From a virus (Duplodnaviria; Caudoviricetes): 64,000 nt of DNA. Shown here piece after piece: positions 1 to 64,000 of this stretch. Made by a program: the position numbers and the translations under genes. Location: the IMG/VR virus record IMGVR_UViG_3300005805_000001, positions 23,332 to 87,331 of that record; one strand, given 5' to 3'. The notes beneath the pieces are model-generated. The model did no database searches. It was not told the DNA's origin and saw nothing but the letters and a program-made list of their open reading frames with translations. Within the stretch, counting starts at the first letter, position 1; each line of letters opens with the position of its first letter.

Positions 1-8
1 CCAATGCA

Positions 9-1283
9 ATGCGTGAAAAATTTAAGAAATCTAAACAATCAAATGATGGATTATGGTCTTCAGCAATCATGAATAAAATTGATTTTGACAAGAATAAAAA
101 GGAACAGCAGGAAATGCAAAAGGCATCCAATGCTTATGGAAGGTTCATGGCAAAATACGGAGGCACCATTGAAAAAATGTATGCCTGTGGTGGCAAGACT
201 TATGGATGTGGAGGCATGACAAAATATGATGATGGAGGAGGAACTCCGTCATATCCATTGAACATGACAGGTCCAAGGGATATCCTTCCACTTATGTTTA
301 CAGATCCATATGTAGTTCCGGTAAATAACAACATCGGACTTACTTCTTCTATGATCGGCAGTTCATTGCCCCAAGGAGGATTGCAGTTATCCTTACCTTC
401 ATCAGGTGCTCCTGCCCTTCCAGCTGATTGGAACAGTGGAATGCGTTCAGGCGTATTAACCGAACCACGTTTAAACACTCCGGCAATGGGAAGTTCATTA
501 CCTCAGGGTTGGCAGTTACAAAACCCTTCTGCAGATGACGGTTGGAAATTGGATGCCAATCTTTCTCCTGCACGTGTTGATTTATTTGATGGACCTATGA
601 CCCTTATGGAACCTTTAGGACCTACAGGTAGCCAAGCACCAAGAGGACCTGTTGGAGACAGTGCTCGAAAAACCGAAATGGTATCAAGAAGGGATCCCAG
701 TGATTATCTTGGACAACAATATGGAATGAACCCCAGTGTGCTTGGACAGATAGCCCCAATGCTTCCGGCCCTTGGATTGGGTTTGGAAGCCGCATTGTCA
801 AAACCTTATCAGGTAAAGGCAAGTGACTACATGGTAAATGAGCGTTTAAAACCTGAAAAGATCAGTCCTAATTACCGTCCGATATATGAAGCTGAAAACC
901 GGGCTGCTTATGACATTGCACAAATGGCTCCAGGTTCAGGAGGATATCTTGCAGGGCGCACTGCCTTGAATGCAAATACAAAAAAGGTAATAGCTGATTA
1001 TAAAAAAGCGTTGGAAGATGAATATGTAAAACAAAAACTTGGTGCTGACCAGTTTAACATTACCAAGGATTTGCAGAATGCGCAAACCAAGTTGGCCGTT
1101 GATCAGTTCAACGAACAAAACAGGGCGGCACGTCGTAACGCAATGCGTGAACAGTTTGGTAAGAATCTTCCTGCAGCGTTCTTTAACCAGCAATACAACA
1201 ACATGGGAATGCAGGCAATTCAAGCCCAATATCCTAACCAGCAATTCAACTGGGGTATCTTTGGAAAGTCAAAACCTGTTTAA
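9..1283 (+). CDS. virion cargo/ejection protein, probably 5'-truncated by the window edge
   Basis: 424-aa ORF whose frame is open back to the window edge. It has GG-ending short repeats (MYACGG, TYGCGG, KYDDGG) and a Gln/Asn-rich helical C-terminus, and lies upstream of the vRNAP as crAss-like cargo genes do. Confidence 0.6.
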   Translation: MREKFKKSKQSNDGLWSSAIMNKIDFDKNKKEQQEMQKASNAYGRFMAKYGGTIEKMYACGGKTYGCGGMTKYDDGGGTPSYPLNMTGPRDILPLMFTDPYVVPVNNNIGLTSSMIGSSLPQGGLQLSLPSSGAPALPADWNSGMRSGVLTEPRLNTPAMGSSLPQGWQLQNPSADDGWKLDANLSPARVDLFDGPMTLMEPLGPTGSQAPRGPVGDSARKTEMVSRRDPSDYLGQQYGMNPSVLGQIAPMLPALGLGLEAALSKPYQVKASDYMVNERLKPEKISPNYRPIYEAENRAAYDIAQMAPGSGGYLAGRTALNANTKKVIADYKKALEDEYVKQKLGADQFNITKDLQNAQTKLAVDQFNEQNRAARRNAMREQFGKNLPAAFFNQQYNNMGMQAIQAQYPNQQFNWGIFGKSKPV

Positions 1284-1302
1284 TACGATAAAGACATAAC
1301 AC

Positions 1303-3396
1303 ATGGCATATTCTATTTGGGACAAACAACCTGAACTGGCATTACCGAAACTGCCTTTTGAACTGGTACTCTCGCTTGCCGAGATGACCCGTAAGAAACA
1401 GGAGGAAGCCGATACAACCGTAGACAAGATCAATGAATCCATGTTAAGCATTCCCGCCATCCCAGTGGATGTGCCGGGAAGGGACAAAAGGATAACTGAA
1501 CTTCAACAACAGATATACGACATCAGTGACATGTATTCCAATAACATGGCTCAGGCATTACCTGCCTTGAAGTCATTACAAAGGGAACTTAACAAGGAAA
1601 TGAGTATCGGATATCTAAGTGGAGTAAAAAAACGTCATACAGACATGGTCAAGAGTTTTGAAAACCTTGACCTGATGCAGAACGAATATATCAAAACAGG
1701 AGGCAAGCAAGGCATGTCTCCTGAGGACGTACAGGCTGTAAAAACCCGTGAACTTACCGATCCGAATTACAATGGTGCTCCAATACAACGCACTCCAAGT
1801 GGAGCATGGCAGTCTTATAACCAATATGAAAGGTTAAACACCTATAACTATTCTGACAAGGCAAATGAACTTGGCAAATGGCTAGGGGAACATCCTGAGA
1901 AAGTAACTCAACTTACAGGACTTTCATATTCTTCAAAAACAGGTTATTATGAACATGGTGATGTAACCAGGACGGTAATGACAGCTGAGGCCATTCAAAG
2001 GGCTTTGAAAACCTACTTTAGGAATGACCCCGAAGTTACAAAGTATGTTGACTGGCAGGCAGGAGTTTCAGGTAAACATGATGCTGCACGCAAATTACTT
2101 GCAGAAGGAGCGCAAAAAGGTTATATCCCTTCCTATGATGCGGCAGGTAACGAGATATCGGCTTATAATCCCGATACATGGATTAATCAGGTTTATACCC
2201 CTAGCTTGTATACAAAAGCTGATCAAGCCGCTGATGCGGTTGCCGCAGTATATCAAAGGAATGAGATTGACAGGAACAGGTCTTATGTATGGAATCAACT
2301 TGCAGAAGAAGGACGAAAGAGGGAAGAACAAATGGGTTATGCAATAGTAGGCCAGGCGCCTATGACTGCAGTTCCCGGAACTACTTTGGATCCTTCCATA
2401 TTTGATCCTAATGCAGGTGTGAAAACAGGCAAATATTTGTTTACCAGTAATCCTAGGACAGGAGAAGCCAGGTATCTTGATCCACAAGGAAACACAATTA
2501 CAAGGGAACAGTATGACAAGGCAATGGCTGCTCAAAAGGGAAATGTATCTTATATTGATTTAAAGGATCTTTCAGCGGCACAACAACAAAAAGTTTCATC
2601 GTATCTGCGTACCTTGTCAAAGAGTACTGACATGGGTGAAGCGGCAAAACGGATTATGGATGGAAAAGGTACGGATGCTGATAAGAAACTTGTATATCCT
2701 GCCTTGAAAAAAATGTCAGAGGCAGCCGTAGGAACCAATCAAATGAATTCCACGTTTACAACCATAAACGATAAACTTGAAATACCTTTGGTAAACCAGA
2801 TGTTAAGCGGACGTACTGATGAAGTCATATCCGTACAACAACTGGGCGCAGGACTTGCAGGTGACATGAAGGTGCGTTTACCTGATGGTCAATCCGTACC
2901 CTATAAGGATTTTGTCACTTACATAAAGAATAATGCCAAACCTGAATCACTTGTTTCAATCCCGGCCAAACTTCGTGGTGTAAATGCATTAACCAATGCT
3001 ACAGGAGACTTGTCGTTTGGAAATGCCTATCAAATGGTAATTGAAGGTGTTCCTTATTATCTGCATGGTGATTACCAGTTTACCACTGATAGTCCCAAAG
3101 GCAAGGCCAAGCAGGCTGAAAAAGTCACAAATGAATATACGGCAATGTTCGGTCAGGCACAAGCCACTCCTAGAGGTACTTCTACCGGTAATTATTTTGG
3201 AATACCCGTTGAATGGGTATACATGCCTGATGCAGGTGATCCAAACAAAGGGACATATAACCTTACAGGATTTGGAACGGATGCACAGGGTAACATCATG
3301 CCTGTGACACCCGGGGTGGGAACCCAGTATTCTTCTGCTGAAGAAATGGAAAGGGTTTTAAGAATACAGTTAAGTAACACATTAAACGGTAAATAA
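1303..3396 (+). CDS. virion-associated (ejection) protein
   Basis: 697-aa ORF tightly packed between the cargo gene and the vRNAP. Function is inferred from position only. Confidence 0.55.
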   Translation: MAYSIWDKQPELALPKLPFELVLSLAEMTRKKQEEADTTVDKINESMLSIPAIPVDVPGRDKRITELQQQIYDISDMYSNNMAQALPALKSLQRELNKEMSIGYLSGVKKRHTDMVKSFENLDLMQNEYIKTGGKQGMSPEDVQAVKTRELTDPNYNGAPIQRTPSGAWQSYNQYERLNTYNYSDKANELGKWLGEHPEKVTQLTGLSYSSKTGYYEHGDVTRTVMTAEAIQRALKTYFRNDPEVTKYVDWQAGVSGKHDAARKLLAEGAQKGYIPSYDAAGNEISAYNPDTWINQVYTPSLYTKADQAADAVAAVYQRNEIDRNRSYVWNQLAEEGRKREEQMGYAIVGQAPMTAVPGTTLDPSIFDPNAGVKTGKYLFTSNPRTGEARYLDPQGNTITREQYDKAMAAQKGNVSYIDLKDLSAAQQQKVSSYLRTLSKSTDMGEAAKRIMDGKGTDADKKLVYPALKKMSEAAVGTNQMNSTFTTINDKLEIPLVNQMLSGRTDEVISVQQLGAGLAGDMKVRLPDGQSVPYKDFVTYIKNNAKPESLVSIPAKLRGVNALTNATGDLSFGNAYQMVIEGVPYYLHGDYQFTTDSPKGKAKQAEKVTNEYTAMFGQAQATPRGTSTGNYFGIPVEWVYMPDAGDPNKGTYNLTGFGTDAQGNIMPVTPGVGTQYSSAEEMERVLRIQLSNTLNGK

Positions 3397-3400
3397 AGAA

Positions 3401-6400
3401 ATGGCGGATAGCAAACCTATTAACCCCGGAATAAGTTTTCAGGATTATGTACGATATACTGATCTTCGAAGGGACATTATTGCAGATCCTGTAAAAATAA
3501 AAGCTGAAAGTTCACAGTATGATGCGGGGTTCATATTACCCCAAGTCAACCCTGAACAGGCTTTAATGGACCATCGTGCAAATGCACAACCCTGGGAAGA
3601 CAAACTGGGTAATGGGTTGATGAACATGACTTCAAGCGCATTCACAGGTGCGCTTGAAAGTACCCTAGGACTTGTATATGGCGCAGGTGCGGCCCTTGCT
3701 TCAGGGGATGCTTCCAAATTCTATAACAACGAGTTTGGAAAAAGCATTGATGCATTTACCGAAGCGACACGTGAAAAATATCCGTTTTATTATTCAAAGG
3801 CGGAAGAGGATGCTTCTTTGCTAAGTTCACTTGGTACCGCTAATTTCTGGTATGACAAGGTTCTTGGAGGTGCGGGATATACGATAGGTTCAATGGTGAC
3901 AGGTATGGGTGCAGCCCGTGCATTCAACATTGGTAAGAACGCACGTCTTGCACAATTAAGTGCAGAGGCTTCCGCGGCTGAGACTGCAGGAAACCTTACG
4001 GCTGAGGCTGCAAAGTTTGCACGTTGGGACATGGGTAAGCAAGCTGCGCTTGGATTTACCATAGCGCACGGCGAGTCATCCATGGAAGCCCGTCAGACAT
4101 ACGAAGAGACTAAACAGAATTATGAGAAGTTGCGCAGTCTTGCACAGATGGATCCTTCCAATCCGGAGTATGCCGACTACCTTAATCTTTCAGACGAAAA
4201 GATAGAACAACTCGCATCTGATGCGGCTGATACCAATTATCTCATGAACCTTGCAGTCACAGGTCCTACCAACATGATGTTGCTTGGCAAATGGATCAAT
4301 CCCGGTAAACAGGCTGCAATAAGGACATACAATGAGATAGGCAAAAGGACTGCAGTGGACGGTGCTACCCAGTATTTTGACAAGGTCGTCACCCAGAAGG
4401 GCCGCGCCTTGCTTAATGTCGGAAGCAAGTTCATGAAGGGTTTTACCTTGGAAGGTTCACAGGAAGGACTGCAGTTCGCATCCAACAAAGCGGCTCAGGA
4501 ATTTGTAGAGCTACATGGTTTACAGGGACAGGACTGGTTTACTTCATTGACTACCGGTCTTGCGGAAGGATTGGGTGAAACACTTTCCACAAAGGAAGGT
4601 CTTGAAGCAATCCTTGTCGGAGGACTTGTCGGGGGACCTTTCGGTATGAGGGGAGCAGGTGCTGAACGCACTGCAAAGGATGCAAGGACCAAGATACTTG
4701 TGGACAAGTTGAACTCCGATCCTACGTTTGTACAAGCCAATCCACTTGTACAGAAGATGCTTGCATCGACCAATTCTGCAAACAATGCAGAAACATATTT
4801 GAAAAACGGTGACTTGTTCAATGCAAAAAACGCGGCTGACCAGTCACTAAACACATATATCAAAGGACAGATTGACGCAGGTACCACGGATTACTTTGTG
4901 GAACGACTTGAGTCAATCAAACAAATGGATCAGACGGAACGCGACAAGTTCTTTGGTCCGGGCACAACTCCTGCACAGGTTGACCAGGTGATAGACAAGG
5001 TCAGGAAACTTGAAGGTTTGTACAATTCCATTGAGACATTGTATGGAACTCCCGGTGGAACACCTGAACAAAAACAAAGAAACACAATGTTGCGTGAAAT
5101 GCTTTTCTTTTCTGCAAGCACCATCAAGGATGTTGAAGGACGGATGAGTAACATAGTGAAGGAACTTACTGCAATGGCTAATCCCCAGGTTGCTGCAATT
5201 ATTGCGGCACGTGAGATAGCGATCAATATGCAGAAAACCATTACACCTGAATCCGTACCGGCAGGAAAAGACTTTGAACAGTATCTTGCTGAAATGGAAG
5301 ACCAGGCGGTAAAAGGATACAATGCCCTTCTTACACAGTTTATAAAAGACAATCCTGTTGAAGCTTCGCAAACCACACAACTTTTTGCCGACCTTAACCA
5401 ATTGGATAAACGCAAACAGGAATTCATAAAGTATTACAATGAACTCAATGATCCTGAGAAAGCCGAAGCATTGCTGAAGAAGACGCAGGAAACACTTGAG
5501 AAGACCGGTGAAAGGCTTCAAATGGAAGCTGAAAGGGAAAAGGAAAAAAAGACCCAGGGAAGAACGGTTCTTCAGGATGTGGACACTTTCCTGCCTTTGA
5601 ACCCAGACAGGAAAAACGAGGTTACAAACAAAGGACAGGTTCTTGACATATCCAAGCTTTCAAACATACAGCTTGATGAAATGCAGAAGAACCTTCAACA
5701 GGAAGAAACACAGGGTACACAGGTTTTACCTGAACTGAAGGCCGCAATTGCAAAAGAGATAGAGTTCAGGACAACCACGGATCAAATACGTTTAGGTATA
5801 AAGGAAAGGCTTCTTGGAGCTGTTACACCTGAACAGGTTGACGACATAATTTCCCAGATAGCCAATGACGGTTCATTCAATGTGAATGCCCAGGAGATTG
5901 AGAAACTCAAGAAAAACCTGACAGAAGCCAATGAAGCCCGTATTGCACAAGAGGCCATTGCTGAAAACATGAAGAACAACTTCAAGGGTGTCAATGAGTT
6001 CTTTCATGTGTTTACCACTTCCGAAGAGGAAAAAAGACTTGTGGCACAGGTTACCTCAGACCCTGAACTCAAGAACAAAGTCTACTTCAAACTTTCCACC
6101 AATCCCAATCCAGGGACCATAAGTAACATAGGAAAGGCGGAAACAAACACCCTTAATCCGCGTCTGAAGAAGCAATCACCTAACATACTGATAGAGGTAT
6201 GGACAACCTTGCCTGACAATACGCAGGCAAGGATTGGAATGATGCCATGGTTCGGACAATATGTAAACAATGTAGGTAATCCGATAGACATACAGAACCT
6301 TACATTTGATGAATATGTAAACCTTTTCCTTCCCGGACTTGATAAGCAAAAAGCAGCGGAGTTCATTGCAAGTGATCCTTTGAAGTATGATCTTGAAGCA

Positions 6401-9400
6401 TTCAAGCGTGCACATGCCGACATGATGGACCTGTATGCAGGTGCGCAAAAACTCATGGAGAATGCAATTGCACGTCAATTGTCACCAGGTGAAACAAGGA
6501 GTCTTGTAGGTGTTAGCGTATCACAAGGTACGTATAATTTTGATGATGCCCCGTTGTCTGACTTCCTGAATGAAAGCACGGTGAACAAACCATTCGTATT
6601 GAATGGTACACCTGTAATCATATCCACTTCGACTTTTGACGGTTCAGTGGAGTTTAGACCGGGAAAGGAAATCCTGCCTACCATGACTGTTGCATCAGTT
6701 CTTGATGCTGATGGTAATCCGGTGGTATTGGATGTCAATGGTGTTGGAGGATTGCGTGCTGAACTTCTTCCTGCATTGAATGCCTTGAGTCAAAGGGTTA
6801 CACAGGCAAGGGTAGGTGAAAACATATACAACAAATACTGGATGATTGTGGAGGATCCACAAGGGACAGTAAAGATACCAGGTGTGGAAGGATCATTTGA
6901 TTGGAGGCCTGTAAGTCCGAAATCAATGACTCCACAACAAGTTGATGAAATACTCAATAACCTAAGGGCTACTGCTGAAAAGCACGCTACATTAAAAGAC
7001 GCCTCTGAAAAAGATAAAAACATGGCGGTATTGAGGAATATTTCAAACAAATTGTTCATAGCCGTTTCTTCGTTTGATGCCGTAAAATCCTTTAAGAACG
7101 TACAAATAGGATTCACATTGAGTCCTACAAATAAACTTACCTTGGAAGTTGACTTCAAGTTCAAGCCGGGTAATATGCCAAGAAATCAAGCCGAGACTGC
7201 AGATGTGAATCAAGGCAAGGTATACATGACCGTTCCTGATAATATACGCACTTCACAGGATTTAATAAACTGGTTTAACCAGGAGTTGCAAAAAGATCAG
7301 ACTCTTGTGTATAAACCCAGCATGGAGTCAAAGGGAACTGAAAGGGTTCCTTTTAGCATGAAAGGCAGGCTTGCTCCGATTACTCATACCAGCATGCGTA
7401 TGAATTTCAGTTCAGGATCTGCAGAACAACGTCGAGGTATAAGGGCAATCAATCCTACGAATGTGTGGGACAGTTTCTCTGTGAATGTAAGCAGGCTTAA
7501 TCCAAGGGTGGATCAAAAGGTTGTAGTACAACCTGTAAGGACTGCCGCTGGTGCCGCAATGGCCCAGATGGCAAGGACCTCTTCCACGCCACCTGTTACT
7601 GCCACACCGCAGACAGTCACACTTGCACCTGGACTTACATCAGGACAAGGTGAAGTCGCTCCTACAACTCCTGTTTCTACAGATATAATTACAGATAATA
7701 TATATAATAATTTTGTAGATAAAAACATAGTTCCTGAAAATGTTTTAAACTTTATTGCAGATAAAGTAATTAATAGATCTGCTTTATCACAAAAAGAGAT
7801 TGCAATATTTAATGGAAAAACATCTGAAATAAATAAAATAATTAGAAATAAAGCCGCTTTAGGCGCTCCTACAACTCCTGCCGCTCCAGCAGCCATAATG
7901 ACCATGGAACGTCTAAATCAGGTATGGGATGATATAAGGAACGGCAAACCTGTTGATTCATTTTTCAATGAGTTTAAGGAAGGTTATGGCAGTAAGTATC
8001 TTTTTGTCGAAGACTTAAAGGACTGGTTTGAAAACAAGACCAACACAAAGGTTGCAGTCACCACGACTCCAGGACGCATAGCGCCTAATGCCGCTGCTGC
8101 CCCTACCACTACAACTACAATTGATGCAGAAAAAGCCAAGATTACATCTTCAGAGTTTACAGAGTTAAAAAGACTGGCTAAGTTTTTTTTAGAGAATCCT
8201 AAAGAACCTACTGTATCAGGAAGTGTTGTTACAAGATACCCAACTTTGTTTAAAACTGTTACTGATATAGAAAAAAGAAGACAGAAAGAATTAGAGGGAG
8301 AAAAATATTTTGTAAAAACTAATGCAGAAGGACTCAAAGCTGCTAAAGAATTTGTTGATAGAGTTAATGCTAAATATGATGCAGAACTAGATGCTTTAGG
8401 TGCTGCTCCTGCACAGGAACGTCCTTCACGTAGAAAATCCGCGGGAGGTGATGCGTTCACAGGTGCCAACAGCATAGGTACTTATGATGAAGGTGAGGTT
8501 ATTGACCGTGAGACGGCGATAGAAAACATCAAAGGACTTCTTCCTGAGTTCATAAGCATAGGTGAACTTCTTCCGACACTCGAGGCTTTGCGTGATGGAA
8601 GGATCACATTCGGTTCATTTTACAACAACATGGTGCGCCTGGCATCAAAGCTTGTGAAGGGACGTGAATACCACGAGGCGTTCCACGCCGTGTTCCGTAC
8701 CATGTTCACCGATAAACAACTTGACGCACTTTACAAGGAAGCCAAGGCTTTGATGATAAGTGAGTTCAAGAAACAGGGAAAGACATTCGTACAAGCCTAT
8801 GCTGAATGGAAAGAGGATCGTATAGATTATGAAAGTCTTCCTGAAAGCATAAAGAAAGACCTCTTCATAGAGGAGTGGATGGCTGACGAGTATCCCAAAT
8901 GGAGGGAAGGCAAGTCAGTCGTGCCGAAGAAATCCACTACTCTATTGGGAAAGATATTCAATGCGATCAAAAGGTTTGCTGATTGGTTGACAGGCACGCC
9001 CACATTGGGAGAGGTCTTCCAATCCCTGGACGAAGGAAAGTTCAGCGGCGCAAAGAACCCTGTGATGAACAGGTTCACAAGCGGTAAGATTGATACCATG
9101 GCAAGGTCCCAGATATACGTGGGTAACAGAATGGGAACCAACGGTATAACATACGCGTCATACCTTGATCCTTCACTTGAGATGGTGCTTGTCAATACTA
9201 TTGCAAGTAGGGTGATGGAGGCTCAAAAGACAAATCCTGAAGCTCCAGCAGATTATCTCATTGAGATGGAAATACTTAAATTGGGTGACAAGTTCAATGT
9301 GGATGATCCAATTTATAATCCTATCGCTGACAATCCATCATACAATGATGTGTTTGAAAAAGTTCAGGATCTTGACTTCCTGTTCAATGATAACACTGAA

Positions 9401-12400
9401 CATGCGATTGAAGTCACAAAAATGATTGACGGCAAACAGACCGTTGTGACTGAAAAGCGTAACTTCGGAAAGGAAGCACGCACCATGTTCAAGGACAAGA
9501 TAAAAAAGCAATTGGATGAATACTCGGTTGATGATTATTCATTCGATGCGAATGAGGATAATGCGGATGGTGAAAGCAATACCACTGAAAGGAACTTCGA
9601 CCAGAACTTTGAGAACAAGGGAGGCTTCACAAGTCTTTCACAGTTCCTCCGCAAATACATAGGACAGACAACATACAATACCACACTTGACGAATTCTTC
9701 GGTCTTGAACCTGGAAGTGTCTTTGGTGGTGAGGTGATAACCGTCGCTGTGAATCCAAAGAAAGTATACAACGGCCTTACAAAGCTTACGGCAAACCAGT
9801 TATCACCTGAGAAAGTGTTGCGTAAACTTGCATACGCGGCACGTGAAAGTTCAGAGTCAGGAAGGTTTGCAGGAAAGTTTCTTGAAGAAGCAGGTATAAG
9901 TTTTGACCAGAACGGCGTACTTACATACGACAAGGATAAGACAGCCTTGATACAAAGTGTCGTAAAAGGGTTTTCCAATGTTAGATTGAATTACCTCTTT
10001 ACACAGTTTGACCGTTTTTATGGAAAAGAGGAACAACCTTTTGCACGTGTGTTCATGGCCAATACAAGGGGCATGGATGTGCAACAGCTTGAAGCCTGGA
10101 GTAACCAGTTTAATGTTCTTACAAAAAGAAACGGTAAGACAGAGATGACAAGGCGTGCAGAGAATGTACGCGGCATGCAGCATCTTGAACTTACTTCAAG
10201 GATAGATGATGCAGTTGTTGAACAAGTGGTTACTGCACTTAAGTCGGATCTTGAAGGGCTTGGCATAAGCCTTTCAAGGATGTACCTTAAATACCTTGTC
10301 CTTCAAAACAGGGTACAAAAGAGTGAAGCCCAAAGACAATTCATAGAGGAATTTGAAAAAGAGGTGCAAGTCAATGCAAAGGATGTCCATGAGTCATTGA
10401 TACGTGTCGTACAATCCATTGCAAAAGGAGGGGTTCCCTTTGAAAGAAAGCAGGAAAAACCTTCCGAAGAAGACATGTCTGCAGTGACACGTCTACGCAA
10501 AATAGCAATGGATAATGCCGTGTTTGACGAGAATGTGAGCATCACCACAATGGTGAATGCAGACGGCAAGAACATCTATCCTTACCAGAAAGCCAACTAC
10601 CATGTGCAGCGCATGTTGGAGTTGCAAGAGATTGACTTTACCCAGACTGATGAGGATGGCAACCTGTTGTATCCTTCCGAAGTGCATTCGGAACAACCGA
10701 ACCAGGATTATGTGCTAAACAACTATCTTCTGAACAATCCGGATTTCCGTGAAATGCTGAAGTCTGCAAAGATTGACAGGATTGACGGGATGAAGCAGAC
10801 CACTCTTGAAGAAAGAGGCGGTGACCTGAAGGTTGTCATGGATGGAAAGGACCGTGAAGGGGCGACATATGGTGGAATGACCGAGCGTGAATTGATGCTG
10901 CAGTTCTATTCTCTTTTTGCTGATTCATCAACTGATACCAAGGTTAATTTTACAATGCCTGACGGCAGTGTGGAAAGAAGGAATGTCCCTTCGAGAAGAA
11001 TGGCATTCAACATAATGGAGGCATCCAACACGCTTGATGTGTTGAACATGCCTGTGCAAACAGTGTATCAGAACGGTAAACTGACTGACAAGTTCAAACA
11101 GGCTGTAATTGACAACATAGCCAGGGAACTGAACAGGATAAACAAGGTTCGCGCAGGTGAATATGTTGACATCAATGGTAATCCCATTGACTATGTCAAC
11201 TTCAATTCATATAACAGTGCCGACAAACTCCGTGGACTAAAGTTCTGGGAGAATGAAAGATTGTTAAGTTCAATAGGCATAAAGAACCAGCTTGAATCAG
11301 GTGAGATTTCACTTGAAGAAGCCTTGCCTATAATCCTGGACGGTATGGACACGTTCTTTAACAATGAACTTGCCGAACACATGGAAGCATTGAAGGATGC
11401 GGGCATATTGAAGGAAGACGGTACAAACCGTTTGTTACCTGGAAAGTTCACAGGCATAGGCATAGTCGACAGCACAGGTAAAAGTGATACCATGTTTTCC
11501 ACGGTAATGACGGACAACATAGGTAATGCTTATTTCAACATGTACCTTAATGCCACGGCGATAGACCAGATCCTGATGGGAGATCCCGCATTGACCTTGA
11601 AGGATTCCACAGACTGGTTCAAACGTGCAAAAGGTAATAACGCCGCAGGAGACAACATGTTGCATTTTGATCCTGCTAACAACGCTCCTGTGAAGACACT
11701 TGTATTTGGAAGAGAGACTGACAAGGGCACGTTTGATGACTTTGTCAACACGGACTATGTCAAAGAGGAACGCATATACAAAAAAGGTTCAAAGGAATAC
11801 AATGATTTTGCCGCCAGTCTTCCAGAGGAAGAACGTGAAGCATTTCTTGCAAAAGACGCTGAAGAAATAAAGGTGGGTGATGCCCAGGCATACACTAGTG
11901 TTGCAGGTATGTTGAGGTTCCAGACAAACCTTGGTCGCATGACAACCAGGGGTGAGGCAATCTACAAGTCCATAATGGATGGAAAGAAACTCACCCAAGA
12001 AGACTGGGAATACCTGAAAGACAATGGGTTGATGTTGAACTCACAAAAGTTCGTGTATTATGACGGCGTAACATACGTCAAGATGTCCATAGTGCCTTTG
12101 ACTCCCGAGTATACAACCACTCCTGCAGGCACACCCATCAAGGGAATGGAATTCCTCCATAACCTGAGGATTCAAATGGAGGCCAACAACATTGAGATGG
12201 CTGGACAACCTTCAATGATGAAGAAGATGATCCGCAATCCCTTGGTGATTGGCGAAGGACAGACTGACTTTGTGATAAGTCCTGAGAATGTGATTGACCT
12301 TGATTTGCGTTACTTGAGACTGCAACAGGAAAATCCTTCCAACAAAACAACCATCAAGGATCCCACACAGATGATACATCTGATTGCGGCTGAACAGGAT

Positions 12401-15400
12401 CCTTCAACCCCTATAGATTTTCCATGGGATCCAAGCATAAAGACGGTAGGTCAACTTGTAAAGAAATATGACTCGTTGCTTGCTGAAAGGATACGCACAC
12501 AGTATATCCCGGCAAGGAATTACCTTACACAACTGCAGGAGGGAAACAGGACCCTTGATACAAAAAGACTTGTAAAGGCGTTCAGGAAGATGCTTGAAAC
12601 AACAGGCGCTTCACAACAGCTTCTTGACTTCCTGCGCACCGATGATGCGGGATATCCGATTGAAAACTTCAACATGCCTCACATAGTGACGGCGTTTGAA
12701 CAACACTTCAACAACTACTTCAACAAGATATTCAGCCAGAAGGTTCCAGGTTACAAGACCACGCTTCAATCAGGATTCGGGCACAAACTCATCTATGATA
12801 CAAAAACAGGGAAACTGATCCCACGCAACGTGTATCTTGAGAATCCCTCGAAGTATGATAATGATCCGAACATAGGCACCCGTGATCTGGGCTTTGACAT
12901 TCCACACATTGTGGATGGCAAGGAAGTTTACAAGTATTCCGAGGTTATACTTCCATTCCATTTTGCCGAGCAATTCGGATTGAAACCTGGTGATGAGATT
13001 CCACTTGAGATTGCCGACATGTTCGGTACAAGGATTCCAAGTCAGGACAAACACTCGTCAAGGGTGTTGAGAGTTGTTGATGTTATGCCTGCTTCATACG
13101 GTTCAAACATGATATTCCCGCATGAACTGATTCTCTTGACAGGTTCTGACTTTGACGTTGACTCCTACTTTAACCAACGTTTTGACCACTATGTGAAAGA
13201 CGGTGAGTTCAGGGTGTATGGAAACAACAAGGATTCAAAATGGGATCAGTTCATGAAATGGAACATGGAGAACAACTCCATGCTCAGGGATGTGGCCAAG
13301 GAAATAAAACTTGAATACCCTGACACACCTGCCCAGGACATCTTTGCACAGGCATTGAAAACACTTGGTCTTCCTTCGACAGAAGAGGAGTTCAACAAGT
13401 CAGGAATGAGAAGCGTGGGTGAGATAAACAATGACATATTGCGTGCCAAGATGGTGTTGCATTCCAACCCTTCAATGGACAAGATCAATAAGACTCCTGC
13501 CACACTTGATGCGATTCAAAACAGCAATGGAACAGGTGTACTTGATCAACTTGCCACAAGACTCGGTTATGCATCATGGAAGCAACTTGAAAAATCATAC
13601 AATCCCACATCAATGATGGGAATGGTGAATGCCTTTGTAACAAACAAGGCAGGTAGCAAGGCGATTGGTGCGGCGGTTAACAATTCACAGGTGTATGCCG
13701 TACTTACACGATTCGGGCTTCAGACTGTGGAAGAAAACAAATCTACTCCTGAAGTCGAGATTTCAGGTTACAAGATAGGATCAATTTCCCCCAGTAACTT
13801 CCTGACGGAAGACGGTAAGAGAATCATGGACTTGTTGTCCACCCTTACTTCGTCAATGACAGATAACACAAAGTACGGTTACAACAGCAAGATGAACGTG
13901 GACATAAACACATTGTCCGTGGTGTCATTGATGACCATGAACAGGATTCCTTTGATGGATGCGGTCATGATGATCAATTCTGAATATGTACGTACCCTTG
14001 TAAAGGAATCACGCGGCTTTGCAATTCAAAATGAATCCGAGGCGAGCTATCAAAATGAAGCGTATGAACGTCTTATCAATGTCTTAAGGACCAAGGTAAA
14101 GGAACTTGATCCTACATTGTTGGATGAGTTTGAAAAACAGGAGAACATGCCTGTGACTGCCGAGGACCTTGCACTTGCAATGGACTTCAGTCCTGAACGC
14201 AAGGAATTCAAGACAGCCAAACCAGGACAAAGACCCGGATTGTTGATGAGGATTCCCGTTGAATATTATTTTGCTCAGATGAGGATCCTTTCGGCATACA
14301 ATACAATGTCGCAGAAGCATGTCGGCGAATACATTGCATTCAGCCAGATCATGAAACTGACCAAAGGCATATCCTCAAGCAACAAGGAGACAAGTTTCAA
14401 AGGTGATGAAGAGATAAAACAATACCTTGACACACTTGGTCTTCAACTTACGGTAACCCGTGAAGGATGGCGTGTTGAATATAAGAGCAAGGAGGCAAAG
14501 GAAAAACAAGTGTATGATTTCGCAAGTGTGATAAACAGCCACTTGATCACACTTGAAAACCTTGCGGTGTTTGGTGAAAAAGGCAGGATACAAAAGACTT
14601 ACTTCATTTCGCAGACAGATTTCTCAGAAGCGGTGAAGGAGCGCATCCTTGCGAACATCAATCCAAAACTAGGCAGGAAAAAGAAAGCCAAGGCGCTTGC
14701 CGCAATGAGGGACAACCTGTTGGGTTACATGATGATAAAGGCATGGCGTAAAAGGAACAATGTCACTGAGAACATGAATGCCTATATCTTTGATGACGTG
14801 GCAGAAAAAGAAGGACGCAAACCACTTGCCACATTTAAAGATGAGATAATTGCAGCCAATCGACATCTTGAAAACAACCTTGTATTCACACAGGTTTTCT
14901 TTGGAAACAAAAGTGGTATAAGCACTGCAAAATACAGTACATGGTCCAAAGGACAGAAAGGGTTTGAAGCCCTGTTGCTTGGTGACATGAGGCAGTTGGC
15001 AAACAGTGAGGCACGTCCATTGGTGCATCAGATGATAAAATACATGATTTCTAAGGATGCAATGTTGTTCAAGAATGACAGTCCGATATCCCTGATCAAT
15101 CCTTCTACATTGGGTGTGTACAACTTCTCGCAGTTATTGACCGAGATGACTCCAATGTTGAACCAGATGAATGACGCCCAGTTCCAGGAAATGTTTGGAA
15201 TGACAAAAAACGAACTTCTTGCCGAATTTACGGACATGTTCATGCGTGATGTCAACAACAGGGCTTATGTTCCTAGGGTAAAAAATGCTGAAATACTTGA
15301 GAACAGGGATACTGAAAAAGCCAAGACCGTGCATCCTGTGACCAAACTTGCAAATGGTGGATTCAAAGTCAACTTTGACGCAGGTTACCGGATGGTTGAC

Positions 15401-16291
15401 GAGGAGACTGGTGATGAGATCCGTCCTACTGATGATGTCAAGGCCAAACAGCAAATGCGGAATAAAATAATATTTGGTCAGTTTGGATTTGTACAGTCAT
15501 CTGATTCCTTTAAAAACAAAAAAGGTGAAACCAAACGGGCAAAAGCCTTTGAATTCCCAACTTATCTGCAAGCAGGACCTGTGTTGTATAAACTGGTTGC
15601 ATATGTAAAAGTGGAAAACCGTTTCAATAACACTGAACAACGCTATACCAGACCTGCTTTGAATGAAACAGTGTTCACTGGAATAGAAGCCGTATATCAG
15701 CCTGTTGAAAGATTCGGTGGAAAGTTCAATGGTGTTACCCTTAGTCCTTACGGACGTACCATTCAAGAGAATGATGAAAAATCGTTTGAAAAAGTCTTAA
15801 GCCAAAAGAAAGCAGAGGAAGATGTTGAAGACACTGATAATGAGGTTATTGACGAAACAACTGTCACTCCTTTGCCTCAGATAAATGCAGTACCTACGGC
15901 TGTTCCATCAACAGGAATAAAACCCGTACCTTTGCAACAACCCGGTAATCAAAAAGAAATGGAGCAAGGAGCACAGGCTATTGCAAACCTTAACATGTTA
16001 AGCGCCTCTACCGCTGATGCCAATGTTGCCTCAAGGGATAATATGATAAACTGGTTTGTAGGATTGAAAACCAAAAGGGATTCAAATGACGCTACTTGGA
16101 AACAGGATTACGCGCAATTCTATTTGAACCTTGAAGAGTCCAATTCTGAATTGGCAAAAATGTTTAAAACTCCTGGCAGTCCTATGCTCATAGGTATGCC
16201 AAAAAGTGGAATACCACTTGAAAATGTGATTGACATGCTTAGAAATATGAACCCCACACAAGTCGCAGAACTTGACAAATACCGTTGTTAA
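3401..16291 (+). CDS. giant virion RNA polymerase (crAss-like, two-barrel) with zincin-like HEXXH domain
   Basis: 4296 aa. GSDFDVD at nt 13148-13162 is preceded by RIPSQ; it also has DWFKRAKG and GDAQAY motifs, and HEAFH at nt 8672-8686. Size and position match crAss-like vRNAP genes. Confidence 0.88.
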   Translation: MADSKPINPGISFQDYVRYTDLRRDIIADPVKIKAESSQYDAGFILPQVNPEQALMDHRANAQPWEDKLGNGLMNMTSSAFTGALESTLGLVYGAGAALASGDASKFYNNEFGKSIDAFTEATREKYPFYYSKAEEDASLLSSLGTANFWYDKVLGGAGYTIGSMVTGMGAARAFNIGKNARLAQLSAEASAAETAGNLTAEAAKFARWDMGKQAALGFTIAHGESSMEARQTYEETKQNYEKLRSLAQMDPSNPEYADYLNLSDEKIEQLASDAADTNYLMNLAVTGPTNMMLLGKWINPGKQAAIRTYNEIGKRTAVDGATQYFDKVVTQKGRALLNVGSKFMKGFTLEGSQEGLQFASNKAAQEFVELHGLQGQDWFTSLTTGLAEGLGETLSTKEGLEAILVGGLVGGPFGMRGAGAERTAKDARTKILVDKLNSDPTFVQANPLVQKMLASTNSANNAETYLKNGDLFNAKNAADQSLNTYIKGQIDAGTTDYFVERLESIKQMDQTERDKFFGPGTTPAQVDQVIDKVRKLEGLYNSIETLYGTPGGTPEQKQRNTMLREMLFFSASTIKDVEGRMSNIVKELTAMANPQVAAIIAAREIAINMQKTITPESVPAGKDFEQYLAEMEDQAVKGYNALLTQFIKDNPVEASQTTQLFADLNQLDKRKQEFIKYYNELNDPEKAEALLKKTQETLEKTGERLQMEAEREKEKKTQGRTVLQDVDTFLPLNPDRKNEVTNKGQVLDISKLSNIQLDEMQKNLQQEETQGTQVLPELKAAIAKEIEFRTTTDQIRLGIKERLLGAVTPEQVDDIISQIANDGSFNVNAQEIEKLKKNLTEANEARIAQEAIAENMKNNFKGVNEFFHVFTTSEEEKRLVAQVTSDPELKNKVYFKLSTNPNPGTISNIGKAETNTLNPRLKKQSPNILIEVWTTLPDNTQARIGMMPWFGQYVNNVGNPIDIQNLTFDEYVNLFLPGLDKQKAAEFIASDPLKYDLEAFKRAHADMMDLYAGAQKLMENAIARQLSPGETRSLVGVSVSQGTYNFDDAPLSDFLNESTVNKPFVLNGTPVIISTSTFDGSVEFRPGKEILPTMTVASVLDADGNPVVLDVNGVGGLRAELLPALNALSQRVTQARVGENIYNKYWMIVEDPQGTVKIPGVEGSFDWRPVSPKSMTPQQVDEILNNLRATAEKHATLKDASEKDKNMAVLRNISNKLFIAVSSFDAVKSFKNVQIGFTLSPTNKLTLEVDFKFKPGNMPRNQAETADVNQGKVYMTVPDNIRTSQDLINWFNQELQKDQTLVYKPSMESKGTERVPFSMKGRLAPITHTSMRMNFSSGSAEQRRGIRAINPTNVWDSFSVNVSRLNPRVDQKVVVQPVRTAAGAAMAQMARTSSTPPVTATPQTVTLAPGLTSGQGEVAPTTPVSTDIITDNIYNNFVDKNIVPENVLNFIADKVINRSALSQKEIAIFNGKTSEINKIIRNKAALGAPTTPAAPAAIMTMERLNQVWDDIRNGKPVDSFFNEFKEGYGSKYLFVEDLKDWFENKTNTKVAVTTTPGRIAPNAAAAPTTTTTIDAEKAKITSSEFTELKRLAKFFLENPKEPTVSGSVVTRYPTLFKTVTDIEKRRQKELEGEKYFVKTNAEGLKAAKEFVDRVNAKYDAELDALGAAPAQERPSRRKSAGGDAFTGANSIGTYDEGEVIDRETAIENIKGLLPEFISIGELLPTLEALRDGRITFGSFYNNMVRLASKLVKGREYHEAFHAVFRTMFTDKQLDALYKEAKALMISEFKKQGKTFVQAYAEWKEDRIDYESLPESIKKDLFIEEWMADEYPKWREGKSVVPKKSTTLLGKIFNAIKRFADWLTGTPTLGEVFQSLDEGKFSGAKNPVMNRFTSGKIDTMARSQIYVGNRMGTNGITYASYLDPSLEMVLVNTIASRVMEAQKTNPEAPADYLIEMEILKLGDKFNVDDPIYNPIADNPSYNDVFEKVQDLDFLFNDNTEHAIEVTKMIDGKQTVVTEKRNFGKEARTMFKDKIKKQLDEYSVDDYSFDANEDNADGESNTTERNFDQNFENKGGFTSLSQFLRKYIGQTTYNTTLDEFFGLEPGSVFGGEVITVAVNPKKVYNGLTKLTANQLSPEKVLRKLAYAARESSESGRFAGKFLEEAGISFDQNGVLTYDKDKTALIQSVVKGFSNVRLNYLFTQFDRFYGKEEQPFARVFMANTRGMDVQQLEAWSNQFNVLTKRNGKTEMTRRAENVRGMQHLELTSRIDDAVVEQVVTALKSDLEGLGISLSRMYLKYLVLQNRVQKSEAQRQFIEEFEKEVQVNAKDVHESLIRVVQSIAKGGVPFERKQEKPSEEDMSAVTRLRKIAMDNAVFDENVSITTMVNADGKNIYPYQKANYHVQRMLELQEIDFTQTDEDGNLLYPSEVHSEQPNQDYVLNNYLLNNPDFREMLKSAKIDRIDGMKQTTLEERGGDLKVVMDGKDREGATYGGMTERELMLQFYSLFADSSTDTKVNFTMPDGSVERRNVPSRRMAFNIMEASNTLDVLNMPVQTVYQNGKLTDKFKQAVIDNIARELNRINKVRAGEYVDINGNPIDYVNFNSYNSADKLRGLKFWENERLLSSIGIKNQLESGEISLEEALPIILDGMDTFFNNELAEHMEALKDAGILKEDGTNRLLPGKFTGIGIVDSTGKSDTMFSTVMTDNIGNAYFNMYLNATAIDQILMGDPALTLKDSTDWFKRAKGNNAAGDNMLHFDPANNAPVKTLVFGRETDKGTFDDFVNTDYVKEERIYKKGSKEYNDFAASLPEEEREAFLAKDAEEIKVGDAQAYTSVAGMLRFQTNLGRMTTRGEAIYKSIMDGKKLTQEDWEYLKDNGLMLNSQKFVYYDGVTYVKMSIVPLTPEYTTTPAGTPIKGMEFLHNLRIQMEANNIEMAGQPSMMKKMIRNPLVIGEGQTDFVISPENVIDLDLRYLRLQQENPSNKTTIKDPTQMIHLIAAEQDPSTPIDFPWDPSIKTVGQLVKKYDSLLAERIRTQYIPARNYLTQLQEGNRTLDTKRLVKAFRKMLETTGASQQLLDFLRTDDAGYPIENFNMPHIVTAFEQHFNNYFNKIFSQKVPGYKTTLQSGFGHKLIYDTKTGKLIPRNVYLENPSKYDNDPNIGTRDLGFDIPHIVDGKEVYKYSEVILPFHFAEQFGLKPGDEIPLEIADMFGTRIPSQDKHSSRVLRVVDVMPASYGSNMIFPHELILLTGSDFDVDSYFNQRFDHYVKDGEFRVYGNNKDSKWDQFMKWNMENNSMLRDVAKEIKLEYPDTPAQDIFAQALKTLGLPSTEEEFNKSGMRSVGEINNDILRAKMVLHSNPSMDKINKTPATLDAIQNSNGTGVLDQLATRLGYASWKQLEKSYNPTSMMGMVNAFVTNKAGSKAIGAAVNNSQVYAVLTRFGLQTVEENKSTPEVEISGYKIGSISPSNFLTEDGKRIMDLLSTLTSSMTDNTKYGYNSKMNVDINTLSVVSLMTMNRIPLMDAVMMINSEYVRTLVKESRGFAIQNESEASYQNEAYERLINVLRTKVKELDPTLLDEFEKQENMPVTAEDLALAMDFSPERKEFKTAKPGQRPGLLMRIPVEYYFAQMRILSAYNTMSQKHVGEYIAFSQIMKLTKGISSSNKETSFKGDEEIKQYLDTLGLQLTVTREGWRVEYKSKEAKEKQVYDFASVINSHLITLENLAVFGEKGRIQKTYFISQTDFSEAVKERILANINPKLGRKKKAKALAAMRDNLLGYMMIKAWRKRNNVTENMNAYIFDDVAEKEGRKPLATFKDEIIAANRHLENNLVFTQVFFGNKSGISTAKYSTWSKGQKGFEALLLGDMRQLANSEARPLVHQMIKYMISKDAMLFKNDSPISLINPSTLGVYNFSQLLTEMTPMLNQMNDAQFQEMFGMTKNELLAEFTDMFMRDVNNRAYVPRVKNAEILENRDTEKAKTVHPVTKLANGGFKVNFDAGYRMVDEETGDEIRPTDDVKAKQQMRNKIIFGQFGFVQSSDSFKNKKGETKRAKAFEFPTYLQAGPVLYKLVAYVKVENRFNNTEQRYTRPALNETVFTGIEAVYQPVERFGGKFNGVTLSPYGRTIQENDEKSFEKVLSQKKAEEDVEDTDNEVIDETTVTPLPQINAVPTAVPSTGIKPVPLQQPGNQKEMEQGAQAIANLNMLSASTADANVASRDNMINWFVGLKTKRDSNDATWKQDYAQFYLNLEESNSELAKMFKTPGSPMLIGMPKSGIPLENVIDMLRNMNPTQVAELDKYRC

Positions 16292-16294
16292 AAA

Positions 16295-19200
16295 ATGGCT
16301 TTAAACTGTCCAAACAAATCATGGCCCGCCTATAAGGAGATGGAGGCCAAGCATGGCGAAGATGCGGCATATGACGCGTTCAGGTTCAATGGTTATAAGA
16401 TGTTCAACTCCGTACAGGAGGCTGAACTCTTGATAGCCAAGAAGAAAGCCTTTGACCTGAAATATGTATCAGATATAAAGAAACGTGTAATCGAGGTCTT
16501 GCAATTCCAGATCAGCAGGTATCAGGGAAGACCTTCGGCTGCAAGCCGTGAATATGTGCAGAACATAACCTCAATCATTGAGGAAATAAAGTCCAACAAT
16601 GACCTTGTGGGAATCATGCGTCTTCTGGAATTGTCTTCTGAAAAAAGCAACGCGGTGTTTCAAAGAATCACCGAAATACAACAGCAATACCCGAACGGGT
16701 TTGACAACCTTACACAAGAGGAAGTTGCACGTGTCGCTGAAACCATGCAGGAAATACGTGTGTTCATGAGTACCTATGACATCATAGATGAAATAGAGAC
16801 GGTATTCCCTGACAACAGTCCTGTTATGCAAACCCTTTCAAACCTGAGGATGAACAGGAAAAACATCATTCGCAGGTACAAGGACATGCATGAGGAGGTT
16901 CTTGCGTCATGGCTTGCCAGTCAGGTTGAACGTGTGAATAAGAACCTTTCTTCCGATGACCAGAAACAGTATTTCATTACCAAGACGAGGATCAAGGAAC
17001 TTTTGAACAGTGCTGTAGCCGATATAAACGTAGTGGAAAAAATGCTTGGCACGCAAGCAAACTCAAAAGATCCGCTTACAGGACTTATTGCCGCCCGTAT
17101 AAAGGAAGAGTCTTTTGCAGTACGTCAGGAAAATGTCGATGTGACTGATACCCTTCTTGGTTTGTACAAAGCCACGGGAGGTTCAAACAATCCTGATGAA
17201 TTCAATAAACAGTACATGAGAAGGGCACAGAACTTCGAGTTTGTACATAAGATGGAGAATGGGCAGTATGTATATGACAAGGATGGAAAAGCCGTTGGTG
17301 AATGGAAATATGTACCAAGGTTGGCCATAATAACGGAATTCAACGAGGATCAATATGCAAAGGAACTGAAGGAATTTAAAGCTTCATTACCTCCCGGAGC
17401 TGAAGAAGCGGCAATACAAAGACGTATGAAAATGATACGTGACTGGAGAAAAGCCAATACACAATTGCGTCAGGATCCTTCACGTCTGATAGAGCAACGC
17501 CGTAAAAACCTTACACCCCTTGAATTTGACAGATGGTTTGCTGAAAACACGGTAAGGATTGAGATAAAACATTACAGTAACGGGAGTACAAACATGGATT
17601 ACCATGATCCCGCCACGATACACAGCACGTCAAAAGACGGAAAAAGTTTTGTGATTTACCGCGACATATCGGAGTTCTACCGTCCTGCGGACAAGTACAG
17701 GAACAAGGATTTTGCAAGATTGATGGCAACTGATCCTTATTTCAGGGAACTGCATAATGCATACCAGGTTGCAAACCAGCGCGTGCATCCGTTGAAAAGG
17801 CTTAAGTATGGAATCATTCCACAAAAAAGGAAGAAGGGTTATGACAAGTACATAACGGGTAATGGTGAAACAGTATGGACAAACATACGTGATGATTTCA
17901 ATCATGCTACGAATGTCGAGACTTACGATACGGTATATGGACTTCAAAGTCCTGATGGAAAAGACCTTAACAACATTCCGATTTATTTTACAGACCTCCT
18001 TGATGAAAGAGAATTGAGCACCGATCTTTTGGAGTCGGTACTTGATTATTACCAAATGGCCAATAATTTCAATTCAATGAGCAAGATTGAACCTTTCATT
18101 GAGATGGTATATGACGCCATAAAAGGTAATGAGATTGTGGATATAAAGCCAAGAAATGTCCAGACACTTACAGCCAAAGGTGATGTTAAAAAAGACAGGA
18201 GTACAAAACGTCCCATCATGTCAAGGACACAGAATGTCAATGAGGCGTTGATTGAGTTTCTTGACAAGGTTGTATACGGTGAGTATGAGATTCAATCAAT
18301 CATGCAAGTCGGTGAAAGAGAGATAAGTAAAAACAAGATTGCCGCAAATGTCATGAAGATGACATCCCTTAACGGCCTTGCCTTCAACATAAACTCGTTT
18401 TTCAACAACTCCCTGATAGGTAACTTTACCATGTTGATAGAATCGGTTGGCGGCAAGAATTTCAACCTTAAGAATTTCATAAGTGCGGAAAGTGTATTTT
18501 TCAAGGAACTTCCTTCCGTAATGAATGACGTTGCAAAAGGACATCCTACAAGCAAACTCGGTAAACTAGTCATAAGATATGATGCCATTCAAGGTGAGTT
18601 TGAGGATAACATGGGTAACAACATTTCAGGCAATGCCTTGAAAAGGACTTTCAGTACTGATGCGCTTTTCTTCCTTACCAAGGGTGCTGAATACCAGATC
18701 CAGGCTACCGGACTTATCGCCATGATGAAGAACCAAAAAGTAAAAACAAAAGGTGGAGCGGAGATATCCTTGTGGGATGCATATGACCAGAACGGTAACC
18801 TCAGGTCTGATGTATTGTGGTCAAAGGAACAACAGTTCCAATTTACACAACGTCTTCATGCTGTAAACAAAAGCATGCATGGTGTATATAATAATTTTGA
18901 CAGTCCGACCTTGCAACGCAGATGGTATGGTAAACTGGCATTGCTTTTCAGGAAATGGATCTATAGTGGATTCCAAAGAAGATGGTCAAGTGAGTTCCAT
19001 AACATGGAAAACGGGGATGTTGAACAGGGATATTACAACCTGTTCTTTAGAAAATTATTGACGGATATCAAACAGGGACGTCTTGACATATTGCTGGGGT
19101 CAGGTTTAAGTCCCCGTCAAAGGGAGGCCCGTGCAAAGGCATTATCTGAAGTCCTTGTAATGACTGCAGCTTGGTTGCTGTACGCAGGATTAAAAGGTGA

Positions 19201-19543
19201 TGATGACGATGAACCTAATTCCTGGTTACAGGATCAGGTTATCCTCCAATCAAGAAGACTTGCGGGGGATTTCATGTTCTTTACTCCTGTAAATCCCATG
19301 GAGTGGATGCGTGTACTTAGGAGCCCAACCGTATCAATGACTTACATTGAAAAACTTTCCAGGTTCTTTACACAATTGATATTCAATCCATTTGAACAAT
19401 ATGAACGTAAGACATCAGGTTATCAAAAAGGTGATTACAAACTGGAAAAAAGGTTTGATGACGTACTGCCTATCTATAACCAGATAATGAATGCGATGTA
19501 TCCTGAAGACCAATTGTCGGTATACAAGAAAACCGGTGGTTAA
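16295..19543 (+). CDS. large virion/ejection protein downstream of the vRNAP
   Basis: 1082-aa helical ORF starting 3 nt after the vRNAP stop; last gene of the + block. Confidence 0.6.
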   Translation: MALNCPNKSWPAYKEMEAKHGEDAAYDAFRFNGYKMFNSVQEAELLIAKKKAFDLKYVSDIKKRVIEVLQFQISRYQGRPSAASREYVQNITSIIEEIKSNNDLVGIMRLLELSSEKSNAVFQRITEIQQQYPNGFDNLTQEEVARVAETMQEIRVFMSTYDIIDEIETVFPDNSPVMQTLSNLRMNRKNIIRRYKDMHEEVLASWLASQVERVNKNLSSDDQKQYFITKTRIKELLNSAVADINVVEKMLGTQANSKDPLTGLIAARIKEESFAVRQENVDVTDTLLGLYKATGGSNNPDEFNKQYMRRAQNFEFVHKMENGQYVYDKDGKAVGEWKYVPRLAIITEFNEDQYAKELKEFKASLPPGAEEAAIQRRMKMIRDWRKANTQLRQDPSRLIEQRRKNLTPLEFDRWFAENTVRIEIKHYSNGSTNMDYHDPATIHSTSKDGKSFVIYRDISEFYRPADKYRNKDFARLMATDPYFRELHNAYQVANQRVHPLKRLKYGIIPQKRKKGYDKYITGNGETVWTNIRDDFNHATNVETYDTVYGLQSPDGKDLNNIPIYFTDLLDERELSTDLLESVLDYYQMANNFNSMSKIEPFIEMVYDAIKGNEIVDIKPRNVQTLTAKGDVKKDRSTKRPIMSRTQNVNEALIEFLDKVVYGEYEIQSIMQVGEREISKNKIAANVMKMTSLNGLAFNINSFFNNSLIGNFTMLIESVGGKNFNLKNFISAESVFFKELPSVMNDVAKGHPTSKLGKLVIRYDAIQGEFEDNMGNNISGNALKRTFSTDALFFLTKGAEYQIQATGLIAMMKNQKVKTKGGAEISLWDAYDQNGNLRSDVLWSKEQQFQFTQRLHAVNKSMHGVYNNFDSPTLQRRWYGKLALLFRKWIYSGFQRRWSSEFHNMENGDVEQGYYNLFFRKLLTDIKQGRLDILLGSGLSPRQREARAKALSEVLVMTAAWLLYAGLKGDDDDEPNSWLQDQVILQSRRLAGDFMFFTPVNPMEWMRVLRSPTVSMTYIEKLSRFFTQLIFNPFEQYERKTSGYQKGDYKLEKRFDDVLPIYNQIMNAMYPEDQLSVYKKTGG

Positions 19544-19550
19544 TGGTTTG

Positions 19551-19586
19551 AAAAAGGGGGGAATCAAATCCCCCCTTTCTTTTTTT
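19551..19586. terminator. bidirectional intrinsic terminator between convergent blocks
   Basis: AAAGGGGGGA-ATCAAA-TCCCCCCTTT stem flanked by an A-tract and a T-tract, exactly where the + and - gene blocks converge. Confidence 0.85.
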
Positions 19587-20226
19587 GCATCTTTTTAGAA
19601 TAGTCCCTATAACCGGTACCCAAAAGGCTTTTGAGTTTCCTGGTGACTATGTAACTGGATATGCCCGTCTCGCGGGATATCCTGCTTATGCTTGTGCCTT
19701 TTTTCACATAATCAAGAAGTTTGCTGGAATCCTCCTGCCTTTTACCTTCTATTCCAAGGGATGTTATAACCCTTGATATTGAACCGTCAAGTATTGACTG
19801 GCTGTTGGAGATCTTGAACTTATCATTTATCTCCTTGTAAGTATAACCCGCAAGCCTCATGTTGAACATGGCGGCTTCCGTCTTGTCAAGTGCATTGACT
19901 GCTTTGGAAAGTTCCTGGTTGAACAGTTTAGGTTCCACAAGGGAATCATTATAGGAAGTGTCAAGTATGAACTCATCCACGTTTGTCTCCCGCATGCTCC
20001 TGTTAAGGTCCTTAAGTGTCCAGAACACAAGGTTTCTTATCACCTGTTCCAGTTTCTTTTCTTCGTAGTCTTTGAACTTTTCCTTGTAATGCACATATGA
20101 AATATAAGCATCATGCACTATGTCTTCAGCCTTGTAGCCTTTGACCATGAGCCATGGCATCCTGTACAACAGGTTGCTTGCATATGTGTGCAGATCCTTG
20201 TAATTCCTTATGAATATGTCCATCAT
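19564..20226 (-). CDS. sigma-70/ECF-like factor with an extra C-terminal HTH
   Basis: Region-2-like AEDIVHDAYISY, region-4-like AAMFNMRLAGYTYKEINDKF, and a second HTH-like segment SISRISRETGIS. Confidence 0.65.
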   Translation of the reverse strand: MMDIFIRNYKDLHTYASNLLYRMPWLMVKGYKAEDIVHDAYISYVHYKEKFKDYEEKKLEQVIRNLVFWTLKDLNRSMRETNVDEFILDTSYNDSLVEPKLFNQELSKAVNALDKTEAAMFNMRLAGYTYKEINDKFKISNSQSILDGSISRVITSLGIEGKRQEDSSKLLDYVKKGTSISRISRETGISSYIVTRKLKSLLGTGYRDYSKKMQKKKGGI

Positions 20227-20229
20227 AAT

Positions 20230-20262
20230 TAAAAAGACACGGAATTACGGTCCCGTGTCTTT
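20230..20262 (-). terminator. intrinsic terminator upstream of the sigma-like gene
   Basis: Minus strand AAAGACACGG-(10 nt)-CCGTGTCTTTTT directly after the 20266 stop. Confidence 0.65.
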
Positions 20263-20265
20263 GAG

Positions 20266-20871
20266 TTAAGGAGCTTCCCACAAGCTCAGATCGAGATTTG
20301 TGGGGCTCTTGATTTTACAACTCTTCGTATAGGTCTCCTTCAGGAGATCCAACGCACTGGCAACTTCCGCCTCTTCGGGCAAAGCCACATCCAACTCCTC
20401 TTCCAATTGCCTTTTCTTTTCCAAATCCCTATACAACACCTTGTATACCTGGCTGCTGGGACCTAGGGCATAGAACTTAAGTATCTTTCTTTTGAGTTCA
20501 ATGCTTATTTGACTATAACGGGAATCCCGAAACTTATGGAAATCCTCAAGCCAATGAGCAGGAATGTCAAAATAGAATATGGTAGTGAACTTGTCTGGAT
20601 CAAACATGCCCCTGAATTCAGGTAACTGTTTGAAATTGTTCTCCAACCGTGCGAAACTTCCGTCCATGTCCTGGTATTCATACAGCAGGAATATGGTATC
20701 CTTCTCTTCAGGCATCTCTTCACAAAACAGATAGGCGTTCAGCAGAAGATGTACCTGCATATAGATGGGATCCAAGTCAAGCATGGGAGGAAGAAAGACG
20801 TAGGACTTGGTCCTTTCTTTGGGTTCAAAGCGTCTTTTCCTCATATCCCTTTTTATTGCAAAGTTAAACAT
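20266..20871 (-). CDS. hypothetical protein (true start possibly ATG at 20844)
   Basis: ORF with gene-like packing in the replication block. Confidence 0.55.
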   Translation of the reverse strand: MFNFAIKRDMRKRRFEPKERTKSYVFLPPMLDLDPIYMQVHLLLNAYLFCEEMPEEKDTIFLLYEYQDMDGSFARLENNFKQLPEFRGMFDPDKFTTIFYFDIPAHWLEDFHKFRDSRYSQISIELKRKILKFYALGPSSQVYKVLYRDLEKKRQLEEELDVALPEEAEVASALDLLKETYTKSCKIKSPTNLDLSLWEAP

Positions 20872-21848
20872 TCCAGGACAGGAATGTCCTGTTCATAAAT
20901 CTTTCGTGGAAACTCCCATTGATCGGTACACATATGCCATGCAAGGTCAGTCAAATCATTGTCAATCTCTTGCATTCCCTTGGCTATGTAACTGGAGTCC
21001 ACTTTGTAAATCACGGTCTTGTTACGGACCACATCGATGGGAACAACATACATCTCAACTTCAATTTCCCAATCAGGAAATTTCTGTTTTGCCCATTCGT
21101 GTATGGCCAGATAGTAAAAGGCAAACTGCCTGTACGTCCTCCAATACTCAAATGAATCGACGTATTTGTGCACAGGTTTCTGACTGTCTGTCTTGTAGTC
21201 AAAATACTTGATTTCCAACTTGTCCTTTCCGGTATGGATGAACAGATGATCAAGCTTTGACTTCATAGGCAGGACAATGTCACAACCTTCAACCTGGATC
21301 ATGGTTTCCCAATAGATCTCAAGCTCATTGTGCTCTTCCCAAAGACTCTTGTCTCCAAGGATCTTGGCCCAATACGGACTGTTGTTCACATTCTCAACAT
21401 GCATTTTTGCAGAATCAAACATGAACTGTGACACGAGTTGGCGCTTATCCCTAAGTTCCTCAAGATACTTCTTAAAGGAAGTACTTTTATTAAAATTTTC
21501 AAGGACCTTGTCCCTGGAAATCTTGTATCCTGATTTAATGTAAGCTGCCTCATGGGCAATTTCATCAACTTCAGGAAACGTGGCAAGTGTTTTTACGTAT
21601 TCAAGCATCATCCCGGAAGGCATTTCTTCCGGGGCAACACTTGATACAAAATAACGGCATTCAAATTCAGAAGGTTCCAGAAGCATACAGTGAATGATCG
21701 ATCCAAGCAGCATTGCATCACTTTCCTTCTTGTCCTGTAGTTCTTTGGTTATGTGCACCTTGTAGAAATACGAAGGGTCATAACTAAAGACAGACAGGCT
21801 CGAGTTACTGATTGACAGATTTTCGTAATAAGTCATCCTGTTTTTCAA
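20853..21848 (-). CDS. PD-(D/E)XK exonuclease (RecB/Cas4-like fold)
   Basis: N-terminal S.S.L, LGSIIHCMLLEP, KSKLDHL, FDYKT and YRQFAFY motifs. Confidence 0.8.
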   Translation of the reverse strand: MKNRMTYYENLSISNSSLSVFSYDPSYFYKVHITKELQDKKESDAMLLGSIIHCMLLEPSEFECRYFVSSVAPEEMPSGMMLEYVKTLATFPEVDEIAHEAAYIKSGYKISRDKVLENFNKSTSFKKYLEELRDKRQLVSQFMFDSAKMHVENVNNSPYWAKILGDKSLWEEHNELEIYWETMIQVEGCDIVLPMKSKLDHLFIHTGKDKLEIKYFDYKTDSQKPVHKYVDSFEYWRTYRQFAFYYLAIHEWAKQKFPDWEIEVEMYVVPIDVVRNKTVIYKVDSSYIAKGMQEIDNDLTDLAWHMCTDQWEFPRKIYEQDIPVLECLTLQ

Positions 21849-22185
21849 GTGTTAAATCAATAATCTGCATGAGTTCATACCATGCTTCATACATCAAATT
21901 CAATTGGTCAACACGCGCATTGTGGATGCTATGCTCGTCAGGACCTATGTGTTGGTTGATCTCATACTGCAGATCATCTATGGAGTCATCCATGCAACGT
22001 CTCACGACGTCAGCTTTACCCATTTCCAGGTTCTCCATGATCTTGGCAAATTCAGGGGAGTATTGATATGCTTCAGAGCACCTTCTCTTAAACTCCCGTT
22101 CAAAGGATATTATCATCTCATTTAGGATTAATGACCTTGGCGTCCGACTTAAGCACATGCATATGCATGAATTTGTCAAACTCAT
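21805..22185 (-). CDS. hypothetical protein
   Basis: 126-aa ORF overlapping both neighbours in operon fashion. Confidence 0.45.
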   Translation of the reverse strand: MSLTNSCICMCLSRTPRSLILNEMIISFEREFKRRCSEAYQYSPEFAKIMENLEMGKADVVRRCMDDSIDDLQYEINQHIGPDEHSIHNARVDQLNLMYEAWYELMQIIDLTLEKQDDLLRKSVNQ

Positions 22186-22549
22186 CCAAGGTCATGATGA
22201 CATTGGTTTTTTTGTTTCTCTTATGGAAGATCACGATTGGATACTCACCGCGTTCAGGGACAAGCTTTGCAATCTCTTCGGTTATCTCCTCTGTAAGTTT
22301 ATGGTAGTCTATCTTTGCCTCGACAGCCTTGCATTGCACGTTGAAGGGTACATTGCATACATCTATCTTTGCGGCATCCATAAGCCTGCTTCCAAGCCGT
22401 GTTGTCATGGCTTTGGAATATCCCAGGCTTTTAAGGTAATTGACTATCGTCCTTTCAAAGTTATGACCCTTGGTCCTGGCTTTCCTGCCACTGTTGGAAG
22501 GTCGTGATCTCACCACCTTCTTGGACTTTCTCTCTTTTCGTGATTCCAT
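22118..22549 (-). CDS. Holliday junction resolvase-like PD-(D/E)XK nuclease
   Basis: RTKGHNFER..V, ID, VQCK pattern typical of Hjc-like phage resolvases. Confidence 0.7.
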   Translation of the reverse strand: MESRKERKSKKVVRSRPSNSGRKARTKGHNFERTIVNYLKSLGYSKAMTTRLGSRLMDAAKIDVCNVPFNVQCKAVEAKIDYHKLTEEITEEIAKLVPERGEYPIVIFHKRNKKTNVIMTLDEFDKFMHMHVLKSDAKVINPK

Positions 22550-23525
22550 TTATCAAATGGTTTAACAATTCACGGGTTTTCTGTTGGCCATACATCCGAT
22601 AATAATCGGATATGTCCTTCGTACCGGAATCCCCGGGGACAAATATAGGCATGAAATCATATAATGTGGAGAACTTTTCTCCGTATTTCATACCGGTAAT
22701 ATCATTGTCCCATAACAAGTATATCTGCTGAAATCTTTTTTTGTAGTCTTCTATAGTGGCTTCAGGAATGAACACAGATTCACTTTGTGATGCTATTGAA
22801 TTGAATCCCAATGTCTTGAGTAACAACACATCCTTGTATGATTTGGTTATAATCAGGATATCCCCTGTCTTGGCAAGGAATTCATCACCTTGTACATTAC
22901 AGGTCTTGGCATTGGTGACCCACTTGAACCTTTTTGCAAAAGGTCTATAGATCTTACGTATGCCTTTGCCAAACTCTATGCTGTAGGCAGGGTCATAAGG
23001 TGTATACCAATACACCAGGTTGTCATTCACCCAGTAATTCTGCAGTGGAACTATCTTATGGTTCTGCAGAAAGTCTGTCTTCAATCCAAACTGGCCCCAA
23101 TACTTTTCATCGGCCTTGTTCCATGCGCGTTTCTTGACTGGAAGCTTTGTTTCTTCCCTGATCTCAATCCGGTCATCCGAAGGAATGCCTATGTATTCCA
23201 TGGTAGGTCTTTCAAACATCGGTTTGCTTGATAACCCCAGATTAAAATCATTGTCTACGACACGCAATGCCTCTATGAACGTGAGTCCATAGATTGACTG
23301 CAGGAATTGCCAAATGTTGTACGTACCCAGTTGAAAATCCTTCAACAGTATTCTTCCGTCAGTGGCCACAAACAGGGAGGCGGAAGGATTCTCATCCTTG
23401 CGCAACGGGCTTTTGAAACTCCGTTTCAATTGCACTCCAGGTATGTAATAACGCCACAGGTCCCATTCTGAAACCTTCTTGGTTATTGCTTCTATGCTGA
23501 GTTCTTTGGGTTGATCGCCGTACAT
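22461..23525 (-). CDS. DNA primase (DnaG/Toprim)
   Basis: SPLRKDENPS N-terminal motif; Toprim ITKSYKDV and WDNDITG. Confidence 0.85.
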   Translation of the reverse strand: MYGDQPKELSIEAITKKVSEWDLWRYYIPGVQLKRSFKSPLRKDENPSASLFVATDGRILLKDFQLGTYNIWQFLQSIYGLTFIEALRVVDNDFNLGLSSKPMFERPTMEYIGIPSDDRIEIREETKLPVKKRAWNKADEKYWGQFGLKTDFLQNHKIVPLQNYWVNDNLVYWYTPYDPAYSIEFGKGIRKIYRPFAKRFKWVTNAKTCNVQGDEFLAKTGDILIITKSYKDVLLLKTLGFNSIASQSESVFIPEATIEDYKKRFQQIYLLWDNDITGMKYGEKFSTLYDFMPIFVPGDSGTKDISDYYRMYGQQKTRELLNHLINGITKREKVQEGGEITTFQQWQESQDQGS

Positions 23526-23542
23526 CTGATTGGTATTGATGT

Positions 23543-23568
23543 AAAAGGGGAAGGTGTTACCCTTCCCC
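23543..23568 (-). terminator. intrinsic terminator after SSB
   Basis: Minus strand GGGGAAGG-GTAACA-CCTTCCCC-TTTT. Confidence 0.7.
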
Positions 23569-23591
23569 CCTTACAAACATTAACCGGTTTT

Positions 23592-24140
23592 TTAGAATGG
23601 CAGATCATTACCGGCCATAACATCCACATCCAAGTCAGCCTTGGGTGTTTCAGGACGTACAAGACGGTCCTGGATGTATTTGCTCAATACGAGCTTGGTC
23701 GGTGTTACGGACATTGGCTCGATGAAATTGGGATAACGCGGTACAGTCACATATCCCTTGTTGTTATAATGGAAGATCATACGGAATTTACCTGCGGTCT
23801 TACCGTTGATCAACGCGTTAACGCGGTTAAAGAAGTCAGGAAAACTTGTTGACCCTGCAACTGCAGCATCATACTCAGCTTCCGTTACAAGTTTTGTACA
23901 GATGTGCTTCACACGACGGTTGGTACCATCGATGGATTGTGCATCATCATTCTTCCACTCTTTGTGCGTCACGTCGGATCCATTGCCTTGGCTGAATGTG
24001 ATACTAGCCACCGAGTTGTCCTCGTTCAATTCAAATCCTGTCTTAATCTCGCAATTCTCCACAATACCCACTCCTGGGATTACGCGGTTCTCATCAGCAT
24101 TAATAGCTTTTCCATCTGAAGTTAACTTACTTCCGTACAT
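23592..24140 (-). CDS. putative single-stranded DNA-binding protein
   Basis: Beta-rich 182 aa ending in the acidic tail DLDVDVMAGNDLPF, between recombinase and primase. Confidence 0.65.
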   Translation of the reverse strand: MYGSKLTSDGKAINADENRVIPGVGIVENCEIKTGFELNEDNSVASITFSQGNGSDVTHKEWKNDDAQSIDGTNRRVKHICTKLVTEAEYDAAVAGSTSFPDFFNRVNALINGKTAGKFRMIFHYNNKGYVTVPRYPNFIEPMSVTPTKLVLSKYIQDRLVRPETPKADLDVDVMAGNDLPF

Positions 24141-24163
24141 AGTTGATTGGTTTTAAAGGTTAA

Positions 24164-24742
24164 TTACTTAATTGTCACATCACCCTCTTCGTTAATCACG
24201 ACATTCGATGCGTTGGGTGTAACATCGGTCATTTCCTCCACGGTATACAAACCGAGGATCTTGTCAGGCGCTATACGCTGAGCGCCAAGGGCCAAAGCCC
24301 TAGCATACAACATGTGTCTGGGCATCTTGACCCAGTTGTCCTTGCTGGTCCAGCCAGCACGAACCGCGTCAGACCACTTGAAGGAAGCCCTGTCCACGAT
24401 GTTTCCACGATAGAATTCTATTGTAGTCACATAATCGGACTTTCCATTATCCTCGATCTTCTCGAAGTCCTGTATGGTCTTGTACTGTATTCCATTGGCC
24501 CACAGCAAAGCGCCAAGACCTTTGGAACTCAAGGCAAGTCTGCCTTGGATATTGTAAATCTGATGAAACGCCTGCATGGGTTTCATCCCCAAGTCCTTGC
24601 CAAACTGAGCAATAGTGAATGCCTGCTCAATTGTCTTGATGTTCGACGGCAATGACTTTGAATCAATAAGAATCTGCAACTGCTCCATCTCATTTTGTGG
24701 AACGGTTGGAAGTTGTTTTTCAACCTTGGCTAATTCTGACAT
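24164..24742 (-). CDS. single-strand annealing recombinase (RecT/Bet/Sak-like)
   Basis: W.KMPRHMLYARAL...R...P..ILGLYTVEEM motif. Confidence 0.75.
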   Translation of the reverse strand: MSELAKVEKQLPTVPQNEMEQLQILIDSKSLPSNIKTIEQAFTIAQFGKDLGMKPMQAFHQIYNIQGRLALSSKGLGALLWANGIQYKTIQDFEKIEDNGKSDYVTTIEFYRGNIVDRASFKWSDAVRAGWTSKDNWVKMPRHMLYARALALGAQRIAPDKILGLYTVEEMTDVTPNASNVVINEEGDVTIK

Positions 24743-24996
24743 CAGGCCTCCTCTGTTTGTAAGTTTCCTTGTGCAGCAACAATCTTTTCAAAGATTTCCG
24801 TGCGTAACGCTGCGTATTCAGCAAGGTTCAAAGTCTTATCAGACTCAATCACCAAGCGTGTTGCAATGTATTGCAAAGCCTCATTCAATGAATTGACCTT
24901 TGCAATTGTCTGTCCATTCGGACCTTCCACTTTCAGGCCCTGGAAATCTTCCAGAACCGAGTACCCTCCAAGGGCCTCATCCACGATTTTAACCAT
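24742..24996 (-). CDS. hypothetical protein
   Basis: 84-aa ORF coupled to its neighbours. Confidence 0.5.
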   Translation of the reverse strand: MVKIVDEALGGYSVLEDFQGLKVEGPNGQTIAKVNSLNEALQYIATRLVIESDKTLNLAEYAALRTEIFEKIVAAQGNLQTEEA

Positions 24997-24997
24997 T

Positions 24998-25291
24998 CTA
25001 TTTATTATTTAATTTGTTAGCAATCTGTAAGTGTATCAGATACCCGATAAGGTCATCCACGGTATCCTCAGTCTTGTCATTCAATCCAACCTGTTTTATC
25101 CTGTTGAGCTTGTCGTTTATCCGCGCCTTTATTCCAGTCGCGGCATCCATGTCAAACAGGATTGGTTGGATATGCAATGAATCGTTGTAATCCCTGTTCT
25201 TTTTCAAGAGCAAGGCTTTCAAACGGTCACATTCGAACTCTATGAGTTCATTTGTTGTTTTTTGTTTTGAAACTTTCTTTGACTTTGTCAT
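24998..25291 (-). CDS. DUF1599 / nucleotide-modification-associated domain protein
   Basis: KKNRDY.DS...RINDKLNRI...DT..DLIGY pattern. Confidence 0.65.
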   Translation of the reverse strand: MTKSKKVSKQKTTNELIEFECDRLKALLLKKNRDYNDSLHIQPILFDMDAATGIKARINDKLNRIKQVGLNDKTEDTVDDLIGYLIHLQIANKLNNK

Positions 25292-25748
25292 AAGGGAGCG
25301 TCGTTATGGTTGACATGTACAAAGATAACAAATCAACATTCTTGGAGTACATCAACATCAAACCTTTTTCATCCAACGTAACCACTTTACAGAGTATCAT
25401 GTAATACGTATCCTTTGGATTGTCAAGTGCATTGCTTACAAAGAATAACGCCTTGTCAAAGGATTCCTCGGGTTTGTTCAACGAAGCAAGTACTTCATCC
25501 TTGAGTTTGGATGGAAACCCGTTAAGGAAATCAAGTATGTTGTCAATGTCATGTTCAACATTTACCATGTCATCAACACTGAACTCAAGCGTATCATATT
25601 CCTCCTCGATTAGTACAGGAGGTTTTTTGACACGCGGTCTCTTGGTTTTCTTACTTGGCTTTCTTGTTCGTGGCTTCGATGCCTTTGTAGTGCTCTTCCT
25701 TGATTTCTCCGGGAAGAGGAAGTTCTTTAAAAAAGTTAACAGCCCCAT
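25248..25748 (-). CDS. hypothetical protein
   Basis: 166-aa ORF with a basic N-terminus, in operon order. Confidence 0.45.
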   Translation of the reverse strand: MGLLTFLKNFLFPEKSRKSTTKASKPRTRKPSKKTKRPRVKKPPVLIEEEYDTLEFSVDDMVNVEHDIDNILDFLNGFPSKLKDEVLASLNKPEESFDKALFFVSNALDNPKDTYYMILCKVVTLDEKGLMLMYSKNVDLLSLYMSTITTLPYDKVKESFKTKNNK

Positions 25749-26796
25749 TGAAGTATAAGTCTATGTTTGTGAATCCCGAACCGCTCCTGTTCAACATTAC
25801 AAGGAATTCCCTGTAGTTGTCTCCGAGCCTGTCAATGTCATACCCTTCGTAATTCTCGATCTTGTAACGATGCGGAGCAAACAGTCCGAACATCACATTT
25901 ACATCACGCTGGGTAAGTTTGCAATCTGCAAGACCGTCGGGACTTGGTCTGAGTTTTGCAACTATGCTGTCACCTTTGAAGGTGAATTGCTGTTTCTCCT
26001 GGTCCGCTGCCTGCTGCTGGATGACCACTGGAATGTATCTCCACCTGTCACGCATCGCAAGACAATACTTGCTGCTGAAGGAGAAGATGGTGCTCCACAA
26101 GTCAGCTCCCCTTTCGGGATGCAGAAGACTTAGGTGATCCACGACAACTATCACATATTCATTAGGGTCATTTGGCTCATATCTGTTTATTGACAAATTG
26201 GCTTTGTCCCTGATCTGCGGATCATCACTCATAAGGCTTGACAATGGTATTGCATTGTTGTTGGCGTCATAATGAGTACCGTTCCTGAACGCATGATTCC
26301 TCACATGTTTGTAGATACCATAGGGATTCTTCACATTGTCTATGAACTCAACCATTGATTCGAATCTTTCCATCTCCTCGTCATAGGTGTCAATGAGCTT
26401 CTCTATCTCATCCTCGAGGATGTAACTCTCGAAGCGGGACTTGAGTTTCTCAGGGGATATCACTATCCCATGGTCCTTGTACAACCTGTAACTATAGTAC
26501 TGGCTTATCTTCTCCTCCTTGCTGACCTCCAGCGAAAAGTAGAATATCTTGACCTTTATGTCAGACTCGTACTTCGTGGCAAACTCATAGGGATTATACA
26601 CGAATAGAAAGTCAGCGAGCTTTGTCTTGCCCACCTTGCTATTGGCGGTCACAAGATAATACTTCTCCTGTTCTATTCCAGGGACGATCTTTCCAAGTTT
26701 TGGAAGCAGCACGAAAGGAACACAGGTATATCCTCCATCGAGGCGTACCTGTTTGTTCTTCTTTATCTCCTTTTTTACATTCTTGAATATGCTCAT
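25651..26796 (-). CDS. DnaB-like replicative helicase
   Basis: Walker A-like TANSKVGKT, YFSLE, VVVDHLSLL, VIQQQ and D.DVMFGL motifs. Confidence 0.8.
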   Translation of the reverse strand: MSIFKNVKKEIKKNKQVRLDGGYTCVPFVLLPKLGKIVPGIEQEKYYLVTANSKVGKTKLADFLFVYNPYEFATKYESDIKVKIFYFSLEVSKEEKISQYYSYRLYKDHGIVISPEKLKSRFESYILEDEIEKLIDTYDEEMERFESMVEFIDNVKNPYGIYKHVRNHAFRNGTHYDANNNAIPLSSLMSDDPQIRDKANLSINRYEPNDPNEYVIVVVDHLSLLHPERGADLWSTIFSFSSKYCLAMRDRWRYIPVVIQQQAADQEKQQFTFKGDSIVAKLRPSPDGLADCKLTQRDVNVMFGLFAPHRYKIENYEGYDIDRLGDNYREFLVMLNRSGSGFTNIDLYFNGAVNFFKELPLPGEIKEEHYKGIEATNKKAK

Positions 26797-27350
26797 ACCC
26801 TTTTCTCCCCCGTGCTTAAAATATGCGCAGTCTTGTTGTCAAAGTCCTCACACAATGAAGCAAGCTTCGAACCTCCAGCCTTCTGGATAAAGTAATCAGC
26901 CTGTGTCATGTACGCATAGCCGTTCCTTCTCATCTGCTCGACATAGAGTTTTGTCGCTTCAAGTATGGTGCGCTTCGAGAACTCGGGATAAGTCATAAGA
27001 AACCATGTGAGTTTCTTTATGATCCCGTTCTTGTCACCACGTATTGGCGTACCATTCCCTGACTTTACTCCTTTTGGAAACAGCGACCTGTATTGGTCTA
27101 CAAACTGCATGAAGTCATCAGGTTTCTCAAACAATGCAAGGCCTGAACCTGTAAGGTTATACTTACGTTCTTCGTCAGGGTCTTCCCTTAATAATTTTCT
27201 TTCCACCAATGAATGGTACTCTGATTCAGGCAGGTCCATAAACTCAGCTGGATCCTGTCCGTTTTTTATACAATGTAAAATGCAATAACAGTTTGGACTC
27301 AAGTCCATGCCTTGCAGTTTCTCAAGGTCGATGTTTATGTTCATCGTCAT
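26793..27350 (-). CDS. putative replication initiator / helicase loader (winged helix plus C-terminal domain)
   Basis: Overlaps the helicase start; wHTH-like N-terminus (LVERKLL...YNLTGSG). Confidence 0.5.
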   Translation of the reverse strand: MTMNINIDLEKLQGMDLSPNCYCILHCIKNGQDPAEFMDLPESEYHSLVERKLLREDPDEERKYNLTGSGLALFEKPDDFMQFVDQYRSLFPKGVKSGNGTPIRGDKNGIIKKLTWFLMTYPEFSKRTILEATKLYVEQMRRNGYAYMTQADYFIQKAGGSKLASLCEDFDNKTAHILSTGEKRV

Positions 27351-27534
27351 CCTGTTTTAATCCGTCCAACTCATCCTTCAAATCACGCAACCACTTTTTG
27401 TTGGCTTGAACCAGTTCCTTTTTGGAAAGGGTTCCTCCTTTGCAAACAGGGCAAGGCGTAAAGAGCTTACCGTCCTTGGTAAGCTCTTCTGCGCCAAAGC
27501 AGTATTCACATTCAATATGGTGGTGTTCCTCCAT
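27322..27534 (-). CDS. small Zn-ribbon protein
   Basis: CEYC...CPVC pairs; start reassigned to MEEHHH within the 27322-27612 ORF. Confidence 0.5.
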   Translation of the reverse strand: MEEHHHIECEYCFGAEELTKDGKLFTPCPVCKGGTLSKKELVQANKKWLRDLKDELDGLKQDDDEHKHRP

Positions 27535-27756
27535 CCAGAGGCAGAATTCTAATACATTTAGTAGTCTTACGCCAGTAATCGCTGTGCCAGTAATAAGTGT
27601 TGTAAACGACATACAGATAAATTCCGTCTATCTGTCTTCCAAGGCTGAGCCTTATACCGGAGCAGAGATAAGCCAACAAAGATAATACAATAACCTCAAA
27701 CATAGCCTAGGTTTTTATAAATTAAATACCTGTCCATCATCTCAATGCGGACATCC

Positions 27757-29013
27757 TTACTCAACTTGTTCTTTTTCAGCATCTTGTTGTGCTGTTTGAC
27801 AAGCTTCTTGTTCAGATTGCATGAGCTTTTGGTACTTTTTGATGCAATCTTCCGTGCCGTTGCAATAGATTTCTTCATAGTTAGTGATGTTTTCCATGGC
27901 CTTCTTGTACCACTTTGCTTCTTGGGTACCCAAGGTCATGTAGATGAATACATTACCTGTCTGGTCACTCACCCTTTGACGTCCTATCGCCTGGATCATG
28001 TCAAGCTCCTTGCTGTAATAGGACATTAGAATGGTGTTGTCCAGATCCTTCAAGTTGGCACCCTGCTTGAGCATCTTGAATGAACCGACTGTGTTTATCA
28101 CACCATTGTCAAAGTCCTCACGGATCTTTTGGTTCTGCTTGTCAGTTTTCTTGTTGCTTATCACATTGGGTGTTACCTGTGTCAGTGCGTCAATGCTGTT
28201 GCCAAACACGAGTGTCTTGCCTTCCAGGACCTTCAACAATTCCTGTACTGCCACAATCTTGCTTGGTAAATTATACAACACCTTTGCACGTCCCGCGGAT
28301 GTCATCCTTATGCGGAACAGTTTCTTCTGTCCTTCAGGCAGGAACAATGTCCTTCTGAATTCAGAATCCCAGTAATCATAGGAAGCCTTCTCTGTCGTCA
28401 TGAAGGGATTTGCCTTTGTGCCTGCGGGAACATTCTTATGCACATCATCAAGCTGATGATAGATTATGAACATCCGCAGTTTCTTGGCAGTCCCGTCACT
28501 CACAGCCTCATTCAAGGTGTATTTGAAACAGACAGGTGCGATGGAATCAACCATCATCCCCTTGTCCACTTCCTGTTCGTCAACCATGTAGGTGGTTCCA
28601 CGGTCTATCGTTGCTGACAGACCGAGGAGCGCACCATACTGGTTTTGCTTGTAAAACATTCCATATACAGGAGTAAGCGAGCTGTGTATCTCGTCAGCAC
28701 ATACCAGATCCCATTGGGTGTTCTGCCACTTGCATGCGGATTGGTAACAGCTGAACGTCAGGCTATGTTCCTGCAGAAGGTTCCAGCCATAGACCTTCTC
28801 GAAGAACTGTATGTCCTTCATCAAGTCAAATTCACGCTGGGTTGTCTCTGCAAGAAACAATACCCTGGAGCCTTTCGGCAAAAGCCGACAAGCTTTGAGA
28901 AAACAGAACGTCTTCCCAATACCGGTACTGAGGTTAACAGTACCTTTCTTGCCGGCCTCTACCCAGGCTTCCACCGCTTTATCTTGTATTTCAGCCCTTT
29001 TGGCGTCTAACAT
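27757..29013 (-). CDS. superfamily 2 helicase
   Basis: STGIGKT, DEIH, GLSAT and QAIGR motifs. Confidence 0.85.
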   Translation of the reverse strand: MLDAKRAEIQDKAVEAWVEAGKKGTVNLSTGIGKTFCFLKACRLLPKGSRVLFLAETTQREFDLMKDIQFFEKVYGWNLLQEHSLTFSCYQSACKWQNTQWDLVCADEIHSSLTPVYGMFYKQNQYGALLGLSATIDRGTTYMVDEQEVDKGMMVDSIAPVCFKYTLNEAVSDGTAKKLRMFIIYHQLDDVHKNVPAGTKANPFMTTEKASYDYWDSEFRRTLFLPEGQKKLFRIRMTSAGRAKVLYNLPSKIVAVQELLKVLEGKTLVFGNSIDALTQVTPNVISNKKTDKQNQKIREDFDNGVINTVGSFKMLKQGANLKDLDNTILMSYYSKELDMIQAIGRQRVSDQTGNVFIYMTLGTQEAKWYKKAMENITNYEEIYCNGTEDCIKKYQKLMQSEQEACQTAQQDAEKEQVE

Positions 29014-29022
29014 AAGTCAGGA

Positions 29023-30345
29023 TTAAAATGAGTGTTCCTCACAATACTCTCCATTGTCACAATTATCACAGTAATCATTTTCTTCATCATAAGAATAACT
29101 CTCACGATCAGACTCTTCCTCTTCCCAAATGAAATCAAGACGTTTTTTTACGACTGATTCGGCATTAGCGAGGTTATGGAAGATTGAACTGAATGCTGCG
29201 GAACTTGACACGCCGAGGATGTGGTTCACATTCAATTCATAAACAGAACTGCGTGCAACCATGTCTTTCAACATCACAACCTGATCAGCGAAGTGATCAA
29301 GAAGAATGTCAGAACCATCAAAGTCGGAAGAATCCAACAATGAGTTCTCATCATTGTCCTCAAGCACTGCAATTGGAGTGAACGCACAGGTACGCAACTT
29401 ACCATCCTCACCTTGAGGAACTGCAAGCACATCCATTGGATTCACAACCACGAGGATCGGTGTATCGCCAAAGCCTGAATAATCATAGGCTTTGCTTGCG
29501 ACATGCAATCCGCGTGAGCAGCTCACCTGATTGGATTGATTGCCCTCATGACGCTCGATGCGAGCCTCCACACCAATGCGGTAATCCATCCTGCGGGTAT
29601 GATTGTCGGTGAATTGCTGTTCCTGATTGGACAACTCATCATACAACCTGTCAAGCTTACCAACCACATCACCGTCAACCACTGGAGCTATGTGATACTG
29701 TCCATGCTTGGATATCACATAATAGTTTGCAGGATCCATGCGCCAGATGGTCTTTACCTTCACATAGGAGTTTGATACAAACTCGATCAGGTCTTTAGCA
29801 GCTGTCTGGTTCAAGGATACGACACGACGATACGCAAGGAACATACCCTGCGAAGTGATAGGCATGCCATGATGCTTCAAGAAGCGGAACAAATCCTCAC
29901 GACTTGCAGGATTGGGATTTAATGCACACCACATCCAGAAATTGTCAAGGGACTTGAACGCCTTGAAGTTTTCAAGGGTGTCAAGATTAAATTCCTGTTT
30001 CTTGAACTGATTGTACGCCTGTACATATTCAATGGCAAGATCCTCAGGGATGCTTAGCTCTATGCCTGTGCGGTAAAGGGCTGTGCCATTCACTTTGAAA
30101 AGACTTGGATACTCGGATGCAAGGTCATTGATAGTAGCTACCATTTCCTTCTTGGCGGCAAAACGTGCCTCCTCATTACTCAATTCAGGGACAAGAAGCC
30201 TCTTAATGCTTTCAATGTCGCCTTGTTCATACAGGGAATGAACCCTTTGAAAGAGTTCATCCGTGCAGTTGTTTGTCGTGATGATCGAACCGTCATCAGT
30301 CATTACGGTAAGGTTATTACCGATTTTCAGAAGTTTCATCTTCAT
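29023..30345 (-). CDS. rIIB-like protein
   Basis: GMFLAYRRV and SCSRGLHVAS...VVVNPMDVLAVP...KLRTC motifs; adjacent to the rIIA-like gene. Confidence 0.75.
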   Translation of the reverse strand: MKMKLLKIGNNLTVMTDDGSIITTNNCTDELFQRVHSLYEQGDIESIKRLLVPELSNEEARFAAKKEMVATINDLASEYPSLFKVNGTALYRTGIELSIPEDLAIEYVQAYNQFKKQEFNLDTLENFKAFKSLDNFWMWCALNPNPASREDLFRFLKHHGMPITSQGMFLAYRRVVSLNQTAAKDLIEFVSNSYVKVKTIWRMDPANYYVISKHGQYHIAPVVDGDVVGKLDRLYDELSNQEQQFTDNHTRRMDYRIGVEARIERHEGNQSNQVSCSRGLHVASKAYDYSGFGDTPILVVVNPMDVLAVPQGEDGKLRTCAFTPIAVLEDNDENSLLDSSDFDGSDILLDHFADQVVMLKDMVARSSVYELNVNHILGVSSSAAFSSIFHNLANAESVVKKRLDFIWEEEESDRESYSYDEENDYCDNCDNGEYCEEHSF

Positions 30346-30685
30346 GGTTTATTAGGTTTAAAGCGGTTAAATTAATGATGTAAGGTACTGAATCTCCAGA
30401 AGTTCTCCAATGGGCAAGTCCAAGACTTCTTGATTCTGTCTGGTTTTTAAGGTCTTTTATACCTTCTTCAAGACTTTCATGCCCTCTGGTCTTAAGGTAT
30501 TTTTTGTCATGGTTGCCCCATCTGCTTTGACCATACTCTGCCGTAACAGTCAAACTTTTTTCGTTTATACGCAACACTTTACCTACGCGGATGCCTATCT
30601 GTCCGCACTCTGCAATCACATCACCCACTGTTATCGGGTGGTTCATAAAATCAACAAGGTTCCTCTGATTCATCTGATTTTTCAA
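30317..30685 (-). CDS. hypothetical protein (SH3/KOW-like N-terminus)
   Basis: PITVGDVI...IRVGKVLRI; lies between rIIA and rIIB. Confidence 0.45.
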   Translation of the reverse strand: MKNQMNQRNLVDFMNHPITVGDVIAECGQIGIRVGKVLRINEKSLTVTAEYGQSRWGNHDKKYLKTRGHESLEEGIKDLKNQTESRSLGLAHWRTSGDSVPYIINLTALNLINHEDETSENR

Positions 30686-33038
30686 TTATTTGAGGTGTTT
30701 GATAATGTGTTAATGCCAAACGTATCTTCCTACGCTTAGCCGTGTCAATTGTGAACTTCACAGTTTCAGGACCGAATGTATTGTAATACACTGATCCTCC
30801 ATTCGAACTGTAATCCCTGTTACTGCCCGCAGTCCTGATGAATTGCAGGAACTCATAATCATCAAGGATTTTGTTAAACTTGCTGAGTAAGGCGAGTAAT
30901 TCAAAGTCCCACATGTTGGTCTCCTTCGCCTTGTCAATCATGACCTGGTGCAATGCTGCGGCTTTCTTGAATCCGTGTTGTGCATTCAAGGTCTTGTACA
31001 TTCCACACTGCAGTTTGATTATTTTGTCAACAATCTCACTGGCCGCAGGATCCAATATACTCAGGAGTTTGTTGTTTCCAAACCATCTGTAATAAGGGGA
31101 AACCTCATTATATACAAATGCCAAGGTACTCAATTTTGCAAACAGTTTGCACTTGCCTTTCAACAATTCGTTTATCTCGATGAAGTTTGTCAAAGGTGCG
31201 AAATACTTGTGATGTGTCTTTGCGACCATCAATGTCTCCATCTTGACTCCTTCATGATAATACCCGAAAGTATGCATTCGAGCAAGCAGTTCTTTGTCAT
31301 CCTCCGTGCCATATACAATCCATTTGCGGATGTTTGGAAGTTCTGAAAGCTTCATGTCCTTGTTCTGGAATGATGCCGTGGCATTGTAAACAGCGGGAGT
31401 AACGGCAACCTTGACAAGTATCTTGCCATTGGATTTGCGCAACGCGTTGATCCCACTTCCAGAGTTTGGAACAAGGGCCCTTTGTGCAGCAAGCCAATCC
31501 TTGGTTGGATTCATGTCGTCATACTTCAGGACTTGCCTTGACATGATGAAATTCCTTTGGAACTCCTGGAAAGCCTTGATCCTTTCACGCCATTTGGCAC
31601 GAGGAACATTGGCCAATCCAAGAATGAAATAATAGGAATGCTGGTCATCATATCTGTACACGGACTTTTTAGAGAACAATGGAGTGCCTATCCTTTTGAT
31701 ACACATCCAGTCATTTGTCGAGTGGGTTTCACACATGAACTTGGTGCGCTTGGGATCAAGCGTGTGTGTCTCCATCAACAGGACTTTGGTGTTTGTATAT
31801 TCACCATTCAATGTGTCAAGAAAGCTGTGGTTAAGCATGGAATAACGCGTATTGCCGTTCTCATCCTTGGCTTGTTTCGACTTCTTGCCTCCTTGAATAC
31901 TGGCATATCCCATGTAATCCGAAAGGATTTGACGCCAATCACTTACATTCAAATGATATGGAAAGCCTTTTAACCTCACAGGCTTTGTGACTTGGGCACT
32001 TTGACTGGGAGTGAGATAATACATCTCATTACCTATCTTCACGCATTTGTTCTTGAGCATCTTGACAAAATCCTCAAGATCCTCAACTTCCGTGTTCTTG
32101 GCGTCATACAATGCCACAATCTCCTTGTCAAACTCTTCGAGTCTTTTCTGGACATTCTCAACGGTCTTCTTGTTGTAAAGGATTGACTCACGGTTTGGAG
32201 TGATTGCAAGCTCACCTATGCTGAAATTCAAGGCAAGATCCTGATATCCCTCACTTCCATTTCTATACTTGGCGGAAATATTTGAATCAAGCTTGGACCA
32301 ATCCAAAGGATAACTCACAGGACCCAACTTGATGCGCAAAGGCCTGTCCGAAAGCTCGGAATATGTGAATGACTTGCCCTTGATCATCTTGTAGTTGTTC
32401 ATCTGTGCCTCTTCGTCAATGTTAAAATACACATTCTCGAAGAAACAAAGCTGTTGCTTGGTTGCCCTGATGAAGTCACGCTTGTCACTCCAACCATTGA
32501 TGAACACTTTGATGGTGGTACCACTTGGAAGATCACTCGGGCTGATGCCAAGCATATCAATCTGTGGAAGACCATCCGCCTTGTGCATGATGTACTGATA
32601 CTGCATGCCGTTGTGACGGGTGGTGATGTAGATCTGGTCAGTGTAACTAAGACCTGCGAACTTACCAAGACCCATCATGCCGATGGCTTCATTTGATTCA
32701 CGTTTTGTGGACTTACCGAACTTACGGTAAACCTTCTCAATCCTTTCAGGCGATATGCCTGGGCCAAGATCAGTCACATACCAATATGATCCCTGATCCT
32801 TGTCAGTCTGTATGCCCACCTCGATAGGCTTGTCTTTGTTACCTGACTCGACATTTGCGTCCCACGCGTTCGAACTGTACTCCCGTACAAGTGAACCGAT
32901 GGGATCTGAATACAGATTGCTTGATAAGATCTGGAGTATCCACCCCAGATCCTCTGCGTCAATCTCAGCCTTGTGAGATTGGATTTCACCCACTATGGTT
33001 ACATCCTGCAGGTTTGAATTAAGAATGTCCTGTTTCAT
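30651..33038 (-). CDS. rIIA-like protein (GHKL/HSP90-type ATPase N-domain)
   Basis: LYSDPIGSLVREYSSNAWDA, D.GPGI, G.MGLGKF and SGTTIKV. Confidence 0.8.
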   Translation of the reverse strand: MKQDILNSNLQDVTIVGEIQSHKAEIDAEDLGWILQILSSNLYSDPIGSLVREYSSNAWDANVESGNKDKPIEVGIQTDKDQGSYWYVTDLGPGISPERIEKVYRKFGKSTKRESNEAIGMMGLGKFAGLSYTDQIYITTRHNGMQYQYIMHKADGLPQIDMLGISPSDLPSGTTIKVFINGWSDKRDFIRATKQQLCFFENVYFNIDEEAQMNNYKMIKGKSFTYSELSDRPLRIKLGPVSYPLDWSKLDSNISAKYRNGSEGYQDLALNFSIGELAITPNRESILYNKKTVENVQKRLEEFDKEIVALYDAKNTEVEDLEDFVKMLKNKCVKIGNEMYYLTPSQSAQVTKPVRLKGFPYHLNVSDWRQILSDYMGYASIQGGKKSKQAKDENGNTRYSMLNHSFLDTLNGEYTNTKVLLMETHTLDPKRTKFMCETHSTNDWMCIKRIGTPLFSKKSVYRYDDQHSYYFILGLANVPRAKWRERIKAFQEFQRNFIMSRQVLKYDDMNPTKDWLAAQRALVPNSGSGINALRKSNGKILVKVAVTPAVYNATASFQNKDMKLSELPNIRKWIVYGTEDDKELLARMHTFGYYHEGVKMETLMVAKTHHKYFAPLTNFIEINELLKGKCKLFAKLSTLAFVYNEVSPYYRWFGNNKLLSILDPAASEIVDKIIKLQCGMYKTLNAQHGFKKAAALHQVMIDKAKETNMWDFELLALLSKFNKILDDYEFLQFIRTAGSNRDYSSNGGSVYYNTFGPETVKFTIDTAKRRKIRLALTHYQTPQIIEKSDESEEPC

Positions 33039-33053
33039 TTAATGCTGAATTGT

Positions 33054-33338
33054 TTAGTTGGTTTTGTCTAAATAGATAAATAAGCCTTCCTGTTCGAAAG
33101 GGTACTGAAAATCATGAAATACAAACGCAGTCCAATCAAAATACTTTTTCCTGATGTACTCGTCTTTTATTCTCCAATATGCATTGTTTACATACTGCAA
33201 CACAGAGTTGCGCATATGTATCTTCCTGAATACCTCTGATTCTGTAGAGGCTGTAATCTTTTCTTCAGCCTGTAAGACAGGCAAGTTCCCTTTTCCAGGA
33301 ACAGGACAATAAAACTCCACTTCAATCGTTACATTCAT
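33054..33338 (-). CDS. hypothetical protein
   Basis: 94-aa ORF in operon order. Confidence 0.45.
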   Translation of the reverse strand: MNVTIEVEFYCPVPGKGNLPVLQAEEKITASTESEVFRKIHMRNSVLQYVNNAYWRIKDEYIRKKYFDWTAFVFHDFQYPFEQEGLFIYLDKTN

Positions 33339-33495
33339 GTTTGTAGATTTTAATCAAGGCGTTTTCAAACGCCTCTGTGGTTTTCAATCCTTCGTCTTTT
33401 ATCATCCTTGAAATGTTTATCTCCGTGTTGTCGAAATAAACAATAAGAGCTTTGTATTCCTCAAGGCTGAGTTCCAATTGAATCATTTTGTCCAT
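33322..33495 (-). CDS. small hypothetical protein (57 aa, below the ORF-track cutoff)
   Basis: Translated by hand as MDKMIQLELSLEEY...; fills a gap and overlaps the next gene. Confidence 0.4.
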   Translation of the reverse strand: MDKMIQLELSLEEYKALIVYFDNTEINISRMIKDEGLKTTEAFENALIKIYKHECND

Positions 33496-33604
33496 GTTTA
33501 GAATCTGATTATCATTTTATAATGTTCCAGGGCTTCTTCATATGTATAAGCCCAAATCCTATATCCGTCAATTACAAATAACTTTTTTTCCTTGACGGTT
33601 GTGT

Positions 33605-35488
33605 TTATTTTGTCCATGAATCACTGATTGTTATGTCACTTAATACTGGTACTGTTTTAATCATTTCCATGCCTGCCTCCTGCATCAATCTCTGTTGTAT
33701 CAGGGACCACTCTTCCGCAAAGTCTGCCCGTACCTCACAATCGATTTGATCATGAACAGTCATCACAATGTAGACTTTATCATTCATTAAGTGGTCTTTT
33801 ATGTACTTACGAATGAGATATAATGCACGCTTGACCATTTGGGCACCCGAGGCTTGGATGGGAGTGTTCATTGAGGCACGCTCAATCTCTCCGACCATCT
33901 TGAAGTCATCCCTTTCCTTCAAGGATTCCCATTTTGGGAACCATCTGATGATTGAGTATGGCTTGAATGATCTGATGAATCCCTTGCTCATGCCATACTT
34001 GCGGCACTTGGAGAGATATGCGTTGAGATTGGCTGTCGCCTTGAAATAATCCTTGATGATCTTGTCCGCATCCTTGACTTCAATGCTCAATGTGTCAGCA
34101 AGTTTGAACTTGGACATGCCGTAAATCAAGCCAAAATTCACAGTCTTTGCAGCGTCACGATAGGACTTGCCACGAAGGAACTCAGGCTTGTCCCTGACTT
34201 GATCCATTGGTACATTGAACACCATTGACGCCACCTTGGAATGCAGGTCCTCACCATTATTGAACGCGTCAACCCATAATGGTTCCTGACTGCCTTCAGC
34301 ACACAATCTTAACTCTTGGCCACTGAAGTCACAGCTCACCATCTTGAATCCAGGTCTTGCAGTGAAGCAATTCCTGTACTCGATTTTCGCAGGAATGTTC
34401 TGCATGTTGGGAGCACGTTCCTCTTTTGAACCAGAAGTCACACGGCTTGTCTCCGCCATTTGCCAGAAGGAAGTATGTATCCTGCCTGTGTTAGGATTGA
34501 CATGATCCATGAAATCCAGACCATAGGTTGTCACAAGCTTCTGTTGTTTCTTGTAATCAATAAATGTCTTGATCAACGGATACTTGTATTGATACTTGAC
34601 AAGAAACCTCTCACTCGTGCTCTCCAAGTCAAGACCCAATGCCTTGAAGACCTTGTCTACCTGGCTTGGACTGGACCATAGAATGGCGACAGGACTCTCA
34701 TGTTCATATCCATCCTCAATGCCTGCGAACATGTTTGCTTGCACCATGGGTTTTACAAACCTTTCAAGCTTTGGTTCCTCAAGAACAAGCCTGTTGAGTT
34801 CCTCTTCATACTTGATCTCACTCTCTTGTGCCTTGGACGCCAGTTCAATCCATGCCTCACGACTGAATCCCATGCCGTTGTACTCAATGTCTGCAAGGGC
34901 GAGACAAGCGTTGAACTCATTCTCAACCCATGGCAGAATGTCAAGCTCCTCGAGTTTCTTGAGCTGAGCCTCCTTGATCTGAGTCAGACATGTCACGTCA
35001 CCCACGCCATACATTATCTGCTGCTCGGTAAATGGTTGTCCCTGGATGTCAGAGAACTGTCCACGCACGGCTTTGTTCAGCTTTATGCCGCAATACTTGT
35101 CAGCCAGATGCGCAAGACCCAATGATCTTGTCTCATAGCCATTGGTGATGCAGCACTCCGCAAGCATGGTGTCATAGATGTTCTCCAATGTGATGCCATG
35201 GAACTTCAAATACTTGTAATCAAACTTCAGGTTCTGGCCTGTGACCTTGATCTGCTCCAACCTTTTCAACACACTGATGTCCGTGTACCTGACGTCAATG
35301 ACATATGTCACATCAGCCCAGTTCATCTGGAGCATCAATATCTTGTTCTTGTGGTTGAAATGTCCCTCAGTCTCAGTATCCAAATTGACCTCATCAAGAC
35401 CAGAAAGCCAGTCGATGCATTCCTGCAGACTGGCCTTTTGATACAGATCGCTTTGAAGCAATCCGTCATTGCCTATAAAATACACCAT
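33605..35488 (-). CDS. polA: family A DNA polymerase with 3'-5' exonuclease
   Basis: ExoI DTET, ExoII NLKFD, ExoIII YGVGD; motif A DFSGQELR, motif B RDAAKTVNFGLIYG, motif C VHDQ. Confidence 0.95.
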   Translation of the reverse strand: MVYFIGNDGLLQSDLYQKASLQECIDWLSGLDEVNLDTETEGHFNHKNKILMLQMNWADVTYVIDVRYTDISVLKRLEQIKVTGQNLKFDYKYLKFHGITLENIYDTMLAECCITNGYETRSLGLAHLADKYCGIKLNKAVRGQFSDIQGQPFTEQQIMYGVGDVTCLTQIKEAQLKKLEELDILPWVENEFNACLALADIEYNGMGFSREAWIELASKAQESEIKYEEELNRLVLEEPKLERFVKPMVQANMFAGIEDGYEHESPVAILWSSPSQVDKVFKALGLDLESTSERFLVKYQYKYPLIKTFIDYKKQQKLVTTYGLDFMDHVNPNTGRIHTSFWQMAETSRVTSGSKEERAPNMQNIPAKIEYRNCFTARPGFKMVSCDFSGQELRLCAEGSQEPLWVDAFNNGEDLHSKVASMVFNVPMDQVRDKPEFLRGKSYRDAAKTVNFGLIYGMSKFKLADTLSIEVKDADKIIKDYFKATANLNAYLSKCRKYGMSKGFIRSFKPYSIIRWFPKWESLKERDDFKMVGEIERASMNTPIQASGAQMVKRALYLIRKYIKDHLMNDKVYIVMTVHDQIDCEVRADFAEEWSLIQQRLMQEAGMEMIKTVPVLSDITISDSWTK

Positions 35489-35517
35489 GTCTATTCTTTT
35501 TTATAAGTTTCATTGTT

Positions 35518-35796
35518 TTATTTTGAATATACAATGTTTGCCTCAACTCCTTTTACGACAATCTTTGTAGGTCTATAGTTTTTGGGATTTAATAATAAGT
35601 ACCCAAGCTGATATCCTCTCAAAGAGTTGTCAGGACAATACTCACCAAAAGGGGATAGTTTTATCTTCTCTCCCTTTGTTTCAATATTATTTGTTGGTTT
35701 AACAACCTCAAATTCAATAATAGTAGTCCAATTTTTCTTTTTCATCAGTACTTTTTCTAAAGATCCCCTATATACTCTAGAGGCGGTTTGTTTCAT
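35518..35796 (-). CDS. hypothetical protein (AT-rich)
   Basis: 92-aa ORF upstream of polA. Confidence 0.45.
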   Translation of the reverse strand: MKQTASRVYRGSLEKVLMKKKNWTTIIEFEVVKPTNNIETKGEKIKLSPFGEYCPDNSLRGYQLGYLLLNPKNYRPTKIVVKGVEANIVYSK

Positions 35797-35860
35797 AATG
35801 TGTTATTTAATACCCAATCGGGTGTGTTTTTGTTAGTTTAAGCATTTATTATACCTTATC

Positions 35861-35924
35861 TGATGCACATGAGGGACTCGAACCCCCTACTTTTCAGTGT
35901 TACCATGTTACAACCAATGTGCAT
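35861..35924 (-). tRNA. tRNA-like element lacking a normal anticodon arm
   Basis: Acceptor ATGCACAT/ATGTGCAT, D-arm-like GTT...TGGT-AAC and T-arm GGGGG-TTCGAGT-CCCTC. The anticodon arm is replaced by ACT-GAAA-AGT. Confidence 0.6.
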
Positions 35925-35930
35925 TCCTTG

Positions 35931-36018
35931 TAGTCAGGACAGGATTCGAACCTATATATATCGTTCCTCTTTTCTATGTTTTCTTGAGACGATAGCCGTA
36001 CCATTCAGCCACCTGACT
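35931..36018 (-). tRNA. tRNA-like gene with a 24-nt anticodon loop (Leu-CAA if a 17-nt insert is removed)
   Basis: Acceptor AGTCAGG/CCTGACT, D stem GCTG/CGGC, anticodon stem ATCGT/ACGAT, T-arm ATAGG-TTCGAAT-CCTGT, discriminator A. Confidence 0.7.
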
Positions 36019-36067
36019 AATATTCTGTATTCTTTGCGGAGAATATGAGAAATAATCTCCGCATCAA

Positions 36068-36307
36068 TTAGCTATGTCTTTCAAACAAAGCTGATTCAAT
36101 CGTGGCTATATCAAGCCATGATGGTCTTTTAGGAAGTTTGTTTCCGTCTTCATCGTAATAACTGATTACCCTCCATCCTTGATTAATGGTATGTCCGGGA
36201 TAATTATCAGTACCTTCATGATACTTGTCAGCTATTTCAACGTGTACAGTACACAATACATCATCTGGCCCGATGAACTCGAGCTCATATTCAAATATTT
36301 CTGTCAT
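36068..36307 (-). CDS. hypothetical protein
   Basis: 79-aa ORF coupled to its upstream neighbour. Confidence 0.5.
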   Translation of the reverse strand: MTEIFEYELEFIGPDDVLCTVHVEIADKYHEGTDNYPGHTINQGWRVISYYDEDGNKLPKRPSWLDIATIESALFERHS

Positions 36308-36519
36308 TACTTTGAGGATTTTGTTATGAAACCCATGAGGGTCTTGATGTCCTTTGCCTTTAGGATCTCAGTCCTAGGCTTTTCACCATTGAAATATGCT
36401 TCCTTGTCTTCACGCTTAAACGCACTCCATAACTGTGTGTGAGGATTGTAATGGAAGAGGTAATCGTACAAAGGATTTGCTCCAGGATTGTTATCCATGT
36501 GTTTGTTTTTTAAGTTCAT
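36307..36519 (-). CDS. hypothetical protein
   Basis: 70-aa ORF in operon order (LYDYLFHYNPHTQLW). Confidence 0.5.
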   Translation of the reverse strand: MNLKNKHMDNNPGANPLYDYLFHYNPHTQLWSAFKREDKEAYFNGEKPRTEILKAKDIKTLMGFITKSSK

Positions 36520-36721
36520 GTCTTACCTTAGTCCAGAATACATGGTCAGGATTTATATCCTCACCTATGAATCCTGGTTTGAAGATCCTTTCAGGAGTTG
36601 CATCAAGAACCTTGTCAACCACTGAGATGCATATTTTTAATGCCTCATCAAGTTGTATGTCCCTGTTTTTCCATATGTCAAGATACATACTTTTTGCAGT
36701 TTCCCTTGGATCCCTTTCCAT
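36491..36721 (-). CDS. hypothetical protein
   Basis: 76-aa ORF in operon order. Confidence 0.45.
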   Translation of the reverse strand: MERDPRETAKSMYLDIWKNRDIQLDEALKICISVVDKVLDATPERIFKPGFIGEDINPDHVFWTKVRHELKKQTHG

Positions 36722-37152
36722 CAGCTTATCCTTAATTCCTGTTTACGATTCTTACCTGGTCCTACATATGACACATGAACCCATGCTGGATTCTTATCAT
36801 CACCATACTCCCATATCAACTGGTCAAAGTCTACATTCTTTTTCAACCAATTGTAGATCTGTCCATTAGTCAATCCATTCTTGAATATGTCAGCATCAAT
36901 GTCAATCGCTTGACCCAGCATATGCTGTGATTTAATTGAACCATTCACAGCCTTGTTGAGAGCCTTGCTTCTGAAGAAACTTGATATTCCTATTGGTTTG
37001 CCATGCCATTCACGCAATGGTTCAAAGCAATTCTTTGCCACGGCTTTCATAGCCCTGATTTGCTCATCATTGGGAGCATTGTCAATTCCTTTTCTTACGG
37101 CAGTCTGGCTTTTGATTGCCTCTGCCAATGTGATGTGATCACTTATTTTCAT
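36721..37152 (-). CDS. peptidase M15A (Zn D-Ala-D-Ala peptidase; endolysin-like)
   Basis: ISSFFRS...N, SQH..GQAID and WVHVSY motifs. Confidence 0.85.
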   Translation of the reverse strand: MKISDHITLAEAIKSQTAVRKGIDNAPNDEQIRAMKAVAKNCFEPLREWHGKPIGISSFFRSKALNKAVNGSIKSQHMLGQAIDIDADIFKNGLTNGQIYNWLKKNVDFDQLIWEYGDDKNPAWVHVSYVGPGKNRKQELRIS

Positions 37153-37345
37153 TCTTGTCCGGTTTTAAGATTAGATTTGGATCATAGTAATCTTCAGGCC
37201 AATACTCACTGCATTTTCCTTTATTCTTGTCATAAGGAAGTTCTATGAAATATGCTTGCCTGAATTCATTGGGTATAGCGTTTACCCTGTAGCAGTTATG
37301 ACGTAAAGGACAGTTGATTCCTTCACACATTGTAATGTCAGCCAT
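37139..37345 (-). CDS. small Cys-rich phage protein
   Basis: MADITMC...CPLRHNCYR...C pattern. Confidence 0.55.
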   Translation of the reverse strand: MADITMCEGINCPLRHNCYRVNAIPNEFRQAYFIELPYDKNKGKCSEYWPEDYYDPNLILKPDKNENK

Positions 37346-37476
37346 TGGTTTAGTGTTTAATCAATAACCTGTCCAATCATTGTCATTATCATTCTTTATT
37401 GATATGAGTATCAATAATAACAATAAAACACATAAGAATACAGACATTAATACAATGATTGTAAGTTGTGTGATGG

Positions 37477-37881
37477 TCATAACAATAGGATTTTGGAGAA
37501 TCTTCTTGGAAGGAACACATTCTCAAGTTCAAGAGCTGGCTTGAACATTGGGGCTATGTCTTCAACCTTGTTACCTGCCAATCCACAGCCAATCTCCGTT
37601 ACAAGAAAGTCAAATTGCACATTCTGATGTGCAAAATCAATGAATTTATGCACATAATCACAGATGCGGTATAATGGCAGTTTGCCAATGGTACGGTCTT
37701 TTGTGGGAATTGCATATGATTGTCCGTACAATCCCTCACCCTTTCCATACTCAGCGCCAAACATGAAGTAAGCCTGATGCGCAGCTCCTGCCCCATGTAT
37801 TCCCGCTTCATTGGAACCAAAGACAAATATCTCATTGTCATACAGTTGGTAAATCTTACCTTCGGATACCCTGGCTATCAT
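37477..37881 (-). CDS. macrodomain-like protein
   Basis: IFVFGSN.AG.HGAGAA, YAIPT and VTEIGCGLAG motifs. Confidence 0.65.
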   Translation of the reverse strand: MIARVSEGKIYQLYDNEIFVFGSNEAGIHGAGAAHQAYFMFGAEYGKGEGLYGQSYAIPTKDRTIGKLPLYRICDYVHKFIDFAHQNVQFDFLVTEIGCGLAGNKVEDIAPMFKPALELENVFLPRRFSKILLL

Positions 37882-37980
37882 TGGAATCTTTGTTGTTTGA
37901 GGATTTTACGTGATTCCTTTGTGACTGCAGGATGATACCATGATCCAGGTAATCTTATTTCCTTGGAGTAACGCTTCTTG

Positions 37981-38532
37981 TTATGGAAGCACCACAGGTT
38001 CTTTTCCCTGGTCGTTCTGCATGAGCACATCATTATCATTGACATGAATGCCATTGTCAATGTCATGCTTTTTGATTTGATTTTCATATTCCAATCTTAG
38101 TTTGTCATAGAGTGTTGTGAATTCGAAGTGTTTGGTTTCCAGCATATCCTTTGCCGTACGTATTGAATGTATGACAGTCACGCGGTCCAGTTCAAGGTAA
38201 TCCTTAATCATATTCTTACTCATTCCTGCTATGTAACATAGCCTGCAAAACGACTGCCTTAAGAATACAAGTGCTCTCTTACGGCATTTCGTTCTAATCC
38301 CTTCGGGATAATATTTATCTGTGACTTCTTCCAATACAATGTCTGCAGCTTTCATTAAAACCCAGGGATTGATGTCTATGGTTCTATCCATGATTACATC
38401 AACCCTGAGTTTGAATTTTTCAAGTGCAAGCCTTTTGACCTCAGCCACGAAATTGTCATATTCCTCTATGATGTCAGATTGATTATCACGAGGGTCCAGA
38501 ATATCACGCATGCCGATAAGATTATAGCCCAA
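37981..38532 (-). CDS. DnaA C-terminal-like HTH DNA-binding protein
   Basis: R...VFLRQSFC...SKNMIKDYLELDRVTVIHSIR resembles the DnaA domain IV DHTTV.HA signature. Confidence 0.5.
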   Translation of the reverse strand: MGYNLIGMRDILDPRDNQSDIIEEYDNFVAEVKRLALEKFKLRVDVIMDRTIDINPWVLMKAADIVLEEVTDKYYPEGIRTKCRKRALVFLRQSFCRLCYIAGMSKNMIKDYLELDRVTVIHSIRTAKDMLETKHFEFTTLYDKLRLEYENQIKKHDIDNGIHVNDNDVLMQNDQGKEPVVLP

Positions 38533-38569
38533 ATATAAGGCATAAAACTGTCATTTTCATCTTTTTTCA

Positions 38570-39061
38570 TTACCAAGATGATTGATATTTGTATGAAATG
38601 TTGATGTCACGTGGCTCATCAAGGATAGCTTTAAGACATTCGTGAGTCTTCATCACTTCATTCCAATACCACTCATCAATGTCATAGGTACCAAAGAAGA
38701 AACCTACTTGTGGAGGTAATAACTTCATTGCCAGATTGTTACGTTCATCACCTTCAGGAGTGCGTAGCAATTCATCGCATATCTGAAACAGTTCTTCCAA
38801 TGATGAATAGGATACAAAATGTTCTTCACAATTGTCATTACCCCTTTGTACATTGTCTACGAACCATTTATGTATATGATTGGCTTTACGCCAGTACAAT
38901 ACATGCTCAGTTACTGATACAATCTTGTGCATGATAATGTCAATCTTTTTTCTTTGATCATTATCACCTTTGCAAGTGAGGTCTACAGTGCCTTGCACAT
39001 CACGGTATTCATGATTGGCTCCCACATAGATTTCCCGATATAAATACATATCTAATCCCAT
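38570..39061 (-). CDS. conserved phage hypothetical protein (MGLDMY.../YWRKAN family)
   Basis: MGLDMYLY, YWRKANHIHKWF, GFFFG and YQSSW motifs. Confidence 0.65.
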   Translation of the reverse strand: MGLDMYLYREIYVGANHEYRDVQGTVDLTCKGDNDQRKKIDIIMHKIVSVTEHVLYWRKANHIHKWFVDNVQRGNDNCEEHFVSYSSLEELFQICDELLRTPEGDERNNLAMKLLPPQVGFFFGTYDIDEWYWNEVMKTHECLKAILDEPRDINISYKYQSSW

Positions 39062-39258
39062 CAGTTATAAGTTTTTAAATGTTCGATAATAGCTTCGTTT
39101 ATGCTGTTCTCACATAAACCGATTTCATGTTGCATTGATCCTCCGTCTTCAATCTCATCTTTGCAGAGTTGATAGTAATCTACGAATTGATCTTGAAGTT
39201 CAGGATATTTTTGGATTGCATTCCTTACAAAATCCTGTAACTGTGATAATGTAGTCAT
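39061..39258 (-). CDS. hypothetical protein
   Basis: 65-aa ORF coupled to its neighbour. Confidence 0.5.
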   Translation of the reverse strand: MTTLSQLQDFVRNAIQKYPELQDQFVDYYQLCKDEIEDGGSMQHEIGLCENSINEAIIEHLKTYN

Positions 39259-39269
39259 TGTTCTACGAT

Positions 39270-39593
39270 TTAATGATTAGATTTTTCTTTTAAGCGTTTG
39301 ATTTTAATCATTTCGAGAGTCATCGTGGTCATTTTATCATAACCATATGCCGTGTTTTCAAGTGTACCGTCTTCCCTAAATTCCAATACTGTACCTCTTT
39401 CATCAGTGATTTTCATTATGTTAGCAGTAGTATGTGGTATATCACCTAATGCAATCTGACGTTGAATGTTTCGTAAATCATATTCAGTAAGTACGGTATC
39501 CTGACAATAATACAGTGGAGGTTCTATAATATCTATGACGATTATATCCTTACCTATCTTGAAGACTTTTTTGTTTTTGTTTAACAATTTCAT
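39270..39593 (-). CDS. hypothetical protein
   Basis: 107-aa ORF in operon order. Confidence 0.45.
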   Translation of the reverse strand: MKLLNKNKKVFKIGKDIIVIDIIEPPLYYCQDTVLTEYDLRNIQRQIALGDIPHTTANIMKITDERGTVLEFREDGTLENTAYGYDKMTTMTLEMIKIKRLKEKSNH

Positions 39594-39596
39594 GCT

Positions 39597-40475
39597 TTAG
39601 AATATATAACGTATTGTGTTCCAAGGTATGATTTGATCATGTAATTCAATGAATTGCTCTATGAATTGACGCTTCAGATTGTGCTCATACCTTATGTTTT
39701 TACCTCCATATTGCGAGGTTTTCTCTTCCTGCATATGAGGTTGCCATAACAAGTGTTCGCCAGGAAGATTGTTCTCAACATTATAACGATGTTTGTTCTC
39801 ATTGTGTGTCAAGAAGATAACCTCCGCTTTGACATCATCATTATAATATGCATCTCCAACATAGTGATTTACAAGAGTAAACAAGTCACGATACTTGTCA
39901 AGCCAGCCTGGATATACAATCACAGGACTGAAATTCAGATGTACCTCATAACCAGCTTCATAGAAAGGTTCTATAGCTTCAAGACGTTCCTGTATGGTGC
40001 TTGTGTTAGGCTCAAGTAATGTGGAATAATCTTGTGGCATCAGACTAAAGCGTATCCTGATTTTCTTGTCATAATCCTCATTCTCAGCTTTATAATCAAG
40101 AAGATCCTTATTCACGTACTTTGTTGCAAATGAAGCCATTGCAGTAGGATGGTGTTTGAAGAAATCAAATATCCTACGCCAGTCGTGATGTTTGGCGTGC
40201 AATGCAAAGTCCTCATTACAAGAGATGTCATATGTGATAAATCGCTCATGTGTCTGATTAGGCTTTTGCACATCAGCCAACCATGAATGGATGTTTATGG
40301 CGTTCAGTATGTCAACTGTGTTCTTTGCAACGTCAAGTCCCTCAGGCTTATGACGTTTCATATAACAATACGAACAATTATACAAACAACCATATCCAAA
40401 ACTTGGACTGATGAAGTCTGTTGATCTGCCTGATTCTCTGATTGTCAGGGATTTGCGTTTTACTTCTTCTAACAT
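39597..40475 (-). CDS. spore photoproduct lyase-like radical SAM protein
   Basis: GYGCLYNCSYCY (CxxxCxxC), FATK.V, RIRFSL, RLEAI...AGYEV..NFSPVI.Y.GW. Confidence 0.75.
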   Translation of the reverse strand: MLEEVKRKSLTIRESGRSTDFISPSFGYGCLYNCSYCYMKRHKPEGLDVAKNTVDILNAINIHSWLADVQKPNQTHERFITYDISCNEDFALHAKHHDWRRIFDFFKHHPTAMASFATKYVNKDLLDYKAENEDYDKKIRIRFSLMPQDYSTLLEPNTSTIQERLEAIEPFYEAGYEVHLNFSPVIVYPGWLDKYRDLFTLVNHYVGDAYYNDDVKAEVIFLTHNENKHRYNVENNLPGEHLLWQPHMQEEKTSQYGGKNIRYEHNLKRQFIEQFIELHDQIIPWNTIRYIF

Positions 40476-40599
40476 GATGATAACATTAGAATGATTAATG
40501 CTGTTAATGACAGTATGGCGATTACTATATTTGCATTGAATGTATAGTCATCCCATTTATCTATTGGTTTCTTTTTCATGGTTTGAAGTTTTAAAGGTT

Positions 40600-40632
40600 A
40601 AAAAAGCGGGGAGACACCCTATATGTCTCCCC
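40600..40632 (-). terminator. intrinsic terminator
   Basis: Minus strand GGGGAGACA-TATAGGG-TGTCTCCCC-GCTTTTTT after the 40645 stop. Confidence 0.75.
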
Positions 40633-40644
40633 TGAATCCTAACC

Positions 40645-41103
40645 TTATTTCATTGAAATGTCATTCTGCGACAATTGACGTGCCGCTGCAGACAATACAT
40701 TGTCATGCTGTACAAGAACATCAGGTGCTGTCAAGTCAAGTGTGAACTCGGTCTGACGGAAGATTGGCATACCATCCTTGTGCAGGATTTCACCGTCTTG
40801 TCCAGCGCGTTTTGGCTCCTGTCCATCATAGAATGGAACACCAGCCTGCTCCTTGATCACGATCTTACCCATGAATGTGGAGCCAATTGTAATGCCGTTG
40901 TTCTTTACCCACGAAGTCAAATCGGCGATTTTGCCCTTGATAAGGGTGCTGCGCTTACGGCTATTAAGCCATCCGCCTGCGCCAAATTGCACATCATCTG
41001 TGCTTTCAATACGGATAAAACCGTATTCAGGGTTGTTCTTGCTGATACCAATCAGTTCAGATGAATCATTCTTGCATGTGGTTACTTTAACTGTGTTGTT
41101 CAT
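40645..41103 (-). CDS. beta-rich phage protein, possible OB-fold/SSB-like
   Basis: 152 aa, followed by its own terminator; the fold is a guess. Confidence 0.45.
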   Translation of the reverse strand: MNNTVKVTTCKNDSSELIGISKNNPEYGFIRIESTDDVQFGAGGWLNSRKRSTLIKGKIADLTSWVKNNGITIGSTFMGKIVIKEQAGVPFYDGQEPKRAGQDGEILHKDGMPIFRQTEFTLDLTAPDVLVQHDNVLSAAARQLSQNDISMK

Positions 41104-41163
41104 GATACTTAAGTTTTTAAATTGTTTGAATTAATTAAAGAATTGATGAGTTAATGATACTGG

Positions 41164-41463
41164 TTAATTGTTGATTTCAAGGGCTTTGCATATCCCGTCA
41201 AGGAGTTTGTAGCATGCCCGTTGAAGTTCGAATTCCTTGCGTCTACGACGCATGATAAGTTCGTGTGCGGACTTGAGGTTGTCCTCACGACATTGTTTTT
41301 CAGCGTCCTCTTTGAATTTGAACGCGTCAAGCCATTTCTGTGTGCTATGGCCATACCATTCCTTGCGTGTATGTATACGTGCAAGGATCTTGGATTTATA
41401 CGTATTATTGATTTTGGCGAGCGGGACGCCATTCCACCGCATATACAGGAATTCATTTGACAT
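41164..41463 (-). CDS. hypothetical protein
   Basis: 99-aa ORF in operon order. Confidence 0.5.
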   Translation of the reverse strand: MSNEFLYMRWNGVPLAKINNTYKSKILARIHTRKEWYGHSTQKWLDAFKFKEDAEKQCREDNLKSAHELIMRRRRKEFELQRACYKLLDGICKALEINN

Positions 41464-41467
41464 AGGC

Positions 41468-41746
41468 TTAATAGATTAAACGTATGCCATCATTTGTGAT
41501 ACGGATCTCACGGATCTGTTTAGGCAGTTTACCCGTGATCACGTGCTTCTTGTTGACAAGTACGGGATTGGGTTGTGTCCTGTTCAGTTTATAATACATG
41601 AACTGACAGGCACCTGCAGTACGTCCGAGTGCCTTTGCAACACGGCGTAGGTTTGCCTTGGTTGGATTGTTGTTGATTGTCTCAAGCAGTGTCTGTGTGT
41701 CCTGCTTTGACCATCTCTTTCTTGTTGATTTCTTTGATTTGGACAT
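41468..41746 (-). CDS. Myb/SANT- or GcrA-like HTH protein
   Basis: RWSKQDTQTL...VAKALGRTAGACQFMYYKL. Confidence 0.5.
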   Translation of the reverse strand: MSKSKKSTRKRWSKQDTQTLLETINNNPTKANLRRVAKALGRTAGACQFMYYKLNRTQPNPVLVNKKHVITGKLPKQIREIRITNDGIRLIY

Positions 41747-41887
41747 GATTGGTTTGATTTAATGGTGAATTAATTGAAGTGTAAGTAGAAGAAAGGCATA
41801 TATTGCGTACCGATTATCTCAGCCACAGGATTGCCGTCATGATCACGTGGAACGGTATGTGACATTTCCACGAGCAACAGAAACTTG

Positions 41888-42172
41888 TTATTCATCGAAG
41901 TTGAGTTTTATCTGTCTAGGGTCATAAGGTTCGTCACTGTATGAAGTTGACTGTACAAGTCTTATTTCATAAGCGTATAATATGGAGCTGATAGTGGCTA
42001 TAAACCCGGCTATGAAACAACAGCCTTTGTATATCATTATCATTACGGCTTGGTGTGATATACCTGACAAGCCTGTGATGACGGCCGTAATGACCGTCAT
42101 GCACAGGAACATTGCCAGGAACACTCCAAACCAAAGAAGCGTCGTGAGTATGAATGCCTTTACAGTTTTCAT
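41888..42172 (-). CDS. small membrane protein
   Basis: Two long hydrophobic segments. Confidence 0.5.
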   Translation of the reverse strand: MKTVKAFILTTLLWFGVFLAMFLCMTVITAVITGLSGISHQAVMIMIYKGCCFIAGFIATISSILYAYEIRLVQSTSYSDEPYDPRQIKLNFDE

Positions 42173-42522
42173 TGCACCGATGTTGAATCGTTATACAAGA
42201 CTTGTGTCAATGAATCGAATTCACTGCGCACCATGCAGTCAAGTGCGAACGTGTCGCCTTCCTGTACATATACCACATAGGCAAGTGAATCCTGATCAAG
42301 GCTGAACTGTATTATGCCGTCCTTGCCTTCATCAAGTTCATAGTGATACACGTGTATTACTTCGTCTTCGGTAAAGACCTCATTGAGAAGGTATCCCAAT
42401 GTACCGGTGCTTAACACCATCAGTGTCAGCAGGCTAATGATTTTAATTTGTTCCTTCATGGTGTTTTTTACGTTTTTTGGAATGTGAATGTTGAGTGATT
42501 GTTGATTTACCGGGATGTGCAT
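42169..42522 (-). CDS. membrane-anchored protein
   Basis: One hydrophobic segment followed by an acidic domain; start probably at MKEQIK. Confidence 0.45.
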   Translation of the reverse strand: MHIPVNQQSLNIHIPKNVKNTMKEQIKIISLLTLMVLSTGTLGYLLNEVFTEDEVIHVYHYELDEGKDGIIQFSLDQDSLAYVVYVQEGDTFALDCMVRSEFDSLTQVLYNDSTSVQ

Positions 42523-42652
42523 ATCCCATGTTGCGTTTTACGCCATCCAACTTGTGTCGTTGGAAGTCAGGATCCATCAGGATATCCTGGATTGCCATAA
42601 GTTTAGGAGTGAGTTTCATTGATTAGGATTTAGGATTTGGTTCAAGTAAATG

Positions 42653-42679
42653 TAAAGGGAGTGCCTGTGTGACACTCCC
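42653..42679 (-). terminator. possible intrinsic terminator
   Basis: Minus strand GGGAGTG-(9 nt)-CACTCCC-TTT after the 42685 stop; short U-tract. Confidence 0.45.
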
Positions 42680-42684
42680 ATGAA

Positions 42685-42888
42685 TTATTTCTTCATCAGT
42701 TTTTCATAATCCTGGCATACCAATACGGCTGGAAACCAGTAAATGAACAGTGCAAAAAAGACATGTCCGTTGTGCCTCATGGCACTTACATAATCAATCT
42801 CCACAAAGAATGCAATGAAGACTGACATGAACAACCAGCTTACCAACACAGTGGTAATTGTGATCAGCATATACATGGTGTTCTTCAT
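42685..42888 (-). CDS. small membrane protein
   Basis: Two hydrophobic segments. Confidence 0.5.
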   Translation of the reverse strand: MKNTMYMLITITTVLVSWLFMSVFIAFFVEIDYVSAMRHNGHVFFALFIYWFPAVLVCQDYEKLMKK

Positions 42889-43169
42889 GCCTTGTCGTTT
42901 TTGGAATTGTCCGTAACACTTTTAGCCGTGATGTCAAGCATTACGCTTATCATGGCAACCATGCCTATTGTACCGAAGACAGTTGCAGTCTTCAAGTTGT
43001 CCGCATCAAGTGCAAACATGGCCAATGAGAGGCATATCATTGCGACAATGGCCTCTGTAGTACTGAATTTTTCTTTCATTTTGGTTTGGATTTGATTATT
43101 AATGAGTGAATTGTATCTGATTGAAACGGTTTGTGCCTCACCGTAAAGCCTATCCTGAATGAAGTCCAA
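42885..43169 (-). CDS. small membrane protein
   Basis: Two hydrophobic segments; start possibly at MKEKFS. Confidence 0.45.
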   Translation of the reverse strand: MDFIQDRLYGEAQTVSIRYNSLINNQIQTKMKEKFSTTEAIVAMICLSLAMFALDADNLKTATVFGTIGMVAMISVMLDITAKSVTDNSKNDKA

Positions 43170-43187
43170 GATATACAGTCCTTTATG

Positions 43188-43319
43188 AATACATTCAGCT
43201 GTAATACATGAGCAACCTTTTTGAAAGGGTTACATTAACATAGATATACCACTGCCACTTGTTAAAGGTGGAAGTCCTTATGTGGATTCACTATACATAT
43301 ATCACAACTGAAGTGCATT
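43188..43319 (-). repeat. conserved-stem hairpin unit A
   Basis: Arms 43188-43206 (AATACATTCAGCTGTAATA) and 43300-43319 (TATCACAACTGAAGTGCATT); three G-U pairs if the minus strand folds; 93-nt insert. Confidence 0.8.
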
Positions 43320-43326
43320 GTGCATA

Positions 43327-43403
43327 AATGCACCCAATTGCGATTAAACCACGCTTTACAGTACGGTGGTTTTGACTGAAACATATCACAATTGAAGTGC
43401 ATT
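43327..43403 (-). repeat. conserved-stem hairpin unit B
   Basis: Arms 43327-43344 and 43385-43403. Both arms carry the compensatory CAATTG variant; two G-U pairs on the minus strand; about 40-nt insert. Confidence 0.8.
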
Positions 43404-43468
43404 GTTACTAAAGGTGTACTTGTATTTCTACGGATTGTATTTCTTCCTCCAACCACCTTTATGTAAGG

Positions 43469-43563
43469 AATGCACTCAGTTGTAATAGATGTATTTCAAT
43501 ACAACATTATTGTTGTACTCCATACTCACATAGTATGGTTCTCCATTACAACTGAAGTGCGTT
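43469..43563 (-). repeat. conserved-stem hairpin unit C
   Basis: Arms AATGCACTCAGTTGTAAT (43469-43486) and ATTACAACTGAAGTGCGTT (43545-43563); 58-nt insert with two internal hairpins. Confidence 0.85.
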
Positions 43564-43815
43564 TTAACTAACAAGTTTATACAAAGTTTGAGGTCCGTTA
43601 TGACCACTTATTCGCATATCAACTTGTTCATATTTATGGTCAGGACCAAATACCTCATTCATTGTAAGGTCATGGTCTTCCCAAAAGGAACATCCCCAGC
43701 GTTCCGCTACCCCACCAATTTCACCATAATCAGTGATTTTTCCTGTTTCATCTGCTGGAAAAATGTAGGTTTCATTTGCTAGATAGCTTGTAGAGGCAAT
43801 AACGTAAGTTGTCAT
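43564..43815 (-). CDS. hypothetical protein (83 aa) whose stop abuts hairpin C
   Basis: MTTYVIAS...NETYIFPADETG; A-rich leader. Confidence 0.6.
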   Translation of the reverse strand: MTTYVIASTSYLANETYIFPADETGKITDYGEIGGVAERWGCSFWEDHDLTMNEVFGPDHKYEQVDMRISGHNGPQTLYKLVS

Positions 43816-44077
43816 TTTAATGAGTTTTTTTGGTTTGTGTTTTACACCTAAAACTTTAATCCATAAAGTAACCTTTCAGTATTTATGTTTTAACTACCAA
43901 CTCTTGATGCTATCTCTGTACTTGTAGTTATTAAAGAAACTGGTGTCCTCAACATCTTGGAAAGTTATTGAGTTTTTTATTGTAACTAGAATGGTATCAT
44001 CCCTTTTTACCATCAGTGCTATTTTAATGGGAACTCATGCTGCAGCAGGTAGCTCTATGCTAGTTACAATTATTATA

Positions 44078-44215
44078 AATGCACTCAGTTGTGATACAAG
44101 ACTTATTACAGAGCGTATATCCTTTTTATGCAGTGAGAGGCCTTTAGAGCCTGTGTACATAAAATATAATACGTTGTATCTTGCCAGCTTATATAGATCA
44201 CAACTGAAGTGCATT
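44078..44215 (-). repeat. conserved-stem hairpin unit D
   Basis: Arms AATGCACTCAGTTGTGAT (44078-44095) and ATCACAACTGAAGTGCATT (44197-44215), perfect apart from one bulge; 101-nt insert. Confidence 0.85.
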
Positions 44216-44586
44216 ATGTTACTAATCCCTCTTAGGATCATCAGAAGGTTGATGTTTCTTTTACGCACCATGGCCTACAAGCGGTGCAACCTTTTCCAAG
44301 GAAGTTAAAGAGTGTGTTTCATATGACAGTCTTAATTTGTTACACGCAAGTCACTAGCGTGGAATCAAGAACCTACCTAGTATAGGATTACCTGCAAATC
44401 AGTGCAAGTTTTACCTGTGAAGTTAACTAGGATGTCTAGAGATTAAAGGCAGGCTGACATATAACCTGTTGTTCCCTATGTGTTTACCAATATGTCTAGT
44501 GTGGCCATAGAGTCAAGCAAACTCTATTCATTTCTATCTGCAGATAGTTACCCCCTGTACCACTTGGGTTTGTTTGCATTATTGGT

Positions 44587-44726
44587 AATGCATTCAGTTG
44601 TAATACGAGGAGCTTTTGTGGAACAGGTCAAGCTTTAGCTGATCTTGCCTGTTTGATCCACCATTTTAATTGGCAGGGCTCCAATTCTGCTTTCGAGTTT
44701 TATTTGTATTACAACTGAAGTGCATT
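44587..44726 (-). repeat. conserved-stem hairpin unit E
   Basis: Arms AATGCATTCAGTTGTAATAC (44587-44606) and GTATTACAACTGAAGTGCATT (44706-44726), perfect apart from one bulge; 99-nt insert. Confidence 0.85.
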
Positions 44727-45072
44727 AGAAGATGTCTTCGTAAAACATTTTACGAATCTCTTCTCTTTCGGCTTTTGTGGTGGTTTGTATCTTACAATAA
44801 AATACATCACCATCTATATCTCCATGCCAACCTACATTCCAATGGGATGATACTTGTAAATAGTCCCATCCATCCGTACGGACAGTAATGCATTCTGTTG
44901 AACCATCTTTCATATATTCAACAGTATCTTTTGGTGTGTTCGGAGTAAGATGTTCAAAGAATTCCGACTGGCTGATTTCAACAATGTCTTTGTTGAAATT
45001 CTGGTAGCGTGTGTAAAGTTCTGATTTCTTCACGGTGCTTTGTTTTTGGTTTGAATGAACAATTGCGGGCAA
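44725..45072 (-). CDS. hypothetical protein whose stop overlaps hairpin E (true start probably GTG at VKKSEL)
   Basis: ORF in the track; an A-rich leader precedes the internal GTG. Confidence 0.5.
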   Translation of the reverse strand: MPAIVHSNQKQSTVKKSELYTRYQNFNKDIVEISQSEFFEHLTPNTPKDTVEYMKDGSTECITVRTDGWDYLQVSSHWNVGWHGDIDGDVFYCKIQTTTKAEREEIRKMFYEDIF

Positions 45073-45213
45073 ATGCTATATGATAAGCATAGCATTGGAA
45101 GGATCAAGGAGTAGTGTGTAACACTAAACCTTGCTGAGGAGACAACAACACACTACAGCACAGGAACTTATAGCCTGCACCGTAGTGTGTAACGCTCAAC
45201 CAAGTTACCAGGA

Positions 45214-45552
45214 TTAAATCCTGGTGCCACCACTGGCTAGGGTAAATACCCAGCCTATGATCTCATGTTGAACACATACAATGTTCTGCTTGTCTGCGGC
45301 TAAGTCGGCTTCTTTCAGTCCTTGTTTGATAAGACCTACTCTACCATCTTCTCCGTAGACACTGCCACGTTTTCCTACTTTTGAATCACGGAAGTCATAG
45401 GTGTCATCACCTGTTAATTCCTTCAACTTTGATAATGTTAATACTTTTGCCATTTTGGTTTGGGTTTTAGGCGTTAAGGCTCCGGGGTATCCGTCGCTCA
45501 ATTTTAAGCCGGGTGGGTATTTTTGGGTTGGCTCACTCCCTGACTTATGCAC
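45214..45552 (-). CDS. hypothetical protein, first gene of the minus block (true start probably MAKVLT)
   Basis: ORF in the track; A-rich leader before MAKVLT. Confidence 0.5.
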   Translation of the reverse strand: MHKSGSEPTQKYPPGLKLSDGYPGALTPKTQTKMAKVLTLSKLKELTGDDTYDFRDSKVGKRGSVYGEDGRVGLIKQGLKEADLAADKQNIVCVQHEIIGWVFTLASGGTRI

Positions 45553-45577
45553 AAAAAAATTTTAAAAAAAATTAATT

Positions 45578-45644
45578 TGCTATAGGGACTTATCAAAATC
45601 AAGGATTCCCATCCCTTATATTTGTATTGGCTGTATTATATTTG
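45578..45644 (+). promoter_or_regulatory. putative late promoter region: TGCTATAGG plus two Bacteroidota -7 boxes
   Basis: TGCTATAGG at 45578; TATATTTG at 45617 and 45637 match TAnnTTTG. Confidence 0.55.
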
Positions 45645-46075
45645 CAATCACAAGGCGTGCTTTAAAAAGTCCTCGGACTTTAGCATCAAAATGAAGCCCG
45701 TAAGCTTCATTTTTTAAAACAGGCCCGGTCCATGTACCACGGTTGGCGCACTTCCCGTAACGGCATGGATCCTCCTGAGGGTGATAATCCCCAAATAGGG
45801 GTACCTACCTGCAACGGAGATACTACTTCTTGACTGGAACCAAGGCTAAGGGTTGATAGAGATGCCTCCAGTATGACGGTAAAACCAGGGAACTGGTCAG
45901 ACGACTTGAAGGAAATCCGTTGATAAAGAAAAGGTTAAGGAAAAAATGAACATTTTTCCAAGGGCCTAAGTGCGTCTAATCCAATCTAAGCCAATAAGTT
46001 ACAAGAGAATCCCGATCTAAGTGTAGTCTTGGAGCGGGATAAGTGTATAAAAACGCGTTGTTTGAAATAATATAT

Positions 46076-46083
46076 TACCTTTG
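46076..46083 (+). promoter_or_regulatory. Bacteroidota -7 box upstream of the first + gene
   Basis: TACCTTTG 18 nt upstream of the ATG at 46102. Confidence 0.5.
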
Positions 46084-46101
46084 TAGGATTATTCTAAAGG
46101 T

Positions 46102-46452
46102 ATGTTGGTAGTAAAGACCCCCAGGAACAAACTGTTCCACGCTTACTTGACCTGGCTGAATCCTTTGCTCATGTTGAGCAAGGGTGAGCTGGACATATTG
46201 GCGGCTTTGCTTACCTTGCATTACAGCCATAGGAATTATCCGAAAGAGACTCTGGATCAGTTGCTTACATCTCCTGAGACATTGGAGGCGGTTAGGAAGA
46301 AGATCAAGATAAACTCGAAGATGTTCAATAAACTGCTTAACTCCTTGAAAGAGAAAGGATTGATCCTTGAGAAAGGCTTGAATCCCAGTCTGACAAGGTA
46401 TCCGAAGGATGGTAAGTTCAAGCTTTTTGTAGGTTTCCAGGTAGAAAAATGA
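46102..46452 (+). CDS. winged-helix-like hypothetical protein
   Basis: LSKGELDILAAL...FNKLLNSLKEKGLI; first gene of the late block. Confidence 0.5.
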   Translation: MLVVKTPRNKLFHAYLTWLNPLLMLSKGELDILAALLTLHYSHRNYPKETLDQLLTSPETLEAVRKKIKINSKMFNKLLNSLKEKGLILEKGLNPSLTRYPKDGKFKLFVGFQVEK

Positions 46453-46679
46453 AACTGGATCTCGAAAAGCTGCTGTCAGACGTTGCCTCCGAGAAAGGCA
46501 TATCCAGGTTTCATGTTGAAACAATTTACAGGAGTGTCTTTGAGATGGTCGCTGAGACAATGAGGGAAGGTAATGCTGATAACATATTGATTCCCAGGTT
46601 CGGGAAATTCATAGTACCCCGCAAGAAACTCGAAATAAAGGACTTGCAGAAATATAAAGAGAAATATGGCACTGAATAA
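46449..46679 (+). CDS. HU/IHF-like DNA-binding protein
   Basis: DVASEKGIS...VET....FE...E......ILIPRFGKF pattern. Confidence 0.75.
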   Translation: MKLDLEKLLSDVASEKGISRFHVETIYRSVFEMVAETMREGNADNILIPRFGKFIVPRKKLEIKDLQKYKEKYGTE

Positions 46680-47727
46680 AAGATTTAATGACATACAAAA
46701 GCTTTATGACAAGCTTGGATGGGACAATGCTGAGACATTGAAGGATGCAATGGGCAAGTCCCCCGACTACATGTATATCGCATTCCTTACACAAACGGGC
46801 ACTGATGCCCCTGTTGGGAATGTTCTGTACAATGACCTTGTTTTCGCAAGTCCCGTTTACTTCAGTTATGAGGGAACAGGGACTTACCGGATGTATTGCA
46901 ACCTGTTTAAACCAGGATACATGGAGGTTGAAATCCATGATGGGCAAGGAAGCACCTTTGTTGACAGTACCATCACAGCCACTGTTTATACAGGATATGT
47001 TGAATTAAAGGTTTTTACTTTTGGATTGTCCGACAACATACTTCAAAACACTCCTATAAAGATAAGGGTTTGGAGTAATGCAGGTGTCGAAGAGGCGTCT
47101 GTTGCCCCTACTCCGTTTGGATACAGGTATGCTATTGTGAATGATACGACTTGTTCGGCTTTTTCCGTTGGTGCATGTGATTGGACTGCTTCCGGAGGAT
47201 TGCTTAGTACTGCTTCAAATTGGGGTATGGAAATGGCGGCTTTTTATCCTGATGGAAACGCTATTATAATAGATAATTATTATGAACCAAGTTGTACTTT
47301 ATTGGCATCTTCGTATTTCCTTAAGACAATAGGTAATGTTGATCCAGGTGTCATGACACTTACTGATGCGAACTGTAATCCTGCTCCAGGTATCACATGG
47401 AATCTTATAACAGGATCTCTTAAGAACTATTCGGGAACTATTCCAACTGGTCCTGTTGGTTCTAACTCATGGAGAACTGTTACATTGCCAGGGGATAGCA
47501 TCGGTTTAGACGGTATGATTGCTGATATTAGTGATCCTACAGTATTAGCGGGATTACTTCAGAATTATTTTCAAGCCATCAATAATCCAACATGTACTGT
47601 TACAGCGACTGACCTTGGAGGAGGTAATTGGCAAATTGATGTTAACCAGATATACAGTAATACCACTGTAATAGAATTGGAAGCGTTTTTATCTATTGGC
47701 ACTTATTTACTTAACTTAGTACCATAA
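46666..47727 (+). CDS. putative structural protein, N-domain paralogous to 47740-48159
   Basis: YIAFLTQTGTDAP...LQNTPIKIRVW domain followed by an unrelated beta-rich region. Confidence 0.5.
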   Translation: MALNKRFNDIQKLYDKLGWDNAETLKDAMGKSPDYMYIAFLTQTGTDAPVGNVLYNDLVFASPVYFSYEGTGTYRMYCNLFKPGYMEVEIHDGQGSTFVDSTITATVYTGYVELKVFTFGLSDNILQNTPIKIRVWSNAGVEEASVAPTPFGYRYAIVNDTTCSAFSVGACDWTASGGLLSTASNWGMEMAAFYPDGNAIIIDNYYEPSCTLLASSYFLKTIGNVDPGVMTLTDANCNPAPGITWNLITGSLKNYSGTIPTGPVGSNSWRTVTLPGDSIGLDGMIADISDPTVLAGLLQNYFQAINNPTCTVTATDLGGGNWQIDVNQIYSNTTVIELEAFLSIGTYLLNLVP

Positions 47728-47739
47728 ACAATCATATCA

Positions 47740-48159
47740 ATGTTCACATATCCAAAAATGTTAAAAAATCTACATAAGCTTTCAGCCTTCTTCGGGTTTT
47801 CCTATGGGAAGGAGTTTGAGAAAATAATCGCACGTGAACCTTCGTTCACATACATGGCTTACCTGACCCAGTCAGGCAGTGACGCTCCTGTTCCACAGGT
47901 TCTGTTCAGTAATCTTGAAACCAGTCCTACGTTTGTCTATAATTCCACAGGCACTTATGATATGTTTCACCCTTTGGCTAATCCGACAAAGAGTATTGTG
48001 ACCATATCTTCTGGACAGGTTTTTTCCCCTGATACTTACCGTGCCGTGGCGTTTATAAAGAATTCAGGCCTTATAGTCATAAACACCATTGATAGTACAG
48101 GTGGTGCTTCTGATGACCAATTGTTGAACACGTTGATTAAATTCGAGATCTGGTTATGA
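47740..48159 (+). CDS. single-domain paralog of the previous gene
   Basis: YMAYLTQSGSDAP...LLNTLIKFEIW. Confidence 0.55.
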   Translation: MFTYPKMLKNLHKLSAFFGFSYGKEFEKIIAREPSFTYMAYLTQSGSDAPVPQVLFSNLETSPTFVYNSTGTYDMFHPLANPTKSIVTISSGQVFSPDTYRAVAFIKNSGLIVINTIDSTGGASDDQLLNTLIKFEIWL

Positions 48160-48389
48160 TAATCACGATTGATACCGAGACAAAGATCCTGAAGGTTTCA
48201 GGAAAAGTCACTTGTAAAGAACTTGCCCGTGAACTTGATAAGTTATTACAGGAAGGTTTGTTTTCCTATGCTGTTGACGCCGGGTTTACAGGTACGCCTG
48301 TCATCAAGGCAGGAACAACTTCCCCTTGGAACAACAATAACAACTTCACTGCGACAAATGAAGGAATCATTCCGCCGCTTCATTACTAG
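48156..48389 (+). CDS. hypothetical protein
   Basis: 77-aa ORF coupled to the previous stop. Confidence 0.45.
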   Translation: MIITIDTETKILKVSGKVTCKELARELDKLLQEGLFSYAVDAGFTGTPVIKAGTTSPWNNNNNFTATNEGIIPPLHY

Positions 48390-48621
48390 TATTCCGGAGA
48401 TCATGGAAGGATGGAAGAACCTTGTTCTTTCCGATTCCAGGATTGAGAAACTTGCAATTGGAAGATTGCAGATTTGCAAGGAATGTCCGGATAACAGCAC
48501 CAAACCGGATTTGTCAATGAGTTCAAGGTGCAAGGCATGCGGATGTGTGCTGGAAGCCAAGGCCAGGAGTCCACAGTCAAAATGCCCGAAGAACAAATGG
48601 CAAGGCTTGGAACAGATCTGA
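48358..48621 (+). CDS. Cys-rich Zn-binding phage protein
   Basis: EGWKN...RLQICKECP...CKACGC.L.AK.RS..SKCP.NKW; start reassigned within 48223-48621. Confidence 0.6.
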   Translation: MKESFRRFITSIPEIMEGWKNLVLSDSRIEKLAIGRLQICKECPDNSTKPDLSMSSRCKACGCVLEAKARSPQSKCPKNKWQGLEQI

Positions 48622-48908
48622 ATTCAATAGAGGTCACATATGTCACCCCTGTTATAAACGACAGGGGAAAGGCTTTGAAAAAGACAGTGGCCAGGAAAAG
48701 CGTGCTGATGTTGTCGCACATACTGATCATAGACGAGAACTATGATTCAAAGGGAAACCTGCTTTCCGAAACATGCAGGATATTCTATGAAACCCTCGGA
48801 TGGCTTGTCCTTGAGGAGGCGTATGAGGAGATGATGAAGTATAAAATGGGACATTCTAACACGGTTGTAGGGTTCAGACCTTCGCCGATAAAACAAAAGA
48901 GGAAATGA
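48597..48908 (+). CDS. hypothetical protein
   Basis: Start reassigned to MARLGT within 48528-48908. Confidence 0.5.
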   Translation: MARLGTDLNSIEVTYVTPVINDRGKALKKTVARKSVLMLSHILIIDENYDSKGNLLSETCRIFYETLGWLVLEEAYEEMMKYKMGHSNTVVGFRPSPIKQKRK

Positions 48909-49246
48909 CACAGGAGCAAATCCATGAGAAAATGCGTAAGCATTTCACACCGATGAACGGGCACATCATAGTTGAGTATGTCCGGAACCTTAAAACCTCC
49001 GGAGGTATCTACCTTCCTGAGAAATCAGAACACACCAAGAGCATTGCCCATCCGGTGGTTGCCGCTGGTCTGCAAACCGAGATCAAGGTAGGCGAATGGG
49101 TTGCCCTGCGTCCAATGCAGGTTGATGTGTTCAAGATGTATGACCGTGAGTTCGCCATCCTTCGTGACTTTGATGTGATGATGAAGGTCGATATGAACTA
49201 CCTCAAGGATGAGGCTGAATTCAAATCAAACATAAACAATCAATAA
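48905..49246 (+). CDS. GroES-like co-chaperonin
   Basis: FTPMNGHIIV...TSGGIYLPE...VVAAG...IKVGE.V...ILRDFDV. Confidence 0.7.
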   Translation: MTQEQIHEKMRKHFTPMNGHIIVEYVRNLKTSGGIYLPEKSEHTKSIAHPVVAAGLQTEIKVGEWVALRPMQVDVFKMYDREFAILRDFDVMMKVDMNYLKDEAEFKSNINNQ

Positions 49247-49247
49247 A

Positions 49248-49673
49248 ATGGCTAAAATACCAAACATCCCGATGGGAATGAAATCAATGATGAAATCCTC
49301 CGGCAAGGAAGGTGAGTTCATCACCAAGCTTCTGCACTGCACCGCGCAGATTCACATCTATCACCTGATCTGCAAGGGTCCCGGTTCATTCGCAATGCAC
49401 AAGGCGTTGAATGAATTGTATGATGCCCTTCCTGATTTGGCTGATGGTCTTGCCGAGTCAGTGCAAGGTAAATATGGCATCCTCAACTACGCCATGGGCG
49501 GAGTGAGTTACGACAGTACCCTTTCAAAGGCCGTGCCTTATGTGAAGGAAGTCTTGAATTACGTCAAGACGATGCGTAAGGATATCTGTCAGGAAAGCAA
49601 TTTCCAAAACCAGATCGATGAGATTGAAACATTGCTTTACAGCACCATTTACAAACTAGAAAACTTGTCCTGA
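49248..49673 (+). CDS. ferritin/Dps-like four-helix protein
   Basis: H..H......FAMHKALNELYD...D.LAE..QG.YG and NQIDEI..L...T.YKL..L. Confidence 0.65.
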   Translation: MAKIPNIPMGMKSMMKSSGKEGEFITKLLHCTAQIHIYHLICKGPGSFAMHKALNELYDALPDLADGLAESVQGKYGILNYAMGGVSYDSTLSKAVPYVKEVLNYVKTMRKDICQESNFQNQIDEIETLLYSTIYKLENLS

Positions 49674-49679
49674 TAAGTT

Positions 49680-50204
49680 ATGAAGGTAATGGAATCATGG
49701 GATATAAATGCGTCTTTCTGGGAATTAAACCCCCAGTTAAAAATCCCTAGTGCTTTCAACCGCCTTTATACATCGGACAAATCCAAAGGCAAGGCCCACT
49801 CAAGTAGATTGATGTGGGCTATTGCCTTTTTTGCCGACTTTGATTCAAAGTACCGTGCACTATCAGACAGTGAAAGGAAGAAACTTGTCGCCGAGGATAT
49901 TTTAAAAGAACCAGAGTTTGACTGGACAACTGTCGAAGAGTATATAAAAGCCTGGGACATGTTCAAGTCCGTGCCCATGAAGCAGATGTGTGAATGGGAA
50001 AGGTTGATGAATGAGAAAACGGAGTACATGCGTACTTTGAAATACAATGCCGAGACGGCTGACGAGATTGAAAAACGACTCTTGTCAAACACTAAGTTAT
50101 ACTCAGAGTATGAGGAAATCATGTCACGTCTTGTTCAGGAAGGTGAAGGTGGAACAATGCTCGGCGGTGGGATGGAGAGTCTTACCGAGAAAGGAGAAAT
50201 CTGA
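49680..50204 (+). CDS. putative terminase small subunit
   Basis: Immediately upstream of and coupled to TerL. Confidence 0.5.
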   Translation: MKVMESWDINASFWELNPQLKIPSAFNRLYTSDKSKGKAHSSRLMWAIAFFADFDSKYRALSDSERKKLVAEDILKEPEFDWTTVEEYIKAWDMFKSVPMKQMCEWERLMNEKTEYMRTLKYNAETADEIEKRLLSNTKLYSEYEEIMSRLVQEGEGGTMLGGGMESLTEKGEI

Positions 50205-52267
50205 TGTGGAACGACAGGAGGGACTTTACATTGTCGGAAATCCCGAAACTGCATCCCATGAGTCATGGGTATCTGGATTTCTGGCGCGGTGAAAAAAAGA
50301 AAGTCATTGAAGGGGTATGGATAAACGGGATATGGTGTCCTCCACAACTCTACCATTATCTTAATTATGCTACAATAGTCCTTGGTGAAAAAAAGGCAAG
50401 GAAGAAAGATAGGCCATGGGACCTTGATTATGTATGGGACCTGGCTTATTACTGGATAGAAGCCCGCGGACTTTCAGGGTTTGAGAAAGTCGGGGATGTT
50501 GATGACATACGTTCATTCTTAAGACAAAGACATGGCGAGGATCTCGGTAAACCATTATACAACAAACAGTCAAGGAACCTGCTTGTTATGGGTCCTCGCG
50601 GTTGGGGTAAGTCTTATTGGGCTGCTAATATCGCTGCTCACGAGTATCTTACCGACGGACAACGGGAATATGTACCAGGAGAAATTCCAAAGGAAACAGC
50701 CGAGATCATGCTCAGCGCCTACAATGCCCCCTACGTCAATGACCTCATTACAAAAATACAGGACGTCCTGAACAATTATCCCGGTGGCATGGAAGTCAAC
50801 GGGATTTATTATCCACCCCCTTTTGCAAAAACCTTGTCTGGACAATGGACGATAGGTAAGAAGGTGGAGAATTATTACAAAAAGAAAGTCGGAGGAAAGT
50901 GGCAATTTGTCGGGACAAGGTCCTGCTTCAAGCCGCGTGTCTACAAGGATAAACCACTTGCGGGTGTCGGAGGTCGTAACACCTTGAAGATAGGCGAAGA
51001 GATCGGGGTTTGGGAAAACCTCATCGAATCACATTTTGCCGACGAGAACACACAGCGTCTAAACAACTACAAGTTCGGATCAACCATGTACATCGGTACT
51101 GGTGGTGACATGGTGGGCGGAGGTACCCTTGCGGCCCAGAAAATGTTCTATGATCCTGAGACCTATGACTGTCTGGTGTTTGATGATACGTATGAGAACC
51201 GTGGAAAGATCGCCTTGTTCTTTCCATCGACATATACCAAGATAAACTACAAGGATCCGCTGGGTAATACCAATCACCAGCTTGCCGAATTAGGCGAGGA
51301 AGAGGAGCGTGAAAAGAAGAAGAAAGCCAAAGATGCAAGTGCATATGATGAATACGTTGTATATAACCCACTGGTTCCCAGTGAAGTCTTCCTGTCAAAG
51401 ACTAATAATATTTTCCCTCTTAAAGATCTGCAGTACACTCTTGCTAACATTGAAACTAGCAAACTTGCTGATGCTGAGTGGGTTGGAGACCTGGTCTTAA
51501 GTGAAACAGGTGATGTTGAATGGATTAACAACTCCAAAAACAGGCCAATCTATGATTTTCCCTTAAAAGCTGAAGCCAATACGGAAGGATCAGTGATACT
51601 TTATGAGCATCCAATTAAAACCGAAGATGGTGATATCCCATGGGGAAGATACATAGGGGGAATTGACCCTTATGACCATGACAAGTCCAAATCAGGGTCG
51701 CTTGGTTCGATAATCATTCTGGATAATCTGACAAACAGGATAGTAGCCGAATATTCAGGACGTCCTGAAACGGCAAATGATTATTACGAAACCTGTCGCA
51801 GGCTTCTTATTTATTATAATGCCCTTGCGTTGTATGAAAATGAGAAAAAAGGGGTGTTTACCTACTTTGAATCCTGTGGATCCTTGCATCTTCTTGCACG
51901 ACAACCCAAACTGATCAAGGATATTGTCAGTGGGTCCACTGTTGACAGGGGTTATGGTATGCACATGCCCTTGGAAATCAAGCGATATGGTGAAGGATTG
52001 ATAAATACTTGGCTTAGAAGGACTTATGAAGGTGACGTAAAGGTCGCCCATAAGATACGATGCATACCTTTGTTGAAGGAATTGATCATGTACAATACGG
52101 ATGGCAACTTTGACCGTGTAATGGCCTTGATGTTAGCGCTTTATCAGAAAGAAGAGATGCGTAAGTATGAGATAAAACTTGAAGACAAGGTAAAAACCTT
52201 TCTTGAGAATGATTTTTTCAAGACAGGATTTGTAAAAGGTAGTCAAAAACGGGCGTTTTTTTCCTAA
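50204..52267 (+). CDS. terL: terminase large subunit
   Basis: Walker A GPRGWGKS, Walker B-like GEEIG, nuclease GGIDPY.HD and NFDRVMA. Confidence 0.9.
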   Translation: MWNDRRDFTLSEIPKLHPMSHGYLDFWRGEKKKVIEGVWINGIWCPPQLYHYLNYATIVLGEKKARKKDRPWDLDYVWDLAYYWIEARGLSGFEKVGDVDDIRSFLRQRHGEDLGKPLYNKQSRNLLVMGPRGWGKSYWAANIAAHEYLTDGQREYVPGEIPKETAEIMLSAYNAPYVNDLITKIQDVLNNYPGGMEVNGIYYPPPFAKTLSGQWTIGKKVENYYKKKVGGKWQFVGTRSCFKPRVYKDKPLAGVGGRNTLKIGEEIGVWENLIESHFADENTQRLNNYKFGSTMYIGTGGDMVGGGTLAAQKMFYDPETYDCLVFDDTYENRGKIALFFPSTYTKINYKDPLGNTNHQLAELGEEEEREKKKKAKDASAYDEYVVYNPLVPSEVFLSKTNNIFPLKDLQYTLANIETSKLADAEWVGDLVLSETGDVEWINNSKNRPIYDFPLKAEANTEGSVILYEHPIKTEDGDIPWGRYIGGIDPYDHDKSKSGSLGSIIILDNLTNRIVAEYSGRPETANDYYETCRRLLIYYNALALYENEKKGVFTYFESCGSLHLLARQPKLIKDIVSGSTVDRGYGMHMPLEIKRYGEGLINTWLRRTYEGDVKVAHKIRCIPLLKELIMYNTDGNFDRVMALMLALYQKEEMRKYEIKLEDKVKTFLENDFFKTGFVKGSQKRAFFS

Positions 52268-52268
52268 T

Positions 52269-52321
52269 TGCTATAGGGCAACGCTGTTTTTTATGCCTAA
52301 AGGATTTTATCCTTACATTTG
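52269..52321 (+). promoter_or_regulatory. putative portal-operon promoter
   Basis: TGCTATAGG at 52269, palindrome AAGGAT-TTT-ATCCTT, and TACATTTG at 52314. Confidence 0.55.
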
Positions 52322-52357
52322 TTAAATAAATTTGTAAATTCCCCTAACTAGAGACTG

Positions 52358-54802
52358 ATGGAACTTTATTATACAAACAAAGCCTTGATGCCTCGACAGA
52401 AAGTTTCACGTTCTGTCAAGGAATCGGTGAAATGGAAGCATGACTGCGTTGATGCGGTTATTGCCACCACCAAACTCAAGGATAGCAAGAGGCGCAGGAC
52501 GATCAGTGAAAGGAAAAGGAACTATGACCTTTTCAATAACAAGATAGATGAAGCGCATTTCAGGCATATTACCAATCCTTTTAACATCAGTCGCGAAGGG
52601 GCTAATACTTTTAAGTTACCTGCTACTCTTCAGCCTTATGATATTCTTTTTCCTATTTTCAATGTCCTTTTTGGCGAAGAGCATAAGCGCCTTTTTAACC
52701 CTGTTGTCAGGGTGGTCAATGATTCGGCCATAAAGGAGAAAGAGGAATTCACCAAACAAACGGTATTACAGGCATTGCAGGAGTTTTTGCTTCGTAATGT
52801 CGAACAGGATCCCAACAATCCTCCTCCCACACCTGAGGATGTTGTAAAAAACCTGAACAAGTCCATCAAGGACATGAAGGAAGAGACTGCAAACCTTTTT
52901 CTTCAGTATTATAAGAAGCGTTTCAGGTTAAAGGACGAGTTTGCCAAAGGTTGGAAGGATTGGTTGCTTGCCGGTGAGGAATTCTACCGTGTCGAGCAGG
53001 TTGCAAACGAGGTTGTCATTAAGCGTGTTAATCCCTTGCAGACGTGGTTCTTTATTCCAGAGAATACGGATTCTGTTGAAGAAGCTTCTCAAATACTTGA
53101 ACAAACATACAGTACAGTGAATGAGATCATAGATGAATTCTATGAGTACCTCACTCCGCAGCAGATTGATGAGTTGGAAATGTACTATGCCAACTATTTT
53201 CCGGGCAATGAACTCATTAACCCGATGACCATCAAGACTGTTGAAAGCATATACAACTTTGAGGGTGAGGAATACGCGCTTGACAGGATTCCTGTCTTCA
53301 GGGTGCGTTGGAAATCCTTCCGCAAAGTCGGAAACTTCTATTACATAGACCCGCAGACAGGAGAAGAACAACAGATCCTTGTAGATGAGTCATGGGTATG
53401 GGACAAACAAGACCGCACACAGCGTGTGGAGTGGTTCTGGATCTCTGAATACTGGGAAGGTGTCCGTATAGGCGCCGATATGTACATTGATGAGATGATA
53501 CGCCGTCGTCCACAGCAGTTCAGGTCCATGGATAACCTGTCAAAATGTAAATCCGGTTATGTCGGACGCCTTTGCTCCGCGCAGAATTCGGGTGCCACAT
53601 CCTTGATGGACCGTGTTGTTCCATGGTTGTACCTTTATTTCATTATCTGGTATGACACTGAGCTTGCACTTGCTACAAACATAGGAAAGATTGCATTGAT
53701 CGACGCATCAACCATTCCTGACGGATGGGATGTTGAGAAATGGTTTTACTACGCACGTGCTATGCGCGTAGGATTTGTTAACTCCATGAACGAGGGTAAC
53801 AAACGCATGGGCATCAACCAGAACATGTCAACCTTGAACAAGGAATTGAATCTTGAGATGGGTAATTACATCCAGTTCAACATCCAACTCCTTCAGGAGA
53901 TTGAAAGGAAACTGCAGAACGCCGCGGGTGTTCCCCCACAACGTCTTGGTGCCATCAATACATCTGAAATGGTGGGTAATGTTGAAAGATCCCTTACACA
54001 GTCAAGTCTTGTAACCGAGGATCTTTTCAGAATGCACACCCTTACGAAACTTGACGCATGCACTGCGATCCTTGAGGTTGCAAAAGACGTGTATAAGAAC
54101 GGGTCAAAGACCTTGCAATATGTAACCGATGATCTTCAGGATGTGATGTTCAAGATTGACGGTGATGTGTTCAACAACGCCGATTATGGTGTGTTTGTAA
54201 CTGATGACCTCAAAGACATGGAGGTTCTCGAGGCAATGAAATCCCACGCTAAATTCGCTTTGCAGAATGATCAAATGGCTTTTTACCAGCTTGCTGATAT
54301 CTATACCAGTGAGTCTGTTTCTGATGTTCGTGCACAGCTTAAGCGTTATTATGATTCAAAGCAGCAGCAGATACAGGCGGCGCAGGAACAACAGACGCAG
54401 ATTGCGCAGGAACAAATGGCGTTGGACAAGCAAAAGCATGACGAGGAAATAGCATTGCAGCAATACATAAACGATACTAACAACCAGACTAAGATACAGG
54501 TCGCACAGATCGGCGTGTATTCACGTCAATTAGATCTTGATTTAAACAATGACGGAATTCCTGACCCAATTGCCTTGGCTGGACAAGCTCTCAAAGAACG
54601 TGAAGCGGCTTCTAAGGATTTTATCGAAAAGCTCAAACTCCAGGCCGACAAGGTTAAAACCCAAAGCGACCGTACCCTCAAGCTCAAAGAACTTGACATT
54701 AAGGAGAAGGAAATTGCTTCAAGAGAGAAAATTGAAGAGCAAAAATCCGAAACAGCCTTAAGGGTTGCCAAGACGAATAAGAACAAATATGACAACAAAT
54801 GA
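52358..54802 (+). CDS. portal protein
   Basis: 814 aa after TerL with a coiled-coil C-terminus; crAss-like size and position. Confidence 0.8.
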   Translation: MELYYTNKALMPRQKVSRSVKESVKWKHDCVDAVIATTKLKDSKRRRTISERKRNYDLFNNKIDEAHFRHITNPFNISREGANTFKLPATLQPYDILFPIFNVLFGEEHKRLFNPVVRVVNDSAIKEKEEFTKQTVLQALQEFLLRNVEQDPNNPPPTPEDVVKNLNKSIKDMKEETANLFLQYYKKRFRLKDEFAKGWKDWLLAGEEFYRVEQVANEVVIKRVNPLQTWFFIPENTDSVEEASQILEQTYSTVNEIIDEFYEYLTPQQIDELEMYYANYFPGNELINPMTIKTVESIYNFEGEEYALDRIPVFRVRWKSFRKVGNFYYIDPQTGEEQQILVDESWVWDKQDRTQRVEWFWISEYWEGVRIGADMYIDEMIRRRPQQFRSMDNLSKCKSGYVGRLCSAQNSGATSLMDRVVPWLYLYFIIWYDTELALATNIGKIALIDASTIPDGWDVEKWFYYARAMRVGFVNSMNEGNKRMGINQNMSTLNKELNLEMGNYIQFNIQLLQEIERKLQNAAGVPPQRLGAINTSEMVGNVERSLTQSSLVTEDLFRMHTLTKLDACTAILEVAKDVYKNGSKTLQYVTDDLQDVMFKIDGDVFNNADYGVFVTDDLKDMEVLEAMKSHAKFALQNDQMAFYQLADIYTSESVSDVRAQLKRYYDSKQQQIQAAQEQQTQIAQEQMALDKQKHDEEIALQQYINDTNNQTKIQVAQIGVYSRQLDLDLNNDGIPDPIALAGQALKEREAASKDFIEKLKLQADKVKTQSDRTLKLKELDIKEKEIASREKIEEQKSETALRVAKTNKNKYDNK

Positions 54803-55542
54803 CGGCAAGCGAACTTGCACGCATACATAATAACAAACTTGCCGTCTATAATTTCAAGTATTATGGACCTGACGGTACCGTATATATAGGATTACAGAAT
54901 GGAAGACTTGTAAGGTATTATGACCAGGCAAGTACTGTAATCCAACAATCAGGTGTCAAATCCATTACAGGATTGAACACCAATAATGCGGATCCTGCAA
55001 ATCCTGTTGTACAAATCTCGGTTGACGGGACCACTATAACCGGAACAGGTACTCCCGCTAATCCGCTTGTTGCTGTCATACCTGCAAGTGGTGTACAAAG
55101 TGTTACTGATGATGGCAATGGGGTTGTATCAGTGGATAACATTGATCCGATTAATCCTGTCATTCAGTTCAACGGAGTAAATGTTGACGGGGTTACAATA
55201 ACAGGTGATGGTACAATAGCCAATCCTCTTGTAGCAGCTGGTGCTTCAGGATTTACCTATACTAAGACACTGGTTAATACAACTCCTTACACCATTGTAC
55301 CTACTTCAGGTTACAATACATACAATGTGGATGCTTCTGGTGGTGCGATTGTATTGAACTTTCCAACAGCGGTTGGAAATGCCGCATGGTACATTGTCAA
55401 GAAAATAGATTCCTCCTTGAATACCGTGACCCTTACACCTAATGGTGTTGAAACCATAGATGGTGCGGTAAACAAGGTTATAAAATTTCAAAACACGAGT
55501 GTCGATGTATACAGTGACAACTCAAACTTATATTTGGCGTAA
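54799..55542 (+). CDS. putative structural/fibre protein with an internal repeat
   Basis: Two copies of GV.S.T...D.DP.NPV.Q...VDG.TITG.GT.ANPLVA; C-terminal fibre-like domain. Confidence 0.5.
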   Translation: MTASELARIHNNKLAVYNFKYYGPDGTVYIGLQNGRLVRYYDQASTVIQQSGVKSITGLNTNNADPANPVVQISVDGTTITGTGTPANPLVAVIPASGVQSVTDDGNGVVSVDNIDPINPVIQFNGVNVDGVTITGDGTIANPLVAAGASGFTYTKTLVNTTPYTIVPTSGYNTYNVDASGGAIVLNFPTAVGNAAWYIVKKIDSSLNTVTLTPNGVETIDGAVNKVIKFQNTSVDVYSDNSNLYLA

Positions 55543-57081
55543 ATGGCATACTTGGAATCAGTCATAATCAGGGATACAGGAGGTACGGAAGCTGATGTTA
55601 CCGCAGCCAACGCATTGAAGGTTGACGGTTCAGCCGTAACACAACCTGTAAATGTAGTGGCAGGATCCGTAAATGCAAATGTTGATCTTCAGCAGGATGT
55701 TTTTGGTCAGCTTGTTATAGCCAACAGGTATAACCAGTTTGAAATAAACTATGACACCATTGATCCTGATTCCATATCTGAAATTACGGTTACCAAGTCA
55801 AACGGTGGTGATGCTTCCAACCTAAATGGACAAGCCGAATTTACTTCCAATGCCAATACCAATGGTGGAGTATCATCTGTTACAAACCTTACAGTTACAT
55901 ACAGACCAAATTCTGAAACATACGCGGCATTTACTGCAATATGGCAATCAGGAGGTCTTGCAAACTCATACCAGCGTATTGGTATTTATGATGCAAACAA
56001 TGGATTCTTCATTGGATATGAAGGAACGGTGTTTGGTATAACACTTCGTAAAGCAGGTGTTGACACATTTACTAATCAAGCATCTTGGAACATAGATCCA
56101 CTTACAGGTGGTGTTGGTTCAAAGTATACGCGTAACGGAGTTCCAGAAGCTATTGATTTTACCAAAGACAATTTGTTCAGGGTAAGATACGGATGGTTGG
56201 GAGCAGCTCCTATTTATTGGGAGGTTCTCAGTCCAGATGGTGAGTGGGTGTTGTTTGACATATACAGACATCCCAATACTACTGGTGGTACAACCATCAA
56301 CAATCCAGATCTTCCAATGACTCTGGATATCCAAAAGACAGGCGCAGGAGCGACTGTTCTTACAATGAATACTGCATGTTGGGCTGCAGGTACCACATCC
56401 CCTTATACCAAGATATCAAGTACAATTACAGACAATACTTTGGCAAACATGTCAAGGTCTGTGATCACAGGAAGAGCAAGTACTGGTGGCGGAACATATT
56501 ATAATGTGAAGGTCACTCCTTCTGGGGCATTGGTTACGGCTGGTACGGAAATTTATCCTGAAGATGACCCGCATACTGATGGAGATGAAGGGGCTTTTAT
56601 CCTTGCAGTTAGAAATGACGCCAATACGGCAATGACTAATGCAAATGGAGACTATAGTCCTATTGCGGTCAATGCAAATGGAGCTATTGCCATTAATGAT
56701 GGTGGAAACTCAATTACGGTTGATGGTACAGTAACCGTTACTCAAAGTGGAACCTGGAACATAAACAATATATCAGGAACAGTAAGTCTTCCAACTGGAG
56801 CAGCTACTGAAACAACATTATCATCATTAAATACCAAGTTCACAGCTGTAACAAGAACTCCAAATCTGACAAGAGCTACTGGTTCAGGTACAATCTCAGC
56901 AGGAGCAAGGTCAATATCTGTATATAATGCAGGGTCGGCTGCAGGAAGTATTCTTGGTGTTGCAGGAAACATATTACCTGGAGAGGCATTTGACTTTTCA
57001 GCAGGCGGAGAAGATGATACCTTGGCAGCTTTTGCGTATGATGGAACAGGTACAACATTGGTCATAACAACAATAGTTTAA
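55543..57081 (+). CDS. putative fibre/decoration protein (beta-rich)
   Basis: Gly/Thr/Asn-rich; LKVDGSAVTQPV and SITVDGTV motifs common in phage appendage proteins. Confidence 0.5.
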   Translation: MAYLESVIIRDTGGTEADVTAANALKVDGSAVTQPVNVVAGSVNANVDLQQDVFGQLVIANRYNQFEINYDTIDPDSISEITVTKSNGGDASNLNGQAEFTSNANTNGGVSSVTNLTVTYRPNSETYAAFTAIWQSGGLANSYQRIGIYDANNGFFIGYEGTVFGITLRKAGVDTFTNQASWNIDPLTGGVGSKYTRNGVPEAIDFTKDNLFRVRYGWLGAAPIYWEVLSPDGEWVLFDIYRHPNTTGGTTINNPDLPMTLDIQKTGAGATVLTMNTACWAAGTTSPYTKISSTITDNTLANMSRSVITGRASTGGGTYYNVKVTPSGALVTAGTEIYPEDDPHTDGDEGAFILAVRNDANTAMTNANGDYSPIAVNANGAIAINDGGNSITVDGTVTVTQSGTWNINNISGTVSLPTGAATETTLSSLNTKFTAVTRTPNLTRATGSGTISAGARSISVYNAGSAAGSILGVAGNILPGEAFDFSAGGEDDTLAAFAYDGTGTTLVITTIV

Positions 57082-57084
57082 GGC

Positions 57085-57984
57085 ATGTCATTAACAGCTA
57101 TAAAAAACCTACTTAAAGGATTTGTAATATTTAAAAACAATGGTACAGCTGTTAATAGTGTTGACCGCAGAAATTTAAATATCATACCTGGTACAAATAT
57201 ATCCGTATCTGCTCTTGACAATTCAGGTTCTAATCAAGTTGATGTTACAATCAATGCAACAGGAGGTTCAGGCACGGTTACTTCAATAGCCACTAGCAGT
57301 CCAATCACAGGGGGTACAATTACTACCACTGGAACCATTGGAATAGGTGATGCCAAGGCAGACAGTTTGACCAAGGGTGCTTCTACTTTCAAGGATTCTG
57401 ATTTTGATGATAACGGTTCGGGTCTTATTAGTATTGATTACATTAATGGTCAAAAGGCTACTGCAATCACAAATGGCTTTGTAACTTCCACTGATTGGAA
57501 TACTTTCAACGGGAAGCAGGATTTACTCGTAAGCGGAACTAATATAAAGACTCTTAATGGTATTTCCATTCTTGGTAGCGGTGACCTTGATGCGGGATAT
57601 ACCCTATCTGTTCAAGCATTGACCTCATCTCCTGTGGATGGTCAGACCATATACTTTGGCAACTTGCCCAAGGCTCCTGTTACTACTGCTGCCATATCCA
57701 AGGTCTATATTCCTAGGTCAGGGGTTATTAAACGCGCTGAGATTTATTGCTACAGCGGAACTGCGGGAACAAACCAAGCTTGGAGTGGATATATTCGTTT
57801 GAATAATACAACCGATACTTTGATTGCCACTTTAAGTGTTGCAACAAGCGAAAGAGTATTCAGCAATTCATCATTAAACATTGCTGTTGTTGCTGGAGAC
57901 TACTTCGAGATTAAATTCATTAACCCGACATGGGCAACCAATCCGCTGACTACTATTTTTGGCGGTTATATTTATATAGATTAA
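57085..57984 (+). CDS. putative fibre protein
   Basis: GTVTSI...ITGGTITTTGTIG and KQDLLVSGTNIKT.NG.SILGSG fibre motifs. Confidence 0.55.
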   Translation: MSLTAIKNLLKGFVIFKNNGTAVNSVDRRNLNIIPGTNISVSALDNSGSNQVDVTINATGGSGTVTSIATSSPITGGTITTTGTIGIGDAKADSLTKGASTFKDSDFDDNGSGLISIDYINGQKATAITNGFVTSTDWNTFNGKQDLLVSGTNIKTLNGISILGSGDLDAGYTLSVQALTSSPVDGQTIYFGNLPKAPVTTAAISKVYIPRSGVIKRAEIYCYSGTAGTNQAWSGYIRLNNTTDTLIATLSVATSERVFSNSSLNIAVVAGDYFEIKFINPTWATNPLTTIFGGYIYID

Positions 57985-57985
57985 C

Positions 57986-58285
57986 ATGACACTTCAACAA
58001 AACCAAAGAGAGATAGTATCATTTGACATTTGGAAGGAAGGAGTTTTTCATCCTGTGAATGTTCTTAGATTATCAATGTACAGCGGCTATGACTTCATAG
58101 CTTCACCTGGCTCGGTCCATTACGATTTGATTCACCATGAGCAGGATGTTGATGGCAGCATCTATGAGGAGATTGTGGCTGATGGTAATGTTCCTTTGAC
58201 ATTCACCCTAGTAGCCAGTTGGGGCGCGGATGACCAGCCTATCTTTGATTATGTAGCACAGGAATTATCAATTACTTTAATATAA
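57986..58285 (+). CDS. hypothetical protein
   Basis: 99-aa ORF following the fibre gene, possibly a chaperone. Confidence 0.45.
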   Translation: MTLQQNQREIVSFDIWKEGVFHPVNVLRLSMYSGYDFIASPGSVHYDLIHHEQDVDGSIYEEIVADGNVPLTFTLVASWGADDQPIFDYVAQELSITLI

Positions 58286-58291
58286 ACAAAA

Positions 58292-58870
58292 ATGAAAACA
58301 AACAAATTCTTCTTACTAGCAACCTTTGCATTACTAATGCTGGGTTTTACAATCGTATCATGCGAAAAATCTGAAATTACTCCGACTGAGACTACATCAG
58401 GGGTATTGGACAAAAGAGGTGGTAACGGAGGTGGCGGAGGTGGTAACAACCCCAATAGCCCTAACTACAACCCATGCTCTTGGACATCCCAGTACACAAA
58501 CGCGACAGCTCCTGCTGAAGTTTGGGGTATAACAGTAGACACTACCGTATGTGGATTTGTGATATTACGTTGGCCACAGCAAGCAAAATTCTCTCCAGTT
58601 GACAGTTGTACTGCTGCCGGTGCTTATTATGTTGCTACAACACCTGTTGTTGGTACGTACAATACATCTTGTGCTGGAAATCTGACGTACAGTAATGCTT
58701 ATTATTACCAGTTAGGATCGGGTTGCTCCATGTGGCCTGATAAAGAATACCGCATACTGCTTTCCTATCTTGAGAGAGATACGGTTAATAAAGTATTAAG
58801 GTGGCATTACAGCGAAGTAGTACAGTTTAAAACTGGAACAAGGGCTACTTATTTAGGAACTTGTCCCTAA
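58292..58870 (+). CDS. predicted lipoprotein with an Fn3-like domain
   Basis: Signal peptide MKTNKFFLLATFALLMLGFTIVS-C, then EKSE, a Gly-rich linker, and C-terminal W......YRI...YSEVVQFKT. Confidence 0.65.
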   Translation: MKTNKFFLLATFALLMLGFTIVSCEKSEITPTETTSGVLDKRGGNGGGGGGNNPNSPNYNPCSWTSQYTNATAPAEVWGITVDTTVCGFVILRWPQQAKFSPVDSCTAAGAYYVATTPVVGTYNTSCAGNLTYSNAYYYQLGSGCSMWPDKEYRILLSYLERDTVNKVLRWHYSEVVQFKTGTRATYLGTCP

Positions 58871-58871
58871 A

Positions 58872-58936
58872 TGCTATAGGCAGTCTGCAAAATTTATACA
58901 TATCTATTGTTTGACGTATAATACGTTATAATTTTG
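58872..58936 (+). promoter_or_regulatory. putative capsid-operon promoter
   Basis: TGCTATAGG at 58872; TTG(58907)-N19-TAATTTTG(58929) matches the flavobacterial consensus; palindrome ACGTAT-A-ATACGT lies in the spacer. Confidence 0.65.
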
Positions 58937-58984
58937 CATATTACCATATTATGTGGAGAAAGCTAATCAAGAAAGGAAAATAAT

Positions 58985-60061
58985 ATGAGCACAAACAATG
59001 AAGTAAAACTGGATTTTTCCGCGCTGGATAAAATCACAGTACCAGAAGTAGACAGTATCGAAGACTTTGAAAACAAAGTAGATACGCAAGAAATCAAGGA
59101 AGACGTCCTTGATGAAATTGGTGAAGAACCAGATCCTATCGAGGATCTTGAGGATGACACCCATTTGAATGAACCTCCAGCAATGGAAGATTCTTCAAAT
59201 GAAACAGAAGAGTCTGATAGTGAACCACTTAGAGAATTAGCCAAGTGGGGACATGAGTTGGGAATCTTTGATTATGACGAAGAATCCTTTGAACCCTCTG
59301 AAGACTACTTCAAAGAAAAGTTCTTTGAAAAGGTTAAACAAGAAGCTTTACAAACCGTACCTGACGAGTTTAAGCAGATTATGAGTGCCTATATGCAAGG
59401 TGTTCCATTGGCTGAACTTTTAAACTCCAAGGCACGTGAAGAGTCTTTCGCCTCGCTTACCGATGATATTTTGGCTGAAGATGATTCATTACAGGAAAAC
59501 CTTGTAAAACAATGGCTTTCACTTCAAGATTATGAAGCAGATGAAATTGAAGAGAAAGTCGAGGCTTACAAGGAAGGATTGTTACTTGAAAAAGAGGCTA
59601 AGACGGCTTTGAAAAAGTTGAAAAAGTACGAAGGTGCTTATCAACAAAGACTTGCCGAACAAGCTGAAGTACAACGTCAGATGCAAATCCGCCAATATCA
59701 AGGCATGATGGAAGATCTGAAAAACACAATCCAAAGTACGGAAACCTTCATACCCGGTGTATCAATGGGTAACACGGAAAAAGAGAGGTTGTTTTCAGCT
59801 CTTACAAAACGTGACAGGGATGGACGTACTGAGCTTGAAAAGAAAATGGCTACCAAGGAAATGCAATTGGCAGTCGCCCAGTTTGTATTACAGCTTGAAG
59901 GAAAGGTTGACGCGGTTGAACGCAAGGCCTTGACCAAAGCTGCAAAACAGACAAAAGAAATAATAAACTCACCCGCTTCGTCTAACAAGAACAAATCGTC
60001 AGTGGATTTGTCCGTAATTAGGCAGGCACTTAAAAAATCAAAACAACAATACAAATTTTAA
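58985..60061 (+). CDS. putative capsid scaffolding protein
   Basis: Very acidic N-terminus and coiled coils, directly upstream of the MCP. Confidence 0.65.
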   Translation: MSTNNEVKLDFSALDKITVPEVDSIEDFENKVDTQEIKEDVLDEIGEEPDPIEDLEDDTHLNEPPAMEDSSNETEESDSEPLRELAKWGHELGIFDYDEESFEPSEDYFKEKFFEKVKQEALQTVPDEFKQIMSAYMQGVPLAELLNSKAREESFASLTDDILAEDDSLQENLVKQWLSLQDYEADEIEEKVEAYKEGLLLEKEAKTALKKLKKYEGAYQQRLAEQAEVQRQMQIRQYQGMMEDLKNTIQSTETFIPGVSMGNTEKERLFSALTKRDRDGRTELEKKMATKEMQLAVAQFVLQLEGKVDAVERKALTKAAKQTKEIINSPASSNKNKSSVDLSVIRQALKKSKQQYKF

Positions 60062-60077
60062 TCTTATCTTATAGAAA

Positions 60078-61523
60078 ATGAGCGCAACACAAAAACTAAA
60101 CAATGTTCAGGTTAGTTATGCCAAGTCTTGGGCAGGACTGACTACTGACAATCACCTATACGCCATTTATCAGAATGACGTGCAGCTTGCTTCTGACATT
60201 GTAACAGAAGTATTTAACCGCATGGGCTATATTGGCCTTGACTCTTTCCTTTCAAAATATCCTACCAAGACCTTCGACCATGATGGTGAATATGAGTGGA
60301 TGTTAAAAGGTGACAGTCGTCGTGCAATCACCATTGTAAGTTACAACGCAACTGATCTTGCCCGTCCAGGTGTGGCTAAAACCACTTTTGAACTGACCTT
60401 GACCGAGAAGTATTTCGTTGCTTCTGACTTTGTATCTTTTGATGATGTTGACCATGGTGTACGCATCGAAGATGACGGACGTCCTGATGGTACCAACTGG
60501 GTTTACACTGTACGCCACATGCGTGCTGATGCAAACTACTTTACTCCTAACGAACTTCTTCGTCCAGGCCGTAAGGTATCAAAGCTTTACAACGTAGTTA
60601 CAAACACCTTGAATGACCAATACGGTGAGACTCAGTTCTCTTCAATGTTCAAGATGCGTAACCAGTTCTCTACCCTTTCCAAGAAGTATGTGGTTCCTGG
60701 CAACATGCAGGATCGTCCCTTGTTGATCAAGATGACTGGTTCTGACGGTAAAGCCGCCACAGTATGGACCAAGTGGCAGGAAATGGAGTTCAACTTCCAA
60801 TGGCAGAAAGAGAAAGCCAATCAGTTGATGTACTCCACCTTGAACCAGAACACTGACGGTACTTTCACTCAGAAAGCCCCTAACGGTTTTGTGATCAAGC
60901 AAGGTGCAGGTCTTCGTGAGCAGATCTCTCCCACCTACAAATTCTATTATAACACCCTTACCCTTGACTATTTGTTGGAGGTAATGACAAACTTGTCCAT
61001 CAACATCCTTCCTGAAGATCAGCGTGAATTCTTGATCCTTACAGGTGAGCGTGGAATGATCAAATTCCATCAGTTGATCGAAGACAAGATTGGCGTGTTG
61101 ATTCCTTTTGGCGACGTTGAGCGTATCAAAGGTTCAGGACAGAACAAAGGACTGGGCGGACAATACAAGCAGTTCATGGGGCCACAGGGTATCAAGATCA
61201 CAATTGCCCACATGCCTCAGTACGATGATCCAGTATTGAACCGTATGGAGCACCCTGATGGTGGTTACACTGAGAACTATCGTATGACCATCTTCAACAT
61301 CGGTACCACCAATGGTGAGCCAAACATCCAGAAAGTTGCTCCTAAGGGACGCTCTGAAGTTAAATGGTATGTTCCTGGTTCAACCACTCCTTTCGGTCCT
61401 CAAAACGGCGGAATGGGTGCATCACCAGTTGATGGTTACGAAATGTATTGTCAAACTACCCAAGGTATCATGTTGCGCAACCCGCTTGCCGCAGCTGAAT
61501 TGATTCCTGACGTTCAGTATTAA
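60078..61523 (+). CDS. major capsid protein (crAss-like)
   Basis: 481 aa; WAGLTTDNHL N-terminus, EYEWML.G and LTGERG motifs, position after the scaffold. Confidence 0.85.
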   Translation: MSATQKLNNVQVSYAKSWAGLTTDNHLYAIYQNDVQLASDIVTEVFNRMGYIGLDSFLSKYPTKTFDHDGEYEWMLKGDSRRAITIVSYNATDLARPGVAKTTFELTLTEKYFVASDFVSFDDVDHGVRIEDDGRPDGTNWVYTVRHMRADANYFTPNELLRPGRKVSKLYNVVTNTLNDQYGETQFSSMFKMRNQFSTLSKKYVVPGNMQDRPLLIKMTGSDGKAATVWTKWQEMEFNFQWQKEKANQLMYSTLNQNTDGTFTQKAPNGFVIKQGAGLREQISPTYKFYYNTLTLDYLLEVMTNLSINILPEDQREFLILTGERGMIKFHQLIEDKIGVLIPFGDVERIKGSGQNKGLGGQYKQFMGPQGIKITIAHMPQYDDPVLNRMEHPDGGYTENYRMTIFNIGTTNGEPNIQKVAPKGRSEVKWYVPGSTTPFGPQNGGMGASPVDGYEMYCQTTQGIMLRNPLAAAELIPDVQY

Positions 61524-61549
61524 TCCTAAATCCTAAAGCTTAGAGGCGT

Positions 61550-62434
61550 ATGAAAAGTGTAGAAGAAAAAGTTAAAAAGGAAGAAACAACAATGAAGGAA
61601 AACATTCTTTCAAACATACGGGGAAAATGGTCCGTGAAGCCTTGTCGCAAGACCTGGCTTCACGCGATCAACCCTAATCACGACGGGGCTGACATCTTCA
61701 GTGGTGCTCAGATCTGGATCGGCGCTGCACGCAGTGTCACCAATCCTGACGTGGTTATTACAGGTATCTCCGAAGAAGAAAGACTTGCTTTCGAAGAAGC
61801 GATGTTTCTGCAGCCCGGCAGTTTGTCGCCATATAATTTGAAATTCTGGGCAAACAAAAACAATTACATCAAAGTCCCTAAACAGGGTCTTGAACTCGAT
61901 TGTGACAATAACGTAAAACACAAATTGTGGTACAAGGTTCTACTGGCTTCAAAACACGTAGCCAAGGGCAAAGAGGATCTGGCTTTGAATTCTTCCGCGG
62001 AGGTTCTGCTTACTTCCAAGGATCAGGAGGCAAAGTTCGATTCAGAAAAGATCAATACCAAGACCAAGGCTTACATTAAGTTTGGTTCCATGAGTTTGCA
62101 AGATAAATCAAACTACCTTAAGGTATTTGACGAAGGAGCATTCAAGGTTGACAGTACCACTAAACCTGATCTTATTGATCAGACAATCGGTAATCTCATT
62201 GAGCGTGACTCCGCGGCATTCCTTGCAACATTTGACAACCCGTTTTATAAGGACTATGTTCTTTTGGAAGACTTGCTCAGCAAGAGTATTGTCACCCGTA
62301 AAGGAGGAAAGTTCTTCATCAACGGAGGAGTTGAACTTGGAACAACCAAAGCCCAGGTCATCAGTGTCCTAAGATCTGATGATTTTCAGGATACCAAGAT
62401 AGGTTTAATCGCTAAATTAGAAGGAGCTAAGTAA
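61550..62434 (+). CDS. conserved crAss-like protein downstream of the MCP
   Basis: 294-aa ORF at the conserved post-MCP position. Confidence 0.55.
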   Translation: MKSVEEKVKKEETTMKENILSNIRGKWSVKPCRKTWLHAINPNHDGADIFSGAQIWIGAARSVTNPDVVITGISEEERLAFEEAMFLQPGSLSPYNLKFWANKNNYIKVPKQGLELDCDNNVKHKLWYKVLLASKHVAKGKEDLALNSSAEVLLTSKDQEAKFDSEKINTKTKAYIKFGSMSLQDKSNYLKVFDEGAFKVDSTTKPDLIDQTIGNLIERDSAAFLATFDNPFYKDYVLLEDLLSKSIVTRKGGKFFINGGVELGTTKAQVISVLRSDDFQDTKIGLIAKLEGAK

Positions 62435-63138
62435 TGCCCATTATCCCGGTCAGTGAGATGCACACGCGTTTCTTGCATCTGTTTGATAAACAGAGCAACT
62501 TCACGGCGCCCGAAATTACGCCGGAGGAGATAGATATTTATCTGAATATCGCACAGACGCATCTTCTCGATCATCTTTCACAAGAAGGGGTTGAAAAGAC
62601 ACAAGACTGGGCGGATATGACCAAGAACATCACAAAGTCATATTCAGTGGTTCCTTTTTCAAACAGTACCAACAAACCTAACGGTTCCTATGTAACATTA
62701 CCCGCTGATTACCGTCTTGCATTGCTTGAACAGGTTACAGTGAATTTCATAGGTTGTAACAATGTTATAGAAACTGACAGGATTCCCGTGACTCCGGTTA
62801 CAAGGGATAAGTACAACAAGGCGATTTATGATCCTTTCAACAAACCATGGAAGGAAGAGGTTCTAAGGTTGTCAAATGACAATAACCGGTTTGAACTGAT
62901 TCTTGCCCCTGGAATGACACCAGTAATGTATCATTTGGATTACATGTCACAACCTCCCACCATTCAATACGGTAGTCAATATAGTATTCCACCGCCTCCT
63001 CCCACTGACGTTGATTGTGCGTTGGAAACCAAGGCTGCCGAACAAGTGATTTACATAGCTGTAAATAAGGCCTTGCAGACACTTGGAGACGCGAGATTGT
63101 CATACATTCAATATGATCCTTTAATCAAATCAATTTAA
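62434..63138 (+). CDS. putative head-tail connector/ring protein
   Basis: EMH..F...FDK..NF..PE..PEEID.YLN.AQ pattern typical of crAss-like ring proteins. Confidence 0.6.
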   Translation: MPIIPVSEMHTRFLHLFDKQSNFTAPEITPEEIDIYLNIAQTHLLDHLSQEGVEKTQDWADMTKNITKSYSVVPFSNSTNKPNGSYVTLPADYRLALLEQVTVNFIGCNNVIETDRIPVTPVTRDKYNKAIYDPFNKPWKEEVLRLSNDNNRFELILAPGMTPVMYHLDYMSQPPTIQYGSQYSIPPPPPTDVDCALETKAAEQVIYIAVNKALQTLGDARLSYIQYDPLIKSI

Positions 63139-63172
63139 TAATCAAACAACACTTTAAAAATCAAATAAAAAA

Positions 63173-64000
63173 ATGAGCGTACTTAGCGTAAAAAACCTAC
63201 AAGAGGTACTGGTTGGTAAGAATATCGGCCGTACTGCAAGTGTACAGATCACTGATCCTACCAATGCAACTACTTATATTGCTGATGGTGAGATCGTGGT
63301 ACTGAACAGTGCCGGGGCAATTTATGACTCTGCAACAATGAGTTATTCAACTTCCCCTTATATCCAGATTGCACAAAGAAGCGGAAACAACGTAATTGTA
63401 TCCAACAAGATCTATGGTAACAAACTCTTTACTTACACTGGCCAAGGCGCCGATGCACAAGGTACTGAGCAGATCACACACATTGGTTACAATGGAACAA
63501 CTGGTTCTTTGGACACTTCTGGAGACAATGATTTCTATTTGACCATCACTCCTAACCAGGATGACATGCAATGGTCAGAGCAGAAGCAAAAGAATGTAAC
63601 CTTGGCTACAAAGGCTTCAGTTGGCACTAGTCAACTTGTTCTTGCAAAAGCCATTGTTGCAAACGTAATGAAGAAATACATGATTGACGGTATTCCTGTT
63701 ACAGCTGCAATGTTGAACAGTGGTGCTGCTGTAGCATTTACAACTGCTACTACAGCTGCTGTGACACATGGTTCTAACGTAGTAGTTTGGACTACAGCTT
63801 CTCCTGCTAACGTAGGATTTGGAGCAGGTTCATTAATTCGTTTAGGTGCTACAGGTTCAGGACGTGGTGTCACAGTTCCTGTTTACACTGTAAAAGAAGC
63901 ACATCCTACTATTCCTTTTGGTTGGATCCTTGATCAACCTTATGCAGGTCCTTCTAATTCTGCTTTACCAGTAGCTGATCAAGGATTTGTAACTGCAGGT
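63173..64000 (+). CDS. putative auxiliary capsid/structural protein, 3'-truncated by the window edge
   Basis: Translated by hand from ATG 63173 (MSVLSVKNLQEVLVGKN...); no + ORF here in the supplied track. I read about the first 50 codons directly and infer that it runs to the window end. Confidence 0.55.
   Translation, partial: MSVLSVKNLQEVLVGKNIGRTASVQITDPTNATTYIADGEIVVLNSAGAIYDSATMSYSTSPYIQIAQRSGNNVIVSNKIYGNKLFTYTGQGADAQGTEQITHIGYNGTTGSLDTSGDNDFYLTITPNQDDMQWSEQKQKNVTLATKASVGTSQLVLAKAIVANVMKKYMIDGIPVTAAMLNSGAAVAFTTATTAAVTHGSNVVVWTTASPANVGFGAGSLIRLGATGSGRGVTVPVYTVKEAHPTIPFGWILDQPYAGPSNSALPVADQGFVTAG

Follow-up and report, generated by a model that had tools for sequence, protein, structure and literature searches.

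The RNase III processing hairpins of bacteriophage T7 lie between early genes, measure about 50-60 nt, carry an internal loop and contain no variable insert. Hairpins of another kind serve phage N4, in which the promoters of the virion RNA polymerase consist of 5-7 bp stems with 3-nt loops, folded on the template strand. The Crassvirales include the most abundant human gut viruses as well as many aquatic phages, and to our knowledge their early gene expression is largely unexplained, with neither early promoters nor early processing signals defined. Long and abundant early non-coding RNAs have been reported for one crAss-like phage, phi14:2 (preprint 10.1101/2020.03.07.982082). In the T4-type phages RB49 and phi1, the promoter-early stem-loops (PeSLs) are junctions of module exchange, at which a role for short homologies has been proposed (Arbiol et al., 2010; PMC2839356); each PeSL combines a sigma-70-type promoter with a short G/C terminating stem (PMC2839356).

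The 64-kb window analysed here spans bases 23332-87331 of a viral genome that is complete at 87,331 bp and whose large terminase (34% identical to that of Cellulophaga phage phi14:2) places the phage as a deep-branching member of the Crassvirales. The early small-gene block of the window holds ten arms that form five inverted pairs on the minus strand, exactly where the original prediction had placed them. In 5'-to-3' order on this strand these are hairpin E (44587-44726, with a 103-nt insert), which like the others is a simple junction hairpin devoid of the P2 helix introduced below, hairpin D (44078-44215, 101-nt insert), hairpin C (43469-43563, 58-nt insert with two sub-hairpins), hairpin B (43327-43403, 40-nt insert) and hairpin A (43188-43319, 95-nt insert); the insert range of 39-101 nt that had first been given is corrected to 40-103 nt. 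On the sense strand the stem common to all five has 18 bp, plus one extra base in the 5' arm; the stems, 18-21 bp long and A/U-rich, stand between cistrons. The 5' arm pattern AATGCACTTCAGTTGTRAT has five matches in the 64 kb where 0.16 are expected, and the 3' arm pattern ATYACAACTGARTGCATT has five where 0.41 are expected; in neither case did any shuffle reach five, and the complete 87,331-bp genome contains no further copy of the hairpin. All five fold so that the arms close the structure, with z-scores between -4.0 and -7.7 (the latter for hairpin C).

The compensatory changes previously pointed out in the stems (TAAT/ATTA versus TGAT/ATCA, and CAATTG in both arms of B) are correct, and so is the count of non-Watson-Crick pairs in the window, namely five sense-strand G-U pairs, three of them in hairpin A, versus a single C-A mismatch, in hairpin C. 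Across 14 simple hairpins from six related phages, 94.4% of the aligned cells are paired, both sides have changed in 7 of the 18 pairs, and none of 500 shuffles equalled this result; the ratio of sense-strand G-U to A-C pairs is 8:1. This bias supports the earlier proposal that the folded species is the sense strand. A G-T wobble bias as such cannot separate RNA from non-template single-stranded DNA. Selection on the stem for pairing, and also for sequence, is supported. The single extra base, which had been described as a bulged C or T always on the same arm, does keep to the 5' arm in the window, but its position slides (C7, T8/T9). Moreover, it is C10 or A11 in relatives, where it shifts as the 3' arm varies, and the Q hairpin of contig L010 has no bulge. 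Hence, the bulge is not a fixed recognition feature.

Relatives were found by searching IMG/VR with the arm and by a search with a neighbouring protein. The same hairpin type occurs in five related contigs (L007, L008, L010, L013 and L033), which together with the window hold 15 hairpins with about 11 unrelated inserts; a metagenome scan with the arm re-found only two relatives that were already known. L007 and L010 match the whole of unit E at 94-96% identity, although both flanks differ there and the homology stops at the arm ends, so that E is a discrete 140-nt unit present in three different contexts. Its insert in L007 carries three transitions, all of them in predicted pairs and all towards sense-strand G-U. 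The orthologue of B in L033 differs at 4 of 77 positions, with stem changes that include G-C to A-U and U-G to C-G, while the neighbouring protein is 63% identical. The inserts of E (96-99%) and B (97.5%) are conserved in phages with far more diverged neighbouring genes. At other orthologous sites, flanks and arms are common and inserts are not: the site after the non-coding X RNA (described below) holds D, H2 or H1 and the site before a 94-aa ORF holds A or H3, with unrelated inserts between flanks that are 85-93% identical. In L013 the D site shows the same 5' arm after X followed by an unrelated insert, and homology with the window resumes at the 3' arm of H3, the equivalent of A, whose insert is again unrelated. 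In L007 the D site is occupied by a full element of another type, which we term H1.

H1 is a three-way-junction motif. The pattern TTCCCAAGGNNNNNCAGTTGTAAT has matches in at least 120 IMG/VR contigs of uncultured crAss-like phages, between genes, and among the matches listed we parsed 115 distinct copies with regular expressions anchored on the conserved loop, which miss divergent copies. From the 5' end, the layout comprises AAUG, helix P1 (GCAC/GUGC), a junction CAYWA, a P2 hairpin with the near-invariant loop UUCCCAAGG, helix P3 (CAGUUGUAAU/AUUACAACUG) with a variable insert, an unpaired A and a tail AGAGGG, which could possibly pair with the CCC of the loop. In the 115 copies, P1 takes five covarying forms (GCAC/GTGC, GTAC/GTAC, GCGT/ACGC, GCAT/ATGC and GTAT/ATAC) and P2 at least 14 that pair in full, loop and tail hardly vary, and the P3 insert ranges from 10 to 312 nt with a median of 89. 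In the minimal form, 55 nt long (L168:2139-2193), the P3 insert is reduced to a UUAU loop; this form is small enough for direct biochemistry, i.e., assays of self-cleavage, nuclease cleavage and protein binding. Eleven aligned copies have 98.1% of cells paired and nine pairs changed on both sides, a result equalled in 0 of 500 shuffles. Since many H1 copies are phylogenetically related, cell counts (33:5 for sense-strand G-U versus A-C in the helices) overstate the independent events, and we therefore also counted distinct helix variants, which gives 15:5. Rfam searches returned no relevant match for the H1 loci of L123, L156, L161 and L168 at E-values up to 10, or for L010, L013 and L017 at E-values up to 1; H1 was not found in GenBank phages or in the searchable literature, a search of phi14:2 for H1 or for the element P50 (see below) gave nothing convincing, and the complete genome of the window has no H1 copy. 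The junction strands of H1 (5, 0-1 and 1 nt) do not fit the hammerhead core CUGANGA/GAAA, which was rejected as an identity. A link of H1 to tRNA genes was likewise rejected, as there are as a rule none within about 1 kb.

The simple hairpins and H1 share the arms AATGCAC...CAGTTGTAAT and ATTACAACTGAGTGC, and L007 and L013 each have one copy in which a stem-loop CTCAC TTCCCAAGG GTGAG sits exactly at the bulge site and which ends in AGAGGG, not ATT. Alignment on these arms shows the window hairpins to be lineage-specific, stripped-down forms of H1, in which the predicted stem corresponds to P1 plus P3. In the window clade, UU stands in place of the junction and P2, and an AUU that pairs with the 5' AAU stands in place of the tail. 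The replacement of P2 by UU accounts for the single extra base of the 5' arm, opposite the junction A, and with P1 and P3 fused into one 18-bp helix, what had been called cargo is the variable distal part of P3. P2-less forms, intermediate or parallel to those of the window, directly follow an H1 in L199 and L202. The P2 loop and the tail are the most conserved parts of H1 and are missing from the stripped-down hairpins, which hence may not share the function of H1.

Among the matches listed, 108 of the 115 H1 copies fall between genes and share the strand of their neighbours. The distance to the following start codon is most often 25-75 nt, and a terminator-like hairpin with a T-run often precedes the element. 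In L213 and L151, H1 stands directly before the non-coding 3' module of X and not before an ORF, which makes a purely translational role unlikely. The window elements have the orientation of the genes, and the space they occupy runs from a stop codon to the following start or non-coding RNA. In the window clade the stop codons border on the 5' arm or run into it, and 36-113 nt separate the 3' arm from the following ATG. The TAA of the upstream 115-aa ORF lies inside the 5' arm of hairpin E, an 83-aa ORF (43564-43815, minus strand) has its stop codon directly before hairpin C, and hairpin A is 113 nt upstream of the 94-aa ORF. The 83-aa ORF has no Pfam or PHROG match, and no family was found for the ORFs that flank the hairpins. 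The arms are where synteny with L007, L013, L010 and L033 breaks, and the order of modules changes from E-X-D-P50-ORF83-C-B-A in the window to X-H1-E in L007 and H1-P50-X-H2-ORF-H3 in L013; the arms of this H1-related element are points of module exchange between relatives.

The window hairpins resemble the PeSLs in being repeated intergenic stem-loops among small early genes of no known function, located at or near the upstream stop codon, and in forming junctions where relatives insert, delete or replace modules, and neither system comes with a dedicated recombinase. Unlike the promoter and short G/C stem of a PeSL, however, the window stem has 18 A/U-rich base pairs, encloses 40-103 nt, covaries, shows the sense-strand wobble and comes from a three-way junction. 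Scanning positions 41000-47000 for sigma-70-type promoters, a consensus outside which Bacteroidota-type promoters fall, gave 15 sites versus 16.4 in shuffles, none tied to the hairpins.

H1 homology, covariation, sense-strand wobble bias, intergenic position and breaks of synteny at the arms are observed features of these hairpins; regarding their function, we infer, with confidence that stops a little short of even, that they act as cis-acting RNA punctuation on the early transcript and, in addition, as a recombination linker. A factor of the host or the phage would recognise the conserved P1-P3 helix and might cut there and/or leave a protective terminal structure, and such cutting or end protection would separate cistrons and non-coding RNAs from each other. 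At the DNA level, the conserved arms would provide short homologies at which related phages exchange the inserts and neighbouring modules. The T7 processing sites offer a parallel, since they are also related intercistronic hairpins of the early region with a stem of about two helical turns, an unpaired base and no U-tract; the window stems, with 18-21 bp between cistrons, agree with them in length and position, whereas the H1 parent differs by a third helix and a possible pseudoknot. The window hairpins may be cleaved by RNase III, which would have to be the host enzyme, because the complete phage genome encodes no RNase III or dsRBD. Several observations count against punctuation: three tandem hairpins (C, B and A) exceed the need; the conservation of P3, the site after terminators and the short distance to the following starts would also suit a promoter-like signal; the complete genome of this phage does without any H1; and no candidate protein that recognises the helix was identified.

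The original prediction took the array for a small-RNA expression system, and of the alternatives to punctuation this one survives best, although we regard it as unlikely. Here, the stems would be scaffolds, each insert being a distinct functional small RNA and the shared stem a handle for processing or protein loading, for instance by RNase III. The strong conservation of the E and B inserts beyond their diverged neighbouring genes, with changes that keep the predicted pairs, agrees with that part of the prediction; moreover, all inserts fold well, and a stem of 18-21 bp is long enough for a double-strand-specific nuclease. The stem, however, is not a free-standing handle, as it represents P1 plus P3 of H1, and the insert of this parent motif is dispensable, ranging from 312 down to 10 nt and shrinking to the UUAU loop in L168. 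Further points against the scaffold reading are the unrelated inserts at orthologous sites of close relatives, the absence of an Rfam family for any insert, and the chance that the identity of E and B reflects recent exchange through the arms. Searches of the phage genome and of 1.3 Mb of DNA from related phages also gave no sequence similar or complementary to any insert, and antisense or captured-spacer cargo was rejected on this ground.

It is rather improbable that H1 or its stripped form is a structured promoter-like signal, read as single-stranded DNA by the virion RNA polymerase and starting the early units, as an analogy with N4 would suggest. In both systems the phage injects an RNA polymerase of its own and has conserved elements that can form hairpins ahead of its early genes; crAss-like early promoters are not known, and the virion polymerase of phi14:2 was assayed on denatured DNA (preprint 10.1101/2020.03.07.982082). 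The long conserved sequence blocks and the placement of the elements after terminator-like hairpins with T-runs, 25-75 nt before the starts of ORFs and non-coding RNA, would fit as well. N4 promoters, however, fold on the template strand, whereas the wobble ratios of 8:1 and 33:5 favour the non-template (sense) strand, and the window and H1 elements are far larger, with inserts of up to 312 nt that are hard to fit inside a promoter. Moreover, the window genome lacks H1, and C, B and A are in tandem with no gene between C or B and the next hairpin.

About equally doubtful is the broader proposal that H1 represents a new functional RNA class that punctuates crAss-like early transcripts, with a self-cleaving ribozyme and a protein- or ligand-binding switch as candidates, and with the window hairpins as its degenerate relics or as minimal substrates for the machinery that acts on H1.

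We consider it decidedly improbable that the hairpins terminate or attenuate transcription where the early cistrons end. They do come after stop codons, four of the hairpins in relatives are followed by U-rich tails (e.g., GCAUUUUCAUUU), and the PeSL stem-loops of T4-type phages terminate transcription (PMC2839356). The stems of the window are nevertheless A/U-rich and enclose 40-103 nt, and a terminator scan did not call them. The prediction that no U-tract follows the stems is borne out in the window, where there is no T-run of five or more after them, but does not extend to the relatives, in which U-rich tails such as GCAUUUUUCAUU occur. Canonical terminators are separate and stand directly upstream of many H1 copies, and a terminating function would leave the conservation of the P2 loop and tail of H1 unexplained.

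As had been predicted, no named element matches the hairpins in Rfam 15, GenBank phages or the searchable literature. Rfam 15 gave no relevant match in the window region at E-values up to 10, and ARAGORN found no tRNA or tmRNA at the array. Integron attC sites share with the window hairpins the imperfect inverted repeats (about 57-141 nt for attC versus 77-140 nt in the window), an extrahelical base on one arm, a variable central structure, the position after ORFs and the fold of a single strand. The core order is nonetheless reversed, as the window hairpins have GTTG(T) in the 5' arm and (A)CAAC in the 3' arm and attC has R'' (RYYYAAC) 5' and R' (GTTRRRY) 3'. The window hairpins also occur in tandem without ORFs, their arms are part of a larger conserved RNA-like motif, and the extra base slides over positions 7-11 and is missing in L010 Q. 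Phage_integrase (PF00589) has no match in the complete 87-kb genome, while the control genomes all matched, and the attC identity was rejected. Y RNAs, which bind Ro60/Rsr and include phage Y RNA clusters, are similar as small structured RNAs with a conserved bulged terminal helix and variable distal parts; they were rejected as well, since the complete genome encodes no TROVE/Ro60 protein, no Rfam Y RNA matched up to E = 10, and helix sequence and junction differ. The resemblance to a CRISPR repeat (GTTGTR...YACAAC) extends over 4-8 nt only, with a spacing of 55-120 nt versus a 36-nt repeat, and the bases concerned are those of H1 P3, so that this identity too was rejected; invertible segments were dismissed, given the shortness of the inserts and the single orientation of all copies.

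MITE or REP identity, which had been named in advance as an outcome that would overturn the prediction, was tested and is not what we found. In the case of a MITE, there is no target-site duplication at the three E contexts, and the copies are clustered in one orientation; in the case of a REP or REPIN, the phage has no Y1 transposase (RAYT), and the arm 19-mer is essentially absent from prokaryotes: 185,579 species, each represented by one genome, gave only 2 lone chance matches, neither with a partner arm. Constant inverted-repeat arms around variable DNA, stop codons that abut the arms, unit E in three contexts and a shuffled module order would suit a DNA-level mobile or capture element (integron attC-like, MITE or REPIN) moved by a dedicated enzyme, yet this reading is very improbable, given that neither a tyrosine or serine recombinase (resolvase) nor a Y1 transposase (Y1_Tnp) or reverse transcriptase is encoded in the complete genome, that the three E junctions lack a conserved insertion target, and that the arms form helices within a covarying RNA-like motif, in addition to the single orientation, reversed core and unfixed bulge noted above.

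Besides H1, the locus exposes two more conserved non-coding elements that are absent from the databases and literature searched, namely P50 and a pseudoknotted leader RNA. The X RNA (44216-44586, minus strand, between E and D) has two parts, a pseudoknotted domain at its 5' end (about 44437-44577) and, separate from it, the 3' module X3' (about 44216-44436). It is 93% identical in L007 and L013, versus 77-83% for the flanking genes, lacks a T-arm and has no Rfam match. L010, L015, L016 and L017 contain the 5' domain as well, and its hairpins covary, as does a loop-helix pairing (GACATAT/ATATGTC versus GACTAAT/ATTAGTC); a relaxed pattern of this domain returned mostly Gly-rich coding sequence. 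The 3' module is the part of X that directly follows an H1 in L213 and L151. P50 (43837-43978, minus strand) is a split element, whose 5' half (43933-43978) and 3' half (AAAGTTTTAGGTGTAAAACAC, 43837-43857) are separated by a variable insert closed by the stem CTTTAAT/ATTAAAG, which covaries, and the start codon of the 83-aa ORF comes 21 nt after the element. A strict link between H1 and P50 was rejected, as P50 is present in only 16 of the 115 H1 loci among the matches listed. P50 is common to aquatic and human-gut crAss-like phages: its 5' half is about 90% identical in 14 GenBank crAss-like phages, and its exact 23-mer core is found in 71 IMG/VR contigs.

The region around the hairpins holds a further conserved element, P50, which is split into two halves and lies on the minus strand at window positions 43837-43978, 5' of an 83-aa ORF. 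Its 5' half, AAAAAACTCAATAACTTTCCAAGAYRTTGAGGACACCAGTTTCT, is near-invariant and is separated from the 3' half, AGTTTTAGGTGTAAAAYRC, by an insert of 10-200 nt, the closing stem of which covaries. P50 was found in 14 GenBank gut crAss-like phages and in 71 IMG/VR contigs, immediately upstream of ORFs or non-coding RNAs, and has no match in Rfam or in the literature searched. P50 may serve Crassvirales as an early promoter or as a leader RNA.

Both P50 and H1, the three-way-junction motif found between crAss-like phage genes, occasionally lie within about 200 nt of the end of a locus or contig: P50 in about 8 of 71 loci and H1 in 9 of 115 (the end-proximal loci being L117, L125, L152, L166, L168, L126, L169 and L173, along with several H1 loci). 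Moreover, in two contigs the variable insert is itself interrupted by the contig end. Taken together, these positions suggest either strain-level heterogeneity that breaks assemblies or nearness to a genome end.

The non-coding X RNA, which lies between hairpins E and D, comprises two modules. Its 5' domain (window 44437-44577, minus strand; also L015:9147-9272 and L017:3540-3672) is an RNA of approximately 120 nt with covarying hairpins, in which GACATAT/GACTAAT pairs with the loop of the domain's 3' hairpin, and this pairing also covaries. In L017 a T-run follows that 3' hairpin, an arrangement resembling a riboswitch-type expression platform. The 3' module (window 44216-44436, minus strand; L213, as oriented, 1660-1870; L151:3465-3594) is a separate conserved non-coding unit; in the other phages (L213, L151) it stands alone, immediately after an H1 element.

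In the related contig L010, the X 5' domain is followed downstream by a tRNA-like sequence (L010:543-635, minus strand; Rfam tRNA, 27 bits against a gathering score of 29), after which comes AATGCATTTTAGTT, a degenerate sequence resembling the conserved arm of the window hairpins. At window 35930-36018 (minus strand) ARAGORN predicts a tRNA, leaving its type undetermined and reading a four-base anticodon (caag). In phage phi14:2, the long non-coding gap between g004 and g006 (NC_021806.1, 4031-4502, plus strand) matches the tmRNA model with 46 bits (E 7e-16; gathering score 47). Abundant early RNAs, the function of which is not known, have been reported from the intergenic g004-g005 and g005-g006 junctions of this phage (10.1101/2020.03.07.982082).

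Two other motifs surround the array. The motif GGCTTTACGGTGAGGCACAAACCGTTTCAAT (window 43117-43147, minus strand) lies upstream of a 94-aa ORF and occupies the same position in the related contigs L013 and L033, with a partial copy in L007. The stretch separating the 112-aa ORF from the 115-aa ORF holds two direct copies of GTAGTGTGTAACRCTMAACC, which are overlapped by an imperfect hairpin, ACACACTACAGCACAGG / CCTGCACCGTAGTGTGT (window 45111-45206).
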